Shown here one piece after another: positions 1 through 64,000 of a DNA stretch of 64,000 nt (position 1 is its first letter; each line of letters starts with the position of its first letter). This stretch comes from Escherichia coli (lineage in GTDB: Bacteria; Pseudomonadota; Gammaproteobacteria; Enterobacterales; Enterobacteriaceae). The notes beneath the pieces were generated by a model. The model did not search any database. It had not been told where the DNA came from and saw only the letters and a list, made by a program, of their open reading frames with translations. The DNA lies in the NCBI RefSeq assembly GCF_036507355.1, contig NZ_AP027877.1. The stretch is one strand, 5' to 3'. The translations under genes and the position numbers were made by a program.

Positions 1-228
1 CGTTCACCGAATACGTGCGCAACAACCGTCTTCCGGAGCCTGTCATACGCGTAAAACAGCCAGCGCTGGCGCGATTTAGCCCCGACATAGCCCCACTGTT
101 CGTCCATTTCCGCGCAGACGATGACGTCACTGCCCGGCTGTATGCGCGAGGTTACCGACTGCGGCCTGAGTTTTTTAAGTGACGTAAAATCGTGTTGAGG
201 CCAACGCCCATAATGCGGGCTGTTGCCC
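1..228 (-). CDS. insB: IS1 InsB (transposase part), 3' end beyond window; not in ORF track
   Basis: Reverse-strand translation from the ATG at 228..226 gives [78 protein letters not shown]..., running off the window start. Confidence 0.8.
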
Positions 229-427
229 GGCATCCAACGCCATTCATGGCCATATCAATGATTTTCTGGTGCGTACCGGGTTGAGAAGCGGTGTAAGTGA
301 ACTGCAGTTGCCATGTTTTACGGCAGTGAGAGCAGAGATAGCGCTGATGTCCGGCGGTGCTTTTGCCGTTACGCACCACCCCGTCAGTAGCTGAACAGGA
401 GGGACAGCTGATAGAAACAGAAGCCAC
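152..427 (-). CDS. insA: IS1 transposition protein InsA (91 aa)
   Basis: ORF-track protein [43 protein letters not shown]... with CxxC...CxxC zinc finger; recognised as IS1 InsA. Confidence 0.95.
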
Positions 428-468
428 TGGAGCACCTCAAAAACACCATCATACACTAAATCAGTAAG

Positions 469-1848
469 TTGGCAGCATCACCCCTTATTGGGGTTGTGGT
501 TATTGTGGGTGTAGCTCGCTACATCATTAAAGGGTATTCCGCCACTGGCGTGTTATTTGTCGGTGGCCTGTTATTGCTGATTATCAGTGCCATTATGGGG
601 CACAAAGTGTTACCGTCCAGCCAGGCTTCAACAGGCTACAGCGCCACGGATATTGTTGAATACGTTAAAATATTGCTAATGAGCCGCGGCGGCGACCTCG
701 GCATGATGATTATGATGCTGTGTGGCTTTGCCGCTTACATGACCCATATCGGCGCGAATGATATGGTGGTCAAGCTGGCGTCAAAACCATTGCAGTATAT
801 TAACTCCCCCTACCTGCTGATGATTGCCGCCTATTTTGTTGCCTGTCTGATGTCACTGGCCGTCTCTTCCGCAACCGGTCTGGGTGTTTTGCTGATGGCA
901 ACCCTGTTTCCGGTGATGGTAAACGTTGGTATCAGTCGTGGGGCAGCAGCTGCCATTTGTGCCTCCCCGGCGGCGATTATTCTCGCACCGACTTCAGGGG
1001 ATGTGGTGCTGGCGGCGCAAGCTTCCGAAATGTCGCTGATTGACTTCGCCTTCAAAACGACGCTGCCTATCTCAATTGCTGCAATTATCGGCATGGCGAT
1101 CGCCCACTTCTTCTGGCAACGTTATCTGGATAAAAAAGAGCACATATCTCATGAAATGTTAGATGTCAGTGAAATAACCACCACTGCCCCTGCGTTTTAT
1201 GCCATTTTGCCGTTCACGCCGATCATCGGGGTGCTGATTTTTGACGGCAAATGGGGTCCGCAATTACACATCATCACTATTCTGGTGATTTGTATGCTGA
1301 TTGCCTCCATTCTGGAGTTCCTCCGCAGCTTTAATACCCAGAAAGTTTTCTCTGGTCTGGAAGTGGCTTATCGCGGGATGGCAGATGCATTTGCAAACGT
1401 GGTGATGCTGCTGGTTGCCGCTGGGGTATTCGCTCAGGGGCTTAGCACCATCGGCTTTATTCAAAGTCTGATTTCTATCGCTACCTCGTTTGGTTCGGCG
1501 AGTATCATCCTGATGCTGGTATTGGTGATTCTGACAATGCTGGCGGCAGTCACGACCGGTTCAGGCAATGCGCCGTTTTATGCGTTTGTTGAGATGATCC
1601 CGAAACTGGCGCACTCTTCCGGCATTAACCCGGCGTATTTGACTATCCCGATGCTGCAGGCGTCAAACCTGGGTCGTACCCTATCACCCGTTTCTGGCGT
1701 AGTCGTTGCGGTTGCCGGGATGGCGAAAATCTCACCATTTGAAGTCGTAAAACGCACCTCGGTGCCGGTGCTTGTTGGTTTGGTGATTGTTATCGTTGCT
1801 ACAGAGCTGATGGTGCCAGGAACGGCAGCAGCGGTCACAGGCAAGTAA
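469..1848 (+). CDS. dcuC: C4-dicarboxylate transporter DcuC, 5' end disrupted by IS1; ORF opens at a TTG inside the IS1 end
   Basis: 459-aa ORF ...LIGVVVIVGVARYIIKGYSATGV... recognised as DcuC; it starts flush with the IS1 inverted repeat, so the native first codons and promoter are missing from this side. Confidence 0.85.
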   Translation: MAASPLIGVVVIVGVARYIIKGYSATGVLFVGGLLLLIISAIMGHKVLPSSQASTGYSATDIVEYVKILLMSRGGDLGMMIMMLCGFAAYMTHIGANDMVVKLASKPLQYINSPYLLMIAAYFVACLMSLAVSSATGLGVLLMATLFPVMVNVGISRGAAAAICASPAAIILAPTSGDVVLAAQASEMSLIDFAFKTTLPISIAAIIGMAIAHFFWQRYLDKKEHISHEMLDVSEITTTAPAFYAILPFTPIIGVLIFDGKWGPQLHIITILVICMLIASILEFLRSFNTQKVFSGLEVAYRGMADAFANVVMLLVAAGVFAQGLSTIGFIQSLISIATSFGSASIILMLVLVILTMLAAVTTGSGNAPFYAFVEMIPKLAHSSGINPAYLTIPMLQASNLGRTLSPVSGVVVAVAGMAKISPFEVVKRTSVPVLVGLVIVIVATELMVPGTAAAVTGK

Positions 1849-1856
1849 ATAGTAAT

Positions 1857-1885
1857 GCCGGAGGCAAGTTTCCTCCGGCTTTATC
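1857..1885. terminator. Hairpin GCCGGAGG-N7-CCTCCGGC followed by TTTATC, between convergent dcuC and dpiA
   Basis: Perfect 8-bp inverted repeat with a short T-run; sits between two convergent stop codons. Confidence 0.5.
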
Positions 1886-1888
1886 ATG

Positions 1889-2569
1889 TCACCCACTGTG
1901 GTATATGCGTTGCGGTCTGCCAACTTTGCCGTGAACAATTTCAGCAATAATCAGATGGCGGCTGGCGCAATATTCAAGATAACGCCTGGCAGTGGTGCGG
2001 CTGATGGTCAGTGCCTGCGCCACTGTTTCTGCCGTATGTTGCACACCCGGCTCTTTGAACAGTTTTCGCACCGCGTTTAGCGTCAAAGGGTCAATGCCGG
2101 TCGGCAGTTCGTCTTTGGGTTCACCGCGAGCATAGGCATTAAACATCTCATCAATTTGCTTCTGGCTGGCGCTATCAATACTTTCCAGCATATGTTTACG
2201 CTGGCGGAAACGGGTTAGCGTTTGCCCCAGCCGTTCATAGGCAATTGGCTTAATGAGATAATCAAATACACCACAACGTACGGCTTCAGACACCGTTTCC
2301 ATATCGCTGGCTGCAGTGGTAAACACCACGTCGCCGGGATAATGCGCCTGCACCAGTTCATGCAGTAAATTAATCCCTCTACCGTCAGGAAGATAGTTAT
2401 CGAGCAAGATTAGCCCCGGCTTAAAACGCTCGATCATCATTCGGGCCTGCGCCAGGTTTCCCGCCAGTAATATCTGACTGAATCCGGGAATGTGACGAAT
2501 ATATTCCGCATGCATCTCTGCCAGCGGCGTTTCGTCCTCAACGATCAATAGGGTTAATGGAGCTGTCAT
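1889..2569 (-). CDS. dpiA: Response regulator DpiA (CitB)
   Basis: 226-aa ORF MTAPLTLLIVEDETPLAEMHAEYIRH... with receiver domain; adjacent and overlapping dpiB. Confidence 0.93.
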   Translation of the reverse strand: MTAPLTLLIVEDETPLAEMHAEYIRHIPGFSQILLAGNLAQARMMIERFKPGLILLDNYLPDGRGINLLHELVQAHYPGDVVFTTAASDMETVSEAVRCGVFDYLIKPIAYERLGQTLTRFRQRKHMLESIDSASQKQIDEMFNAYARGEPKDELPTGIDPLTLNAVRKLFKEPGVQHTAETVAQALTISRTTARRYLEYCASRHLIIAEIVHGKVGRPQRIYHSG

Positions 2570-4196
2570 TAGGTTTCACTTTCGGAATATAGATTGAAAA
2601 TAAGGTACCGCAGGGATCATTATCTTCGAGAGTGATAACACCACCGCAGCGCGTTACGTAGCTGGCAATCAAGTACAACCCAATGCCATGTTCACCGGGC
2701 TCGTCAGCACGCGTACTGACCCCCTGCTCAAATATTTTGTCTCGTAGAGACTCTGGAACGCCGCAGCCCTGATCGGCGACTTCAATCACCACATCATCGC
2801 CTTCATCGCTGAGGAATAATTCAACGATCTTGTTTCCTTCATCGCTACGCAGGCTGGCTTCGAAGGCGTTATCAAGTAAATTTCCCACAATGGCGGCAAA
2901 CTCGGTGCTATCCAGTCCTGGCGGCAGTTGCGAAAGCTGGCTACCGGGGACGATGATCATTTTTAGCCCCAGTTCGCGGGCGCGCTGCACTTTACCAAAA
3001 AGCAGCCCCGCCACCTGGCGATCGGCAAACGCCTCGCGCAGGCTGTCAATAAGCTGTTGCTGGGCCTGAGACTCCCCCTGCACCATCGCCAGCACGCGAT
3101 CATACTCTTTCATCTGCAACAGACCATTGAGCGTCGACATCCAATTGAGATGCTCGTGTCGCAATGTACGAAGGCTCTCGACGTATTGTTTTATTTGCGT
3201 CAGTTGCGCATTGAGGGTGGAAATTTCGTCTTTACTACGAAAGCTGATAATGGCCCCCAGCAAATCATCACCTGAACGAATAGCTTCCCGATTGGCAATA
3301 ACGCTCAGACCGTTAAAGTTAGCCACCACATCCTGACGTTTTTCATCAATCTGTTCGGTAAAGAAATCGGCGGGCCTGACCACTTCAGCAATGGGTTTAC
3401 CCAACCATTGCCGTCCGGGGGAACTCAGCCCCAGCATCTTTCTTGCGTTACGATTGATGGCGGTAATGTAACCGTGCGGATCCACCGCAATCAGCCCTTC
3501 ATAAACCGAACTAAACAGCGCCTCTTGCTGACGGACCACGCGTGCGATTTGCTTTGGCTCCATGCCCATCATCTGCCGACGGATATGCGCGGCCAGGAAC
3601 CACGACAGCAACATCAGAATCCCTAACAGCACGACAAACACACCTGCCATCGGTAATAAAAACTCAGCCCGCCAGCTATCGATTTTACTCACCAGGTAGC
3701 CAATCGACACCACGCCGATGACTTTTCCATCGTCATCAAAGATTGGCGTTTTGGCGCGCATCGCCATACCCATTGACCCTTTCCCGGTAATGAAGTAGCT
3801 CTCCCCTTTCTCCAGCGCGCCCTGTTTGGTGAACTGCATAGGATAACCAATTTTCTCCGGATTAGGATGGTAAAGGCGGATCGAGTGCCGGTCGCCAATC
3901 ACCACATAATCAAAATCGGTATCTCTTTGTAATTTGTTAGCGATGGTCGCCAGCCGTTTGTAGTCACGCGTTTTCACCGTAGAGATGACACTGTCATTGG
4001 AGGCAATAATTTTCGCCTGATTCATTGCCATGTCGCGTACATGAAGCGTTAAATAGTCCTCAAAACTGGCCGTAAAATATTGCGCCAGGGCTGCAATGAC
4101 AAATATTGAGAACACCAGAATCAGCAAAAAGATACGCAGCGGAAATGCCAGTCTTTGGAAAAATGCAAACTGTTTATTCTCGTTAAGCTGCAACAT
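2538..4196 (-). CDS. dpiB: Sensor histidine kinase DpiB (CitA)
   Basis: ORF 2538..4256; start trimmed to the internal Met (MLQLNENKQFAFF...) matching the recalled DpiB N-terminus; histidine kinase motifs in the C-terminal half. Confidence 0.9.
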   Translation of the reverse strand: MLQLNENKQFAFFQRLAFPLRIFLLILVFSIFVIAALAQYFTASFEDYLTLHVRDMAMNQAKIIASNDSVISTVKTRDYKRLATIANKLQRDTDFDYVVIGDRHSIRLYHPNPEKIGYPMQFTKQGALEKGESYFITGKGSMGMAMRAKTPIFDDDGKVIGVVSIGYLVSKIDSWRAEFLLPMAGVFVVLLGILMLLSWFLAAHIRRQMMGMEPKQIARVVRQQEALFSSVYEGLIAVDPHGYITAINRNARKMLGLSSPGRQWLGKPIAEVVRPADFFTEQIDEKRQDVVANFNGLSVIANREAIRSGDDLLGAIISFRSKDEISTLNAQLTQIKQYVESLRTLRHEHLNWMSTLNGLLQMKEYDRVLAMVQGESQAQQQLIDSLREAFADRQVAGLLFGKVQRARELGLKMIIVPGSQLSQLPPGLDSTEFAAIVGNLLDNAFEASLRSDEGNKIVELFLSDEGDDVVIEVADQGCGVPESLRDKIFEQGVSTRADEPGEHGIGLYLIASYVTRCGGVITLEDNDPCGTLFSIYIPKVKPNDSSINPIDR

Positions 4197-4256
4197 TGTT
4201 TTCCTTGCGGGTTGTCCCGAGCCTCTTTGACGGATGTAATTAAAATGTTGAATCAA

Positions 4257-4575
4257 AATACATAGATATTAATTATAATCGTGGCAAATTTTATTCATTA
4301 AATCAATTAAATCACTTAAACCTGCGGGTCATTTCGTAATTACATTAATTAAAAAACTTAAAACCATTAAATAAATAAAAAACCACTAACTCTATGTGAA
4401 ATAAATCAAAATTTCACGCCAAAATACTCCTTAGGATGTATAGCGAAAGGAGAAAAAGATATACCTCGATCACCCCCCTTTCTCCCAAGTGAAAATAAAA
4501 GGTTATCAGTTTGCAACATTGAACAACATTCGTTGCAAATCGATAACAACATGCACCTTCAGGATACTATTTATT
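4257..4575. promoter_or_regulatory. AT-rich divergent control region between dpiBA and citCDEFXG
   Basis: About 320 bp of strongly AT-rich DNA between two divergent starts; DpiA-dependent control of citC is established knowledge; exact sites not mapped here. Confidence 0.5.
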
Positions 4576-5634
4576 ATGTTCGGCAATGATATTTTCACCC
4601 GCGTAAAACGTTCAGAAAATAAAAAAATGGCGGAAATCGCCCAATTCCTGCATGAAAATGATTTGAGCGTTGACACCACAGTCGAAGTATTTATTACCGT
4701 AACCCGCGATGAAAAGCTTATCGCGTGCGGTGGAATTGCCGGAAATATTATTAAATGCGTTGCTATCAGTGAATCCGTTCGCGGTGAAGGACTGGCGCTG
4801 ACATTAGCCACTGAACTGATAAACCTCGCCTATGAGCGGCACAGCACGCATCTGTTTATTTATACCAAAACCGAATACGAGGCGCTGTTCCGCCAGTGCG
4901 GTTTTTCCACGTTGACCAGCGTACCAGGCGTGATGGTGCTGATGGAAAACAGCGCCACGCGATTGAAACGCTATGCCGAATCGCTGAAAAAATTTCGTCA
5001 TCCAGGGAACAAGATTGGCTGCATTGTGATGAACGCCAATCCCTTTACGAAGGGTCACCGTTATCTGATTCAACAGGCTGCGGCACAGTGCGACTGGTTG
5101 CATCTGTTTTTAGTCAAAGAAGATTCTTCACGCTTCCCCTATGAAGACCGGCTGGATCTGGTGTTAAAAGGCACCGCCGATATTCCACGCCTGACTGTGC
5201 ATCGCGGCTCCGAATACATCATCTCCCGCGCTACGTTCCCTTGCTACTTCATTAAAGAACAGAGCGTCATTAACCATTGTTACACCGAAATTGATTTGAA
5301 GATTTTCCGTCAGTACCTCGCTCCCGCGCTGGGTGTAACTCACCGCTTTGTCGGTACTGAACCCTTTTGTCGCGTTACCGCCCAGTACAACCAGGATATG
5401 CGCTACTGGCTGGAAACGCCGACTATCTCCGCACCGCCCATCGAACTGGTTGAAATTGAGCGGCTGCGTTACCAGGAGATGCCGATATCCGCTTCCCGGG
5501 TACGTCAACTGCTGGCGAAAAACGATCTCACGGCTATCGCGCCGCTGGTCCCTGCAGTCACGCTGCATTATTTGCAGAACCTGCTTGAGCACTCCCGCCA
5601 GGACGCGGCAGCTCGTCAAAAGACCCCCGCATGA
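4576..5634 (+). CDS. citC: [Citrate (pro-3S)-lyase] ligase CitC
   Basis: ORF 4489..5634 trimmed to MFGNDIFTRVKRSENKK...; first gene of the cit operon. Confidence 0.92.
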   Translation: MFGNDIFTRVKRSENKKMAEIAQFLHENDLSVDTTVEVFITVTRDEKLIACGGIAGNIIKCVAISESVRGEGLALTLATELINLAYERHSTHLFIYTKTEYEALFRQCGFSTLTSVPGVMVLMENSATRLKRYAESLKKFRHPGNKIGCIVMNANPFTKGHRYLIQQAAAQCDWLHLFLVKEDSSRFPYEDRLDLVLKGTADIPRLTVHRGSEYIISRATFPCYFIKEQSVINHCYTEIDLKIFRQYLAPALGVTHRFVGTEPFCRVTAQYNQDMRYWLETPTISAPPIELVEIERLRYQEMPISASRVRQLLAKNDLTAIAPLVPAVTLHYLQNLLEHSRQDAAARQKTPA

Positions 5635-5648
5635 GAAACAGGTGAAAA

Positions 5649-5945
5649 ATGAAAATAAACCAGCCCGCCGTTGCAGGCACCCTTGAGTCTGGGGATGTGA
5701 TGATACGCATCGCCCCACTCGATACGCAGGATATCGACCTGCAAATCAATAGCAGCGTTGAGAAACAGTTTGGCGATGCAATTCGCACCACCATTCTGGA
5801 CGTTCTCGCCCGCTACAACGTGCGCGGCGTACAGCTGAATGTCGATGACAAAGGCGCACTGGACTGCATTTTACGTGCACGACTGGAAGCCCTGCTGGCA
5901 CGCGCCAGCGGTATCCCGGCTCTGCCATGGGAGGATTGCCAATGA
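5649..5945 (+). CDS. citD: Citrate lyase acyl carrier protein (gamma subunit) CitD
   Basis: 98-aa [28 protein letters not shown]... Confidence 0.93.
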
Positions 5946-6850
5946 TTTCCGCTTCGCTGCAACAACGTAAAACTCGCACCCGCCGCAGCATGTTGTTTGT
6001 GCCTGGTGCCAATGCCGCGATGGTCAGCAACTCCTTCATCTACCCGGCTGATGCCCTGATGTTTGACCTCGAAGACTCCGTGGCATTACGTGAAAAAGAC
6101 ACCGCCCGCCGCATGGTTTATCACGCGCTGCAACATCCGCTGTATCGTGATATTGAAACCATTGTGCGTGTCAACGCGCTGGATTCCGAATGGGGTGTTA
6201 ACGACCTTGAAGCCGTCGTTCGCGGTGGTGCGGACGTTGTGCGTCTGCCGAAAACCGATACCGCTCAGGATGTTCTGGATATTGAAAAAGAGATCCTGCG
6301 TATCGAAAAAGCCTGTGGTCGTGAACCCGGCAGCACCGGCCTGCTGGCAGCGATTGAATCTCCGCTGGGCATTACCCGCGCAGTGGAAATCGCTCACGCT
6401 TCCGAGCGTTTGATCGGTATCGCCCTCGGTGCAGAAGACTATGTGCGCAACCTGCGTACAGAACGCTCCCCGGAAGGAACTGAACTGCTGTTCGCACGCT
6501 GTTCCATTTTGCAGGCCGCGCGCTCTGCGGGTATTCAGGCGTTCGATACCGTCTATTCCGACGCTAACAACGAAGCCGGATTCCTGCAAGAAGCCGCCCA
6601 CATCAAACAGCTGGGCTTTGACGGCAAATCGCTGATCAACCCGCGTCAGATTGATCTGCTGCACAACCTCTACGCACCGACCCAGAAAGAAGTGGATCAC
6701 GCCCGCCGCGTCGTAGAAGCCGCTGAAGCCGCCGCTCGCGAAGGCCTCGGCGTGGTTTCCCTGAACGGCAAGATGGTGGACGGTCCGGTTATCGATCGCG
6801 CCCGTCTGGTGCTCTCCCGTGCAGAACTTTCCGGCATCCGCGAAGAATAA
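5942..6850 (+). CDS. citE: Citrate lyase beta subunit CitE
   Basis: ORF 5927..6850 trimmed to [24 protein letters not shown]...; start overlaps the citD stop by 4 nt. Confidence 0.93.
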
Positions 6851-6860
6851 GGCAATCAAA

Positions 6861-8393
6861 ATGACGCAGAAAATTGAACAATCTCAACGACAAGAACGGG
6901 TAGCGGCCTGGAATCGTCGCGCTGAATGCGATCTTGCCGCTTTCCAGAACTCGCCAAAGCAAACCTACCAGGCTGAAAAAGCGCGCGATCGCAAACTGTG
7001 CGCCAACCTGGAAGAAGCGATTCGTCGCTCTGGTTTACAGGACGGCATGACGGTTTCCTTCCATCACGCTTTCCGTGGCGGTGACCTGACCGTCAATATG
7101 GTGATGGACGTCATCGCGAAGATGGGCTTTAAAAACCTGACCCTGGCGTCCAGCTCCCTGAGTGATTGCCATGCGCCGCTGGTAGAACACATTCGCCAGG
7201 GCGTGGTTACCCGCATTTATACCTCCGGCCTGCGTGGTCCACTGGCGGAAGAGATCTCCCGTGGTCTGCTGGCAGAACCGGTGCAGATCCACTCTCACGG
7301 CGGTCGTGTGCATCTGGTACAGAGCGGCGAACTGAATATCGACGTGGCTTTCCTCGGCGTCCCGTCCTGTGATGAATTCGGTAATGCCAACGGCTACACC
7401 GGTAAAGCCTGCTGCGGCTCCCTCGGCTATGCAATGGTTGATGCCGACAACGCAAAACAGGTCGTGATGCTTACCGAAGAACTGCTGCCTTATCCGCATA
7501 ATCCGGCAAGCATTGAACAAGATCAGGTTGATCTGATCGTCAAAGTTGATCGCGTTGGCGATGCTGCAAAAATCGGCGCTGGTGCGACCCGTATGACCAC
7601 TAACCCGCGCGAACTGCTTATTGCCCGTAGCGCTGCGGATGTGATTGTCAACTCTGGCTACTTCAAAGAAGGTTTCTCTATGCAAACCGGTACCGGTGGC
7701 GCATCGCTGGCGGTAACCCGTTTCCTGGAAGACAAAATGCGTAGCCGCGATATTCGCGCCGACTTCGCCCTCGGCGGTATTACCGCGACGATGGTTGATC
7801 TGCACGAAAAAGGTCTAATCCGCAAACTGCTGGATGTGCAGAGCTTTGACAGCCACGCTGCGCAATCGCTGGCCCGTAACCCCAATCACATCGAAATCAG
7901 CGCCAACCAGTACGCTAACTGGGGTTCGAAAGGTGCATCAGTTGATCGTCTCGACGTGGTGGTACTGAGCGCGCTGGAAATTGACACCCAGTTCAACGTT
8001 AACGTGCTGACCGGCTCTGACGGCGTACTGCGTGGTGCTTCCGGTGGTCACTGCGATACCGCGATTGCCTCTGCGCTTTCCATCATCGTCGCGCCGCTGG
8101 TACGCGGTCGTATTCCGACTCTGGTGGATAACGTGCTGACCTGCATCACCCCAGGCTCCAGTGTCGATATTCTGGTCACAGACCACGGTATCGCAGTTAA
8201 CCCGGCACGTCCGGAACTGGCAGAACGTCTGCAGGAAGCGGGCATTAAAGTGGTTTCCATTGAGTGGCTGCGCGAACGCGCGCGTCTGCTGACCGGTGAA
8301 CCACAGCCGATTGAATTCACCGACCGCGTCGTTGCCGTTGTGCGTTACCGCGATGGCTCGGTGATCGATGTTGTGCATCAGGTGAAGGAATAA
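6861..8393 (+). CDS. citF: Citrate lyase alpha subunit CitF
   Basis: ORF 6819..8393 trimmed to MTQKIEQSQRQERVAAWNRR... Confidence 0.93.
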   Translation: MTQKIEQSQRQERVAAWNRRAECDLAAFQNSPKQTYQAEKARDRKLCANLEEAIRRSGLQDGMTVSFHHAFRGGDLTVNMVMDVIAKMGFKNLTLASSSLSDCHAPLVEHIRQGVVTRIYTSGLRGPLAEEISRGLLAEPVQIHSHGGRVHLVQSGELNIDVAFLGVPSCDEFGNANGYTGKACCGSLGYAMVDADNAKQVVMLTEELLPYPHNPASIEQDQVDLIVKVDRVGDAAKIGAGATRMTTNPRELLIARSAADVIVNSGYFKEGFSMQTGTGGASLAVTRFLEDKMRSRDIRADFALGGITATMVDLHEKGLIRKLLDVQSFDSHAAQSLARNPNHIEISANQYANWGSKGASVDRLDVVVLSALEIDTQFNVNVLTGSDGVLRGASGGHCDTAIASALSIIVAPLVRGRIPTLVDNVLTCITPGSSVDILVTDHGIAVNPARPELAERLQEAGIKVVSIEWLRERARLLTGEPQPIEFTDRVVAVVRYRDGSVIDVVHQVKE

Positions 8394-8396
8394 GCC

Positions 8397-9801
<1,405 letters not shown>

Positions 9802-9851
9802 TTATTTAAGCACTTGATAAATTTTGAAATATTAATTTTCGGAGAACCCGT

Positions 9852-11315
9852 ATGTCTTTAGCAAAAGATAATATATGGAAACTATTGGCCCCACTGGTGG
9901 TGATGGGCGTCATGTTCCTTATCCCTGTCCCCGACGGTATGCCGCCGCAGGCATGGCATTACTTCGCTGTGTTTGTGGCAATGATTGTCGGCATGATCCT
10001 CGAGCCAATTCCGGCAACAGCGATCAGTTTTATTGCGGTTACTATTTGCGTTATTGGCAGTAATTACCTGCTCTTTGATGCCAAAGAATTAGCTGACCCA
10101 GCGTTTAATGCGCAAAAACAGGCGCTGAAATGGGGTCTGGCTGGTTTTGCCAGCACCACGGTATGGCTGGTATTTGGCGCATTTATTTTTGCATTAGGGT
10201 ATGAAGTTTCCGGGTTAGGTCGTCGCATTGCCCTTTTCCTGGTGAAATTCATGGGCAAACGCACGCTGACGTTGGGTTATGCGATTGTCATTATCGACAT
10301 TCTGCTGGCACCGTTTACACCGTCCAACACCGCGCGTACCGGGGGTACGGTTTTTCCGGTCATTAAAAACCTGCCGCCGTTGTTTAAATCATTCCCGAAC
10401 GATCCGTCCGCGCGTCGTATTGGCGGCTATTTGATGTGGATGATGGTCATTAGTACCAGTCTGAGTTCGTCCATGTTTGTCACCGGTGCGGCACCAAACG
10501 TGCTGGGTCTGGAGTTCGTCAGCAAAATTGCCGGTATCCAGATTAGCTGGTTGCAGTGGTTCCTCTGCTTCCTGCCGGTTGGGGTTATCTTGCTTATCAT
10601 TGCGCCGTGGCTTTCCTACGTGCTGTACAAACCGGAAATCACACACAGTGAAGAAGTGGCAACCTGGGCGGGTGATGAACTGAAAACCATGGGTGCGCTG
10701 ACACGCAGAGAGTGGACACTGATTGGCCTTGTATTGCTCAGCTTAGGTTTGTGGGTATTTGGCAGTGAAGTCATTAATGCTACTGCGGTTGGTCTGCTGG
10801 CAGTTTCGCTAATGCTGGCCCTGCACGTTGTGCCGTGGAAAGACATTACCCGCTATAACAGCGCATGGAACACGCTGGTCAACCTGGCAACTCTGGTTGT
10901 GATGGCTAACGGCCTGACTCGTTCTGGTTTTATTGACTGGTTCGCCGGTACCATGAGTACGCACCTGGAAGGATTCTCACCAAACGCAACGGTGATTGTA
11001 CTGGTTCTGGTGTTCTACTTTGCACACTACCTGTTTGCCAGCCTGTCTGCGCACACCGCAACCATGCTGCCGGTTATTCTGGCCGTCGGTAAAGGTATTC
11101 CGGGCGTACCAATGGAACAACTGTGTATCCTGCTGGTGCTGTCTATCGGTATCATGGGCTGTCTGACGCCGTATGCAACCGGTCCTGGGGTGATTATTTA
11201 CGGCTGTGGCTATGTGAAATCAAAAGATTACTGGCGTCTTGGCGCAATCTTCGGGGTGATTTACATCTCTATGTTGCTGTTGGTTGGCTGGCCGATTCTC
11301 GCCATGTGGAACTAA
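9852..11315 (+). CDS. citT: Citrate/succinate antiporter CitT
   Basis: 487-aa multi-pass membrane ORF MSLAKDNIWKLLAPLVVMGVMFLIP... Confidence 0.93.
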   Translation: MSLAKDNIWKLLAPLVVMGVMFLIPVPDGMPPQAWHYFAVFVAMIVGMILEPIPATAISFIAVTICVIGSNYLLFDAKELADPAFNAQKQALKWGLAGFASTTVWLVFGAFIFALGYEVSGLGRRIALFLVKFMGKRTLTLGYAIVIIDILLAPFTPSNTARTGGTVFPVIKNLPPLFKSFPNDPSARRIGGYLMWMMVISTSLSSSMFVTGAAPNVLGLEFVSKIAGIQISWLQWFLCFLPVGVILLIIAPWLSYVLYKPEITHSEEVATWAGDELKTMGALTRREWTLIGLVLLSLGLWVFGSEVINATAVGLLAVSLMLALHVVPWKDITRYNSAWNTLVNLATLVVMANGLTRSGFIDWFAGTMSTHLEGFSPNATVIVLVLVFYFAHYLFASLSAHTATMLPVILAVGKGIPGVPMEQLCILLVLSIGIMGCLTPYATGPGVIIYGCGYVKSKDYWRLGAIFGVIYISMLLLVGWPILAMWN

Positions 11316-11347
11316 TACGTTCGCCAAACGCTGAATAAATCATCACG

Positions 11348-11381
11348 CCCGCCAGGTAAGCCCACCTGGCGGGCTTTTTTA
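11348..11381 (+). terminator. Rho-independent terminator after citT
   Basis: CCCGCCAGGT-AAGCCC-ACCTGGCGGG perfect 10-bp stem followed by CTTTTTTAT. Confidence 0.6.
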
Positions 11382-11428
11382 TGATTTAATAGATAGTATT
11401 CAGTGTATGTATGAGTTCCACACCCATT

Positions 11429-12235
11429 ATGAAAGCATTCTGGCGTAACGCCGCGTTGCTCGCGGTTTCTCTGCTTCCCTTCTCTTCTGCCAACGCCGTA
11501 GCGTTGCAGGCAAAACAGTATGGCGATTTTGATCGCTATGTCCTGGCCCTCTCCTGGCAAACCGGATTTTGCCAGAGTCAACACGATCGAAATCGTAACG
11601 AACGAGATGAATGTCGCCTGCAAACCGAAACGACCAACAAAGCTGATTTTCTGACCGTACATGGTCTGTGGCCAGGATTGCCTAAATCGGTCGCTGCCCG
11701 TGGTGTTGATGAACGCCGCTGGATGCGCTTCGGTTGCGCTACTCGCCCAATCCCGAATCTACCAGAAGCGCGCGCCAGCCGGATGTGTTCATCGCCGGAA
11801 ACCGGATTATCACTGGAAACGGCCGCTAAACTAAGTGAAGTCATGCCAGGAGCTGGCGGACGTTCCTGCCTGGAACGCTACGAATATGCCAAACACGGTG
11901 CCTGCTTTGGTTTTGATCCGGACGCATACTTCGGTACGATGGTACGCCTGAATCAAGAAATTAAAGAGAGCGAAGCCGGAAAATTCCTTGCGGATAATTA
12001 CGGTAAAACAGTGAGCCGCCGTGACTTTGACGCCGCCTTTGCCAAAAGCTGGGGAAAAGAGAACGTGAAAGCAGTTAAGCTAACGTGCCAGGGTAACCCT
12101 GCGTATTTGACTGAAATGCAGATCTCGATCAAAGCTGACGCCATCAACGCTCCGCTTTCTGCCAACTCATTCTTGCCACAACCACACCCAGGCAACTGTG
12201 GCAAAACCTTTGTGATTGATAAAGCGGGTTATTAA
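11429..12235 (+). CDS. rna: Ribonuclease I (periplasmic RNase T2 family)
   Basis: ORF 11411..12235 trimmed to MKAFWRNAALLAVSLLPFSSANA... (signal peptide). Confidence 0.92.
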   Translation: MKAFWRNAALLAVSLLPFSSANAVALQAKQYGDFDRYVLALSWQTGFCQSQHDRNRNERDECRLQTETTNKADFLTVHGLWPGLPKSVAARGVDERRWMRFGCATRPIPNLPEARASRMCSSPETGLSLETAAKLSEVMPGAGGRSCLERYEYAKHGACFGFDPDAYFGTMVRLNQEIKESEAGKFLADNYGKTVSRRDFDAAFAKSWGKENVKAVKLTCQGNPAYLTEMQISIKADAINAPLSANSFLPQPHPGNCGKTFVIDKAGY

Positions 12236-12382
12236 TCATCTGATTTACAAAACACGCTAATTTGTCTTCCATAAACCAAGGCGATTAAGATTTATACATA
12301 ATGCGCTGCATTGAGGAATTCCCTGAATGTGACGCAAATCACTTCAAAGAGTGAGCAACAGTCAGTATCATCATGTGAGTTA

Positions 12383-12418
12383 AACCCTCGCCGCCTGACG
12401 GTGAGGGTTTTCTTTTGG
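12383..12418 (+). terminator. Probable rna terminator hairpin
   Basis: AACCCTCGCCG...CGGTGAGGGTT imperfect inverted repeat followed by TTCTTTTGG. Confidence 0.5.
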
Positions 12419-12464
12419 GTATGTTTATCTGCGACACTCGCAGTACCGACGACATGGAGTAAAA

Positions 12465-12875
12465 ATGTCCAGACCAACTATCATCATTAACGACCTGGAT
12501 GCCGAACGCATCGATATTCTGCTGGAGCAACCCGCCTATGCTGGTTTGCCAATCGCCGACGCGTTAAACGCAGAGTTGGATCGCGCCCAAATGTGTTCGC
12601 CAGAAGAGATGCCACACGACGTGGTGACAATGAACAGCCGGGTTAAATTCCGCAATCTTAGCGATGGCGAAGTGCGTGTGCGCACGTTGGTGTATCCGGC
12701 AAAAATGACCGATAGCAATACTCAGCTTTCCGTTATGGCTCCGGTAGGTGCCGCACTGCTGGGGCTGCGCGTTGGCGATTCCATTCACTGGGAACTTCCG
12801 GGCGGCGTTGCAACCCACCTTGAAGTGCTGGAACTCGAATACCAGCCAGAAGCTGCTGGCGACTATCTGCTTTAA
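12465..12875 (+). CDS. rnk: Regulator of nucleoside diphosphate kinase Rnk (GreA/GreB-like)
   Basis: 136-aa [32 protein letters not shown]... Confidence 0.92.
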
Positions 12876-12909
12876 TCCCATCTGCACAAGCGATAACTCG
12901 CTTTGCCCA

Positions 12910-12932
12910 GAGGATGCACTCGCATCCTCTTT
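12910..12932 (+). terminator. Hairpin GAGGATGC-ACTC-GCATCCTC with TTT after rnk
   Basis: Perfect 8-bp stem and short T-run about 35 nt downstream of the rnk stop. Confidence 0.45.
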
Positions 12933-13012
12933 ACGCAAAATCAGCAATTTTTCCTGGTTCTCACTGTTCACTTTTGCTGCAAAATTATTCCGTTTCGTTT
13001 GTGGGAATAACC

Positions 13013-13102
13013 ATGGCAGAAGCATTTTACATCCTGATAGGATTTCTGATTATGGCGGCGATTATCGTCATGGCTGTCCTTTACCTCGAAAACCACTCCT
13101 GA
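13013..13102 (+). CDS. Candidate small hydrophobic protein (29 aa, MAEAFYILIGFLIMAAIIVMAVLYLENHS); speculative
   Basis: ATG with GGGAATAA 5-12 nt upstream; single predicted transmembrane-like helix; lies in the convergent rnk/ybdR gap. No homology evidence available. Confidence 0.25.
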   Translation: MAEAFYILIGFLIMAAIIVMAVLYLENHS

Positions 13103-13105
13103 CGA

Positions 13106-14344
13106 TCATATTGTTCCCCCCGGCATCGCATTCACCAGACCTGAAACCGCCTTCTGCGCCGCCTCTGCGCTTTGTGCACCGGGTACCAGAATCACCTTAC
13201 GGCACTCCTCTTCACGTTTTTCGAAAATCTCATATCCCCGGGCGGCCTCTTCAAACGGCATATAGTGGGTAACAATTTCTTCTGGTTTCAGTAATCCTTT
13301 CTCAATTAACGGTAATAATTCTCCCAGCCATGCGTGAACGTGGGTCTGTCCCATTTTAAACGTCAACCCTTTATCAAAGGCGTCGCCAAACAGGAAACCG
13401 TGAATAAATCCAGCGTAGACGCCCGGTACGCTAACAATGCCGCCACGCCTGACCGCCGCAATACACTGACGCAACGCTTTACCGCTGCTGCCCTCCAGTT
13501 TCAGGTTAGTCAGCACCGTTTCCGTGGTGCTGCCTTTCGCTTCAAAACCGACGGCGTCTATTACTGCATCCACGCCCCGGTGACCTGCCGTTTGTTCAAT
13601 AATTGACTGTGCCGGATCGCTATCTTCATCGAAATTAATCGGGATCGCGCCGTAGCGGTCAGCGGCGAAACGCAAGCGGTAGGGATGATGATCAACAACA
13701 AAAATCTGTTCCGCACCGAGCAACCGTGCACAGGCGATTGTCAACAATCCCACAGGACCAGCACCATAGACAGCAACGCTTGAACTTTGTTGGATCTGCG
13801 CATTTTTTGCTGCCTGCCATGCCGTTGGCAGAATATCAGAAAGGAAAAGGGCTTTATCATCTGAAAGCAAAGGCGGTACTTTAAACGGCCCCACATTCCC
13901 TTTAGGGACGCGGACATATTCCGCCTGCCCACCAGGAACGCCACCATACAGGTGACTATAACCAAACAATGCCGCGGGAGCTGGTATCTGTTTTTTATTG
14001 AGCGCAGCGCCTTTACCCGCATTGGTATTTTCGCAGGCGGCATATTACTGCATTCGACAGAAAAAACAGTCGCCACAAGCAATGACAAACGGAATTACCA
14101 CCCGGTCGCCTTTTTGCAAATTTTTTACGTCCTTTCCGGTTTCAACTACTTCCCCCATAAATTCATGACCAAAAATATCGCCATGTTTAACCTGGGGTAT
14201 TTTGCCTCGATAAAGATGGAGGTCAGAGCCACAGATCGCCGTTGCCGTAATACGCAGAATAATATCATCTGCCTGTTCAACGCCCGGATCGGGAACATTT
14301 TCTACCTGAACGTTATATGGGCCGTGATAAGTCAATGCTTTCAT
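13106..14344 (-). pseudogene. ybdR: Zn-dependent alcohol dehydrogenase family gene ybdR interrupted by an in-frame TAA at codon 100
   Basis: ORFs 14045..14344 (99 aa) and 13106..13969 (287 aa) are in the same frame; the 25 codons between them read [26 protein letters not shown], continuing the protein; total 412 codons with one internal stop (complement of 14045..14047). Confidence 0.85.
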
Positions 14345-14564
14345 GCAACCTCCAGAGACAGTTCAAAAAAGAGTCAGTCTTTAAGGGTAGCAATCACAGC
14401 GGGAAAACGGGCGGTACCACAGGTTTTGGGAGAATTCCTGGTGTTCAGTGAGAATATATTCATCACAGAAACAGTTCGTAAGGAAAAAGAACCAGACAAA
14501 TATCAGGGATAAATATTATAATCATGGCGAATGATTTGTTCATGATTAACAGGGAGAAAGGGTT

Positions 14565-14993
14565 ATGTATAAGACAATCATTATGCCAGTTGATGTATTT
14601 GAAATGGAATTGAGCGACAAAGCTGTTCGCCACGCTGAATTCCTCGCCCAGGATGACGGAGTTATTCATCTACTTCACGTACTACCCGGGTCAGCCAGCC
14701 TGAGCCTGCACCGTTTTGCCGCTGATGTGCGTCGTTTTGAAGAGCATCTGCAACATGAAGCAGAAGAACGTCTGCAAACGATGGTCAGCCACTTCACCAT
14801 CGATCCTTCCCGCATTAAACAACATGTCCGTTTTGGTAGCGTGCGGGATGAAGTCAATGAGTTGGCAGAAGAACTGGGGGCTGATGTTGTAGTTATTGGT
14901 TCTCGCAACCCATCGATTTCGACCCATCTGTTAGGTTCTAACGCCTCGAGCGTGATCCGCCACGCCAATCTGCCTGTACTGGTCGTTCGCTAA
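14565..14993 (+). CDS. uspG: Universal stress protein UspG
   Basis: 142-aa [29 protein letters not shown]... Confidence 0.93.
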
Positions 14994-15113
14994 CAGATAA
15001 AAGTATTTATGCCGCCCTGCCTGGAACATCCCGGCAGGGCTTTTTAATGCCATAAAAAAGCCGCCAGGTTTGACCCCGGCGGCTAAGCAATTGCAGGTGA
15101 ATCTTACTTCTTC

Positions 15114-16679
15114 TTATGCAGTTTTGGTGCGAATCAGGTAGTCAAAAGCACTCAGAGAGGCTTTGGCACCTTCGCCAGTGGCGATGATGATCTGCTTGTA
15201 CGGAACCGTCGTACAGTCACCCGCTGCGAACACGCCTTTCACGTTGGTTTCGCATTTCGCATCAATGATAATCTCGCCCATGCGGTTACGTTCGACTGCG
15301 CCTTCCAGCCAGTTGGTGTTCGGCAGCAGACCAATCTGGACGAAAATACCGGCCAGTTCGATGTTGTGAATATCGCCGCTGACACGATCTCGATATTCCA
15401 GACCAACGACTTTGCTGCCGTCGCCTTTCACTTCCGTGGTTTGCGCATTCAGAATAATGTCGACGTTTTTCAGGCTGCGCAGTTTGTCCTGCAGCACCTG
15501 GTCGGCTTTCATTTCTGGCGCAAATTCCAGCAGAGTTACGTGCTCAACGATACCCGCCAGGTCGATTGCCGCTTCCACGCCGGAGTTACCGCCGCCGATA
15601 ACCGCTACGCGTTTGCCTTTAAACAGCGGGCCGTCGCAGTGCGGGCAGTAGGTCACGCCTTTGGTGCGATACTGATCTTCGCCCGGAACGTTCATGTTGC
15701 GCCATTTTGCACCGGTCGCCACGATAATGCTGCGTGCTTTCAGTACCGCGCCAGAAGCTGTTTCAATCTGGTGCAGACCACCTTCAACCGCTGCCGGGAT
15801 TAGTTTGGTGGCGCTCTGGCTGTCGATCACATCAACGTCGTATTCATCAACGTGAACTTTCAGCGCACCTGCCAGTTTCTGGCCTTCGGTCTTCGGTACA
15901 GAAATGTAGTTTTCGATATCAACGGTATCGAGGATCTGACCACCAAAACGTTCGCCCATCAGACCGGTACGGATGCCTTTACGTGCGGAGTAAATTGCTG
16001 CCGCTGCACCCGCCGGGCCGGAACCAACGATTAATACGTCATAAGCATCACGCTTGTTCAGCTCTTCTGCCGCACGTTTTTCCGCGCCAGTATCAATTTT
16101 GGCAACGATTTCAGTCAACGTCATGCGGCCCTGACCAAACTCTTTCCCGTTTACGAACACTGCCGGAACGCCCATCACGTTGCGATCGGTGATTTCGTTC
16201 TGGAAGGTGCCGCCGTCAATTGCAGTATGCTTGATGCGCGGGTTGAGTACGCTCATCAGGTTCAGCGCCTGCACCACGTCCGGGCAGTTGTGGCAAGAGA
16301 GCGAGTAATAGGTTTCGAATTCAAAATCACCGTCAATATGGCGAATCTGCTCCAGCAGAGACTGCGCTTCTTTCGACGGATGACCACCGGTCCACAGCAA
16401 CGCCAGTACCAGCGAGGTGAACTCGTGGCCCAGCGGGGAGCCTGCAAAACGTGGCCCCTGGTTGGAACCTGGGTTGGTGATCAGGAAAGACGGCTTACGC
16501 ACCGGCAAGCTGTTATCTTCTTTAAAGGTGACTTTGTCTGACAGTTCTGCGATTTCAGCCAACAGTTCCTTGATTTCTGCCGATTTAGCGCTGTCATCCA
16601 GCGTGGCAATTAACTCAACAGGCTTGGTCAATTTCTCAAGGTAAGCCTTGAGTTGAGTTTTCATATTTGTGTCGAGCAT
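15114..16679 (-). CDS. ahpF: Alkyl hydroperoxide reductase subunit F
   Basis: ORF 15114..16709 trimmed to [17 protein letters not shown]...; two CxxC redox motifs and FAD/NAD binding glycine-rich motifs. Confidence 0.95.
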
Positions 16680-16807
16680 GTTTATCTCCTGGGCTTTAAA
16701 CATCATCATGCAAGCGGCCTCTGCGGCTACCTGGATGCAGCTTGCATCATGGTGCGGGGAAGAAAATCGGGTGCCGCAGCACCCGATTAATTACGCGATT
16801 GCGGAAC

Positions 16808-17371
16808 TTAGATTTTACCAACCAGGTCCAGAGACGGAGCCAGAGTTGCTTCACCTTCTTTCCATTTAGCCGGGCAAACTTCACCTGGGTGAGAAGCTAC
16901 GTACTGTGCTGCTTTGATTTTACGCAGCAGGTCAGACGCGTCACGGCCAATGCCTTCAGCGGTAACTTCGATTGCCTGGATGATACCCTGCGGGTCAACA
17001 ACGAAGGTCGCACGGTCAGCCAGACCTTCATCTTCACGCATGTTGTCGAAGTTACGGGTCAGGGCGCCAGTCGGGTCGCCGATCATCGCATATTTGATTT
17101 TAGCGATGGTTTCAGAGCTGCTGTGCCATGCTTTGTGGGTGAAGTGAGTATCGGTAGATACTGCGTATACGTCTACGCCCAGTTTCTGCAGTTCTTCGTA
17201 GTGGTCAGCAACGTCACCCAGTTCGGTCGGGCATACGAAAGTAAAGTCAGCCGGGTAGAAGAAGAAGACGCTCCAGCGGCCTTCGGTATCTTTTTCGGTG
17301 ATTTCGATGAATTCGCCGTTTTTGAATGCCTGGTTTTTAAAAGGTTTAATTTTGGTGTTAATCAAGGACAT
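16808..17371 (-). CDS. ahpC: Alkyl hydroperoxide reductase subunit C (peroxiredoxin)
   Basis: 187-aa [26 protein letters not shown]...FTFVCPTEL... Confidence 0.95.
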
Positions 17372-17742
17372 CTATACTTCCTCCGTGTTTTCGATGAGAT
17401 GTAAGGTAACCAATTTTTGCCGATTCGGCTAATGCGTTTCCATTATCAAATCGATAAGTTTTACCTTACAACCTTCGTAAGACAACTTTGTGAACTTTGC
17501 ACCGCCAGCGGCGATAAAAAGTAAAATGGCCCCCTTTCCAGGTGACCGTGTAATCTGAACTACCCTTTGGTATCTTCAGCGCCTGCCTGCAGGCAGAGGT
17601 GTTGCCCTTACAAATGCAACAACGACATGGATTACAACACCCTCATAAACAAAGGGCAATCACCTGATCTAAGCTCTTACCTATGACAGTGATAGGTTAT
17701 GCCTTTTACTCGACTTTTGCACTGACTGAAAAGGACAAATTA
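17372..17742. promoter_or_regulatory. Divergent ahpC / dsbG promoter region (OxyR-controlled ahpC promoter expected here)
   Basis: 370-bp gap between divergent starts; OxyR regulation of ahpCF is established knowledge; site not mapped from sequence. Confidence 0.45.
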
Positions 17743-18489
17743 ATGTTAAAAAAGATACTTTTACTGGCTCTGCTTCCTGCAATCGCCTTCGCAGAGGAAC
17801 TTCCTGCTCCAGTAAAAGCGATTGAAAAACAGGGTATTACGATCATCAAAACGTTCGATGCCCCCGGAGGAATGAAAGGTTATCTCGGAAAGTATCAGGA
17901 TATGGGCGTCACCATCTACCTGACTCCAGATGGTAAGCACGCTATCTCTGGTTACATGTACAACGAGAAAGGTGAAAACCTGAGTAACACACTTATCGAA
18001 AAAGAAATTTACGCACCAGCCGGACGCGAAATGTGGCAACGGATGGAACAATCCCACTGGCTCCTCGACGGTAAAAAAGACGCGCCGGTCATTGTCTACG
18101 TCTTCGCCGATCCGTTCTGCCCATATTGTAAACAGTTCTGGCAGCAGGCGCGCCCGTGGGTAGATTCTGGCAAAGTACAGTTGAGAACATTGTTGGTTGG
18201 GGTTATCAAACCAGAAAGTCCGGCGACAGCCGCGGCAATTCTTGCCTCCAAAGATCCCGCAAAAACCTGGCAAGAATATGAAGCCTCTGGTGGCAAGCTT
18301 AAGCTAAACGTGCCTGCAAACGTAAGTACAGAGCAAATGAAAGTGTTAAGCGACAACGAGAAACTCATGGACGATCTGGGGGCAAATGTCACTCCGGCTA
18401 TCTATTACATGAGTAAGGAAAATACGCTGCAACAGGCCGTGGGGTTGCCCGATCAGAAAACGCTTAATATCATTATGGGAAATAAATAA
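17743..18489 (+). CDS. dsbG: Periplasmic disulfide isomerase DsbG
   Basis: ORF 17683..18489 trimmed to [17 protein letters not shown] (signal peptide); CPYC active site present. Confidence 0.9.
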
Positions 18490-18697
18490 AAGGTAATTCA
18501 TGGATGGTTGAACTATATCCCTGCTTTTCAACCATCCTAAAAAAGCATGAATTGCTCGCTCTGCCCTAAGTGGCTGTGCTATTTTAGAAAAACTTAATCC
18601 TGAGTTAAGCAAAAAAACATAATCAATAAAAATATATACGCAAAAAACATTGATTAAGTGAATATATCATGGAAGAAAAATATAACCGGAGTAGTGT

Positions 18698-19600
18698 ATG
18701 ACCAATCTCTACGACTTGAAAAAGTTCGACTTAAATCTTCTTGTCATATTTGAGTGTATTTACCAGCATTTAAGCATTAGCAAAGCTGCTGAATCACTAT
18801 ATATCACCCCATCAGCCGTGAGCCAGTCGTTACAACGCTTACGTGCGCAATTTAATGACCCTTTATTCATTCGCTCAGGAAAAGGTATCGCGCCGACGAC
18901 AACAGGGTTAAATCTGCATCACCATCTTGAGAAAAATCTCAGAGGCCTTGAACAAACAATTAATATAGTCAATAAGTCCGAACTAAAGAAAAACTTTATT
19001 ATTCACGGCCCTCAGCTCATTTCTTGCTCTAATAATAGTATGCTGATCCGCTGCCTACGGCAAGATTCCTCTGTCGAGATTGAGTGCCATGATATCCTCA
19101 TGTCAGCAGAGAATGCTGAAGAACTGTTGGTTCACCGCAAAGCCGATCTGGTGATCACCCAAATGCCAGTGATCAGCCGTTCCGTCATTTGCATGCCATT
19201 GCATACGATTCGCAATACTCTAATTTGTAGTAATAGGCATCCACGAATTACTGACAATAGCACTTATGAACAAATTATGGCAGAAGAGTTCACCCAATTA
19301 ATATCTAAATCAGCAGGGGTTGATGATATTCAAATGGAAATAGACGAGAGATTTATGAATCGCAAAATTTCATTTCGTGGTTCCTCTTTGCTGACAATCA
19401 TTAATAGCATTGCAGTTACAGATTTACTGGGAATAGTCCCCTATGAACTTTATAACTCCCACCGTGACTTTCTTAATTTAAAAGAGATAAAACTAGAACA
19501 TCCGTTACCTTCAATAAAGCTTTACATTTCCTATAATAAATCTTCTTTAAACAATCTGGTGTTCTCCCGATTTATTGACCGTCTAAATGAGTGTTTTTGA
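18698..19600 (+). CDS. ybdO: LysR-family transcriptional regulator YbdO
   Basis: 300-aa ORF with N-terminal helix-turn-helix (ISKAAESLYITPSAVSQSLQRLR); coding sequence markedly AT-rich by eye. Confidence 0.9.
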   Translation: MTNLYDLKKFDLNLLVIFECIYQHLSISKAAESLYITPSAVSQSLQRLRAQFNDPLFIRSGKGIAPTTTGLNLHHHLEKNLRGLEQTINIVNKSELKKNFIIHGPQLISCSNNSMLIRCLRQDSSVEIECHDILMSAENAEELLVHRKADLVITQMPVISRSVICMPLHTIRNTLICSNRHPRITDNSTYEQIMAEEFTQLISKSAGVDDIQMEIDERFMNRKISFRGSSLLTIINSIAVTDLLGIVPYELYNSHRDFLNLKEIKLEHPLPSIKLYISYNKSSLNNLVFSRFIDRLNECF

Positions 19601-19746
19601 TATATAACTTCAGACAGCTACTATAACTTTCACCTATTTATTCACAGCGCGAATGAAAAATAAAACACTCTGCTTTTCAGTGTTTACTTTATAATTAACA
19701 GTCTTATCTCACTGATCACCCTGTAACGTTCAGAGAGCGTCTTCAG

Positions 19747-20967
19747 ATGTCTATTTATAAAATTCCTCTTCCGCTCAATATTCTGGAAGCTGCACGAGAG
19801 CGTATTACCTGGACACTCAACACCCTACCCCGCGTTTGTGTCTCATTTTCTGGCGGCAAAGACTCTGGTTTAATGCTGCATCTGACAGCCGAACTTGCCC
19901 GACAAATGGGCAAAAAAATCTGCGTTTTGTTTATCGACTGGGAGGCGCAATTCTCTTGCACCATTAACTATGTTCAGTCCCTGCGCGAGTTGTACACCGA
20001 TGTCATCGAAGAGTTTTACTGGGTTGCGCTCCCGCTTACGACGCAAAATTCCCTTTCACAATACCAACCCGAATGGCAGTGCTGGGAACCTGATGTCGAA
20101 TGGGTGCGTCAGCCCCCGCAAGATGCGATAACCGATCCTGACTTTTTCTGCTTTTACCAGCCAGGCATGACCTTCGAACAATTTGTACGTGAGTTTGCCG
20201 AATGGTTTTCACAAAAACGTCCGGCGGCGATGATGATCGGCATCCGTGCGGATGAGTCCTACAACCGTTTTGTCGCCATCGCCAGTTTAAATAAACAACG
20301 TTTTGCCGACGATAAACCCTGGACTACGGCCGCACCAGGCGGTCATAGCTGGTACATTTACCCCATTTACGACTGGAAAGTGGCTGATATCTGGACCTGG
20401 TATGCAAATCATCAAAGTCTCTGCAACCCACTGTATAACCTAATGTATCAGGCAGGCGTTCCTCTGCGTCATATGCGAATTTGCGAACCTTTTGGCCCGG
20501 AGCAACGACAAGGATTATGGCTCTATCACGTTATCGAACCGGATCGCTGGGCTGCTATGTGCGCACGAGTCAGCGGGGTAAAAAGTGGCGGCATTTACGC
20601 CGGACATGACAATCATTTCTATGGGCATCGGAAAATCCTCAAGCCAGAACATTTAGACTGGCAAGAATATGCATTATTGCTGCTCAATAGCATGCCAGAA
20701 AAAACAGCTGAGCATTACCGCAATAAAATCGCCATTTATTTGCACTGGTATCAGAAAAAAGGCATCGAGGTTCCACAAACCCAGCAAGGGGACATTGGCG
20801 CGAAAGATATCCCTTCCTGGCGGCGGATATGCAAAGTTTTACTCAATAACGATTACTGGTGTCGGGCATTATCATTTAGTCCTACGAAAGCGAAGAACTA
20901 TCAGCGTTATAACGAACGGATAAAAGGAAAACGTCAGGAATGGGGGATACTATGCAACAACGATTAA
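19747..20967 (+). CDS. ybdN: PP-loop ATPase, PAPS reductase-like domain protein YbdN (IbrA-like)
   Basis: 406-aa ORF with the PP-loop motif SFSGGKDS near the N-terminus. Confidence 0.88.
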   Translation: MSIYKIPLPLNILEAARERITWTLNTLPRVCVSFSGGKDSGLMLHLTAELARQMGKKICVLFIDWEAQFSCTINYVQSLRELYTDVIEEFYWVALPLTTQNSLSQYQPEWQCWEPDVEWVRQPPQDAITDPDFFCFYQPGMTFEQFVREFAEWFSQKRPAAMMIGIRADESYNRFVAIASLNKQRFADDKPWTTAAPGGHSWYIYPIYDWKVADIWTWYANHQSLCNPLYNLMYQAGVPLRHMRICEPFGPEQRQGLWLYHVIEPDRWAAMCARVSGVKSGGIYAGHDNHFYGHRKILKPEHLDWQEYALLLLNSMPEKTAEHYRNKIAIYLHWYQKKGIEVPQTQQGDIGAKDIPSWRRICKVLLNNDYWCRALSFSPTKAKNYQRYNERIKGKRQEWGILCNND

Positions 20968-21569
20968 CGCAGGATTTAACGCAATTTCTCGCCAGCTTGC
21001 CGGAAGATGATCGCATCAACGCGATTAATGAAATCCGCATGGCGATCCATCAGGTTAGCCCCTTTCGTGAAGAGCCAGTGGATTGCGTTCTGTGGGTTAA
21101 AAACAGCCAACTTATGCCTAATGATTACAACCCAAACAACGTGGCACCACCCGAAAAAAAACTGCTGAAAAAATCCATTGAAATAGATGGTTTTACCCAA
21201 CCCATTGTGGTCACGCATACGGATAAAAATGCCCTGGAAATCGTGGATGGTTTTCACCGCCATGAAATTGGTAAAGGCTCATCATTATTACAATTACGCT
21301 TAAAAGGTTATTTGCCGGTGACCTGTCTGGAAGGTACGCGTAATCAACGCATCGCCGCGACTATTCGTCATAATCGCGCTCGTGGACGCCATCAAATCAC
21401 CGCCATGTCGGAAATCGTCCGTGAACTTAGCCAGTTGGGATGGGACGATAATAAAATTGGCAAAGAGCTGGGAATGGACAGCGACGAAGTGCTGCGCCTG
21501 AAGCAAATTAACGGCCTGCAAGAGTTGTTTGCCGACCGTCAATATTCCCGCGCCTGGACGGTTAAATAG
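20940..21569 (+). CDS. ybdM: ParB/Srx-like domain protein YbdM (IbrB-like)
   Basis: 209-aa ORF overlapping ybdN by 28 nt; contains DGFHRH and an arginine-rich RHNRARGRH segment typical of ParB N-terminal/sulfiredoxin folds. Confidence 0.85.
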   Translation: MGDTMQQRLTQDLTQFLASLPEDDRINAINEIRMAIHQVSPFREEPVDCVLWVKNSQLMPNDYNPNNVAPPEKKLLKKSIEIDGFTQPIVVTHTDKNALEIVDGFHRHEIGKGSSLLQLRLKGYLPVTCLEGTRNQRIAATIRHNRARGRHQITAMSEIVRELSQLGWDDNKIGKELGMDSDEVLRLKQINGLQELFADRQYSRAWTVK

Positions 21570-22730
21570 CTAAAGCTGGCGCAGGCGTTCAGCTGCTGCC
21601 AGCAACGTCGATTCCTTCTTGGCAAAACAGAGACGAATCAGTTTATGAGGGAAGGGATCGGCGCAAAACACCGATAGCGGAATCGCCGCTACGCCGTGCT
21701 CCTGCGTCAGCCACTGGCAAAACTCAACATCATCCAGGGTAGATACGGCGCTGTAATCCACCAGCAAAAAGTATGTACCTTCACACGGTAAAATCTCCAG
21801 CCGGCTTTCATTTAAAGCATTCACCAGAATATCGCGCTTCTGGCGATAAAAGTCCGGTAACGCAAGATAATGCTCAGGTTCTGCACATAGCATATCAGCA
21901 AGCGCCAGCTGTGCCGGGGTATTCACCGAAAAGGTCAGATACTGATGTACCTTGCGAATTTCGGCACTGATGGGCGCTGGCGCAACGCAATAACCCACTT
22001 TCCAGCCGGTCATATGATAGGTCTTGCCAAACGATGACACCGCCACTGCCCGCTCACGCAGCTGCGGATGTGCCAGCACGCTGGCATGGCCCTGCTGTGA
22101 AAAGTTGATGTGCTCGTAGACTTCATCGCTAATGACAAAAATCTCGTGCCCGGCAATCGCCTGCCACAAAGCGGCGAAATCAGCCTGCTGCCAGACAGTA
22201 GCGCTGGGGTTATGCGGTGTGTTGAGGATCACCAGTCGGGTACGATCGCTTAACAAAGCGGCAAACTCCTGCCAGTCCACGCGAAAATACGGCGGTTGCA
22301 GCGCAATACGTTTCACTATCCCCCCAGAAAGCACGATGGCAGGGGCGTAACTGTCATAGCTGGGATCAAAACAAATCACTTCGTCGCCATTGCGCACCAA
22401 TGCGGTTATCGCTGCGTATAACGCCTCCGTCGCCCCTGCCGTCACGGTGATATCGCTGTCGGCATCCGGTTGATAGCCATACAGACGTTCCGTTTTCTGA
22501 GCAATCGCCTCGCGCAATGCCTGCACGCCGGTCATGGGCGCGTATTGGTTTGCCCCCTGGGCAACGTGGTACGCCAGCCGCTCCTGTAAATAGCGCGGAC
22601 CATCAAAATCAGGAAAGCCTTGCGAAAGGTTAATCGCCTGGTGTTGCTGCGCCAGCGCGCTCATCTGGGTGAAAATAGTGGTGCCAAGTTGTGGAAGTTT
22701 GCTTTGTGGAATCAGAGGGTTATTTGTCAT
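21570..22730 (-). CDS. ybdL: Methionine aminotransferase YbdL (PLP-dependent)
   Basis: 386-aa ORF MTNNPLIPQSKLPQLGTTIFTQMSALAQQH... Confidence 0.92.
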   Translation of the reverse strand: MTNNPLIPQSKLPQLGTTIFTQMSALAQQHQAINLSQGFPDFDGPRYLQERLAYHVAQGANQYAPMTGVQALREAIAQKTERLYGYQPDADSDITVTAGATEALYAAITALVRNGDEVICFDPSYDSYAPAIVLSGGIVKRIALQPPYFRVDWQEFAALLSDRTRLVILNTPHNPSATVWQQADFAALWQAIAGHEIFVISDEVYEHINFSQQGHASVLAHPQLRERAVAVSSFGKTYHMTGWKVGYCVAPAPISAEIRKVHQYLTFSVNTPAQLALADMLCAEPEHYLALPDFYRQKRDILVNALNESRLEILPCEGTYFLLVDYSAVSTLDDVEFCQWLTQEHGVAAIPLSVFCADPFPHKLIRLCFAKKESTLLAAAERLRQL

Positions 22731-22838
22731 TTTTATTGTGCCTGACGAAGTTGTGTGTTGAAGGCACTATAACACGATGCTAGTATTTGGCAATCAAGAC
22801 GTTTAGATGTCTAAATAAAACAACAAGGACAACACAAC

Positions 22839-23927
22839 ATGCCTCACAATCCTATCCGCGTGGTCGTCGGCCCGGCTAACTACTTTTCACATCCAGGAAG
22901 TTTCAATCACCTGCACGATTTTTTCACTGATGAACAACTTTCTCGCGCGGTGTGGATCTACGGCGAACGCGCCATTGCTGCGGCGCAAACCAAACTTCCG
23001 CCAGCGTTTGGACTTCCAGGGGCAAAGCATATTTTGTTTCGTGGTCATTGCAGCGAAAGCGATGTACAGCAACTGGCGGCTGAGTCCGATGACGATCGCA
23101 GCGTGGTGATTGGCGTCGGCGGCGGCGCACTACTCGACACCGCGAAAGCCCTCGCCCGCCGTCTCGGTCTGCCATTTGTTGCCGCTCCAACGATCGCCGC
23201 CACCTGCGCCGCCTGGACACCGCTCTCCGTCTGGTATAACGATGCCGGACAGGCGCTGCATTATGAGATTTTCGACGACGCCAATTTTATGGTGCTGGTG
23301 GAACCAGAGATTATCCTCAATGCGCCGCAACAATATCTGCTGGCGGGGATCGGTGACACGCTGGCGAAATGGTATGAAGCGGTGGTGCTGGCTCCGCAAC
23401 CAGAAACGTTGCCGCTAACCGTGCGACTGGGGATCAATAATGCGCAGGCCATTCGCGACGTCTTGTTAAACAGTAGCGAACAGGCGCTGAGCGATCAGCA
23501 AAATCAACAGTTAACGCAATCATTTTGCGATGTGGTGGATGCTATTATTGCTGGTGGTGGGATGGTCGGTGGTCTGGGCGATCGTTTTACGCGTGTGGCG
23601 GCGGCTCATGCCGTGCATAACGGTCTGACCGTGCTGCCGCAAACCGAGAAGTTTCTTCACGGCACCAAAGTCGCCTACGGAATTCTGGTGCAAAGCGCCT
23701 TGCTGGGTCAGGATGATGTTCTGGCGCAATTAACTGGAGCGTATCAGCGTTTTCATCTGCCGACTACGCTGGCGGAGCTGGAAGTGGATATCAATAATCA
23801 GGCGGAGATCGACAAAGTGATTGCCCACACCTTGCGCCCGGTGGAGTCCATTCATTACCTGCCAGTCACGCTGACACCAGATACGTTGCGTGCAGCGTTC
23901 GAAAAAGTGGAATCGTTTAAAGCCTGA
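22839..23927 (+). CDS. ybdH: Iron-containing alcohol dehydrogenase family oxidoreductase YbdH
   Basis: 362-aa ORF MPHNPIRVVVGPANYFSHPGSFNHL... with GGGxxxD nucleotide-binding motif. Confidence 0.9.
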   Translation: MPHNPIRVVVGPANYFSHPGSFNHLHDFFTDEQLSRAVWIYGERAIAAAQTKLPPAFGLPGAKHILFRGHCSESDVQQLAAESDDDRSVVIGVGGGALLDTAKALARRLGLPFVAAPTIAATCAAWTPLSVWYNDAGQALHYEIFDDANFMVLVEPEIILNAPQQYLLAGIGDTLAKWYEAVVLAPQPETLPLTVRLGINNAQAIRDVLLNSSEQALSDQQNQQLTQSFCDVVDAIIAGGGMVGGLGDRFTRVAAAHAVHNGLTVLPQTEKFLHGTKVAYGILVQSALLGQDDVLAQLTGAYQRFHLPTTLAELEVDINNQAEIDKVIAHTLRPVESIHYLPVTLTPDTLRAAFEKVESFKA

Positions 23928-23936
23928 CGTGCAAAT

Positions 23937-24134
23937 TTAGCAGCAGCGCGCGCCGCCTTTTCCACCGTAGCGCGCGTCCTGCCGCTCACGGAAAAACTCT
24001 TCGTAGGTCATCGGCGTTTGATCGGGATGGTTAACCCGCATATGTTCGACATAGTTGTCGTAATCAGGCATACCAATCATCAGTTTCGCCGCCTGACCTA
24101 AATATTTTCCGGCTTTTGCCAGTGAATCAAACAT
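23937..24134 (-). CDS. ybdD: Small DUF466-family protein YbdD (downstream partner of cstA)
   Basis: 65-aa [55 protein letters not shown]... directly downstream of cstA on the same strand. Confidence 0.85.
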
Positions 24135-24286
24135 CAATACCTCCGGTAAACAGGTTGCTGAGAGAGTGCATTAATAGCTATCAACGCGCTCGGTCAGTCC
24201 CCTCGCCCCATCGAGGAGAGGGTTAGGGTGAGGGGGAACCCTCGGCACTATGCCAACATTCGCCAACATCCCCCCTCACTCTGACT

Positions 24287-26392
24287 TTAGTGCGCGCCTT
24301 TCGCCTGCGCTACGATCTCCTCAACATTTTCCGGCATCGGCTCATACGGCGTTTCTTTCGCCGTTGGCTTCGGCTCTTTCAATGCCGCAAGTGCCGTCTT
24401 AATCGAGAACAGTGCCAGAACCACCACGACCACCATAAAGAAGATGGTTAACCCGGCATCCAGACGGTTGTTGAACACCAGTTGCGCCAGCTGTGACTCA
24501 GTATACTGCGACGGAATATTGCCGCTGTCGATCATTGCCTGGAACTTGTTAGCAATGGCCAGGAAGCCGACTTTCGCATCCGGGCTAAACGCTTTCTGCC
24601 AGCCAGCGGTCAGGGTACAAATCAGCAGCCAGGCCGTTGGTACCAGCGCCACCCAGGCGTAACGTTGACGTTTCATTTTGAACAGCACCACGGCACAGAG
24701 CATCAGCGCCATCCCTGCCAGCATCTGGTTGGCAATACCAAACAGCGGCCACAGAGTGTTAATACCGCCCAGCGGATCGACCACACCCTGATGGAGGAAG
24801 TAGCCCCACGCCAGTACGCACAGCGCCGTTGCCAGCAGGTTAGCAGGCAGTGAATCGGTCCGCTTCAGGCCAGGAGACACCACGCCCAGCAGATCCTGCA
24901 ACATAAAGCGCGCAGCACGCGTACCCGCATCTACCGCCGTCAGAATAAACAGAGCTTCAAACAGAATGGCGAAGTGATACCAGAACGCTACATCCATCAT
25001 ACCACCCAGCGCACCGTGCAGGATGTAAGCCATCCCCACCGCCAACGTCGGCGCACCGCCCGCACGGGAAATGATCGACTGTTCACCCACTTCGCTGGCA
25101 ATCTGGTTGAGCGTATCTGGTGTAATGCTAAAGCCCCAGCTACTCACCACCTGCGCGGCAGAAGCGACCACATCCGCCGTCCCTGCCGGAGCCAGCACCG
25201 CCATTGGGCTGTTCATGGCAAAGTAAACGCCCGGATCGATGATACAGGCGGAAACCAGCGCCATAATCGCCACGAAGGATTCCATTAACATTCCACCGTA
25301 GCCGATAAAGCACGCCTGCCCTTCGTTCGCCAGCATCTTCGGCGTGGTGCCGGAAGAGATCAGCGCATGGAAGCCAGACACCGCACCACAGGCGATGGTG
25401 ATAAACAGGAACGGGAACAGGTTACCGGTCCATACCGGGCCAGTGCCATCGACAAATTTGGTCAGCGCAGGCATGGTCAGCGTCGGACGCATAATCAAAA
25501 TGCCTACCGCCAGACCGACGATAGTCCCGATTTTCAGGAAGGTAGAGAGGTAGTCACGCGGGGCCAGCAGTAACCACACCGGCAGCACCGCCGCCACAAA
25601 ACCGTAGCCCACCAGCATCCAGGTCAGCTGCACGCCGGTAAAGTCAAAGTACGGTGCCCAGGTCGGGCTTTCTGCCACCCAGCCGCCAGAGATAATGGCA
25701 AAAATCAGGAACACCAGGCCAATCACTGACACTTCGCCAATACGCCCCGGACGCAGATAGCGCAGGTAGATCCCCATAAACAGCGCCAGCGGAATGGTGA
25801 ACGCAACGGTATACGTTCCCCACGGGCTATGAGTCAGGGCTTTCACCACGATCATCGCCAGCACAGCAAGGATAATGACCATGATCATAAAGCAGGCCAC
25901 CAGCGCGATCACCCCGGCGGTTGGCCCCATCTCTTCTTTGACCAGCTCACCCAGCGAGCGACCGTCACGGCGCGTAGAAACAAACAGCACCATGAAATCC
26001 TGCACCGCACCGGCGAGAACCACCCCGGCGAGCAGCCAGATCATCCCCGGCAGGTAGCCCATTTGTGCTGCCAGCACCGGCCCCACCAGCGGCCCTGCTC
26101 CGGCAATGGCCGCAAAATGGTGACCGAACAGCACTTTCTTGTCCGTCGGCACATAGTCCAGCCCGTCGTTATGCCGCACCGCTGGCGTCATACGCGTCGG
26201 GTCAACCGCCAGCACATTTTTGGCGATATACAGACCATAAAAACGGTAAGCGATCAGATAGATACAGACCGACGCCACCACAATCCACAGTGCGTTGATC
26301 TGTTCCCCACGATTTAAAGCAATGTATCCCAGAGCAAATGCTCCCATTACAGAGAGCACTGTCCAGACGAGGTATTTCCCTGATTTGTTCAT
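24287..26392 (-). CDS. cstA: Carbon starvation protein A (CstA-family peptide/pyruvate transporter)
   Basis: 701-aa polytopic membrane ORF MNKSGKYLVWTVLSVMGAFALGYIALNRGEQ... Confidence 0.93.
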   Translation of the reverse strand: MNKSGKYLVWTVLSVMGAFALGYIALNRGEQINALWIVVASVCIYLIAYRFYGLYIAKNVLAVDPTRMTPAVRHNDGLDYVPTDKKVLFGHHFAAIAGAGPLVGPVLAAQMGYLPGMIWLLAGVVLAGAVQDFMVLFVSTRRDGRSLGELVKEEMGPTAGVIALVACFMIMVIILAVLAMIVVKALTHSPWGTYTVAFTIPLALFMGIYLRYLRPGRIGEVSVIGLVFLIFAIISGGWVAESPTWAPYFDFTGVQLTWMLVGYGFVAAVLPVWLLLAPRDYLSTFLKIGTIVGLAVGILIMRPTLTMPALTKFVDGTGPVWTGNLFPFLFITIACGAVSGFHALISSGTTPKMLANEGQACFIGYGGMLMESFVAIMALVSACIIDPGVYFAMNSPMAVLAPAGTADVVASAAQVVSSWGFSITPDTLNQIASEVGEQSIISRAGGAPTLAVGMAYILHGALGGMMDVAFWYHFAILFEALFILTAVDAGTRAARFMLQDLLGVVSPGLKRTDSLPANLLATALCVLAWGYFLHQGVVDPLGGINTLWPLFGIANQMLAGMALMLCAVVLFKMKRQRYAWVALVPTAWLLICTLTAGWQKAFSPDAKVGFLAIANKFQAMIDSGNIPSQYTESQLAQLVFNNRLDAGLTIFFMVVVVVLALFSIKTALAALKEPKPTAKETPYEPMPENVEEIVAQAKGAH

Positions 26393-26572
26393 AGTTGTTA
26401 TCCGTGTGCGTGTCCATAGAGATGTTACATTTTGTTTCTATAACATCTTTGCGCAATTTAACAACACAGCAACCATGTAAATCGGAGTTGAAACCAATAT
26501 TTAACTTAACAATGTTAACTCGATCACTCCGTTAACCGAGTTTTCCTGCAATCTCATATAATTCTGTCGGGT

Positions 26573-27734
<1,162 letters not shown>

Positions 27735-27735
<1 letters not shown>

Positions 27736-28592
27736 TATTTCACCTCGCGGAAGAGTAGCTTCCACCAGGCGTCGATGGTCGGGTTTTTCGCCAGCATGAC
27801 AAAGTCGATATCACCATGCACTTTGCGCCAGCGCGCCGCCAGCGCCATCATGCGCACCGAATCCAGACCGTAGTCGATCAGGTTGTCGTCATCGAACGGT
27901 TCATCGGACTCGTCCAGCAACGGCAGGATCACCTCACGCAGCGCCGCTTTGCTGGCGGGGATAGGTGCTGGCAGTAATTCTTCGGTCATCACCACCCGGC
28001 CAGAACGTCCGGCCACATATTTCAGCGACATCAAATGCTCGTCACGGCTGAAATCGGCCAGCGCATCCGCCACCATAAACGGTTTAATATCGCGCATAAA
28101 TGCGTCGGTTGCGGTGGTCATACAGCCAATGTGGGCATATACCCCTGTAATAATCAGCTGGTTACGTCCACTCTCTTTGAGCATTTGCTCCAGCGGAGAA
28201 CGATGAAACGCGCTGTAGCGCCACTTCACCAGCACCGTGTCGTCGGCATCTGGCGTCAGGCGATCCACCACCTTTTGCTGTTCCGGCGAGCGGGTCAGGC
28301 CCGGCCCCCACATATCATTCAACAGCGCCCGATCTTCATCGCTCTGCTCTTTCGGCTGGGCGGTGTAATAAACCGGGATATTGTGCTGTTTGCAGTAGTC
28401 GCGCAGCGCAGCAATATTCGCGATCACCTGCTCCATCATCGGGCAGTTCTCGCCCCAGAAGCTGACAAAATAGTCCTGCATATCATGGATTAACAACGCG
28501 GCACGTTGCGGTTCAAAGGCCCAGTCAACTTTATTCTGCGGAATATCGTGAGACTCCGGCAGTGCGTAAGCCTGTAATTTTGGAATAGCCAT
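27735..28592 (-). CDS. entB: Isochorismatase / aryl carrier protein EntB
   Basis: 285-aa ORF MAIPKLQAYALPESHDIPQNKVDWAFEPQRAALL... Confidence 0.95.
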
Positions 28593-28605
28593 CGTGTTCT
28601 CTCCT

Positions 28606-30216
28606 TCAGGCTGATGCGCGTGACGCCAGCCACTGACGTAATTGTTTTTTATCGACTTTCCCGACCGCCGTCAGCGGAAGTGAATCCACACACTCCACGC
28701 GATCCGGTAATTTAAATTCGGCAATACCCTGTTCACGCAGGAAACGACGCACCTGCACCGCGCGCAGCGGCTCTTTTACCACCAGATAAGCACAGCTTTT
28801 TTCGCCCATCAGCTCATCTTCCATGCTCACCAGTGCGGCATAGATCACCGCCGGATGGCGCAGCAGCAGGTTTTCGATCTCTTCGGCAGCGATCTTCTCG
28901 CCGCCACGGTTGATCTGATCTTTCTCGCGCCCCTGCACGGTGATGTAACCCTCTGGATCAATAGAGATCAGATCGCCGGAACAGTAAAAACCGTTGGCAT
29001 CAAAGGCGCTGGCATTGTGCTGCGGACTTTTGTAATAACCGCGGAAGGTGTACGGCCCGCGCGTCATCAGGCGTCCAACTTCCCCTTGCGGCAGTGGATT
29101 TCCTTCGGCATCGGCAACCCATACTTCATCGTCCGGACACATTGGGTAACCCTGGGTATGGATAATTTTCTCCGCGCTATCATCAAGTCGGGTGTAGTTC
29201 ACCAGCCCTTCCGCCATGCCAAACACCTGCTGCAATTGGCAGCCAATCTCAGCGGGAATACGCGCCGCAAGCGTGGCAGAAAGACGTGCGCCGCCGACCT
29301 GTAACAGTTTTAGCGAGGCAAGCTGCGCCCGGCTTTCGCCTTCAGCCAGCGCCTGCAACCACAGGCTGACTGCCGGCGGCACCAGCGCGGTAACGTTAAC
29401 CTGATGTTTTGCAATCAACGGGAAGCAAAGCGTGGCGCTGGGATCGGCCGCCAGAACAACCGTTCCTCCGGCAAGAAAGACGCCCAGCGATCCCGGCGAA
29501 CTCATGGCGTAGTTATGAGCCGCCGGGATCGCGCACAGGTAGCGCGTCTGTTGTGTGAACTGACAAATCTCGACGCTACGACGCACGCTGTAGTAGTAGT
29601 CGTTATGAGTGCGCGGGATCAGTTTCGGTGTGCCGGTGGTGCCGCCGGAAAGCTGGAAATAGGCCACTTCATCAGCAGGTGACGGCGTGGCAGTAAAATC
29701 CTCAGCCGGATGGTTAATCGCATCCTGCAAGTTATGCTCACCGCTGTCGTTGAGCAGATGCACCACGCGAATGGAGGAATGTTCTGTGACGAAAGTATTG
29801 AGGAAATCATCCCCGCTAAACAGCGCATGTTGGCGATCGGCAATCAGTAACGCCGGTTCAATCTGGCTGGCATAGGCGTTCAGTTCACTACGCTGATGGC
29901 TGAACAGCGCCAGCACTGGCGCAACGCCCAGTTTCAGCAGCGCGAAAAAGGTAATGTAAAGTTCAGCGACGTTACCCAGTTGTACCAGCGCGGTTTCACC
30001 AGGTTTAATGCCCTGACGGCGCAAACTACACGCGAGGTTATCCGCCGCCTGATTCAGCTCCCGATAACTCAACTGCCGCTCGCCGTCGATAACCGCGATG
30101 CTATCGCTCGCGGCGTGGCGGGTCAGAATGTCAGTCAGTGGCAAATCCTGCCAGTAGCCTTTTTCCCGATAGCGACGGGCAAACTCTTCCGGCCAGCGGG
30201 TAAATGGAATGCTCAT
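28606..30216 (-). CDS. entE: 2,3-dihydroxybenzoate-AMP ligase EntE
   Basis: 536-aa adenylate-forming enzyme [27 protein letters not shown]... Confidence 0.95.
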
Positions 30217-30225
30217 CCTCGCTCC

Positions 30226-31401
30226 TTAATGCAATCCAAAAACGTTCAACATGGTAGAAAGTTTGACGCCGGTTTCGCGCCACTCACCCAACGGTGACGA
30301 CGCAGGTACAATCCCCGCTCCGGCAAACAGACGCACCTGATTTTCCCGCAGCTTCGCGCAGCGGATGGTCACCACCCATTCGCCGTTACCTTCGCTGTCA
30401 CACCAACCCACAATGCCGCCAAACAGTTCGCGGTCGAACGGCTCCAGTTCAGCAATAACCTGGGTCGCGGCCTGATGCGGGAAACCGCTCAGCGCGGGGG
30501 TCGGATGCAGCAGACAGGCCAGAGTCAGTGCGTTTTCTTGCGAATTCGCTTTACCTTCAAAGGGAGTTGCGAGATGCCACAGCGTCGGCGTGGTAATCAA
30601 TTGTGGAGAGGAGGGAACGTGTAACTCACTACTGCGTTCGCGCAGTACCTCTTTCATCGCCTGAGTCACCAGTTCATGTTCATGGCGATCTTTTTCTGAC
30701 GCCAGCAGACGATTACCCGCTTCGCGATCGAGCACTTCATCCGGCTGACGACGCGCGGAACCGGCTAACGGAATGGAGCTAAAACGCTCGCCGTCTTTAC
30801 GTAGCAGCAGTTCCGGGCTGGCCCCCAGCAGAACGCCACCATCTGCCAACGGCACATGGAAGTTGTAACTTACCGGGTTTTGCGCAATCAACCGTTCCAG
30901 CAATACGCCACTATCAATGGCGGCGTCAGTGGTGATATCAATCAACCGTGACAACACCACTTTGTCGACCTGCGGCGTGGCGGTAAGTGCGGCGGCGCGG
31001 GCAACCATCTGTTCAAACGTGGTTTGTTGCGGAATTGCCTGGCGTTCCACCACATTCAGCGACTGGCTGCGGGTGAAACGGCGTGCGGAAGCTTGTTTTT
31101 CCTGACGGGAGAACGACTGCCAGGATTCGGGAATATACAGCGACGAAGGCTGACGTGGATCGAAGGGAATCGCCCCGACCATCACCGGATTTTTGATGCC
31201 CTGCGCTTTGGCATCGGCAAACAGCGCGGCGAGTTTTTGCTGGAAGGGACTGTCGGGCGAATCCCCGTTCACAGCCGGTTCATCGAAGCGGGCGAAACAT
31301 CCTGACGTCGTAAAACTGCGGTACGGCGACATAAAGAAAAAGCGATTGGGCGCAAGTGTTGCCATGGTCTGCTGTACTTCCTCAGCCAGTGACGTATCCA
31401 T
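30226..31401 (-). CDS. entC: Isochorismate synthase EntC
   Basis: ORF 30226..31413 trimmed to [30 protein letters not shown]... Confidence 0.93.
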
Positions 31402-31430
31402 ATCATCCTCCACAAAATGATAAAGGCTTT

Positions 31431-31448
31431 AATAATGATTATCATTTA
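31431..31448. promoter_or_regulatory. Fur box in the entC / fepB divergent promoter region
   Basis: AATAATGATTATCATTTA closely matches the Fur consensus GATAATGATAATCATTATC. Confidence 0.6.
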
Positions 31449-31589
31449 TATTTTCGGTCGCTAACCTAAAAGCAAACGCGCACTATGTCAACTCTTGAGG
31501 TAACGCAATCTGCAACTCGGGGTTGCATCTGGTTGTGGTTACAATGAAAATGAGAAGCATTAACTTCATTAATAACAGGAAGCTGATTT

Positions 31590-32546
31590 GTGAGACTCGC
31601 CCCGCTCTACCGCAACGCCCTTCTATTAACAGGACTTTTGCTTTCAGGAATATCCGCAGTTCAGGCCGCCGACTGGCCGCGTCAGATTACTGACAGCCGT
31701 GGCACTCATACCCTGGAAAGCCAGCCGCAGCGTATTGTTTCCACCAGCGTCACCCTGACCGGCTCACTGCTGGCGATTGATGCTCCGGTGATCGCCAGCG
31801 GCGCGACCACGCCGAATAACCGCGTCGCGGATGACCAGGGCTTTTTACGCCAGTGGAGCAAGGTGGCGAAAGAACGCAAACTGCAACGGCTCTATATCGG
31901 CGAACCGAGCGCCGAAGCCGTTGCCGCGCAAATGCCGGATCTGATTTTAATTAGCGCAACCGGCGGGGATTCGGCGCTGGCGCTGTATGATCAGCTTTCC
32001 ACCATCGCCCCGACATTAATCATCAATTACGACGACAAAAGCTGGCAGGCGCTGTTAACGCAACTTGGCGAAATTACCGGGCATGAGAAACAAGCGGCAG
32101 AGCGGATTGCGCAGTTTGATAAGCAACTGGCGGCGGCGAAAGAGCAAATCAAATTACCGCCGCAGCCGGTCACTGCCATTGTCTATACTGCCGCTGCACA
32201 CAGTGCCAATCTCTGGACGCCGGAATCAGCACAAGGGCAGATGCTGGAACAACTCGGCTTTACGCTGGCGAAGTTACCCGCAGGGTTAAATGCCAGCCAA
32301 AGCCAGGGTAAACGCCATGACATCATTCAGCTTGGTGGGGAAAATCTGGCTGCAGGGTTAAATGGCGAGTCACTATTCCTGTTCGCCGGTGATCAGAAAG
32401 ATGCCGATGCTATTTATGCTAATCCGCTGCTCGCGCACCTGCCTGCAGTACAAAACAAGCAGGTTTATGCGCTGGGAACCGAGACGTTCCGTCTGGATTA
32501 CTACAGCGCCATGCAAGTGCTGGAACGACTTAAGGCGCTGTTTTAA
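31590..32546 (+). CDS. fepB: Ferric enterobactin periplasmic binding protein FepB (GTG start)
   Basis: 318-aa [29 protein letters not shown]... Confidence 0.93.
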
Positions 32547-32549
32547 GCA

Positions 32550-33800
32550 TTAACCGTCAGACGCTGTCACCTGCGGCGGCGTCTGGCGAAAACGTCGCAA
32601 CTCCACCAGCACCAGCAATAACAACACGCCGATAATCAACAAACCAAAACCGCTCGCGCTTGCGGAAGCAACCGGTGTCATCATCGCTCCCAAACCGCCC
32701 AGCAGCGCCGCGCCTATGGCATCGCCCGTCACGTTTTGCGCCGTCCACAAACCGTTAATCCGCCCTAACATCGCTTCCGGAGTTTGCGTTTGCAGCATTG
32801 TATATTGCAGCAACGAACTAACCGCGCTCAGCCAGCCGAACAGCGCCAGACAAACCACGCCTAAAATCCACATCGGCATCAGGCCAAACAGACCAATGGC
32901 GAGGAACGATCCCAGCGTGGAGAGCAGCATCAATAACCCTGGTCGCGCGCTATGTGCCAGCTTCCCGCTGGTTAACGCGCCAATAGCCGCGCCGAGCGGG
33001 ATCGCCGCATAGAGAAAACCAATCTGTGCCGCCGACATCTGCCAGTTGTCAGCCAGCGCCGGATACAGTACCCGCACCGCGCTCGCCATCGTCAATAAAC
33101 CACCCAGCAGCGCAATCCCTCCTATCAGCGGGCTGGCGAGCAGAAAACGAAATCCTGCCAGTAATGATTTCAACGGATGCTCACGCGGCTGCGGTGGCGG
33201 TGGCAACGCCGGAAGGCTTAACAACGGTAGCAAGGTAATAAACGTGCCCGCCGCCGCCAGCCCGTAGTTCCAGGCCACACCGCCGGTCGCCAGCAATAAA
33301 CCGCCAATCATGGGCGAAATCACCGACCCCAGACGCACGGTCAACATGGTGATCGCCCCGGCCTGCATTAAGTTTTCACGCCCTACCAGTGCTGGTGTCG
33401 CCGCCAATAGCGCCGTAACGCCAAGCGATGCGAAAAAACCATCCCATAAACCAAGTAAATAGATTGCCAGCAATGACGGCTCCGGCAGCAGCGCGTTCAG
33501 GCACAGTCCAATGAAGCCAATGCCACAGGTGCCGCGCGCCAGCAAAATCACTTTTTTGCGCTCATAGCGATCCGCCAGCACACCGCCGACCATCAGGCCA
33601 ACAAACATCGCGCCGCCGGTCAGCGTCACCGAAAGCCCCACCTGCCAGGTGGAATGTGTCATCATCTGGATCTGCACCGGCACCGCGACGCCGAGCAAAC
33701 CCAGAGAAACAATAGAGATGAAACGAGCGAGGAATACTGCGCGAAACGCCGGGTGCGTTTTCAACAGGCTGAGGTTAAGCAGCCAGGATTGTTTATTCAT
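32550..33800 (-). CDS. entS: Enterobactin exporter EntS (MFS)
   Basis: 416-aa 12-TM-like [30 protein letters not shown]... Confidence 0.93.
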
Positions 33801-33873
33801 TACAATGCCTTGCCATCAAATATTTTAAATACCTATTCTTAGGCTGCACATGCTAACATATCCAAATAAGATC

Positions 33874-33898
33874 GATAACGATAATTAATTTCATTATC
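33874..33898. promoter_or_regulatory. Fur box-like sequence in the entS / fepD divergent promoter region
   Basis: GATAACGATAATTAATTTCATTATC is AT-rich with GATAAT-type hexamers. Confidence 0.5.
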
Positions 33899-33910
33899 AT
33901 GGAAGTTCGT

Positions 33911-34915
33911 ATGTCTGGTTCTGTTGCCGTGACACGCGCCATTGCCGTGCCCGGATTGCTGTTATTACTGATTATCGCGACGGCATTAAGTCTGCTCATT
34001 GGGGCAAAATCACTCCCCGCTTCCGTAGTGCTGGAGGCCTTCTCCGGCACCTGCCAGAGCGCCGACTGCACCATCGTGCTCGACGCGCGGCTGCCGCGTA
34101 CCCTTGCCGGTTTACTGGCAGGCGGCGCGCTTGGCCTTGCCGGGGCGTTAATGCAAACCCTCACCCGAAACCCACTTGCCGACCCCGGCTTGCTTGGCGT
34201 GAACGCCGGAGCCAGCTTTGCCATTGTGCTGGGTGCGGCGCTGTTTGGTTACTCTTCCGCACCGGAACAACTGGCGATGGCCTTCGCCGGGGCGCTGGTG
34301 GCCTCGTTGATTGTTGCCTTTACCGGCAGCCAGGGCGGCGGGCAGTTAAGTCCGGTGCGTTTAACCCTGGCGGGCGTGGCGCTGGCGGCGGTGCTGGAAG
34401 GGCTGACCAGCGGCATCGCCCTGCTTAATCCTGACGTCTACGATCAACTGCGTTTCTGGCAAGCCGGTTCGCTGGATATTCGCAATCTACATACCTTAAA
34501 AGTGGTGCTGATCCCAGTGCTGATCGCCGGAGCAACTGCGCTATTACTGAGTCGCGCGCTGAACAGTTTAAGCCTTGGCAGCGACACCGCGACGGCGCTG
34601 GGCAGTCGCGTGGCGCGCACACAGTTGATTGGTCTGCTGGCGATTACCGTGCTTTGTGGTAGTGCGACGGCGGTAGTTGGCCCGATTGCCTTTATTGGCC
34701 TGATGATGCCGCATATGGCGCGTTGGCTGGTGGGTGCCGATCATCGCTGGTCGCTGCCCGTCACGCTACTTGCTACCCCTGCCCTGCTGCTGTTTGCCGA
34801 TATCATCGGGCGGGTGATTGTGCCCGGCGAGCTGCGCGTTTCTGTGGTCAGTGCGTTTATTGGTGCACCGGTGCTGATCTTCCTCGTGCGACGTAAAACG
34901 CGAGGTGGTGCATGA
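33911..34915 (+). CDS. fepD: Ferric enterobactin ABC transporter permease FepD
   Basis: ORF 33899..34915 trimmed to MSGSVAVTRAIAVPGLLLLLIIA... Confidence 0.9.
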   Translation: MSGSVAVTRAIAVPGLLLLLIIATALSLLIGAKSLPASVVLEAFSGTCQSADCTIVLDARLPRTLAGLLAGGALGLAGALMQTLTRNPLADPGLLGVNAGASFAIVLGAALFGYSSAPEQLAMAFAGALVASLIVAFTGSQGGGQLSPVRLTLAGVALAAVLEGLTSGIALLNPDVYDQLRFWQAGSLDIRNLHTLKVVLIPVLIAGATALLLSRALNSLSLGSDTATALGSRVARTQLIGLLAITVLCGSATAVVGPIAFIGLMMPHMARWLVGADHRWSLPVTLLATPALLLFADIIGRVIVPGELRVSVVSAFIGAPVLIFLVRRKTRGGA

Positions 34916-35904
34916 TTTACGTCTCTCGCCGATTACTCATCACCTGTTTGCTGCTGATTTCCGCCTGTGTGGTTGCAGGTATCTGGGGATTACGCAGCGG
35001 TGCCGTCACGCTGGAAATCTCGCAGGTATTCGCCGCGCTGATGGGCGATGCGCCGCGCAGTATGACGATGGTGGTCACCGAATGGCGTTTACCACGCGTG
35101 CTGATGGCGCTGTTGATTGGCGCAGCACTGGGCGTCAGTGGCGCGATTTTTCAGTCGCTGATGCGTAACCCGCTCGGCAGCCCTGACGTAATGGGTTTTA
35201 ACACCGGGGCGTGGAGCGGCGTGCTGGTGGCGATGGTGCTGTTTGGTCAGGACCTGACGGCTATCGCGCTGGCAGCAATGGTGGGCGGCATTGTCACTTC
35301 TCTGTTGGTCTGGCTGCTCGCCTGGCGTAACGGTATCGACACCTTTCGGTTGATTATTATCGGCATCGGCGTTCGCGCCATGCTGGTGGCCTTTAATACC
35401 TGGCTGTTGCTGAAAGCGTCTTTAGAAACGGCGCTAACAGCAGGTTTGTGGAATGCCGGATCGCTCAACGGCCTGACGTGGGCAAAAACTTCGCCTTCCG
35501 CACCCATCATTATATTGATGCTCATTGCCGCCGCCTTGCTGGTGCGGCGAATGCGCTTGCTGGAAATGGGCGATGATACCGCGTGTGCGCTGGGCGTCAG
35601 CGTTGAACGTTCGCGTCTGTTAATGATGCTGGTTGCAGTGGTGCTTACCGCTGCGGCAACAGCGCTTGCCGGGCCGATTTCCTTTATTGCTTTAGTCGCG
35701 CCGCACATTGCCCGACGCATTAGCGGCACCGCTCGCTGGGGGCTGACCCAGGCGGCGCTGTGCGGGGCGTTGTTATTGCTGGCGGCCGATCTCTGCGCCC
35801 AACAACTGTTTATGCCGTATCAACTTCCGGTTGGCGTCGTTACCGTCAGCCTCGGTGGTATTTACCTTATCGTCTTGTTAATTCAGGAGTCTCGCAAAAA
35901 ATGA
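34912..35904 (+). CDS. fepG: Ferric enterobactin ABC transporter permease FepG
   Basis: 330-aa ORF MIYVSRRLLITCLLLISACVVAGIWGL...; start overlaps the fepD stop. Confidence 0.93.
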   Translation: MIYVSRRLLITCLLLISACVVAGIWGLRSGAVTLEISQVFAALMGDAPRSMTMVVTEWRLPRVLMALLIGAALGVSGAIFQSLMRNPLGSPDVMGFNTGAWSGVLVAMVLFGQDLTAIALAAMVGGIVTSLLVWLLAWRNGIDTFRLIIIGIGVRAMLVAFNTWLLLKASLETALTAGLWNAGSLNGLTWAKTSPSAPIIILMLIAAALLVRRMRLLEMGDDTACALGVSVERSRLLMMLVAVVLTAAATALAGPISFIALVAPHIARRISGTARWGLTQAALCGALLLLAADLCAQQLFMPYQLPVGVVTVSLGGIYLIVLLIQESRKK

Positions 35905-36716
35905 CCGAATCAGTAGCCCGTTTGCGCGGCGAACAGTTAACCCTGGGATATGGCAAATATACCGTTGCGGAAAATCTGACTGTAGAAATACCTGATGGTC
36001 ACTTCACGGCAATTATCGGGCCAAATGGCTGCGGTAAATCCACGTTACTGCGTACCTTAAGCCGCCTGATGACGCCTGCTCATGGGCATGTCTGGCTGGA
36101 TGGCGAGCACATTCAACATTACGCCAGTAAAGAGGTTGCACGCCGGATTGGTCTGTTGGCGCAGAATGCTACCACGCCGGGAGATATCACCGTACAGGAG
36201 CTGGTGGCGCGTGGACGTTACCCGCATCAACCGCTGTTTACCCGCTGGCGCAAAGAGGATGAAGAAGCGGTAACGAAAGCGATGCAGGCCACGGGAATAA
36301 CTCATCTGGCAGATCAAAGCGTGGATACCCTTTCTGGCGGACAACGCCAGCGAGCGTGGATCGCGATGGTGCTGGCCCAGGAAACGGCGATTATGCTGCT
36401 CGACGAACCCACGACCTGGCTGGATATCAGTCATCAGATTGATCTCCTGGAACTGTTAAGCGAACTGAACCGCGAAAAAGGCTATACCCTGGCGGCGGTG
36501 CTGCACGATCTTAATCAGGCCTGTCGTTACGCCAGCCATTTAATTGCATTGCGGGAAGGGAAAATTGTTGCTCAGGGAGCGCCGAAGGAGATTGTCACTG
36601 CTGAACTGATTGAGCGCATTTATGGTCTGCGCTGCATGATCATTGACGATCCAGTTGCCGGAACGCCGCTCGTGGTGCCGCTCGGACGAACGGCACCTTC
36701 AATCGCAAATAGTTAA
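35901..36716 (+). CDS. fepC: Ferric enterobactin ABC transporter ATPase FepC
   Basis: ORF 35760..36716 trimmed to MTESVARLRGEQLTLGYGKY...; Walker A GPNGCGKST. Confidence 0.93.
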   Translation: MTESVARLRGEQLTLGYGKYTVAENLTVEIPDGHFTAIIGPNGCGKSTLLRTLSRLMTPAHGHVWLDGEHIQHYASKEVARRIGLLAQNATTPGDITVQELVARGRYPHQPLFTRWRKEDEEAVTKAMQATGITHLADQSVDTLSGGQRQRAWIAMVLAQETAIMLLDEPTTWLDISHQIDLLELLSELNREKGYTLAAVLHDLNQACRYASHLIALREGKIVAQGAPKEIVTAELIERIYGLRCMIIDDPVAGTPLVVPLGRTAPSIANS

Positions 36717-37846
36717 ACTAAGTGGTCTGCCATCATGGCATCCTTTTTTCTGGATGCCATCGCATGGCGCAACAGCACGCTACCACAAGCCACCATCCCG
36801 CCGATCAGCGCGGAAAGGATCACAATAATCGCCTTACCCGGACCGTCTTTTTTCACTGGCAATGACGGGCTTAACTGATATTTAAACGGCGTAAAATTCA
36901 CATCGTTGATATTTGCTTTTGTTAACTGCTCAACAAGATACTGACGATTACGTAATTCACCGTTCAGTTCCGCAACGTCAGTGACCGCTTTTTCAATTTC
37001 CAGTTTGCGTTCAATACCGTCTGCGCCGAGAGAAATAGAGAAATCGGGGTCATCTTTAACGGCCTGACCATTACTGTAAACGGGCTTTTTAATTCCTGCC
37101 GCGTTGGCAATGTCGAGTGAATAATTGAGGCGCTGAATGTTTGCATCAAGTTGATTTTTCATTTTAATGCGGTCCTGAGCCAGTTTTTCTTTTTCAAACT
37201 GGGTTTTGATCTCCAGTTTATTACGGACGTTTTCTATCGACTCTTTCACCACCAACGCAGAGATATAATCGATATACCCGCTCAAAACGGTCTGCGCCTC
37301 TTCACTGGTTGGCGCGGTAAAACTTAGCGTCCAGGAGGTATACAGTGACGGTTCATCTTTTTTCTTACTGGCATTGTCATCAACCGCTTTCATTTTTTCG
37401 CTCAATGCGACAATTGCGCGATGCAAATCCAGTTCGTCGATTTTCGCCTCTTTTAATTGGTCCATCACATAAGGTGATGAACGCAGGTACTCTTCCAGCA
37501 AGCTAATTGACTGAAATTTCTTGATAAACAGATTAAATACACCGCCACGGTCGATATTAACATCGAGATCAAGAACGCGGAGTTTGGTAAAGGTTTTCTC
37601 CAGGTCCTGCCACTGAATGGCTTCGGCGGGAGTAATAACGGCTGAGCTGGTCCATTTTTGCGGCAGGATGAAAGAGATCAGTAAACCTGCGCAGGCAAAT
37701 GCAAAAACGACCGCCATGACCGTTTTTTTGGCCCGCCATAAAACTTCGATTAGATTAAGTAAATCAATTTCATTATTACTGGGCGACGCCAGAGGATAAT
37801 CGGGAAAATGAGCGTCACTTCCCTGTTTAATATTCAGTGATGACAT
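36713..37846 (-). CDS. fepE: Polysaccharide co-polymerase (Wzz-like) FepE
   Basis: 377-aa ORF MSSLNIKQGSDAHFPDYPLASPSNNEIDLLNLIEVLWRAKKT... Confidence 0.92.
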   Translation of the reverse strand: MSSLNIKQGSDAHFPDYPLASPSNNEIDLLNLIEVLWRAKKTVMAVVFAFACAGLLISFILPQKWTSSAVITPAEAIQWQDLEKTFTKLRVLDLDVNIDRGGVFNLFIKKFQSISLLEEYLRSSPYVMDQLKEAKIDELDLHRAIVALSEKMKAVDDNASKKKDEPSLYTSWTLSFTAPTSEEAQTVLSGYIDYISALVVKESIENVRNKLEIKTQFEKEKLAQDRIKMKNQLDANIQRLNYSLDIANAAGIKKPVYSNGQAVKDDPDFSISLGADGIERKLEIEKAVTDVAELNGELRNRQYLVEQLTKANINDVNFTPFKYQLSPSLPVKKDGPGKAIIVILSALIGGMVACGSVLLRHAMASRKKDAMMADHLV

Positions 37847-38013
37847 GGGGTATAACCTGAAAATGAGTCCAATAGGGGGAAATCTCCACGGCGCTCACTT
37901 TACCAGTTGGTGAGAATTATCCGAAGCTGAAGTTTGTAAATTCATTCCACTGAATGCAACATTCACTCTATTTAAGAAAAATAACCAGCAAACTTATAAA
38001 TTAAATAAATGAT

Positions 38014-38046
38014 AAACCCATAATTATTTCCTGCAATTATGGGTTT
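38014..38046 (-). terminator. Perfect 12-bp hairpin AAACCCATAATT-N9-AATTATGGGTTT just downstream of entF
   Basis: Inverted repeat 16 nt after the entF stop on the transcribed strand; AT-rich flank but no clean T-tract. Confidence 0.4.
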
Positions 38047-38061
38047 ATAGATAATGTTAAT

Positions 38062-41000
38062 TTATCTGTTTAGCGTTGCGCGAATAATCGGCCCAATTTT
38101 TTCAAATGCCCCTGGAGAGATAATATCCACATGCGCACAATCCTGACGATAGATATCCAGCTCCGCAATCCACGGCGACCAGGCGCGTTCAGGACTCATA
38201 CCTTCCTGAAGCGTGCGTTCAGCAACAAACAACGTCGCTTTACCGTCAAACGGTACGCTATGAGCAGTCGTCAGCAGGCGCACAGCATCAGCGTAGTTGC
38301 CTTCAATGGTGGTAAACAGCTCCGTTGAAGTACTTCCCTGCTGTGCCGCCAGGAAGGCCTCGCGCTCGCAGTTAATCTCCGCCAGCACTTCCGGGTCCAG
38401 ACCATTAGCTTCTTTTTCCTGCCAGTTTTGCGTTTCTGGCGGCCAGGTATCCAGCAAGCCAAGAAATGCCACCTGTTCGCCACGGGCACGCAGCCGCGCC
38501 GCAATCCCCTGCGCCAGCGTACCGCCCAGCGAATAACCCAGCAGGTAATAAGGGCCGTGCGGTTGTTGCTCAAGTAACGTTGCCAGATGCGCTTCGCAGA
38601 CTTCATCCAGGTTCGTCGCTGTCTGCATGGGGCCATGAGGGCGCGGCGACTGAATGCCGATAATCGACCATAGTGGATCGAGATAACGCGAGAGCACGCT
38701 AAACTGCCAGGCAAAACCGGATGCCGGATGGAAACAAAACAGCGTCGGGCCATTACCTTCACGCAACGGCAGAATGGTTTCGAATCCCATGCGCCGGGAG
38801 CTGTCCTCTTCACCATCAATAATCGTTGCCAGTTTGGCGACGGTTGACGCGACCATCACCTGCCCCGGCGTCACCTGACGGGCAAACTGCCGACTTAACT
38901 GCGCTGCCAGTTTCATTGCCAGTAGCGAATGACCGCCAAGCGCGAAGAAATCAGCATCGGCATCCTGCACGTCACAACCCAGCAACGACGCGAATGCCGC
39001 AGCGATAATCGTTTCACTGCCCGCTTTCGGCGCACGCCCCGGCGTTTGTGCCTTAAGTTCAGGCAACGGTAAGGCTTTGCGATCCAGCTTGCCGTTGGCG
39101 CTAAGAGGTAACTGTGGAAGTTGCAGCAGAACGACCGGCACCATATGCGGCGGCAATGTTTCGCGAAGCTGTGCCTGTAATGCGCTGGTATCCAACGGCA
39201 GACCTGATTGCGACACCAGATAGCCCACCAACTGACGCGCATCACCACCGGTGGCTGCCGCCTGGTTAATCACACAGGCGTGGGTAACGGCTTGTTCGAC
39301 ATCCGGCAGCGCCTGCATCACGCGATCGATTTCGCCCAGTTCGATACGCTGCCCGCGAATTTTTAGCTGATCGTCACTGCGCCCGAGGTACTCCACCGCG
39401 CCGTTATCCAGCCAGCGGGCAACGTCTCCGGTACGATACATCCGTTCACCTGGGGCAAAAGGATCGGCAATAAAACGGCTGGCGGTCAGATCGGGTCTTC
39501 CAAGATACCCCTGCGCCAGTTGAATGCCGGTGAGATAGAGATCACCCGCCACACCCGGCGGCACCGGATGCATCATCGCATCAAGAATACGCAGACCCGT
39601 ATTCCACACCGGATAACCAATCGGCACACTGCTGCCGCGCACCTGTGCCAGTTCCTCGCCAAAAGCCGGATACCAGCTCACATCTACCGCCGCTTCCGTC
39701 GGGCCATATAGATTATGCAACGGCGCGCCCGTTAACTGTTGCCATTCGCGGCATAAATCAGCCGGTAAGGCCTCACCACTACAGAAAACCTGTTTCAACG
39801 TCGCGCAATTCTGGCGAGCGGTTTGCGGAGTCAGCGATGCAACAAATGCCGCCAGCATCGACGGCACAAAGTGCGTGGTCGTTACGCCATATTCGGCAAA
39901 GAATTGCTGCATAGCGAGCGGGTCGCGGTGCGCTTCCGGTTCAGCCATCACTAGTTTAGCCCCGGCAATAAACGGCCAGAAAAACTCCCACACCGAGACA
40001 TCAAAACTGCACGGCGTTTTTTGGGCAACGACATCTTCGCCTGTAAGCGGGTAGTGATTTTGCATCCATAACAGGCGGTTAACGATAGCCGTCTGCCCGA
40101 CCATTACCCCTTTCGGCCTGCCGGTGGAACCGGAGGTAAAGATGATATAAGCCGTGTGGTGCGGTTGTGAAAGTTGCAGCGGTGCACTGCCCTGCGGTGT
40201 AAGCGGGGCGTTATAGCAAAGGCTGGTTAAATCTGGAACATCGGCAAAGCGCGGCAGTTGATCGTCGGTGGTGATTAACAGCGACGGACGCGCATCTTCC
40301 AGCATCATTTTCAGGCGATCGTCCGGATAGCCGGTATCCAGCGGTAACCAGGCCGCACCAGCTTCAACAATTGCATGTAGCGCCAGAGTCAAAAATACCG
40401 AGCGCGGTAGCGCCACCGCCACGCTGTCGCCAGGTTTAACGCCGCGCTCACGCAGCAGATTCGCCAGCGCCACCACCTGCTCGCGCATTTCCCGATAGCT
40501 GAACTGGTAACGCGCATCTGCCAGCGCCGGAGCATCCGGTGTTTTTGCCGCTTGTTCTGCCACCAGCGCGCTAAGCGTGGTTTCTGGAATCTCAACCTGA
40601 GTGGCGTTGATCTGCGCCAACTGCGCATATTCACCTGGCAGCATAATATCGACATCGCCGCACAACAGCGCCGGATCCGCGGCTAATTGGGCGATCAGCA
40701 TTTTCAGGCGTTCAGCATGCTGGATTAACGTTGGCTCATCGTAACGCTGTTTATTGGCGAGGATCTCAATACTCAAATCACCGTGTTCATCCGGGAACAG
40801 GGCCAGTTCAAGGTCATTAACCGGACCGGTTGCCAGGGTATGGGTTTGCGCCTCAACATCAAGAATATCCAGTTGGTAATCAAATACCTTGATATTGAGT
40901 ACCGGACCAAACAGCGGTTCATCACCTGCCGCTCGCCCGCTGTCACGGACAATTTGTTCGGCATCGTAACGTTGATGGCGACGCATTTTTTTCAGTTGAG

Positions 41001-41943
41001 CCGCCAGTCGGGTTGCCAGTTCCGGCAGCGTTTCTTGTGCCGCAATGTGAATACCCAACGGCAAAACGTTGAGCACAGGTCCGGTAGCCGTCAGCGCCGC
41101 CGACCCCAGTCGACGCATAAAGATAAATCCGGCAGCGTAGTCCATGCGATTGCACAATCGCCCCAGCCACAAAGCCGCCAGCGCAAGAGCTAAATCGGTA
41201 CGCTGCACACCTGAAAGTTGCATAGCCAGCTGGCGGAATTCCCCGTCGGTAAATTCCAGTTTCAGGCGCAGAATATCTGCCGAAGCGCTGCGCCCCGGTA
41301 AAGGTGCCGGAGAAAGTGACGCGGGCGGTGGCAGTTGACGACGCTGTTCCGCCCAGAATGCTGCATCACGCTGCCAGGCTTCGCTTTCGCGGTATTGCTG
41401 GTACTCTCCCACTACATCAGCGAAAGGCGTAAACGGCGAAGCAGGCGTTGGTTCGCCACGCAGTAATGCGCAGTAAATGTTGGCGATCTGCCGGGTAATG
41501 GCCGGGAAACTGAAGCCATCGACCAGCAAATGGTGATAACGCTGATACCAGTACCAGCGGTTATCTGCCACCTGTATCAGCTGGTGAAAGACCAGTGGTT
41601 TACCGCTATCGACGCGCAAATCTTGTTGCAAATCCGCCTGCATTAATGCCTGCGCAGTACCGTGCGGATCAATGTTGGTTCGCAGGTCGATAATTTCTGG
41701 CAGTTCGAATATCAGCGCATCATCGACCCATTGCCAGACTTCGCCGTTATCTTCCGTAAAACGCATCCGCAACGTATCTGCTTGCGCTAATCCGGCAACC
41801 ACCGCGCGGGCCAGTAATGGCGCATCAACCTCTCCGGTTAACTCAACGTAATGCGCCACGCTCCAGGCGGAGGGTAAATCCGACAGTTTTTCTGCCATCC
41901 AGATGCCGGGCTGTGCGGCTACCAAAGGTAAATGCTGGCTCAT
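38062..41943 (-). CDS. entF: Enterobactin synthase component F (NRPS: C-A-PCP-TE)
   Basis: 1293-aa ORF MSQHLPLVAAQPGIWMAEKLSDLPSAW...; adenylation and thioesterase motifs. Confidence 0.95.
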   Translation of the reverse strand: MSQHLPLVAAQPGIWMAEKLSDLPSAWSVAHYVELTGEVDAPLLARAVVAGLAQADTLRMRFTEDNGEVWQWVDDALIFELPEIIDLRTNIDPHGTAQALMQADLQQDLRVDSGKPLVFHQLIQVADNRWYWYQRYHHLLVDGFSFPAITRQIANIYCALLRGEPTPASPFTPFADVVGEYQQYRESEAWQRDAAFWAEQRRQLPPPASLSPAPLPGRSASADILRLKLEFTDGEFRQLAMQLSGVQRTDLALALAALWLGRLCNRMDYAAGFIFMRRLGSAALTATGPVLNVLPLGIHIAAQETLPELATRLAAQLKKMRRHQRYDAEQIVRDSGRAAGDEPLFGPVLNIKVFDYQLDILDVEAQTHTLATGPVNDLELALFPDEHGDLSIEILANKQRYDEPTLIQHAERLKMLIAQLAADPALLCGDVDIMLPGEYAQLAQINATQVEIPETTLSALVAEQAAKTPDAPALADARYQFSYREMREQVVALANLLRERGVKPGDSVAVALPRSVFLTLALHAIVEAGAAWLPLDTGYPDDRLKMMLEDARPSLLITTDDQLPRFADVPDLTSLCYNAPLTPQGSAPLQLSQPHHTAYIIFTSGSTGRPKGVMVGQTAIVNRLLWMQNHYPLTGEDVVAQKTPCSFDVSVWEFFWPFIAGAKLVMAEPEAHRDPLAMQQFFAEYGVTTTHFVPSMLAAFVASLTPQTARQNCATLKQVFCSGEALPADLCREWQQLTGAPLHNLYGPTEAAVDVSWYPAFGEELAQVRGSSVPIGYPVWNTGLRILDAMMHPVPPGVAGDLYLTGIQLAQGYLGRPDLTASRFIADPFAPGERMYRTGDVARWLDNGAVEYLGRSDDQLKIRGQRIELGEIDRVMQALPDVEQAVTHACVINQAAATGGDARQLVGYLVSQSGLPLDTSALQAQLRETLPPHMVPVVLLQLPQLPLSANGKLDRKALPLPELKAQTPGRAPKAGSETIIAAAFASLLGCDVQDADADFFALGGHSLLAMKLAAQLSRQFARQVTPGQVMVASTVAKLATIIDGEEDSSRRMGFETILPLREGNGPTLFCFHPASGFAWQFSVLSRYLDPLWSIIGIQSPRPHGPMQTATNLDEVCEAHLATLLEQQPHGPYYLLGYSLGGTLAQGIAARLRARGEQVAFLGLLDTWPPETQNWQEKEANGLDPEVLAEINCEREAFLAAQQGSTSTELFTTIEGNYADAVRLLTTAHSVPFDGKATLFVAERTLQEGMSPERAWSPWIAELDIYRQDCAHVDIISPGAFEKIGPIIRATLNR

Positions 41944-42158
41944 TGTGCCTCCTGCAACTGGGTGAAATTCGCCGGTGTCAGAGTACGCCAGTGGGCTTCA
42001 AGCCACTGCTGGCAGGACTCTTGTGACTGCGGCTGACACACAATGTCCCAGCCTGCCGGTAAGGCGCATTGTTGCGGCCACAGACTGAATTGCCCCTGCG
42101 CATTGCGCAAAATGTAAAACACTCCCTGTGGATCATCGAAGGGATTACTGAATGCCAT
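41940..42158 (-). CDS. ybdZ: MbtH-like protein YbdZ
   Basis: ORF 41940..42164 trimmed to MAFSNPFDDPQG...; conserved Trp residues of the MbtH fold; overlaps the entF start. Confidence 0.9.
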   Translation of the reverse strand: MAFSNPFDDPQGVFYILRNAQGQFSLWPQQCALPAGWDIVCQPQSQESCQQWLEAHWRTLTPANFTQLQEAQ

Positions 42159-42160
42159 AT

Positions 42161-43363
42161 TCAACTCCTGTCATGGAAAAGTGGTTGCCAGAGGTCGATT
42201 AACCCCTGCATCAAGCCACCGCGCCAACAAAGCGCATCATGTCCGCCGTCAACCTGACGCCAGAAAATGGATTCTTTTATAGGGTGCAATTGCGCATACA
42301 GCGCCTGATTGGCCCGCATGATCATCGGCTCGCGAATACCCGCTTCCAGCACAATGCGCAGACCTTCGGCGCTAACTTCACCAGCTTTTAGCTTTTCAAG
42401 TAACACGCCCTCTTGCTGCCCGCCCCGATGCGGCCACCAGTACGATCCTGACTGGCTTAATACACAGCCAAAGCGTTCAGGCCAGTGCAGTCCGGCATAC
42501 AGCGCGGACAGCCCACCAAAACTCTGCCCGGCGACCACGGTGCGATCGGCGCGATCGCTAAAAGGGGCAATAGCTTTCACCAGGGGTAATAACTCTTGCT
42601 GTACTGCCAGCCAGAAATCCGCATTACACGGCAGTTCGTGGGCGCGGTGCGTGGTGTCGATAGCGTCGATCAACACATACACGGCGGGAGGAAGTTGCTG
42701 ACGATGGGTCAGCGAAGTCAGCACAGGCCAGACGGGCATACTTTGCGCCCAAAATTCGCCATCGAGCAAAACTGCCAGCGGGCGTTCTTCTGCTGTTACA
42801 TCGCCGGTGGTAAAAATCCATACACGACGTGAATTTTTCAACCGTTCACTTTTCCAGATAATTTCTTTGGCTGGTATTTCTGGCGCTTGCGGACAATCCC
42901 ATCCCGGTTGCAGAGGCGCTTGCGGCATTTCGAGTGCAGAAACAGCGTGCCCTCGCCCGCCTTTCCAGCTTTGTGGATTCAGCGGATCGGCTATTGCCTG
43001 GGGTAATAGTTTTCGCCAGCCTTCACGTAATTCGAGGCGATCGGGGGATGGTGCAGAAAAAATGTCATCGCGTTCGGTGGGAATAAAGCAGTAGCTGCCG
43101 CGCCAGTTGGCATTGAGTTGTGTCGTCCACTGCCAGACATCAGTACCTGCAATTCGCTGCATCGACTGGGGCTGGCTGTTCTGATGATGATCGGTCACAC
43201 CAGTGATGTAGATCCATACGCGCTTTATCGTCGAGTATTCTTCAGAACCTTGGGGATCACGCCACCAGAAAGTGACCTCAAACATTTCGTCATTCAGACG
43301 CTGCCATTCCGGGCCATGTTTCGACTGCCACCAGCTCTCACTTCCTACTTTTAACGCCGTCAC
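42161..43363 (-). CDS. fes: Enterochelin esterase Fes (start may be downstream of the longest ORF)
   Basis: 400-aa ORF MTALKVGSESWWQSKHGPEWQRLNDEMFEVTFWWRD... Confidence 0.9.
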   Translation of the reverse strand: MTALKVGSESWWQSKHGPEWQRLNDEMFEVTFWWRDPQGSEEYSTIKRVWIYITGVTDHHQNSQPQSMQRIAGTDVWQWTTQLNANWRGSYCFIPTERDDIFSAPSPDRLELREGWRKLLPQAIADPLNPQSWKGGRGHAVSALEMPQAPLQPGWDCPQAPEIPAKEIIWKSERLKNSRRVWIFTTGDVTAEERPLAVLLDGEFWAQSMPVWPVLTSLTHRQQLPPAVYVLIDAIDTTHRAHELPCNADFWLAVQQELLPLVKAIAPFSDRADRTVVAGQSFGGLSALYAGLHWPERFGCVLSQSGSYWWPHRGGQQEGVLLEKLKAGEVSAEGLRIVLEAGIREPMIMRANQALYAQLHPIKESIFWRQVDGGHDALCWRGGLMQGLIDLWQPLFHDRS

Positions 43364-43412
43364 ACCATAACCCCATGTTTACTGTGCAATTTTTCATTGA
43401 TTGCAGAAATAT

Positions 43413-43440
43413 ATTGATAATATTATTGATAACTATTTGC
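43413..43440. promoter_or_regulatory. Fur box(es) in the fes / fepA divergent promoter region
   Basis: ATTGATAATATTATTGATAACTATTTGC contains overlapping GATAAT-type Fur half sites. Confidence 0.55.
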
Positions 43441-43605
43441 ATTTGCAATAGCGTAATGGCGCGCCGTGGGAAGCGCGGACATTAATTAACCAACTGCACT
43501 GCGTGTCTTTCAGGATCAAAGGTTTTCGCGGTAGCGGGATGCGTCGTGTTGATGACGACCATGCCCGACAGTTGCAATTCGTGGCAAAAATGCAGGAATA
43601 AAACA

Positions 43606-45846
43606 ATGAACAAGAAGATTCATTCCCTGGCCTTGTTGGTCAATCTGGGGATTTATGGGGTAGCGCAGGCACAAGAGCCGACCGATACTCCTGTTTCACA
43701 TGACGATACTATTGTCGTTACCGCCGCCGAGCAGAACTTACAGGCGCCTGGCGTTTCGACCATCACCGCAGATGAAATCCGCAAAAACCCCGTTGCCCGC
43801 GATGTGTCGGAGATCATCCGTACCATGCCAGGCGTTAACCTGACCGGTAACTCCACCAGTGGTCAGCGAGGGAATAACCGACAGATTGATATTCGCGGTA
43901 TGGGTCCGGAAAACACGCTGATTTTGATTGACGGCAAGCCGGTAAGCAGCCGTAACTCGGTGCGTCAGGGCTGGCGTGGCGAGCGCGATACCCGTGGTGA
44001 TACCTCCTGGGTGCCACCTGAAATGATTGAACGTATTGAAGTTCTGCGTGGTCCGGCAGCTGCGCGTTATGGCAACGGCGCGGCGGGCGGCGTAGTTAAC
44101 ATCATTACCAAAAAAGGCAGCGGCGAGTGGCACGGCTCCTGGGACGCATATTTCAATGCGCCAGAACATAAAGAGGAAGGTGCCACCAAACGCACTAACT
44201 TTAGCCTGACCGGTCCGCTGGGCGACGAATTCAGCTTCCGCTTGTATGGCAACCTCGACAAAACTCAGGCTGACGCGTGGGATATCAACCAGGGCCATCA
44301 GTCCGCGCGTGCCGGAACGTATGCCACGACGTTACCAGCCGGGCGCGAAGGGGTGATCAACAAAGATATTAATGGCGTGGTGCGCTGGGACTTCGCGCCT
44401 CTGCAATCACTCGAACTGGAAGCGGGTTACAGCCGCCAGGGTAACCTGTATGCGGGTGATACCCAGAACACCAACTCTGACGCTTACACTCGCTCGAAAT
44501 ATGGCGATGAAACCAACCGCCTGTATCGCCAGAACTACTCGCTGACCTGGAACGGTGGCTGGGATAACGGCGTGACCACCAGCAACTGGGTGCAGTACGA
44601 ACACACCCGTAACTCGCGTATTCCGGAAGGTCTGGCGGGCGGTACCGAAGGGAAATTTAACGAAAAAGCGACACAGGATTTCGTCGATATCGATCTTGAT
44701 GACGTGATGCTGCATAGCGAAGTTAACCTGCCGATTGATTTCCTCGTTAACCAGACGCTGACGCTGGGTACGGAGTGGAATCAGCAACGGATGAAGGACT
44801 TAAGTTCCAACACCCAGGCACTGACCGGAACGAATACCGGTGGCGCTATTGATGGCGTGAGTGCCACCGACCGTAGCCCGTATTCAAAAGCAGAAATTTT
44901 CTCGCTGTTTGCCGAAAACAACATGGAGCTGACTGACAGCACCATCGTAACGCCGGGGCTGCGTTTCGATCATCACAGTATTGTCGGCAATAACTGGAGC
45001 CCGGCGCTGAACATATCGCAAGGTTTAGGCGATGACTTCACGCTGAAAATGGGCATTGCCCGCGCCTATAAAGCGCCGAGCCTGTACCAGACTAACCCGA
45101 ACTACATTCTCTACAGTAAAGGTCAGGGCTGCTATGCCAGCGCGGGCGGCTGCTATCTGCAAGGTAACGATGACCTGAAAGCAGAAACCAGCATCAACAA
45201 AGAGATTGGTCTGGAGTTCAAACGCGACGGCTGGCTGGCGGGCATCACCTGGTTCCGTAACGATTATCGCAATAAGATTGAAGCAGGCTATGTTGCTGTA
45301 GGGCAAAACGCAGTCGGCACCGATCTCTATCAGTGGGATAACGTGCCGAAAGCGGTGGTTGAAGGTCTGGAAGGATCGTTAAACGTACCGGTTAGCGAAA
45401 CGGTGATGTGGACTAATAACATCACTTATATGCTGAAGAGTGAAAACAAAACCACGGGCGACCGTTTGTCGATCATCCCGGAGTATACGTTGAACTCAAC
45501 GCTGAGCTGGCAGGCACGAGAAGATTTGTCGATGCAAACGACCTTCACCTGGTACGGTAAGCAGCAGCCGAAGAAGTACAACTATAAAGGTCAGCCAGCG
45601 GTTGGACCGGAAACCAAAGAAATTAGTCCTTACAGCATTGTTGGGCTGAGCGCGACGTGGGATGTGACGAAGAATGTCAGTCTGACCGGCGGCGTGGACA
45701 ATCTGTTCGACAAACGTTTGTGGCGTGCGGGTAATGCCCAGACCACGGGCGATTTGGCAGGGGCCAACTATATCGCCGGTGCCGGGGCGTATACCTATAA
45801 CGAGCCGGGACGCACGTGGTATATGAGCGTAAACACCCACTTCTGA
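43606..45846 (+). CDS. fepA: TonB-dependent ferric enterobactin outer membrane receptor FepA
   Basis: ORF 43546..45846 trimmed to MNKKIHSLALLVNLGIYGVAQA (signal peptide); TonB box DTIVVTA; C-terminal aromatic residue. Confidence 0.95.
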   Translation: MNKKIHSLALLVNLGIYGVAQAQEPTDTPVSHDDTIVVTAAEQNLQAPGVSTITADEIRKNPVARDVSEIIRTMPGVNLTGNSTSGQRGNNRQIDIRGMGPENTLILIDGKPVSSRNSVRQGWRGERDTRGDTSWVPPEMIERIEVLRGPAAARYGNGAAGGVVNIITKKGSGEWHGSWDAYFNAPEHKEEGATKRTNFSLTGPLGDEFSFRLYGNLDKTQADAWDINQGHQSARAGTYATTLPAGREGVINKDINGVVRWDFAPLQSLELEAGYSRQGNLYAGDTQNTNSDAYTRSKYGDETNRLYRQNYSLTWNGGWDNGVTTSNWVQYEHTRNSRIPEGLAGGTEGKFNEKATQDFVDIDLDDVMLHSEVNLPIDFLVNQTLTLGTEWNQQRMKDLSSNTQALTGTNTGGAIDGVSATDRSPYSKAEIFSLFAENNMELTDSTIVTPGLRFDHHSIVGNNWSPALNISQGLGDDFTLKMGIARAYKAPSLYQTNPNYILYSKGQGCYASAGGCYLQGNDDLKAETSINKEIGLEFKRDGWLAGITWFRNDYRNKIEAGYVAVGQNAVGTDLYQWDNVPKAVVEGLEGSLNVPVSETVMWTNNITYMLKSENKTTGDRLSIIPEYTLNSTLSWQAREDLSMQTTFTWYGKQQPKKYNYKGQPAVGPETKEISPYSIVGLSATWDVTKNVSLTGGVDNLFDKRLWRAGNAQTTGDLAGANYIAGAGAYTYNEPGRTWYMSVNTHF

Positions 45847-45885
45847 TGCTAACGTCAGATTGTTGACAAAGTGCGCGTCGTTCAT

Positions 45886-45984
45886 GCCGGATGCGGCGTG
45901 AACGCCTTATCCGGCCTACAAAAATCTTGCCAATTCAATATATTGCAGGACCATGTAGGCCTGATAAGCGTAGCGCATCAGGCA
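45886..45984. repeat. REP/BIME-type palindromic units between fepA and entD
   Basis: GCCGGATGCGGCGTGAACGCCTTATCCGGCCTAC and GTAGGCCTGATAAGCGTAGCGCATCAGGCA are typical E. coli REP sequences in opposite orientation. Confidence 0.7.
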
Positions 45985-46011
45985 GTTTTGCGTTTGTCAT
46001 CAGTCTCGGAT

Positions 46012-46641
46012 ATGGTCGATATGAAAACTACGCATACCTCCCTCCCCTTTGCCGGACATACGCTGCATTTTGTTGAGTTCGATCCGGCGAATTTTTGTGA
46101 GCAGGATTTACTCTGGCTGCCGCACTACGCACAACTGCAACACGCTGGACGTAAACGTAAAACAGAGCATTTAGCCGGACGGATCGCTGCTGTTTATGCC
46201 TTGCGGGAATATGGCTATAAATGTGTGCCCGCAATCGGCGAGCTACGCCAACCGGTGTGGCCTGCGGAGGTATACGGCAGTATTAGCCACTGCGGGGCTA
46301 CGGCATTGGCCGTGGTTTCCCGTCAACCGATTGGCGTTGATATCGAAGAAATTTTTTCTGCGCAAACAGCGACCGAATTGACAGACAACATTATTACACC
46401 AGCAGAACACGAGCGACTCGCAGACTGCGGTTTAGCCTTTTCTCTGGCGCTGACACTGGCATTTTCCGCCAAAGAGAGCGCATTTAAGGCAAGTGAGATC
46501 CAAACTGATGCAGGTTTTCTGGACTATCAGATAATTAGCTGGAATAAACAGCAGGTCATCATTCATCGTGAGAATGAGATGTTTGCTGTGCACTGGCAGA
46601 TAAAAGAAAAAATAGTCATAACTCTGTGCCAACATGATTAA
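46012..46641 (+). CDS. entD: Enterobactin synthase phosphopantetheinyl transferase EntD
   Basis: ORF 45871..46641 trimmed to MVDMKTTHTSLPFAGHTLHFVEF...; the longer ORF would read through the REP elements. Confidence 0.9.
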   Translation: MVDMKTTHTSLPFAGHTLHFVEFDPANFCEQDLLWLPHYAQLQHAGRKRKTEHLAGRIAAVYALREYGYKCVPAIGELRQPVWPAEVYGSISHCGATALAVVSRQPIGVDIEEIFSAQTATELTDNIITPAEHERLADCGLAFSLALTLAFSAKESAFKASEIQTDAGFLDYQIISWNKQQVIIHRENEMFAVHWQIKEKIVITLCQHD

Positions 46642-46762
46642 TTGACAACATCTGGTACGATTCGCCCGCAGCCATCACTGACTGCGGGCGAAAGTGTAAA
46701 GCAGGTGCCTTACCACTCTGACCTGACAACCGGATATGCGGGGATTGCTCCCCGCACAACGG

Positions 46763-46915
46763 CTACTTCTTCGGTTCGTAAGCGAGAACAGCCTTAAACT
46801 CAATATTACGTTCCTTTACGGTGAACTCACACAGCGAGTCTCCGACCAGAAGCGTAAATCCCAGCACCGTCAAACACAGCACTATGACTGCCACAAGGGC
46901 ATATTTCGTCAGCAT
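46763..46915 (-). CDS. hokE: Hok-family type I toxin, copy 1 (50 aa)
   Basis: [50 protein letters not shown]; GGAGG Shine-Dalgarno 8 nt upstream of the ATG. Confidence 0.85.
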
Positions 46916-46954
46916 GTTTATATTGCCTCCATGCGAAGAAGGGACTACCATCCG

Positions 46955-47020
46955 AGTTGTTGAGGCTCGGAGTGGCAGCCCCAGGATTGATAGAAATATC
47001 TCCTGGGGCTTCATCTTTCC
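46955..47020 (+). ncRNA. Expected Sok-type antisense RNA of hok copy 1 (coordinates approximate)
   Basis: Inferred from hok/sok architecture: antisense RNA overlapping the leader and upstream ATG of the hok mRNA; no promoter or ends mapped. Confidence 0.25.
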
Positions 47021-47265
47021 AGACCTCAGAGTTAACCTGAAACCGGAAAGCTTCAGGCACCCGCCGTTATCTTACCCTTCCTTAGCAAAATAGCTGTTTA
47101 TTTATACAGTGAATCCTGTTTCGGACTTCTGTCGGCAAAACTCATCATTGCTCTTAAAACGAAATCGCCCGCAGCCATCACTGACCGCGGGCGAAAGTGT
47201 AAAGCAGGTGCCTTACCATCCTGACCTGACAACCGGATATGCGGGGATTACTCCCCGCACAACGG

Positions 47266-47418
47266 CTACTTCTTCGGTTCGTAAGCGAGAACAGCCCTGA
47301 ACTCAATATTACGTTCCTTCACCGTAAACTCACACAGCGAGTCTCCGACCAGAAGCGTAAATCCCAGTACCGTCAAACACAGCACTATGACTGCCACAAG
47401 GGCATATTTCGTCAGCAT
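47266..47418 (-). CDS. Hok-family type I toxin, copy 2 (50 aa, K41R relative to copy 1)
   Basis: [50 protein letters not shown]; same SD context as copy 1. Confidence 0.85.
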
Positions 47419-47457
47419 GTTTATATTGCCTCCATGCGAAGAAGGAACTACCATCCA

Positions 47458-47525
47458 AATTGTCTGGTTTGGAGTGGCAGCCCCAGGGTTGATAGAAATA
47501 TCTCCTGGGGCTTCATCTTTCCAGA
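47458..47525 (+). ncRNA. Expected Sok-type antisense RNA of hok copy 2 (coordinates approximate)
   Basis: Same inference as for copy 1. Confidence 0.25.
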
Positions 47526-47848
47526 CCTCAGAGTAAACCTGAAACCGGAAAGCTTCAGGCACCCGCCGTTATCTTACCTTTGCTTAGCAAAATAGCTGTT
47601 TATTTATACAGTAAGTCCTGTTTCGGACTTCTCACTCCCCATTTGATCAACTGAAGCTGAACCCGTTTTTTTCTGCATGCCTCAATCGTCAAAATTCTTC
47701 GCCACCAGCCAGCCGTGCCATAACTTGTCACATTGCAAAAGTAGCCAATTTGCTTCAGTCACCATCACCAAAAAAAGAAATATTCCAGAACTTCCGCATC
47801 TCGCCCAGCCGCTCCGACTTCTATACTGAATAGAAAACGCCAACATAA

Positions 47849-48976
<1,128 letters not shown>

Positions 48977-49041
48977 GCCGGGAATTGCCTTACAGAAGAA
49001 TATCCCTGACAATGGTGTTTTAACTTACATTTAACAATGTT

Positions 49042-49290
49042 ATGAAACACCCTTTAGAAACCTTGACCACCGCAGCAGGCATTTTGCTGATGGCTTTCCT
49101 CTCTTGCCTGCTGCTGCCCGCCCCCGCACTGGGGCTGACGCTGGCACAAAAACTGGTGACCACGTTCCATCTGATGGATCTTAGTCAGCTTTACACTTTA
49201 TTGTTTTGTCTGTGGTTTTTAGTGCTGGGCGCTATTGAGTATTTTGTTCTGCGCTTTATCTGGCGACGCTGGTTCTCGCTGGCGGATTAA
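49042..49290 (+). CDS. ybdJ: Small inner membrane protein YbdJ
   Basis: 82-aa ORF with two hydrophobic segments, [32 protein letters not shown]... Confidence 0.85.
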
Positions 49291-49354
49291 ACGTCGATTA
49301 TCGCCGTACTTCGCGGCATACTTTGCTTATTCTCCTTCGCCTAAAGGAACGTTT

Positions 49355-49723
49355 ATGGATAAGCAATCACTGCACGAAACGGCGAAACGCCAGGCCCTTG
49401 AGTTACCCTTTGTCGAGCTTTGCTGGCCTTTTGGCGCGGAGTTCGATGTTTTTAAAATTGGCGGCAAGATTTTTATGCTGTCGTCGGAGCTACGCGGCGT
49501 CCCCTTTATCAATCTGAAGTCCGAACCACAAAAATCCCTGTTAAATCAGCAAATATACCCGAGCATTAAGCCAGGGTATCACATGAATAAAAAGCACTGG
49601 ATTTCGGTGTATCCCGGCGAGGAAATCTCCGAAGCGTTACTTCGCGATCTGATCAACGATTCGTGGAATCTGGTGGTTGATGGTCTGGCTAAACGCGATC
49701 AAAAAAGAGTGCGTCCAGGCTAA
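49355..49723 (+). CDS. ybdF: Uncharacterised protein YbdF
   Basis: ORF 49235..49723 trimmed to [27 protein letters not shown]... (122 aa). Confidence 0.85.
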
Positions 49724-49816
49724 AGCGGAAATCTATAGCGCATTTTTCTCGCTTACCATTTCTCGTTGAACCTTGTAATCTGCTGGCACGCAAAATTACT
49801 TTCACATGGAGTCTTT

Positions 49817-50470
49817 ATGGATATCATTTCTGTCGCCTTAAAGCGTCATTCCACTAAGGCATTTGATGCCAGCAAAAAACTTACCCCGGAACAGGCCGAG
49901 CAGATCAAAACGCTACTGCAATACAGCCCATCCAGCACCAACTCCCAGCCGTGGCATTTTATTGTTGCCAGCACGGAAGAAGGTAAAGCGCGTGTTGCCA
50001 AATCCGCTGCCGGTAATTATGTGTTCAACGAGCGTAAAATGCTTGATGCCTCGCACGTCGTGGTGTTCTGTGCAAAAACCGCGATGGACGATGCCTGGCT
50101 GAAGCTGGTTGTTGACCAGGAAGATGCTGATGGCCGCTTTGCCACGCCGGAAGCGAAAGCCGCGAACGATAAAGGTCGCAAGTTCTTCGCTGATATGCAT
50201 CGTAAAGATCTGCATGATGATGCAGAGTGGATGGCAAAACAGGTTTATCTCAACGTCGGTAACTTCCTGCTCGGCGTGGCGGCTCTGGGTCTGGACGCGG
50301 TACCCATCGAAGGTTTTGACGCCGCCATCCTCGATGCAGAATTTGGTCTGAAAGAGAAAGGCTACACCAGTCTGGTGGTTGTTCCGGTAGGTCATCACAG
50401 CGTTGAAGATTTTAACGCTACGCTGCCGAAATCTCGTCTGCCGCAAAACATCACCTTAACCGAAGTGTAA
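49817..50470 (+). CDS. nfsB: Oxygen-insensitive NAD(P)H nitroreductase NfsB
   Basis: ORF 49766..50470 trimmed to [34 protein letters not shown]... (217 aa). Confidence 0.95.
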
Positions 50471-50529
50471 TTCTCTCTTGCCGGGCATCTGCCCGGCTAT
50501 TTCTCATCAGATTTTACTTATTTGCATAA

Positions 50530-51825
<1,296 letters not shown>

Positions 51826-51834
51826 TTAAAAAAA

Positions 51835-51868
51835 CCGCTCTCATCGAATGGATGAGAGCGGACATCGT
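51835..51868. terminator. Bidirectional terminator between convergent ybdG and pheP
   Basis: CCGCTCTCATC-GAATG-GATGAGAGCGG perfect 11-bp stem, with an A-run on one side (T-run for pheP on the minus strand) and CGTTTTG on the other. Confidence 0.65.
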
Positions 51869-51892
51869 TTTGTCGGATGTAGCGTGAATGCC

Positions 51893-53269
51893 TTATTTCC
51901 GACGCAGCGTTTTAAACGCCACAAACAGGAATACAATCCACACCGGCAGCAGGATCGCTGACAAGCGCATATCATCCATCGTGCACATCAGCAGCAAAAT
52001 CATGCCGAGGAAGGCAATGCAGAGATAGTTGCCGAACGGATAGAGCAGCGCCTTAAACTGTGTTTCACGCCCCTGACGTCGCATCGCTGCACGAAAACGC
52101 AGATGCGCCAGGCAGATCATAATCCAGTTCAACAGCAGCGTTGCTACCACCAGCGCCATCAGCAGACCAAACGCTTTTTGCGGCAGCAGATAGTTGATTA
52201 ACACCACCAGCGAAGTGATCGCTCCGGAAAGCATCAGCGAGTTAATCGGCACGCCGCGACGGCTGACGCGAGTCAAAAACTTCGGCGCATTACCCTGTAC
52301 AGAAAGGCCAAACAGCATGCGGCTGTTAGAGTAAACCCCGCTGTTATACACTGACAGCGATGCTACCAGAATGACGAAGTTCAGCGCAGAAGCTACCACG
52401 TTGCTGTCGAGATTATGGAAAATCATCACAAACGGGCTACTGTTGGATTTCACTTCCACCCACGGATAGAGCGCCAGTAAAACCACCAGTGAACCGATGT
52501 AAAACAGCAGGATGCGATACACCACCTGATTTACCGCTTTTGGAATGCTTTTTTCCGGATCGCGCGCTTCAGCCGCAGTAATCCCAATCAGCTCCAGACC
52601 GCCGAAGGAGAACATAATCACCGCCAGCGACAAAATCAGCCCATTCCAGCCGGTGGCGAAGAAACCACCGTAGCGCCAGAGGTTGTCGATACTGGCTTTC
52701 TCGCCGCCGTGACCAGAAAACAGCAGCCACAGGCCAAAGCCGATCATACCGATGATCGCCAGCACTTTAATCAGCGCAAACCAGAACTCGGTTTCGCCAT
52801 ATAAGCGCACGTTCACCAGGTTAACGGCGTTGATGATAATAAAGAAGGCGGCAGCCCAAATCCACGTTGGAACATCCGGGAACCAGTACTGCATATAGAT
52901 GCCCGCAGCGGTCAGCTCTGCCATTCCCACCAGCACGAACATCACCCAGTAGTTCCAGCCGGAGAGGAACCCGGCGAACGGTCCCCAGTATTTATAGGCA
53001 AAGTGGGCAAATGAACCGGATACCGGCTCTTCGACCACCATCTCGCCGAGCTGGCGCATAATCAGGAAAGCGATGATCCCGGCGACGCCGTAGCCCAGCA
53101 ATACAGCCGGACCCGCCATCTGAATCGCCGGGCCAATGCCAAGAAACAGACCAGTACCAATTGCGCCACCCAGCGCAATCAGTTGAATATGACGGTTATG
53201 TAATCCGCGATGAAGCGTCGGCTCTTGATTCGACGCAGTATCTTCCGATACGGTTGACGCGTTTTTCAC
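51893..53269 (-). CDS. pheP: Phenylalanine-specific permease PheP (GTG start)
   Basis: ORF 51893..53305 trimmed to the GTG giving (M)KNASTVSEDTASNQEPTLHRGLHNRH... (458 aa). Confidence 0.92.
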   Translation of the reverse strand: MKNASTVSEDTASNQEPTLHRGLHNRHIQLIALGGAIGTGLFLGIGPAIQMAGPAVLLGYGVAGIIAFLIMRQLGEMVVEEPVSGSFAHFAYKYWGPFAGFLSGWNYWVMFVLVGMAELTAAGIYMQYWFPDVPTWIWAAAFFIIINAVNLVNVRLYGETEFWFALIKVLAIIGMIGFGLWLLFSGHGGEKASIDNLWRYGGFFATGWNGLILSLAVIMFSFGGLELIGITAAEARDPEKSIPKAVNQVVYRILLFYIGSLVVLLALYPWVEVKSNSSPFVMIFHNLDSNVVASALNFVILVASLSVYNSGVYSNSRMLFGLSVQGNAPKFLTRVSRRGVPINSLMLSGAITSLVVLINYLLPQKAFGLLMALVVATLLLNWIMICLAHLRFRAAMRRQGRETQFKALLYPFGNYLCIAFLGMILLLMCTMDDMRLSAILLPVWIVFLFVAFKTLRRK

Positions 53270-53370
53270 GCCTTTCCCCTGTGTGTCTTTTTTGTTGAGG
53301 GGCACCTTTTAACATTTAGTGCCCATCGTCGCAAGACACAATCCACACGGTTAAACGGGGTATCCTGCTT

Positions 53371-56300
53371 TTATTTCCGTACCCGATGTCGGTGCAGCCA
53401 CATCAGCTTATACGCCGCCGGGATAATAAACAGCGACAGCAAAGGCGCGGTGATCATGCCGCCAATCATCGGCGCGGCAATCCGGCTCATCACCTCTGAC
53501 CCTGCTCCTGTTCCCCACAGAATCGGCAGCAGACCAGCGATAATCACCGCCACCGTCATCGCTTTCGGGCGCACGCGCAGTACCGCGCCGTGATACAACG
53601 CCTCATCCAGCTTCTGCTCGCTGAATGTTTGCGGATTATTCAACGACGGCTCGGCCTCTATGGCGTGACGTAAATACATCAGCATCACCACGCCAAATTC
53701 GGCGGCGACCCCGGCGAGGGCGATAAAGCCAGTGCCCGTCGCCACAGAAAGATGAAAGCCCATCCACCACAGCAACCAGATGCCGCCCACCAGCGCAAAC
53801 GGTACGCTGCTGATAATCAGCAACGCTTCGCCCACCCGACGGAATGCCAGATACAACAGCACGAAGATGATCATCAACGTCATCGGCACCATGAGTTTCA
53901 GCTTATGGTTGGCGCGCTCCAGTAGCTCGAACTGCCCGGAGAACGCCACGCTGGTGCCCGGTTTTAACTGCACTTTTTCAGCTATCGCTTTTTGCAGATC
54001 GTGAACCACCGACACCATGTCACGATCGCGGGCATCGATATAAATCCAGCTCGTCGGGCGCGCATTCTCGGTTTTCAGCATCGACGGTCCGGTAGAGACG
54101 TTAACGTCGGCCACGTCCGCCAGGGTGATTTGCTGCTTCATCGGCGTCAGGATCGGCAACTGGCGCAGCGCCTGCGGGCTATCGCGCCAGCTTTGCGGAT
54201 AACGCAGATTAATGGGATAACGGGCAATTCCTTCCACCATTTCGCCAACCATCGCCCCGCCCACCGCAGATGTCACAAACAATTGCACATCCGCCACCGT
54301 CATACCGTAACGCGCGGCTTTTTCACGGTTAATCTCAACGTTGATATAGCGCCCACCTTCCAGACGCTCGGCAAGCGCAGAAGCCACGCCTGGCACCGTT
54401 CGCGCCACTTCTTCAATTTGCTCCGCCATCGCGTCGATATCCGCCAGCACAGTGCCGGAAACTTTAATGCCGATGGGGCTTTTAATGCCGGTTGAGAGCA
54501 TATCGATACGGTTACGAATTGGCGGCACCCACAGATTCGCCAGCCCCGGCAGACGCACGGTGTTATCCAGTTCCTCAATGATTTTGTCCATCGTCATGCC
54601 TGGCCGCCACTGATCCTGTGGCTTAAGCTGAATGGTCGTTTCAACCATCTCCAGCGGAGCAGAATCGGTGGCGGTTTCCGCTTTCCCGGTTTTGCCAAAT
54701 ACCCGCGCCACTTCAGGTACGCTCATAATCAGCTTGTCGGTTTTTTGCAGCATACTCGCCGCCTCTGCTGCGGAAATCCCCGGCAGCGTCGATGGCATAT
54801 ACAACAAGTCGCCTTCATTGATCTGCGGTAAAAATTCCCCGCCAACTTTATTGAGCGGCCAGAGAACCGTCAGCACCGAAAGCGCTGCCACCAGCAGCGT
54901 GGTTTTCGGCCAGTGCAGTACTTTCAGCAATAGCGGATGATAAACACGAATCAAAAAGCGATTGAGCGGGTTACTGCTTTCCGGCGGAATTTTGCCACGG
55001 ATCCAGTAACCCATCAGGATAGGGATCACCACGATCGCCAGCAGCGCCGCGCCCGCCATCGCATACGTTTTGGTGAACGCCAGCGGGCCAAACAGACGCC
55101 CTTCCTGCCCTTCCAGGGTGAAGATCGGGATAAACGACAGTGTGATAATCAGCAGACTGATAAACAACGCCGGTCCCACTTCAACAGACGCATCGGTAAT
55201 CACCTGCCAGCGCGTTTTATTATCCAGCGTGGCGTCAGGATGCTGGTGCTGCCACTCTTCCAGCCGTTTATGCGCATTCTCGATCATGACGATAGCGGCA
55301 TCGACCATCGCCCCGACGGCAATCGCAATACCGCCCAGCGACATAATATTGGCATTCAGCCCCTGGAAGTGCATGACAATAAAAGCAATACACAACCCCA
55401 GCGGCAACGAAATAATCGCCACCAGCGCCGAGCGCACATGCCAGAGAAACAGCGCACAGACTACCGCCACCACAATAAACTCTTCCAGCAACTTGCCGCT
55501 GAGGTTGTCGATGGCCCGGTCAATGAGCTGGCTGCGATCGTATGTTGTAACTATCTCCACGCCTTCCGGCAGACTACTTTTCAGCGTTTCCAGTTTGTCC
55601 TTCACGGCGGCGATCACTTCTCGGGCGTTTTTGCCGGAGCGCAGGATCACCACCCCGCCCGCAACTTCGCCTTCGCCGTTCAGTTCGGCAATGCCCCGGC
55701 GCATCTCCGGGCCAACCTGGACCTTCGCAACATCACGCAGATAAACGGGCACGCCATTTTCACTGGCTTTTAAAACGATGTGATTAAAGTCGTCGAGCGT
55801 TTGCAGATAGCCGCTGGCGCGCACCATATATTCCGCTTCCGCCAGTTCGATCGACGAACCGCCCGCTTCCTGGTTTGAAGCATCCAGCGCATTTTTCACT
55901 TCGCCGAGACTGATGCCATACTGCGCCAGGCGCTGAGGATCGATAACCACCTGATACTCTTTCACCACACCGCCCACCGACGCCACTTCCGCAACGTCAG
56001 GGATGGTTTTTAGCTCATATTTGAGAAACCAGTCCTGCAATGAGCGTAAATCGGCCAGATCGTGCTTACCGCTGCGATCCACCAATGCATATTCATAGAT
56101 CCAGCCAACACCCGTGGCATCTGGCCCCAGCTCGGCGCTGACTCCCGCAGGCAGCTTACCCTGTACCTGGTTGAGGTACTCCAGCACCCGCGAGCGCGCC
56201 CAGTACGGATCGGTGCCATCTTCGAAAATGACATACACATAAGAGTCGCCAAACTGCGAGAAACCACGCACAGTCTTCGCGCCAGGCACCGACAACATGG

Positions 56301-56514
56301 TGGTAGTTAGCGGATAAGTCACCTGATTTTCAACGATTTGCGGTGCCTGACCGGGATAGCTGGTTTTAATAATCACCTGCACATCGGAGAGATCCGGCAG
56401 CGCATCCACTGGCGTATTAATGATGGTCCAGGTGCCCCAGATACTTAGAAACAACGCGCCCATCAGCACCAAAAAACGGTTCGCCACCGAGCGACGAATA
56501 ATCCATTCAATCAT
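53371..56514 (-). CDS. cusA: Copper/silver efflux RND transporter CusA
   Basis: 1047-aa [34 protein letters not shown]... Confidence 0.95.
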
Positions 56515-56525
56515 TGGTTATTCCC

Positions 56526-57749
56526 TCAATGCGCATGGGTAGCACTTTCAGAGCGCATCCGCTCCAGTGCGCCAGAAATATTGGCTTCGGAATCAATCAG
56601 GAACAGGCCGCTGGAAACCACCTTTTCACCTTCCGCCAGACCAGAGCGTAATGCGGTGACACCTTGCGATGCCTGGAAAACGGCAACGCGTTTTGGTACA
56701 AAGCGCCCGTCGGCATCAACGGTAATCACCCGCTGTTCGCTGCCGGTATCAATCAGCGCTTGTGACGGAATGAGCAGCATCGGTTCGCTGGCGGTATTGA
56801 GTTGCAACCAGGCGTTCATTCCCGGTTTTAGCGCCTCGTCGGCGTTGTCGACTTCCAGACGCAGCTGCAGCGTGCGGGTCGCGGCATCCACGCCAGGTAG
56901 TAGCGTCCATTTGCGGATGGTGAGTGTTTTATCAGGTCGCGCCGGAACGGTGAGCGTAAACTGCGAGGCATCTTTCACCAGCCAGGCGATGGACTCCGGG
57001 ATCGCAGCAGTGACCCACACCGGGTCCATACCCTGAATTTTCGCTACCACGTTATCTTTGGCGATATTCATTCCCGCGCGCAGATCAAACGCGGTGATCA
57101 CGCCATCAATGGGTGCTTTGAGCGTAAAGCGAGTCTGGATTTTTTGCGTGGCGATCAGGCGGCGAATATCCGCCTCCGGCATTCCCGCCAGTCGCAGCCG
57201 CTCAAGAATGCCTTCAGTCTGGGTCGCCGTACCGCCGGTTTCGCGCAGCAGTAAATACTCACTCTGCGCTTCCACCCAGTCAGGAATGGTCAGGTCGAGA
57301 AGCGGTGCGCCCTTTTGTACTTTATCGCCCACGGTAAGCGGATACACCTTGTCGATAAACCCGGCAGCGCGAGCCTGCACAATGGCATACTGATACTCGT
57401 TGTAACTGACATTCGCCGGGAAACTCTGGGCAAAAGTCAGCGGTCCGCGCGTGACGGTAGCCGTTTTCACCCCCAGATTCTGCGTCTGAGTCGGGTCAAT
57501 GCGCACACCAGACGCAGAACTCTCTTCATCGGCATATTTCGGCACCAGATCCATATCCATAAACGGCGATTTACCTGGTTTATCGAACCGCGTATTGGGA
57601 TACATCGGGTCGTACCAGAATAAGATTTTACGTTCTGCGGTCGACGTTTTTTCTGCAGGCGGTTCCGCCTTTGCAAACCAGGTAAAACCTGCCGCAGAAA
57701 TAATACCGCCCGCGATCATGCTGCCGATAATAAGCGCGATTTTTTTCAT
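56526..57749 (-). CDS. cusB: Copper/silver efflux membrane fusion protein CusB
   Basis: 407-aa ORF MKKIALIIGSMIAGGIISAAGFTWF... Confidence 0.95.
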   Translation of the reverse strand: MKKIALIIGSMIAGGIISAAGFTWFAKAEPPAEKTSTAERKILFWYDPMYPNTRFDKPGKSPFMDMDLVPKYADEESSASGVRIDPTQTQNLGVKTATVTRGPLTFAQSFPANVSYNEYQYAIVQARAAGFIDKVYPLTVGDKVQKGAPLLDLTIPDWVEAQSEYLLLRETGGTATQTEGILERLRLAGMPEADIRRLIATQKIQTRFTLKAPIDGVITAFDLRAGMNIAKDNVVAKIQGMDPVWVTAAIPESIAWLVKDASQFTLTVPARPDKTLTIRKWTLLPGVDAATRTLQLRLEVDNADEALKPGMNAWLQLNTASEPMLLIPSQALIDTGSEQRVITVDADGRFVPKRVAVFQASQGVTALRSGLAEGEKVVSSGLFLIDSEANISGALERMRSESATHAH

Positions 57750-57764
57750 CTCATTAAACCTGGG

Positions 57765-58097
57765 TTACTGGCTGACTTTAATATCCTGTAATAAAGAAAG
57801 GTTGCCCTGCTGGACAAAATTAAACGCCACTTTGTCGCCAGTTTTAATTTCACTCATTTTCGTCTGCGGAGTGATGGTAAAGCGCATGGTCATCTCCGGC
57901 CAGTTCACGGCAGCAATCGGATCGTGATGGATGGTGATTTTTTTGCTTTCCAGATCAACACCTTTTACCACGCCGGTGGCACTAATGACCTGTGGTTGTG
58001 CTTCGCTCATGGTTTCATGATGATGTTCGTTAGCCTGGGCATTAAAGCCAATAACGGTAAACAGACTGAACATTGCGACTTGCAGTGCTTTTTTCAT
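57765..58097 (-). CDS. cusF: Periplasmic copper chaperone CusF
   Basis: 110-aa ORF MKKALQVAMFSLFTVIGFNAQANEHHHETMSEAQ... Confidence 0.95.
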   Translation of the reverse strand: MKKALQVAMFSLFTVIGFNAQANEHHHETMSEAQPQVISATGVVKGVDLESKKITIHHDPIAAVNWPEMTMRFTITPQTKMSEIKTGDKVAFNFVQQGNLSLLQDIKVSQ

Positions 58098-58120
58098 TTA
58101 TTTTCTCCTGGAGTTAAAAA

Positions 58121-59503
58121 TTATTGCTGCCAACCGCCACCAAGTGCGGTATATAAAGAAATTTCGTTGACCTGACGGGCATAATTCAGGTCAAGTAAGG
58201 TTTGTCGGGTTGCAAATAAAGAACGCTCGGCATCCAGCACTTCCAGATAACTTACCGCGCCGTGCTGATATAATGCCCGCGCCCGTTGCAAAGTAATTTG
58301 CAGCGACGCCAGATAACGCTGCTGGGCGCTGATTTGATCGTTCAGGCTTTGACGTAATGCCAGCGCATCTGCCACTTCTTTAAAGGCGTTCTGGATTTTC
58401 TGTTCATAATTCACTACCGACTGCTGCTGGCGAATTTCGGCGATATCCAGATTGGCCTGGTTGCGTCCGGCATTAAAAATGGGGATCTCAATTTTAGGAA
58501 TAAAATTCCACATCCCGCTGCTGGCGTTAAATAATGACGACAGATCGCTGCTGGCGGTTGATATTCCGCTGGTCAGGCTTATAGATGGGAAAAATGCCGC
58601 GCGTGCGGCCCCAATATTGGCATTAGCCGCCATTAACGCGTGTTCAGCTTCCATAATATCCGGGCGCTGCAATAAGATTTGCGACGACAAGCCCGCCGGT
58701 AATTTAACGCTTTGCAGGCTGTCGCTGTTTACTGTCTGCGCTTGCGGCAGCTTGCCGTAGCTTCCCAATAACAGTTGCAATGCATTATTCGCCTGCGCCA
58801 GTTCCCCCTGACGTTTAGCGATGTCACTGCGGGTACTTTCTATCACCCCGCGAGCCTGTTCCAGCGCCAGAACATTGCTGCTACCGGTCAACAGTTGTTT
58901 TTCGACAAACGCATATGACTGCTGATAATTACGCAGCGTTTCTTCGGCTATTTGCAATTGCGCATACGCCAGTTGCTGATTGAAATAGCTTTGCGCGACA
59001 TTAGAAACCAGCAGAATATGCACCGCGCGCTGAGCTTCCTCAGTGGCTAAATAATTTTGTCGCTCGGCTTCGCTCATGTTCTTTAAGCGCCCGAAAAAAT
59101 CGAGGTCAAAGCTGGCGTTAAGGCCAGTAGAAAACTCCCGCGTCGTGGCTGAATCGCCTTTAAGATTGCCGCTCCAGCTGCCGCTGCCCTCGCCATTGAG
59201 CTGTGGGTAGCGGTCGGCATCGGTCAGACGATATTGCGCCCGTGCCTCCTGCACTTTCAGCGTCGCCATGCGCAAATCCCGGTTATTCACCAGCGCCTCG
59301 CTAATCAGCGTCTTCACCTGATTATCAACAAAAAAGGTGCGCCAGCCCGCGTTCTGATAGTTATCTGCTGCGTTAACGAGGCCGTTCTGGCTGAGTGAGA
59401 ACTGCTGCGGTACGGGCATTGCCGGGCGCTGATAATCCGGTGCCAGTGAACAACCGGTTAGCGCAAGGGCCACACAAAATGGCAGAAGTTTACAAGGAGA
59501 CAT
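58121..59503 (-). CDS. cusC: Copper/silver efflux outer membrane factor CusC
   Basis: 460-aa ORF MSPCKLLPFCVALALTGCSLAPDY... with lipoprotein signal. Confidence 0.93.
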   Translation of the reverse strand: MSPCKLLPFCVALALTGCSLAPDYQRPAMPVPQQFSLSQNGLVNAADNYQNAGWRTFFVDNQVKTLISEALVNNRDLRMATLKVQEARAQYRLTDADRYPQLNGEGSGSWSGNLKGDSATTREFSTGLNASFDLDFFGRLKNMSEAERQNYLATEEAQRAVHILLVSNVAQSYFNQQLAYAQLQIAEETLRNYQQSYAFVEKQLLTGSSNVLALEQARGVIESTRSDIAKRQGELAQANNALQLLLGSYGKLPQAQTVNSDSLQSVKLPAGLSSQILLQRPDIMEAEHALMAANANIGAARAAFFPSISLTSGISTASSDLSSLFNASSGMWNFIPKIEIPIFNAGRNQANLDIAEIRQQQSVVNYEQKIQNAFKEVADALALRQSLNDQISAQQRYLASLQITLQRARALYQHGAVSYLEVLDAERSLFATRQTLLDLNYARQVNEISLYTALGGGWQQ

Positions 59504-59572
59504 AGGCTCATAATTTCTGGTGATTTTATACCGCCAACTTTACTCGCCAGGCTCTGATTTTCCGGTGACAGG

Positions 59573-59594
59573 AAAATGACAAAATTGTCATTTT
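59573..59594. promoter_or_regulatory. Palindromic CusR box in the cusC / cusR divergent promoter region
   Basis: AAAATGACAAAATTGTCATTTT is a near-perfect inverted repeat of the kind bound by CusR. Confidence 0.6.
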
Positions 59595-59659
59595 GCCAAT
59601 AAGCGATTGCCATCTGATCCCGCTACTCTAGAATTGCCCGGGCAACATGCGGAGGAAAT

Positions 59660-60343
59660 ATGAAACTGTTGATTGTCGAAGATGAAAAGAAAACCGGAGA
59701 ATACTTGACCAAAGGGTTAACCGAAGCCGGTTTTGTGGTCGATTTGGCCGACAACGGGCTGAATGGCTACCATCTGGCGATGACCGGTGATTATGATCTG
59801 ATAATCCTCGATATTATGCTGCCGGACGTGAACGGCTGGGATATCGTGCGCATGTTGCGCTCCGCCAATAAAGGGATGCCGATTCTGTTGCTTACCGCGC
59901 TTGGCACCATTGAACATCGCGTCAAGGGGCTGGAGTTGGGGGCAGATGACTACCTGGTGAAACCATTCGCTTTTGCTGAACTACTGGCGCGGGTGCGCAC
60001 TCTCCTGCGGCGCGGGGCGGCGGTGATTATCGAAAGTCAGTTTCAGGTTGCCGATCTGATGGTCGATCTCGTCAGCCGCAAAGTCACCCGCAGCGGCACG
60101 CGCATCACTTTGACCAGTAAAGAGTTTACTCTGCTGGAGTTTTTTCTCCGCCATCAGGGCGAAGTGCTGCCCCGCTCGCTTATCGCCTCGCAGGTATGGG
60201 ACATGAATTTTGACAGCGACACTAACGCCATTGATGTGGCGGTGAAGCGGCTGCGCGGCAAAATCGACAACGACTTTGAGCCGAAGCTGATTCAGACCGT
60301 GCGCGGCGTGGGCTATATGCTTGAGGTACCTGATGGTCAATAA
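59660..60343 (+). CDS. cusR: Copper-responsive response regulator CusR
   Basis: 227-aa OmpR-family [36 protein letters not shown]... Confidence 0.95.
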
Positions 60344-61775
60344 GCCATTTCAGCGCCCGTTTTCGCTGGCAACCCGCCTGACCTTTTTTATCAGCCTGGC
60401 CACCATCGCGGCGTTTTTCGCCTTTGCATGGATCATGATCCACTCAGTAAAAGTGCATTTTGCCGAGCAGGATATTAATGATTTAAAAGAGATTAGCGCC
60501 ACCCTTGAACGGGTACTAAATCACCCTGACGAAACGCAAGCCCGACGCTTAATGACGCTGGAAGATATCGTCAGTGGTTATTCCAACGTGTTGATTTCCC
60601 TGGCAGATAGCCACGGCAAAACGGTGTATCACTCCCCCGGTGCGCCTGATATCCGCGAGTTTGCACGTGATGCCATACCCGATAAAGACGCGCGGGGTGG
60701 CGAGGTGTATCTCCTTTCCGGCCCGACGATTATGATGCCAGGCCACGGTCACGGGCATATGGAACACAGCAACTGGCGGATGATTAACTTGCCGGTTGGC
60801 CCGTTGGTGGACGGCAAACCGATTTATACGCTATACATCGCGCTGTCGATCGATTTTCATCTTCATTACATAAATGATTTGATGAATAAACTTATTATGA
60901 CCGCATCGGTAATCAGCATCCTGATCGTCTTTATCGTGCTGTTGGCGGTACATAAAGGTCACGCGCCGATCCGCAGCGTCAGCCGTCAAATCCAGAATAT
61001 CACCTCGAAAGATCTCGACGTTCGCCTCGACCCGCAGACCGTGCCCATTGAGCTGGAACAGCTGGTACTGTCGTTCAACCATATGATCGAGCGTATTGAG
61101 GATGTCTTTACCCGCCAGTCCAATTTCTCAGCGGATATCGCTCACGAAATTCGCACGCCGATTACCAATCTCATCACGCAAACGGAAATCGCCCTCAGCC
61201 AGTCTCGCAGCCAGAAGGAGCTGGAAGATGTGCTCTACTCTAATCTCGAAGAGCTGACGCGAATGGCGAAAATGGTCAGCGATATGCTGTTTCTCGCTCA
61301 GGCCGATAACAACCAGCTAATCCCCGAAAAGAAAATGCTCAACCTGGCGGATGAAATCGGCAAAGTGTTCGATTTTTTCGAGGCGTTAGCGGAAGATCGC
61401 GGCGTGGAGTTGCGATTTGTTGGCGACGAGTGCCAGGTTGCGGGCGATCCGCTGATGCTGCGTCGGGCGTTAAGCAACCTGCTTTCGAACGCCCTGCGTT
61501 ATACGCCACCCGGAGAGGCTATTGTAGTACGCTGCCAGACGGTCGATCATCTGGTGCAAGTTATCGTCGAAAACCCCGGTACGCCCATTGCGCCCGAGCA
61601 CTTACCGCGATTGTTTGACCGTTTCTACCGCGTTGACCCCTCCCGCCAACGAAAAGGCGAAGGTAGCGGCATTGGGCTGGCGATAGTGAAATCGATTGTT
61701 GTCGCACATAAAGGCACGGTTGCAGTAACGTCAGATGCGCGGGGAACAAGATTTGTTATCACATTACCCGCTTAA
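60333..61775 (+). CDS. cusS: Copper-sensing histidine kinase CusS
   Basis: ORF 60321..61775 trimmed to [19 protein letters not shown]...; overlaps the cusR stop by 11 nt. Confidence 0.93.
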
Positions 61776-61924
61776 TCCTTCAGCAAACGGCAACTTTTAT
61801 AACCAGTGTAAAAATAACGTGCCGCAATAGTCATACCTATTAATGGTAAAAAGCTGTCACAATTCATAAAAAACCTTAATATACGCCACCCTAAACATAA
61901 CCAGCGTTAATGTAAGGTTTTTGT

Positions 61925-64000
61925 GTGGACTGGCTTCTTGATGTTTTTGCTACCTGGCTCTATGGCTTAAAAGTAATCGCGATAACGTTAGCGGTCATCA
62001 TGTTCATCAGCGGGCTGGACGATTTTTTTATTGATGTCGTCTACTGGGTACGCCGCATTAAACGCAAGTTGAGTGTTTATCGCCGCTACCCGCGAATGAG
62101 TTACCGCGAACTGTATAAACCAGATGAAAAACCGTTAGCGATTATGGTTCCGGCGTGGAATGAAACGGGCGTCATCGGCAATATGGCCGAGCTGGCGGCG
62201 ACCACGCTCGACTACGAAAACTATCATATCTTTGTTGGCACCTACCCCAACGACCCCGATACTCAGCGTGATGTTGACGAAGTGTGCGCTCGCTTCCCGA
62301 ATGTGCATAAGGTAGTCTGCGCGCGTCCTGGCCCCACCAGCAAAGCCGACTGTCTGAACAACGTGCTGGACGCCATCACCCAGTTTGAACGTAGCGCCAA
62401 TTTCGCATTTGCTGGTTTTATTCTGCATGACGCCGAAGATGTGATTTCACCGATGGAGTTGCGTCTGTTCAACTATCTGGTCGAGCGTAAAGATCTGATT
62501 CAGATCCCGGTATACCCATTCGAACGCGAATGGACGCACTTCACCAGCATGACTTACATTGATGAGTTTTCAGAACTGCATGGCAAAGATGTTCCGGTGC
62601 GTGAAGCCCTCGCCGGACAAGTGCCCAGCGCAGGCGTCGGCACCTGTTTCAGCCGCCGCGCCGTGACCGCACTGTTAGCTGACGGTGACGGTATTGCTTT
62701 CGACGTGCAGAGTCTTACTGAAGATTACGACATTGGCTTCCGCCTGAAAGAAAAAGGTATGACGGAAATTTTTGTCCGTTTTCCGGTGGTGGACGAAGCC
62801 AAAGAACGCGAGCAGCGTAAATTTTTACAGCACGCACGGACGTCAAACATGATCTGCGTGCGCGAATATTTCCCCGATACCTTTTCGACTGCGGTTCGAC
62901 AAAAATCTCGCTGGATCATCGGCATTGTTTTCCAGGGCTTTAAAACCCACAAATGGACCTCCAGCCTGACGCTGAACTACTTTCTCTGGCGCGACCGCAA
63001 AGGGGCAATCAGTAACTTTGTCAGCTTCCTCGCAATGCTGGTGATGATCCAGCTTTTGCTGTTGCTGGCGTATGAAAGTTTGTGGCCCGATGCCTGGCAT
63101 TTCCTTTCTATTTTTAGCGGCAGCGCATGGTTAATGACCCTGCTGTGGCTAAACTTTGGCTTGATGGTTAACCGCATCGTGCAGCGGGTGATTTTCGTCA
63201 CTGGCTACTACGGCCTGACGCAGGGGCTACTATCTGTCCTGCGTCTTTTCTGGGGCAACCTGATTAACTTTATGGCCAACTGGCGCGCGTTAAAACAGGT
63301 ACTTCAACACGGCGATCCACGTCGCGTCGCGTGGGATAAAACAACGCATGACTTCCCCAGCGTCACTGGCGATACCCGCTCGTTGCGCCCGTTAGGTCAA
63401 ATTCTGCTGGAAAATCAGGTCATCACTGAAGAACAGCTCGATACAGCACTGCGTAATCGCGTCGAAGGTCTACGCCTGGGCGGTTCAATGCTGATGCAGG
63501 GGCTGATTAGCGCCGAGCAGCTGGCACAGGCGCTGGCAGAGCAAAACGGCGTGGCGTGGGAATCCATCGATGCCTGGCAGATCCCGTCCTCGCTGATTGC
63601 CGAAATGCCGGCCTCCGTGGCGCTGCATTATGCGGTACTGCCGCTGCGTCTGGAAAATGATGAGTTAATTGTCGGCAGTGAAGATGGTATTGACCCGGTT
63701 TCGCTGGCGGCCCTGACACGTAAAGTCGGACGCAAAGTGCGTTACGTCATTGTTCTGCGGGGACAAATTGTCACGGGGTTACGTCACTGGTATGCACGCC
63801 GACGCGGTCACGATCCGCGGGCAATGTTGTACAATGCGGTTCAGCATCAGTGGCTCACGGAACAGCAGGCCGGTGAAATCTGGCGGCAATATGTGCCGCA
63901 TCAGTTCCTGTTCGCCGAAATACTGACCACGCTCGGTCATATTAATCGTTCAGCAATTAACGTGTTGTTATTGCGCCATGAACGCAGTTCTCTGCCGCTC
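61925..64000 (+). CDS. nfrB: Bacteriophage N4 adsorption protein B (family 2 glycosyltransferase), 3' end beyond window; GTG start; not in ORF track
   Basis: Open frame from the GTG at 61925 to the window end translates (M)DWLLDVFATWLYGLKVIAITLAVIMFISGLDDFFIDVVYWVRR...; AAGG ribosome-binding site upstream. Confidence 0.88.
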   Translation, partial: MDWLLDVFATWLYGLKVIAITLAVIMFISGLDDFFIDVVYWVRRIKRKLSVYRRYPRMSYRELYKPDEKPLAIMVPAWNETGVIGNMAELAATTLDYENYHIFVGTYPNDPDTQRDVDEVCARFPNVHKVVCARPGPTSKADCLNNVLDAITQFERSANFAFAGFILHDAEDVISPMELRLFNYLVERKDLIQIPVYPFEREWTHFTSMTYIDEFSELHGKDVPVREALAGQVPSAGVGTCFSRRAVTALLADGDGIAFDVQSLTEDYDIGFRLKEKGMTEIFVRFPVVDEAKEREQRKFLQHARTSNMICVREYFPDTFSTAVRQKSRWIIGIVFQGFKTHKWTSSLTLNYFLWRDRKGAISNFVSFLAMLVMIQLLLLLAYESLWPDAWHFLSIFSGSAWLMTLLWLNFGLMVNRIVQRVIFVTGYYGLTQGLLSVLRLFWGNLINFMANWRALKQVLQHGDPRRVAWDKTTHDFPSVTGDTRSLRPLGQILLENQVITEEQLDTALRNRVEGLRLGGSMLMQGLISAEQLAQALAEQNGVAWESIDAWQIPSSLIAEMPASVALHYAVLPLRLENDELIVGSEDGIDPVSLAALTRKVGRKVRYVIVLRGQIVTGLRHWYARRRGHDPRAMLYNAVQHQWLTEQQAGEIWRQYVPHQFLFAEILTTLGHINRSAINVLLLRHERSSLPL

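Follow-up and report, generated by a model that had tools for sequence, protein, structure and literature searches.

In the 64,000-nucleotide stretch of Escherichia coli DNA analysed here (the window), fepA and entD, both on the plus strand, are followed by two direct repeats and then by ybdK, again on the plus strand. entD ends at 46641, ybdK starts at 47858, and the names of these two flanking genes are backed by the annotation of homologous E. coli records. The repeats are hokE/sokE units with their hok genes on the minus strand: unit 1, proximal to entD (46662..47130, 469 bp), and unit 2, proximal to ybdK (47165..47632, 468 bp), separated by a 34-bp spacer (47131..47164; TTTCGTTTTAAGAGCAATGATGAGTTTTGCCGAC in the hok sense) that, by inspection, is unlike either outer flank of the array. 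An earlier note on this DNA had proposed two tandem, diverged hok/sok-type loci between entD and ybdK; repeat alignment, Pfam, Rfam and identity to K-12 hokE/sokE all agree with it, while its figures of about 480 bp for the unit and 33 bp for the spacer give way to the lengths measured above. A repeat search resolves two pairs of blocks, 46662-46960 versus 47165-47463 (96% identity) and 46964-47130 versus 47466-47632 (95%), with a period of 503/502 bp. Pairwise alignment of the units, as that note had asked, finds 23 substitutions and one 1-nt indel, the scattered differences and single indel it had described, and the homology stops abruptly at both ends. A 469-bp repeat at 95% identity cannot have arisen by chance. 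No IS element touches unit 1 or unit 2, again as first noticed, and both copies may be active in this strain.

Each unit holds the parts ascribed to it at the outset, namely a 50-codon Hok ORF, a Shine–Dalgarno sequence (SD), an upstream ATG and a 3' GC hairpin. The toxin ORFs of the ORF list, hokE-1 (46763..46915, minus strand) and hokE-2 (47266..47418, minus strand), encode 50 amino acids each and are preceded, 8 nt upstream, by GGAGG. When the two are compared, K41R proves to be the sole residue difference (K41 in Hok-1, R41 in Hok-2), as previously stated. The HOK_GEF profile (PF01848) matches Hok-1 at E=2.5e-8 over residues 5-46 (model 1-42/42), and both peptides match the family; NCBIfam HokA and Hok-family models match with E values of 1e-10 to 1e-13, under their curated cut-offs. 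At loci 98.7% identical to that of the window, PGAP uses the name HokE. From copy to copy the hok coding sequence differs by five synonymous substitutions and a single conservative one (dN 0.009, dS 0.145, dN/dS 0.06), and dN/dS is 0.13 over 24 distinct hok coding sequences, a pattern of substitutions that places both toxins under purifying selection. The CUUACGAA context at Tyr46 is kept in both copies (46775-46782 and 47278-47285, minus strand); in K-12, hokE mRNA has been detected and found to be 40% A-to-I edited at the TadA site, turning Tyr46 into Cys (PMC12214031). The HokE coding sequence was the previously characterised toxic control of a drop assay in which 42 of 45 homologs were toxic (bioRxiv 10.1101/2025.08.07.668861). 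The second Hok of O157:H7 has L18P in its membrane helix (locus L002, 1267-1419), a change absent from the window, and copy 1 of strain ECE204 (locus L009, 551-703) combines G25R with a recombinant target hairpin where both covarying pairs are broken into A-C mismatches; these are possible cases of decaying copies.

Leader, antisense RNA and messenger fold

The Rfam model RF01794 ('sok antitoxin') matches both units over its full length (model 1-157; 86.5 and 80.2 bits, for a gathering score of 59), at 46907-47062 and 47410-47564 on the minus strand, each match ending at the hok AUG. Taking the strand of this match as proof of the orientation of Sok was considered and rejected: the model fits the hok-sense leader, and the curated sokE of K-12 lies on the opposite strand. 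By its sequence, the match is leader homology, and the strand of Sok is not readable from it. A strict sigma-70 consensus scan returned no promoter in the region, the Sok promoter falling under its threshold, and for this reason promoters were placed by homology to the 5' end of K-12 SokE. The predicted SokE-1 RNA (46959..47018, plus strand, 60 nt) and SokE-2 RNA (47462..47520, plus strand, 59 nt), their ends taken by homology to K-12 sokE, would each be driven by a promoter read from the sequence as TTGCCT-N17-TACCAT (46923..46951 and 47426..47454, plus strand). This predicted promoter lies 7 nt upstream of the Sok +1 as mapped by homology and agrees with the consensus at 8/12 positions; its -35 hexamer and the hok SD, which is on the opposite strand, overlap. 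The segment shared by the Sok promoter and the hok SD is nearly invariant (pi 0.004 over 30 units); the hok promoter itself is weak and uncertain. In both copies Sok is predicted to fold into a single-stranded 5' tail of ~9 nt followed by a terminator-like hairpin.

On the minus strand, the hok mRNA would start near GGCGGGUGCC, at 47065 in unit 1 and 47567 in unit 2, with the upstream mok AUG at 47014 and 47516, respectively. The mok-like leader ORF of unit 1 (46763..47014, minus strand) has 83 codons and, like that of K-12, shares the hok frame; that of unit 2 (47448..47516, minus strand) has only 22 codons because a 1-nt deletion shifts its frame, and from its UAG it is 4 nt to the anti-SD CCUUC and 29 nt to the hok AUG. 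Besides the 83 codons of unit 1 and K-12 and the 22 codons of unit 2, other alleles have 62 codons (frame +1) or 17. Since both frame and length vary in this way, the leader peptide shows no conservation at the protein level. PGAP draws, antisense to the hok leader, a 'hypothetical protein' of ~89 residues (e.g. WP_009008364.1) at 46821-47093 and 47239-47595 on the plus strand, and likewise at 685-954 of locus L003 and 1188-1457 of locus L007. ORFs of the WP_009008364.1 type are flagged as frameshifted or with an internal stop in many genomes; the reading frame is probably spurious, because it tracks the leader indels.

The Rfam structure and RNAalifold delineate the Sok-target hairpin in each messenger: CCACUCCGAG-CCUCAACAA-CUCGGAUGG in hok-1 (46948..46975, minus strand), of a variant class called alpha below, and CCACUCCAAA-CCAGACAA-UUUGGAUGG in hok-2 (47451..47477, minus strand), of class beta, which holds the 1-nt deletion. 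Over 21 distinct leaders, RNAalifold finds pairs 99:113 and 101:111 of this hairpin to be compensatory, G-C in unit 1 and A-U in unit 2, and in the consensus fold of the same 21 leaders the predicted pairing of the anti-SD CCUUC with the hok SD GGAGG is invariant. The ends of the messenger are predicted to meet as well. In the minimum free energy (MFE) folds of both units an 11-bp helix joins nt 1-11 with nt 356-366 (unit 1) or 355-365 (unit 2), pairing a tac-like 5' element (GGCGGGUGCCU at 47055..47065 in hok-1; 47557..47567 in hok-2; minus strand) with a fbi-like 3' element, AGGCACCUGCU in either copy (46700..46710 and 47203..47213, minus strand). Beyond fbi, an inverted repeat forms the 3' terminal hairpin of unit 1 (46662..46691, minus strand), 30 nt, GC-rich and without a T-run; the counterpart of unit 2 (47165..47194, minus strand), also 30 nt, is followed by TTTCGTTTTA, a T-run that comes from the 34-bp spacer. 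The terminator scan called the hairpin of unit 2 as the only terminator-like site and passed over that of unit 1. As for the loop of the target, the indel (46961-46964 versus 47464-47466) removes from unit 2 the U of CUCA, a YUNR-like loop motif, and the K-12 target loop (CCCGAAC) is likewise without a YUNR-like U. In plasmid R1, U-turn loops speed the binding of Sok.

The region is very probably a two-member tandem of the chromosomal hokE/sokE type I toxin-antitoxin system, an old array of variable copy number for which Escherichia annotation already exists. By homology with R1 hok/sok and K-12 hokE/sokE, we infer how transcription, processing, repression and toxicity would unfold in this strain. 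Transcription of the minus strand of each unit would yield a hok mRNA of ~400 nt, closed at full length by the tac-fbi helix and with its hok SD paired to CCUUC. Once the mRNA is trimmed at its 3' end, the leader would be free to refold, and ribosomes starting at the mok AUG would then open the hok ribosome-binding site. The plus-strand promoter lying over the hok SD would produce a Sok RNA of ~60 nt, whose 5' tail would anneal to the target hairpin and to the start of mok; translation would thereby be blocked and the duplex marked out for RNase III. Hok, once made, would enter the inner membrane and be toxic. RNase III-dependent double-stranded RNA has been reported for mokC/sokC, not for hokE. 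The likeness to R1 hok/sok extends to the Hok/Gef toxin, the Sok tail and hairpin, the leader ORF, tac-fbi, the sequestered SD and RF01794. Unlike the plasmid-borne system, the window units are chromosomal and in tandem, and their mok either shares the frame of hok (unit 1) or stops short of hok (unit 2), whereas in R1 mok overlaps hok out of frame.

Divergence of the Sok tail and its possible meaning

The differences between the copies are unevenly spread: 8/24 cluster at unit positions 163-177, which correspond to 46954-46968 in unit 1 and 47457-47470 in unit 2. Across 30 units, drawn from 18 sequences (the window and 17 genomes), pi reaches 0.215 at positions 155-172 against ~0.03 elsewhere, and these 18 nt encode the 5' tail of Sok together with the 5' arm and loop of its target. 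At least four discrete classes of this segment recur, at differing array positions in different strains, in a census that counts genomes rather than independent events and whose figures clonal inheritance inflates: alpha, CCGAGCCTCAAC, as in window unit 1 (1,411 genomes, 1,417 places); beta, CCAAACC-AGAC, as in window unit 2 (1,097 genomes, 1,100 places); gamma, CTACCTACCCAAACCTGAAC, as in unit 2 of AH01 (2,374 genomes, 2,380 places); and delta, CCAAACCCGAAC, as in K-12 (2,249 genomes, 2,259 places). Searches for beta and delta were run at 1e-13, since variants cross-matched at E<=1e-11. Within a genome, pairs of the same class are rare, about 25 of ~2,958 extra copies (<1%), where random pairing would give ~27%.

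The copies could all the same be fully redundant, either Sok silencing both hok mRNAs, so that the tandem would be a gene-dosage variant devoid of insulation. This is given somewhat less than an even chance. It draws on the near identity of the copies over 45 of the ~60 nt in which Sok and hok are complementary, and on the high predicted stability of full-length non-cognate duplexes (-101 and -113 kcal/mol, where the cognate ones have -124 and -121). Against it stand the clustering of differences and the peak of diversity in the Sok 5' tail, the scarcity of same-class pairs, and the energies predicted for the first 22 nt of Sok, which drop from -50.0 (cognate) to -31.7 kcal/mol for Sok1 on hok2, with a smaller change, from -48.2 to -42.5 kcal/mol, for Sok2 on hok1. 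There is a precedent: OrzO and OrzP discriminate their targets experimentally by 3 nt (PMC3919570). The two copies may be partly insulated from each other. In its strongest form, the array might be made of mutually insulated toxin-antitoxin modules, with selection for Sok/hok pairs that do not cross-react; this reading draws on the diversity hotspot, on the hairpin kept by compensatory changes and on the rarity of shared variants within a genome, and we hold it to be rather unlikely. Were it true, the locus would be a natural system in which the specificity of antisense RNAs diversifies after tandem duplication.

Type I systems are known to occur as tandem duplicates (PMC2887945). The zorO-orzO/zorP-orzP, ldrABC/rdl and ibs/sib pairs are likewise duplicated toxin/antisense pairs within one intergenic region, with toxins of other families. 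The zor/orz pairs discriminate through a few nucleotides at the 5' end of the small RNA, as SokE variants are here only predicted to do. In the literature no description of insulation between hokE/sokE copies was found. The divergence hotspot in the Sok tail, together with variants that neighbours rarely share, is possibly the one new point of this analysis; the tandem itself is already known, annotated and in print.

Another account has one or both units as relics, defunct as toxin-antitoxin systems; the likelier candidate is copy 2, whose truncated mok would leave hok translation uncoupled and silent. It is unlikely on balance, yet a real possibility. The 22 codons of the unit 2 mok, against 83 in unit 1 and K-12, the variation of mok in frame and length among alleles, the missing U in the target loop of unit 2 and the lack of strong promoters in the strict sigma-70 scan would all fit decay, and so would the behaviour of chromosomal hokA/B/C loci, which do not mediate post-segregational killing as summarised in a passage of bioRxiv 10.1101/2025.08.07.668861. 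However, the 22-codon allele is common to many lineages and species (O157, ST131-like, E. whittamii, SCPM), where the other elements are intact, and the unit 2 mok stops so close to the anti-SD that the hok SD could still be freed by a ribosome terminating there. Purifying selection on Hok-2, with its five synonymous changes to one conservative, and the compensatory changes that keep the target hairpin point the same way, as do tac-fbi, the SD, the Sok promoter and the TadA editing motif, all intact.

Copy number, age and the K-12 locus

Queried with 378 nt of the unit, 5,407 of 5,426 complete E. coli genomes give matches, at 8,365 places in all, with a median of 2 and a maximum of 4 units per genome. 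In an evenly spaced sample of 60 records, 27 have one unit, 30 two and 3 three. This survey of one versus two copies, called for in the earlier note, runs against the rarity of the tandem implied there: two units, found in about half of the 5,426 genomes, are the commonest state, annotated by PGAP and described in print. The junction of the window, as a 67-mer, is present in at least 1,448 of these genomes, a lower bound that covers this junction variant. Tandem counts rely on the 67-nt junction and 378-nt unit queries; queries of 1.4 kb and 181 nt merged the halves of single-copy loci and were dropped. PGAP records 'hokE x2' in many genomes, among them O157:H7, O121 and ST131-type. In the adherent-invasive strain NRG857c, hok-2.1 and hok-2.2 are a hokE-homolog duplication, 504 bp apart, described by Bustamante and Vidal (PMC7232551), and islets of 2-6 account for 10% of Hok genes (bioRxiv 10.1101/2025.08.07.668861). 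The duplication of NRG857c and the 'hokE x2' of O157:H7 are the same tandem as that of the window, with the same ~503-bp period and junction, and differ in allelic detail alone. Among complete RefSeq E. coli, no genome matches the whole 46500-47900 interval at 99% or more; the best, O157:H7 PV15-279, is 98.7% identical to the window over 1.4 kb. Taken by itself, unit 1 has a 100% match in strain PapM-32-1. The tandem finding as such matters little, being a known annotated module in its commonest arrangement.

The arrangement is not confined to E. coli proper. E. whittamii has a tandem at the same locus with 33/34 spacer positions identical, when the 3' end of its entD is just 84% identical, and two units are also found in Escherichia sp. 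MOD1-EC7003 and in the divergent 'E. coli' SCPM-O-B-8794 (entD 91% identical); E. albertii and Escherichia sp. E1V33 have one. The array is old, as judged from a dS of 0.145 between copies and from these tandems in other Escherichia. Divergence of ~5% likewise upholds the statement that this is not a recent exact duplication. The spacer being unlike the outer flanks, loss of a unit by recombination would account for single copies more simply than the opposite course would. A recent duplication of one hokE locus, or an artefact of its assembly, which tandem repeats of ~500 bp would make conceivable as a classical cause of assembly collapse or expansion, has next to no chance of being right and is refuted by the divergence of the copies, the unique 34-bp spacer, an identical junction in so many complete genomes, the share of them with two units and the tandems of E. 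whittamii and other Escherichia species.

At the same entD-ybdK position, K-12 has a single hokE next to IS186, as the earlier note had it: its curated record gives sokE at 607733-607792 (minus strand), hokE at 607836-607988 (plus strand) and IS186B at 608007-609351. Aligned to K-12 hokE/sokE, a check proposed in the earlier note, the window units show 95-96% DNA identity, with 95.6% for unit 1 over unit positions 1-390, and by position and sequence they are the hokE locus, orthologous to K-12 b4415. K-12 hokE/sokE (b4415/b4835) shares with them the locus, the Sok promoter, the mok AUG, tac/fbi, the 3' hairpin and the toxin bar 1-2 residues. It differs in having one unit, split by IS186, and a Sok-tail/target variant, delta, unlike either window copy. 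IS186 cuts the K-12 unit at positions 379-390, parting the body of the mRNA from fbi and the 3' hairpin. This IS186-cut single copy is a minority form, and K-12 is ill suited as a reference for the biology of chromosomal hok loci: one to four hokE units without IS186 are present in most natural E. coli, and the regulatory elements are complete in the units examined.

The insertion point of IS186 lies inside the GC-rich hairpin of the 3' untranslated region, GCGGGGAGUAAUCCCCGC, with a target duplication of ~12 bp, GGGAGTAATCCC, and the whole K-12 unit persists, split across both sides of the element. Unit 2 of the window is a mosaic, its upstream part like gamma-class units and its beta leader like O157 unit 2, which points to recombination within the array. 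In some strains, such as FDAARGOS_1266 (locus L011, 1-1493), two genes for SDR-family oxidoreductases, not entD, adjoin the hokE array, a sign that DNA between entD and the array was inserted or replaced. Strain 2020CK-00188 (locus L012, 999-2472) displays three tandem hokE units with three Sok-tail variants, beta, alpha-like and delta.

Follow-up and report, generated by a model that had tools for sequence, protein, structure and literature searches.

The closest described relative of the element discussed here is the Sok-binding stem-loop in the hok mRNA of plasmid R1 and its family, described in the work that PMC1635323 cites as Franch et al. 1997, Gultyaev et al. 1997 and Franch et al. 1999; going by the reference list of the same paper, covariation in the hok mRNA family was also published in 1997. 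In these systems the 3' end of the full-length hok mRNA folds back and blocks both translation and Sok binding, and the antisense-binding stem-loop is present only in the 3'-trimmed, refolded mRNA (PMC1635323; PMC9841398). The mok SD/dcb stem is described in PMC9841398. The R1 Sok RNA is built from a single-stranded 5' tail followed by a terminator stem-loop (PMC1635323). In the hok/sok model this tail makes the first contact with the loop of the target stem-loop, at whose base the upstream Shine-Dalgarno sequence is located. Another relevant comparison is with the Sib/Ibs paralogues, which are likewise near-identical cis-antisense copies with their differences concentrated in the recognition regions; for these, repression of the cognate partner only has been shown experimentally (PMC2943612), whereas the discrimination between SokE and hokE copies reported below is a calculation.

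The window, that is, the whole stretch of 64,000 nucleotides of Escherichia coli DNA that was analysed, contains a chromosomal member of this family between entD (45871-46641, preceded by fepA at 43546-45846) and ybdK (47858-48976). A 503-bp tandem repeat occurs there in two copies (46662-47130 and 47165-47632) that are 96% identical, with 24 of 469 alignment columns differing. Each copy holds on the minus strand an intact ORF for a 50-aa Hok/Gef toxin, hokE, at 46763..46915 in copy 1 and at 47266..47418 in copy 2, the latter with a single K>R replacement. The copy 1 protein is 100% identical over its full length to HokE proteins with PF01848. RefSeq names the equivalent gene hokE, and in many genomes the matching region has two such annotations. 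The matches are to E. coli chromosomes, with O157:H7 the best at 99.0%, and the two-copy query is covered to at least 80% in 3566 of 5426 complete E. coli genomes. The mRNA leaders are matched on the minus strand by the Rfam family RF01794 at 46907..47062 (86.5 bits) and 47410..47564 (80.2 bits), the gathering score being 59.

The hokE/sokE locus of K-12 (b4415/b4835) has the same flanking genes and the same leader. In MG1655 (L078) it is a single copy, with IS186 located 19 bp after the hokE stop codon, whereas the window has two intact tandem copies. The hairpin apex of K-12, CCAAA-CCCGAACAA-UUUGG, also differs from both alleles of the window. Since the target hairpin, its covariation in the family and the locus itself are already in the literature, in RefSeq and in Rfam, the discovery value of the element is small. 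Its interest lies in being a clean case of natural compensatory evolution, in which a single helix has undergone two double substitutions between paralogues only 500 bp apart.

On the plus strand, copy 1 reads TCCGAG (46951-46956), TTGTTGAGG (46957-46965) and CTCGGA (46966-46971), and copy 2 reads TCCAAA (47454-47459), TTGTCTGG (47460-47467) and TTTGGA (47468-47473). The preliminary description had placed TCCGAG-N9-CTCGGA and TCCAAA-N8-TTTGGA at equivalent sites, and the copy alignment confirms that the two stems occupy homologous positions of the repeat. It had also stated that two positions changed on both arms with pairing kept. This is indeed the case: the four arm substitutions (G>A, G>A, C>T and C>T) make up two pairs, each going from G-C to A-U, and the number of uncompensated arm positions between the copies is zero.

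Because hok is encoded on the minus strand, the relevant RNA is CUCCGAG-loop-CUCGGAU in copy 1. Read as mRNA from 46982 to 46941, this copy is GGGGCUGCCA-C-UCCGAG-CCUCAACAA-CUCGGA-UGGUAGUCCC, which is predicted to form a hairpin of 42 nt (46941..46982, minus strand; −26.2 kcal/mol, z −6.8) with a 10-bp lower helix, a bulged C, a 6-bp apical helix and a 9-nt loop, CCUCAACAA. The lower helix includes a GGGG Shine-Dalgarno-like run. The corresponding hairpin of copy 2 is 41 nt long (47444..47484, minus strand; −20.3 kcal/mol, z −4.7) and has an 8-nt loop, CCAGACAA. The stem that was noted first is thus the 6-bp apical helix (with its loop at 46951..46971, mRNA UCCGAG/CUCGGA, in copy 1 and at 47454..47473, mRNA UCCAAA/UUUGGA, in copy 2, both minus strand), which tops a longer hairpin of 41-42 nt that lies inside the RF01794 consensus structure. 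Folding of the two leaders, which had been put forward as a check, gives the stem in both the MFE and the centroid structure of each; the 66-nt segment of copy 1 has −27.4 kcal/mol (z −6.0) and the 65-nt segment of copy 2 −21.5 kcal/mol (z −3.5).

The loops of the two copies are not of the same type. That of copy 1 has the YUNR (U-turn) motif in the form CUCA, as is found in 36 of 57 family hairpins, while the copy 2 loop (47460-47467) contains no U and therefore no YUNR motif, which sets it apart from the R1 type. It resembles CCUAGACAA minus its U. Lacking the U-turn, copy 2 might bind Sok more slowly and be regulated differently.

A scan with one genome per species yielded 77 Hok loci in Escherichia, Citrobacter, Klebsiella, Enterobacter, Kluyvera, Pantoea, Erwinia and other genera. 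A set of 31 HokE-like leaders was aligned with MAFFT, using no structure information (alignment A4), and RNAalifold recovers the apical stem from this alignment. The pairs are CG in 24 leaders and UA in 6 at columns 49/65; GC in 18, AU in 10 and other in 2 at 50/64; AU in 30 at 51/63; and AU in 24, CG in 2, GC in 1 and other in 3 at 52/62. The pairs 50/64 and 52/62 are the two that changed between the copies of the window, so that the wider sampling shows the same two pairs switching between G-C, A-U and C-G.

A covariance model built from A4 extends the comparison to 67 hok leaders from many enterobacterial genera (alignment A5), and the hokE leaders align with R1-like leaders in this one model. 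In A5, 89.6% of the cells are paired, as against 32-42% when the partners are slid, double changes occur in 16 of 20 pairs, and double-changed cells number 17, 28, 21 and 29 at the four apical pairs; these counts are inflated, as A5 was fitted to the structure, and A4 and the single-sequence folds serve as a guard. The covariation score is 0.489 compared to 0.166 for shuffled alignments, and none of 500 shuffles reaches 0.489. When folded alone, all 57 distinct family hairpins give one hairpin with the expected apex and at least 10 pairs (median z −3.4).

We conclude, with a probability of about 0.9, that the stem is the apical helix of the antisense-target hairpin in the hok mRNA leader, as in the published hok/sok model, and that the two double changes from G-C to A-U are compensatory substitutions preserving this mRNA helix. 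The original proposal, that the hok leader or Sok target region contains an RNA stem with a function, is thus supported by both folding and covariation. It is important to point out that the covarying stem is the known Sok-target hairpin rediscovered and not a new element. It has the same position as the Sok-binding stem-loop of R1 and the hok family, between a conserved upstream box AGCCCC...GAGGC and the hok Shine-Dalgarno sequence, and in both R1-like and hokE leaders the base of the stem holds an upstream Shine-Dalgarno-like run and the loop faces the 5' tail of Sok.

If hokE follows the R1 paradigm, the full-length mRNA would be closed by its own 3' end. Slow trimming of the 3' end up to the GCGGGG...CCCCGC hairpin would then free the 5' end and the hairpin region and allow refolding, upon which the target hairpin would form and present its loop. 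The Sok tail would pair with the loop and the 5' arm and invade the lower stem that holds the Shine-Dalgarno-like GGGG, thereby blocking an upstream translation event to which hok is coupled, and hence hok translation, and the Sok-hok mRNA duplex would be cut by RNase III. In such a scheme the apex nucleotides would be subject to several constraints at once, namely hairpin pairing, fold-back pairing, the sequence of the Sok tail and the sok promoter.

The position of Sok is predicted from the K-12 annotation, transferred to the strain of the window, and from a promoter motif. The MG1655 annotation has sokE at 607733-607792 and the start of hokE at 607836. The 5' end of Sok thus falls on the 7th nucleotide of the loop, 44 nt before the hokE AUG. 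By this measure Sok would begin in the window on the plus strand at G46959 in copy 1 and at G47462 in copy 2. The predicted SokE of copy 1, about 60 nt long (46959..47018), folds with its first ca 10 nt, GUUGAGGCUC, as an unpaired 5' tail and with a terminator stem-loop ending in UUCAUCUUU; the predicted SokE of copy 2 (47462..47520) has a 5' tail beginning with GUCUGGUUUG. Both are thus predicted to consist of a free 5' tail, a terminator stem-loop and a U-rich end, the same architecture as that of R1 Sok.

This arrangement bears on a reading that is compatible with the Sok-target hairpin, according to which the differences at the apex were selected chiefly so that each Sok recognises its own hok, which would insulate the two copies, with the compensation in the stem being secondary. 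We regard it as possible but doubtful. Of the 24 columns that differ between the copies, 7 are concentrated in a stretch of 15 at the hairpin apex, where the Sok tail meets its target (permutation P=0.0003). The calculated cognate duplexes, −47.3 kcal/mol for Sok tail 1 with target 1 and −42.2 kcal/mol for Sok tail 2 with target 2, are stronger than the non-cognate ones, −26.9 kcal/mol for Sok tail 1 with target 2 and −32.6 kcal/mol for Sok tail 2 with target 1. The apex differs between the copies in 10 of 10 two-copy Escherichia genomes inspected, a small sample, and the Sib/Ibs discrimination through variable recognition domains provides a precedent (PMC2943612).

Neutral drift of the loop would, however, fit the same data, as in a cis-antisense arrangement a loop mutation changes both partners and leaves the loop free to drift. 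Moreover, 11 tail nucleotides are shared by the two copies, so that non-cognate pairing is calculated to be substantial, with G·U pairs helping Sok tail 2 on target 1. On these model energies, selection for insulation of the tandem copies is a tentative and rather improbable suggestion. The stricter form, in which the loop and the top pairs constitute a specificity code, the copies are kept different and each SokE represses only its own hokE, we consider unlikely. If it did hold, the compensatory changes would be the trace of repeated re-coding under diversifying selection. In either case, tandem hokE/sokE offers a cheap system in which to ask whether copies of a type I toxin-antitoxin system are insulated.

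For the Sok-target hairpin itself, the overlap of the two genes provides a simple rationale for the compensation. A mutation in the loop or in the 5' arm alters Sok and its target together, and their complementarity is therefore kept automatically. The same mutation breaks the intramolecular helix, so it is only the stem that needs a compensating mutation in the 3' arm.

We have also considered the full-length form of the mRNA (about 407 nt). When it is folded whole, the probability of the apical pairs is 0.00 in copy 1 and 0.04 in copy 2, and it rises to 0.89-1.0 when 60 nt are cut from the 3' end. The stem is thus predicted in the 3'-processed mRNA and not in the full-length one. The predicted loss of the hairpin in the full-length mRNA, and its gain on trimming, agrees with the published hok/sok model, the hokE hairpin being predicted, like that of R1, only after removal of the 3' end. 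In both copies the in silico folds show the tac/fbi closure, with mRNA nt 1-10 (GCGGGUGCCU) pairing with nt 354-363. The GGGGCU run pairs with an upstream AGCCCC in the full-length and centroid folds and with a downstream AGUCCC in the hairpin fold.

The 3'-terminal fold-back segments (46701..46737 in copy 1 and 47204..47240 in copy 2, minus strand), comprise the last ca 37 nt ahead of the terminator hairpin; their predicted partners are the 5' end and the whole target-hairpin region (46950-46976 and 47453-47478, respectively). Within this segment the copies differ only by AG to GA, a change that moves the pairing into another register. In Escherichia the cognate fold-back duplexes have −25 to −31 kcal/mol compared to about −13 kcal/mol for the non-cognate ones; elsewhere the picture is mixed, with a clear signal in some other lineages.

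It may be asked if the constraint on the apex could be the long-range pairing with the mRNA 3' end rather than the local hairpin. In the full-length MFE structure of copy 1, nt 89-115, which comprise the hairpin region, indeed pair with nt 330-353, and over the 31 loci the cognate duplexes are stronger than the non-cognate ones (−18.1 vs −13.5 kcal/mol, P=0.0003). However, the 3' segment bases opposite the changed positions are the same in both copies. With the G>A changes in the 5' arm a pair is lost there (A×C in place of G97-C345), and the C>U changes in the 3' arm are no more than tolerated, as G·U. Since its partner bases are unchanged, the long-range pairing cannot explain the joint change of both arms, and we have rejected it as the cause of the covariation. 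The cognate signal is also absent in several of the 31 loci (L006, L023 and L024). We consequently consider this reading very improbable.

Since the complement of a hairpin is itself a hairpin, it could be argued that the stem is a structural element of Sok itself. For the plus strand of copy 1 the fold has −22 kcal/mol (z −2.7); that of copy 2, however, is no better than shuffled sequences (z −0.6). By its K-12 annotation, the sokE 5' end lies inside the loop, so that Sok carries the loop and the complement of the 5' arm but not the other arm. As Sok is without one arm, the stem belongs to the hok mRNA, in the form of an antisense-target hairpin. In addition, the predicted Sok folds leave this region as a single-stranded tail, as in R1 Sok (PMC1635323). 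The stem being owned by Sok is thus rejected as very improbable.

The complement of the 3' arm is instead taken up by the −10 box and the start region of the sok promoter. The predicted promoters, read from the sequence as TTGCCT-17-TACCAT, are located on the plus strand at 46923..46951 in copy 1 and at 47426..47454 in copy 2. In copy 1 the −10 box is complementary to the AUGGUA of the hairpin 3' arm, and the −35 box overlaps the hok Shine-Dalgarno sequence GGAGGCAA. A published set of RpoD-holoenzyme sites includes this motif for the ybdK/sokE spacer (PMC3946193). A consensus promoter scan of 46600-47700 called no promoter; the sok promoter was missed because only 8 of 12 consensus positions match.

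Another option is that the paired changes arose by chance, or incidentally when alleles that already existed recombined, and that pairing was not under selection. Both alleles are in fact old and widespread and not new in this genome, and other genomes hold a recombinant that breaks two pairs (see below). On the other hand, the chance that four random substitutions among the 12 arm positions complete two pairs is 15/495 (0.03), and it falls to roughly 0.003-0.013 when the complementary base is demanded. The same pairs switch repeatedly in separate genera, and the slid-partner controls described above lose most of the pairing. These figures support the preliminary view that neutral drift is unlikely, and we judge a chance origin to be highly improbable.

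Natural alleles within and near Escherichia also include states between those of the two copies. The arms CCGAA/UUCGG, fully paired, are found in L009 and L027; CCGAA/CUCGG, with an A·C at the closing pair, in L002, L003 and L084; CCGAG/CUCGG, fully paired, in copy 1 of the window; CCAAA/UUCGG, with an A·C at the third pair, in L010 and L025; and CCAAA/UUUGG, fully paired, in copy 2 and in K-12. The most parsimonious interpretation of these sequences is that each window allele would be two steps away from a common paired state, via an A·C intermediate. Such one-step A·C intermediates, and also a broken recombinant allele, persist in other genomes, which adds to the value of the case.

The frequencies of these alleles in E. 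coli were counted as exact 59-mers in the 5426 genomes, where sampling is clonal and uneven, so that the counts are not independent events. CCGAG/CUCGG is present in 1102 genomes, CCGAA/CUCGG in 144, ACCUACCCAAA...UUUGG in 2267, CCAAA-CCAGACAA-UUUGG with ...UAGUCCC downstream in 704 (copy 2 of the window has ...UAGUUCC), and the recombinant CCCAAA...CUCGGA, with two A·C, in 114. By these counts the fully paired alleles vastly outnumber the broken ones, which speaks against a chance origin, although the clonality of the sample must be kept in mind here too.

In the recombinant, the 5' arm and the loop come from one allele (ACCUACCCAAA-CCUGAACAA) and the 3' arm, CUCGGA, from another. It is a natural uncompensated variant with two A·C mismatches in the apical helix and was seen in L081 (E. 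coli FDAARGOS_448), in the entD-proximal hokE copy. About 3% of the E. coli copies, by exact-allele count, have uncompensated apical pairs (144 + 114 genomes). The existence of these copies means that a copy can be retained without strictly needing the apical helix. The chromosomal hok loci assayed so far were unable to mediate post-segregational killing and have been suggested to be inactive (bioRxiv 10.1101/2025.08.07.668861). Selection on the hairpin structure may be weak or episodic.

Finally, a coding constraint, through mok or an N-terminal extension of Hok, was rejected as the source of the paired changes, as the only conserved AUG is located downstream of them and any frame running across the loop is shifted by its indel. 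A 70-codon mok frame of the R1 type, running from the 5' arm of the hairpin through hok, was not found, and in copy 1 the mok frame has no AUG, GUG or UUG after the Shine-Dalgarno run. The 1-nt indel in the loop puts the two copies in different frames. In R1-like leaders the apical 5' arm carries the mok AUG (UAUG...CAUA), whereas the 5' arm of the E. coli HokE group has no AUG.

Unlike R1, the HokE group has an invariant AUG in the 3' arm, at 46949-46951 in copy 1 and 47452-47454 in copy 2 (minus strand). It is present in 31 of 31 A4 leaders and is the complement of the sok −10 box, TAnCAT. In 20 of the 31 leaders a 12-codon ORF starting at this AUG ends at a UGA that overlaps the hok start (AUGCUGA), and in the other 11, both window copies included, the AUG is in frame with hok; in E. 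coli this frame amounts to 12 residues preceding Hok. A coupled upstream ORF of another form in the hokE leader is possible. In a Klebsiella subgroup an AUG occurs in the 5' arm, and in L007, the single leader inspected manually, it shares the reading frame of hok, which probably explains the many 67-aa database entries.

A number of observations concern the annotation of the locus. RF01794, although titled 'sok antitoxin', matches the hok-coding strand over the 157 nt that extend from the 5' end of the mRNA up to the AUG of hok. The family therefore models the hok mRNA leader and not the antisense Sok of ca 60 nt, and annotations based on it may have the wrong strand and name. RefSeq (PGAP) also calls a 'hypothetical protein' of ca 90 aa antisense to hokE and its leader, often frameshifted or with an internal stop; in L079-L086 this call corresponds to 47239-47595 and 46736-46963 of the window (plus strand). 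This is probably a spurious ORF, predicted where the locus encodes structured RNA.

Insertion sequences have repeatedly entered the hokE locus (L086 and L078). In L086 (E. coli WP3-S18-ESBL-08), IS150 interrupts the leader of the ybdK-proximal copy. In L083, L085 and L086 the flanking gene is not entD but one for an SDR-family oxidoreductase. Elsewhere in the window, three further Rfam matches score above the respective gathering scores: the ES036/CssrF sRNA in the fepA-entD spacer (45921-45962, plus strand, 40.5 bits), the rnk leader (12311-12419, plus strand, 124.9 bits) and STnc70 (17516-17609, minus strand, 45.3 bits).

Follow-up and report, generated by a model that had tools for sequence, protein, structure and literature searches.

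Of the chromosomal hok loci, whose activity has long been doubted, hokA to hokE were reportedly described by Pedersen and Gerdes in 1999, and Steif and Meyer are said to have published on "The hok mRNA family" in 2012. In the hok/mok/sok system of plasmid R1, the translation of mok, and not the Mok product, is what counts: mok has to be translated at least to the hok Shine-Dalgarno (SD) sequence, and five stop codons upstream of the hok start abolish toxicity (PMC9841398). The chromosomal hokE/sokE system is LexA-regulated and part of the SOS response (PMC9040746; PMC11951105). Further, 10% of Hok genes occur in islets of two to six copies less than 2 kb apart, formed by local duplication, according to a survey that covered the Hok coding sequence only and that considered Mok not reliably identifiable (bioRxiv 10.1101/2025.08.07.668861).

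We analyzed a 64,000-nucleotide stretch of Escherichia coli DNA (referred to here as the window), for which a preliminary description had reported two hok copies with differing upstream, mok-like reading frames. This report was borne out in part, with the corrections given below, and the hok units proved to be tandem direct repeats of 95-96% identity. We put at roughly three in four the probability that the region carries the chromosomal type I toxin-antitoxin locus hokE/sokE as a tandem pair, with the anatomy described below and with an upstream reading frame that is a by-product of the leader. The 1-nt difference between the leaders represents natural variation that is common within an already known system; it does not define a new element.

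Two tandem copies of hokE/sokE

The copies lie between ORFs that match entD and ybdK, the place at which hokE/sokE is found in K-12. The gene order entD-hokE-hokE-ybdK is annotated in E. coli genomes, hokE is annotated twice at the matching position in genomes 98.6% identical to the window, and PGAP annotates hokE at the position orthologous to copy 1. The tandem duplication was found in ∼40% of the E. coli genomes sampled. As shown in Table 1, both 50-aa ORFs belong to the Hok/Gef family, with scores above the PF01848 cut-off of 22 bits, and both sequence type and location identify them as hokE. The two hok genes differ by five synonymous changes and one non-synonymous change (K41R in copy 2). 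The LexA motif CTGT-N8-ACAG matched only twice in the 64-kb window, once 5' of each hok promoter.

Table 1. Positions of features of the two hokE/sokE copies in the window
Feature	Position	Strand	Details
Direct repeats of hok units	46662-46960/47165-47463; 46964-47130/47466-47632		spacing 503/502
hokE copy 1, entD-proximal	46763..46915	-	ORF, 50-aa Hok toxin; HOK_GEF PF01848, 34.0 bits
hokE copy 2, ybdK-proximal	47266..47418	-	ORF, 50-aa Hok toxin; HOK_GEF, 33.3 bits
LexA box, upstream of copy 1	47094..47109
LexA box, upstream of copy 2	47596..47611
hok mRNA leader, copy 1	46913..47065	-	predicted 5' end GGCGGGUGCC to hok AUG; Rfam RF01794
hok mRNA leader, copy 2	47416..47567	-	Rfam RF01794; alignment A2
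Hairpin H3 (Sok-target), copy 1	46941..46982	-	16 bp, one bulge; 9-nt loop CCUCAACAA at 46965-46957
Hairpin H3, copy 2	47444..47484	-	same 16 bp; 8-nt loop CCAGACAA at 47467-47460
Hairpin H2, copy 1	46978..47009	-	GCCCCAGG/CCUGGGGC; -19.4 kcal/mol, z -4.6
Hairpin H2, copy 2	47480..47511	-	-18.0 kcal/mol, z -4.2
fbi-like element, copy 1	46701..46711	-	AAGGCACCUGC; complementary to transcript 5' end
fbi-like element, copy 2	47204..47214	-	same 5'-end closure in MFE fold
3' hairpin, copy 1	46662..46691	-	homologous to copy-2 terminator; no U tract follows
Terminator hairpin, copy 2	47165..47194	-	followed by UUUCGUUUU
Upstream mok-like ATG, copy 1	47012..47014	-	99 nt 5' of hok ATG, in frame; GAGG 47027-47024
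Equivalent ATG, copy 2	47514..47516	-	98 nt 5' of hok ATG 47418; GAGG 47529-47526
TAG of copy-2 upstream frame	47448..47450	-	29 nt 5' of hok ATG
GTG of 98-codon in-frame ORF, copy 2	47560..47562	-	in 5'-terminal tac element; ORF list
Predicted sokE, copy 1	46959..47018	+	5' tail GUUGAGGCUC, terminator hairpin, then UUCAUCUUU; transferred from K-12
Predicted sokE, copy 2	47462..47520	+	5' tail GUCUGGUUUG; placed as for copy 1

On the hok-sense strand, both leaders matched the full length of the hok/sok-type structured leader model RF01794 (gathering score, 59 bits), copy 1 with 86.5 bits at 46907-47062 and copy 2 with 80.2 bits at 47410-47564. The leader of ∼150 nt would form three hairpins, H1 (-15.6 kcal/mol), H2, and H3, of which H1 and H3 are backed by covariation. 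H3 folds with -26.2 kcal/mol (z -5.7) in copy 1 and -20.3 kcal/mol (z -4.1) in copy 2, and the alignment of the copies revealed compensatory changes in its stem (CCGAG/CUCGG in copy 1, CCAAA/UUUGG in copy 2). In alignment A2, which holds the copy-1 leader and 67 others (68 distinct leaders), H3 is paired at 90.4%, compared with 31-53% when the partners are slid, and H2 at 86.7%. Six pairs of H3 are changed on both sides; the 112 cells with such changes were reached by 0 of 500 shuffles, although these counts come from related sequences and overstate independence.

The minimum free energy (MFE) fold of the 404-nt copy-1 transcript closes the 5' end on the fbi-like element (z -9.0), and the 403-nt copy-2 transcript shows the same 5'-3' closure (z -8.5). 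This long-range tac/fbi pairing, of GGCGGGUGCCU with AGGCACCUGCU, is predicted in both the MFE and the centroid folds of both transcripts. The local hairpin at the hok SD is weak (-5.0 and -5.7 kcal/mol) and no better than shuffles; the SD itself, GGAGG (47433-47429 in copy 2), is invariant and about half unpaired in the predictions. The -10 element of copy 2, TAAGAT (47576-47571), is also conserved.

We placed the ends of sokE by transfer from the K-12 annotation (b4835, -103 to -44 from the hok ATG) and both the hok and sok promoters by alignment and K-12 annotation; a consensus promoter scan of 46600-47900 gave no sigma-70 site at its threshold. The putative sok promoters contain the hexamers TTGCCT (46923-46928) and TACCAT (46946-46951), separated by 17 nt, in copy 1 and TTGCCT (47426-47431) and TACCAT (47449-47454) in copy 2, and a terminator-like hairpin with a U tract is visible in the predicted sokE. 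The DNA of the apical part of H3 also encodes the predicted single-stranded 5' tail of SokE, the predicted sok terminator stem is the reverse complement of H2, the sok -10 hexamer TACCAT is that of the conserved GGATGGTAG, and the sok U tract is that of GAAAGATGAA, which includes the "mok" ATG. Overall, each copy would consist of a LexA box, a hok mRNA with predicted pairing of its 5' and 3' ends, a structured leader, a 50-codon hok, and a convergent, antisense sokE gene located inside the leader.

Upstream reading frames and their variation

In copy 1, the ORF list confirmed the reported 83-codon ORF (46763-47014, minus strand) that opens at the upstream ATG, is in frame with hok (ATG 46915), and reads across the hok start. 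The copies differ by a single-base gap in the loop of a hairpin (CCTCAACAA in copy 1 and CCAGACAA in copy 2), and the equivalent ATG of copy 2 is, as previously noted, out of frame by 1 nt. However, its 22-codon ORF (47448-47516) does not stop "just before hok" as described but 29 nt short of the hok ATG, at a TAG that lies 15 nt 5' of the hok SD and 4 nt past an ATG (47454-47452) that is in frame with hok. The copy-2 loop CCAGACAA with one base added reads CCCAGACAA. The SD-like GAGG of both upstream ATGs is predicted to be paired in H1 (probability of being unpaired, 0.03-0.17).

Among 36 Escherichia hokE copies, the spacing between the upstream ATG and the hok ATG is 98, 99, or 100 nt, and four states of the upstream frame were found: in frame with 83 codons (16 copies), in the +1 frame with 62 codons (9 copies), 22 codons (8 copies), and 17 codons ending at a TGA (3 copies). 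An exact 34-nt match (100% identity) detected the -1 allele, with its 8-nt loop, in 1119 of the 5426 complete E. coli genomes; 2725 of these genomes have the +1 allele. The 8-nt-loop allele also occurs in O157:H7 and E. whittamii. In contrast to the upstream frame, hok is intact in all 36 copies and, with a pN/pS of 0.12, is under purifying selection. In the open in-frame upstream alleles every substitution is non-synonymous (pS 0, pN 0.058), which, along with the four frame states, supports the earlier view that the upstream frame is not conserved as protein.

The upstream ATG is not conserved beyond Escherichia and is absent from most relatives outside the genus. Within Escherichia, this ATG with GAGG 9 nt upstream, ATG(-99), was kept in 26 of 26 hokE leaders, a shallow group in which the site doubles as the Sok U tract; because of this retention it may be a real start codon. 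The universal ATG at -36/-32 (GGATGKTAG) was another candidate for the real mok start, which we rejected as unsupported. This ATG lacks an SD and is not in the same frame relative to hok in Escherichia as in other genera, and the sok -10 box together with the 3' arm of H3 accounts for its conservation.

Database annotation of the locus varies. Gene callers report "HokE" at 50, 62, 73, 83, and 97 aa, one 83-aa entry is named "Regulatory peptide MokC," and an antisense "hypothetical protein" of PGAP is marked frameshifted wherever loop indels occur. A Pfam search with the antisense 90-aa and 118-aa ORFs gave no match, and we treated both as spurious because of this and because the same indels break them. 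None of these length variants or antisense calls reflects a conserved protein.

Competing explanations of the frame difference

We favor the explanation that the upstream reading frame is a by-product. The 1-nt length difference falls within the H3 apical loop; this apical part of the hairpin is the fastest-diverging stretch of the locus, and the remaining leader appears to be constrained by the pairing of H1 to H3, the sok promoter, and the sok terminator. Because these constraints are non-protein-coding, the upstream frame would follow from them, and a 1-nt indel in the loop would move it while leaving Hok unaffected. According to the R1 paradigm, what would matter is the passage of ribosomes and not Mok itself. 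With ATG(-99) as a used start, ribosomes on copy 1 would cross the hok SD and AUG in frame, and those on copy 2 would be released at the UAG, 15 nt before the hok SD. By the R1 rule that mok must be read to the hok SD, copy 2 would therefore be uncoupled, and the two copies may, as proposed in the preliminary description, differ in translational coupling.

The strongest form of this idea, that copy 2 is a translationally uncoupled, silent allele and copy 1 the sole expressible toxin gene, is in our view possible but doubtful. As with premature mok stops in R1, no Hok would then be made from copy 2. The copy-2 stop falls 15 nt 5' of the hok SD, to which mok has to be read in R1 (PMC9841398), at least one copy with a frame across the hok start is present in 12 of 12 two-copy genomes sampled, and the O157:H7 copy with the -1 allele also carries L18P in the Hok helix. 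However, a silent gene is difficult to reconcile with an intact hok in 8 of 8 copies with the -1 allele and 3 of 3 with the TGA allele (overall pN/pS 0.12), or with an allele so old and common (1119 genomes, and E. whittamii). In addition, two of eight single-copy strains (L012 and L013) have only a truncated upstream frame, and a role of ATG(-99) in driving hok translation is hypothetical for any hokE copy.

Alternatively, hokE may lack a functional mok altogether, both upstream frames being accidental and hok being translated (or not) from its own strong SD after refolding of the mRNA, so that the copies would not differ in coupling; we lean against this reading. In its favor, Escherichia hokE has GGGG at the site homologous to the R1 mok SD; this site is paired in every prediction and has no ATG, GTG, or TTG 5-13 nt past it, and H1 buries the GAGG available to ATG(-99). 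Moreover, an upstream ORF with an SD that reaches the hok start is absent from ∼35 of 50 relatives, a count that depends on crude SD detection, as the pairing depends on predicted folds, and the hok SD is invariant and about half unpaired. Conversely, ∼10 relatives from Klebsiella and Kluyvera do have an R1-like mok start (GAGG, 7 nt, ATG). SokE overlaps neither the hok SD nor its AUG, so that, without an upstream ORF, Sok would be restricted to acting through mRNA decay or refolding.

A further explanation concerns the loop itself. Differences between the copies cluster at the H3 apex (7 of 24 differences in 24 of 469 columns; binomial P 1.5e-4). In 12 of 12 two-copy genomes sampled, 2-6 edits in 13 nt separate the predicted Sok tails, even where whole 304-nt units differ by just 4-6 edits. 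The cognate pairs have predicted duplex energies of -51.4 and -46.3 kcal/mol, and the crossed pairs of -31.0 and -36.7 kcal/mol. We tentatively suggest, while thinking it rather less than an even bet, that the H3 apex and SokE tail form a hypervariable "address" that selection keeps different between copies, with the SokEs orthogonal and the mok frame shifts collateral. Each SokE would then control its own hok mRNA alone, giving two orthogonal SOS-inducible toxin modules, and gene conversion would homogenize the remainder of the unit. The clustering could also come from a mutational hot spot or from recombination of alleles rather than from relaxed or diversifying selection. If selected, the divergence of the Sok tails would illustrate how cross-talk is avoided between duplicated type I modules, and the tail differences between the tandem copies are a more interesting lead than the frame shift.

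That coupling survives in copy 2, because a ribosome at the UAG (47450-47448) frees the hok SD or re-initiates at the AUG at 47454-47452, seems unlikely to us. The geometry of AUG-G-UAG (47454-47448), the anti-SD segment CCUUC (-27 to -23), and the SD GGAGG (47433-47429) is read from the sequence. Ribosomes reach ∼11-15 nt 3' of the P site, and one ending at the UAG would cover the anti-SD segment; one re-initiating at the AUG, four bases before the stop, would read through the hok start, and Hok is conserved in carriers of the -1 allele. However, the local SD hairpin is so weak that it hardly needs unmasking, AUG(-36) lacks an SD and owes its conservation to the sok -10 box, and the route is purely inferential.

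The preliminary description had also singled out an upstream start at 47562 in copy 2. It is in frame with hok and opens an uninterrupted 98-codon ORF as stated, but the start codon is GTG, not ATG, and that this ORF is the true mok, its frame restored by another start, is very improbable. Judged from its distance to the -10 element TAAGAT in the sequence and alignment, the GTG occupies about nt 5-7 of the predicted transcript, within the 5' tac element and with no room for an SD. It also pairs with the 3' end in the full-length fold, and its counterparts in copy 1 and K-12 do not share the frame of hok (77 codons); we rejected it as a start. Finally, a sequencing or assembly error, to which tandem repeats of 95% identity are prone and which the preliminary description had raised, can be dismissed, because 1119 complete genomes carry the identical 34-nt allele and the difference is accompanied by compensatory stem substitutions.

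The finding is chiefly of value as a warning to annotators and as an experiment supplied by nature. Every possible state of the hokE upstream frame is already present in E. coli populations with the toxin gene intact, and these natural alleles could be used to test the R1 rule on chromosomal hok loci.

Comparison with known systems

The hok/mok/sok (parB) system of R1/R100 shares its Rfam leader model with the window (an R1-type plasmid scored 87.2 bits, compared with 86.5 and 80.2 bits here), encodes a Hok of the same family, and has an antisense RNA opposite its leader in the layout predicted for the window. In these plasmids, too, the mok frame is altered by naturally occurring 1-nt indels in the loop: the mok and hok ATGs of R100 are 58 nt apart, with a 70-aa Mok in the +1 frame, whereas a variant found in 111 plasmids has 57 nt and a 71-aa in-frame product, with an identical hok CDS. 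The systems differ in where an upstream frame could start. In R1, mok starts (GAGG, 7 nt, ATG) 58 nt upstream of hok, within the 5' arm of H3; at this site, the H2/H3 junction, the window has GGGG with no start codon in range, and its sole upstream ATG preceded by an SD is found at the foot of H1, 98 or 99 nt from hok. In R1, H1 carries a larger insert. The comparison with R1 proposed in the preliminary description upheld the common leader model and the 1-nt frame flip but not an R1-type mok start. R1 acts in plasmid post-segregational killing, whereas hokE is chromosomal and SOS-controlled.

A literature text search for mokE, mokC, mokB, and mokA matched only Monascus monacolin genes. In mokC/hokC and mokB/hokB of K-12, the upstream frame presumably extends Hok in frame at its N terminus, like that of copy 1; these loci belong to other Hok subfamilies and have shorter extensions.

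A close counterpart is hokE/sokE of K-12 (b4415/b4835), which, like the window, adjoins ybdK and has a near-identical leader, the same location of sokE, and a Hok that differs at one residue. Its upstream ATG lies 99 nt from that of hok and in frame with it, and its loop has a third sequence, CCCGAACAA. However, K-12 has a single hokE copy, with IS186 19 nt after the hok stop, whereas both copies in the window are intact and free of IS elements. With regard to the two copies, the predicted SokE 5' tails differ in a manner that may resemble discrimination in the Ibs/Sib system, in which, as Han et al. reportedly found in 2010, each Sib RNA recognizes its own Ibs mRNA alone.

The hokE locus and its setting

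Between entD and ybdK, on the minus strand, lie two direct repeats of ~503 nt with 95–96% mutual identity, each with a gene for a 50-aa Hok/Gef toxin (PF01848 scores of 34.0 bits for copy 1, which is entD-proximal, and 33.3 bits for copy 2, which is ybdK-proximal). Upstream of each toxin gene, the leader gives an end-to-end match to RF01794, the Rfam model for hok/sok leaders, at 86.5 bits in copy 1 and 80.2 bits in copy 2 (gathering score 59). The order entD-hokE-hokE-ybdK is the annotated one here in complete E. coli genomes (identity up to 98.6%), the closest complete E. coli genome is ~98.9% identical to the window across 12 kb, and two annotated hokE genes were found at the locus in ~24 of 60 records taken as evenly spaced picks from the genome ranking. 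The system is the already known hokE/sokE, in tandem duplicate; K-12, by contrast, has a single hokE with sokE, and IS186 inserted 19 nt past the hok stop. Insertion sequences recur at the locus, and some strains (L014 and L016 among the fetched sequences) have SDR oxidoreductase genes downstream in place of entD.

hokE/sokE is a type I system under LexA control (PMC9040746; PMC11951105). Consistent with this, the window contains exactly two CTGT-N8-ACAG matches, one per hokE copy, and with a perfect LexA box at each, both toxin genes should, judging from the motif, be SOS-inducible.

Each hok leader is also overlapped by an antisense ORF, neither of which had a match in the Pfam search. PGAP labels the orthologous antisense ORF "hypothetical protein" in many genomes and "frameshifted" wherever leader indels occur; it is probably a spurious call. 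Public protein clusters list HokE-region products of 50, 62, 73, 78-80, 83, and 97 aa under names ranging from "HokE" to "Regulatory peptide MokC," and start-codon choice at the locus is clearly inconsistent across annotation pipelines.

Features of the window and of sequences fetched for comparison (L-numbers)
Feature	Position	Strand	Remark
entD	45871-46641	+	ORF call; flanks hok repeats on one side
ybdK	47858-48976	+	ORF call; flanks hok repeats on other side
LexA box, copy 1	47094-47109		CTGTTTATTTATACAG, perfect
LexA box, copy 2	47596-47611		CTGTTTATTTATACAG, perfect
Predicted sokE, copy 1	46959-47018	+	transferred from K-12 sokE annotation
Predicted sokE, copy 2	47462-47520	+	transferred from K-12 sokE annotation
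GGGG at R1 mok SD position, copy 1	46982-46979		
GGGG at R1 mok SD position, copy 2	47484-47481		
3' UTR segment, copy 1	46712-46720		GAGUGG
3' UTR segment, copy 2	47215-47223		GGAUGG
3' hairpin, copy 1	46662-46691		then AAUCGUACC
3' terminator hairpin, copy 2	47165-47194		then U-rich tract UUUCGUUUU
Antisense ORF	46821-47093	+	90 aa
Antisense ORF	47239-47595	+	118 aa
rnk leader	12311-12419	+	Rfam, 124.9 bits, above gathering score
STnc70	17516-17609	-	Rfam, 45.3 bits, above gathering score
ES036/CssrF	45921-45962	+	Rfam, 40.5 bits, above gathering score; just within 5' end of entD ORF as listed
IS150, DETEC-P622	L015 2768-4137		inside second-copy leader
IS421, 2017-02-2CC	L017 2640-3752		between hokE copies
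IS186, K-12	L002 3008-4352		after hokE
R100 58-nt form	L074, NC_002134.1, 365-423		70-aa Mok, +1 frame
57-nt variant	L073, NZ_CP128973.1, 294-351		71-aa in-frame Mok-Hok

The upstream frame differs between copies and alleles

The preliminary description held that the mok-like upstream ATG is in frame with hok in copy 1 only, and this was borne out. In copy 1, ATG 47014 begins an ORF of 83 codons, 99 nt ahead of the hok start (46915), whereas the equivalent ATG 47516 of copy 2 lies 98 nt before hok (47418), out of frame, and its 22-codon ORF stops before hok, as had been translated by hand, at TAG 47450-47448, 15 nt short of the hok Shine-Dalgarno (SD) sequence. The 98-codon in-frame ORF ascribed to copy 2 does begin at 47562, but with GTG, not the ATG described. 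Placed by the conserved -10 (TAAGAT/TAGAAT) and by where the Rfam model begins, this GTG occupies roughly nt 5-7 of the transcript; it has no SD sequence, and its equivalent is out of the hok frame in copy 1 and K-12.

The 1-nt gap sits in a hairpin loop (CCTCAACAA versus CCAGACAA in the copy alignment), around which the stem differs compensatorily (CCGAG/CTCGG versus CCAAA/TTTGG). Error can be dismissed as the cause: 1119 of 5426 genomes contain a 100%-identical match to a 34-nt probe with the short loop at its centre. What shifts the frame is a loop indel, and the variation is real, allelic, and common. Between the two hok genes there are 5 synonymous differences and a single conservative one.

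Indels at two sites, the loop of H3 (the Sok-target hairpin) and GGAGAT versus GGACGAT in the leader hairpin H2, set the distance between the two ATGs at 98, 99, or 100 nt across 36 Escherichia hokE copies. The upstream frame accordingly takes four states: 83 codons in the hok frame (16/36 copies), 62 codons in the +1 frame, ending within hok (9/36), 22 codons (8/36), and 17 codons, cut short by an in-frame TGA (3/36); the +1 allele occurs in 2725 of 5426 genomes. Over the 33 upstream codons of eight distinct open in-frame alleles, all substitutions are non-synonymous (pS 0.000, pN 0.058), whereas hok is intact in 36/36 copies with a pN/pS of 0.12 (0.28 over the wider family). The upstream frame is thus, as first proposed, not conserved as protein. 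Outside Escherichia, an alignment of 68 leaders has ACG, ACA, AAG, or GTG at the upstream ATG position, and an SD-preceded upstream ORF reaching the hok start is absent in ~35 of 50 relatives.

Leader structure and the predicted SokE RNA

The ~400-nt transcripts of both copies have predicted folds far better than shuffled sequences (z -9.0 and -8.5), and in both folds an fbi-like 3' UTR segment is the partner of the 5' end. The leader forms three hairpins, H1 (-15.6 kcal/mol), H2 (GCCCCAGG/CCUGGGGC; -19.4 and -18.0 kcal/mol), and H3 (-26.2 and -20.3 kcal/mol; 16 bp interrupted by one bulge). Of the 68 distinct leaders in the alignment, A2, the window and E. coli strains contributed 21, representatives of other Escherichia species 5, and other Enterobacteriaceae retrieved using HokE 42. 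Across it H3 is 90.4% paired, compared with 31-53% for slid 3' partners, with changes on both sides in 6 pairs and 112 compensated cells, a number equalled by 0/500 shuffles. H2 is 86.7% paired, yet nearly invariant.

Two adjacent differences distinguish the 3' UTR segments of the copies. In the full-length fold, GAGUGG of copy 1 pairs with CCACUC in the H3 5' arm, and this long-range pairing is predicted to be weaker in copy 2. The homologous 3' hairpins are followed by different sequence because the duplication boundary directly follows the stem in copy 1. The hok SD-to-ATG spacing is 10 nt in Escherichia hokE and 6 nt in most relatives, the four extra bases lying within 46925-46916 and 47428-47419 (A2 columns 153-156), a spacing that may make direct initiation at hok less efficient.

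The ends of sokE were carried over from the K-12 annotation (-103 to -44, counted from the hok ATG), and its promoter was likewise inferred, the consensus promoter scan yielding nothing at its threshold. On that reading, the parts of SokE would be reverse complements of leader parts: the H3 loop and 5' arm would give its predicted 5' tail, H2 its terminator stem, and GAAAGAUGAA, the segment holding the "mok" ATG, its U tract UUCAUCUUU. A putative sok -10-like hexamer, TACCAT, would correspond in the same way to GGATGGTA, which is invariant and lies in the H3 3' arm. With H1-H3 pairing and these inferred sok promoter and terminator overlaps, a non-coding explanation is available for each conserved leader piece.

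Differences between the copies are concentrated at the H3 apex, where 7 of 24 fall in 24 of 469 columns (P 1.5e-4), a density of 29% versus ~4% elsewhere. The predicted single-stranded Sok tails, GUUGAGGCUC and GUCUGGUUUG, give predicted duplex energies of -51.4 and -46.3 kcal/mol for cognate and -31.0 and -36.7 kcal/mol for crossed pairs. Sok tails are 2-6 edits apart in 13 nt in 12/12 two-copy genomes, a small sample that is not phylogenetically independent, and these differences persist even where whole units are only 4-6 edits apart. Such divergence is compatible with selection for non-cross-reacting antitoxins and equally compatible with a mutable loop and allele shuffling.

Coupling to hok and comparison with plasmid mok

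In R1, mok must be translated at least to the hok SD (PMC9841398), and the upstream frame of copy 2 ends 15 nt short of it; on that rule the copies may, as first proposed, differ in coupling. We nevertheless regard translational uncoupling of copy 2 as somewhat unlikely. Use of the ATG 98-99 nt before hok as a start is uncertain: although the ATG itself is predicted open, its GAGG is predicted paired (P unpaired 0.03-0.17). The reading that hokE lacks any working mok is, likewise, a tentative one. Further points against a difference in coupling, or leaving it uncertain, are these: the local hok SD hairpin is weak (predicted -5.0 and -5.7 kcal/mol), a ribosome terminating at the UAG would cover the anti-SD segment, this UAG is 4 nt from an in-frame AUG (47454), and carriers of truncated upstream frames keep an intact hok under selection. 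That coupling in copy 2 persists through termination or re-initiation we nonetheless consider improbable.

An R1-type plasmid leader fits the same Rfam model as the window leaders (87.2 bits). R100 mok starts (GAGG, 7 nt, ATG) within the H3 5' arm, 58 nt before hok, and encodes, in the +1 frame, the 70-aa Mok already published (PMC9841398). At this site ~ten Klebsiella and Kluyvera relatives have GAGG then ATG, in frame 0 or 2, whereas the window has GGGG with no start codon after it; the SD-preceded ATG of hokE is therefore not homologous in position to the start of R1 mok. GGGG is found in Escherichia hokE and the mok SD GAGG in R1 and most relatives, and the Escherichia G closes a C·A mismatch of H2 into a C-G pair (A2 columns 93, 64, 132). 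The same change in R1, A106G, is a loss-of-function mutation (PMC9841398); the hokE change is compensated by a U-to-C change in H3 (column pair 93/132 is AU in 38 sequences and GC in 29).

R1-type plasmids share the 1-nt loop polymorphism of the window. The canonical segment is present in 2694 plasmids and the short-loop variant in 111, where the spacing is 57 nt and Mok-Hok is a 71-aa in-frame product; the hok CDS is identical between the 58-nt and 57-nt forms. Overall, this plasmid polymorphism lends support to the established model, in which the act of translating mok matters and the Mok peptide itself does not (PMC9841398).
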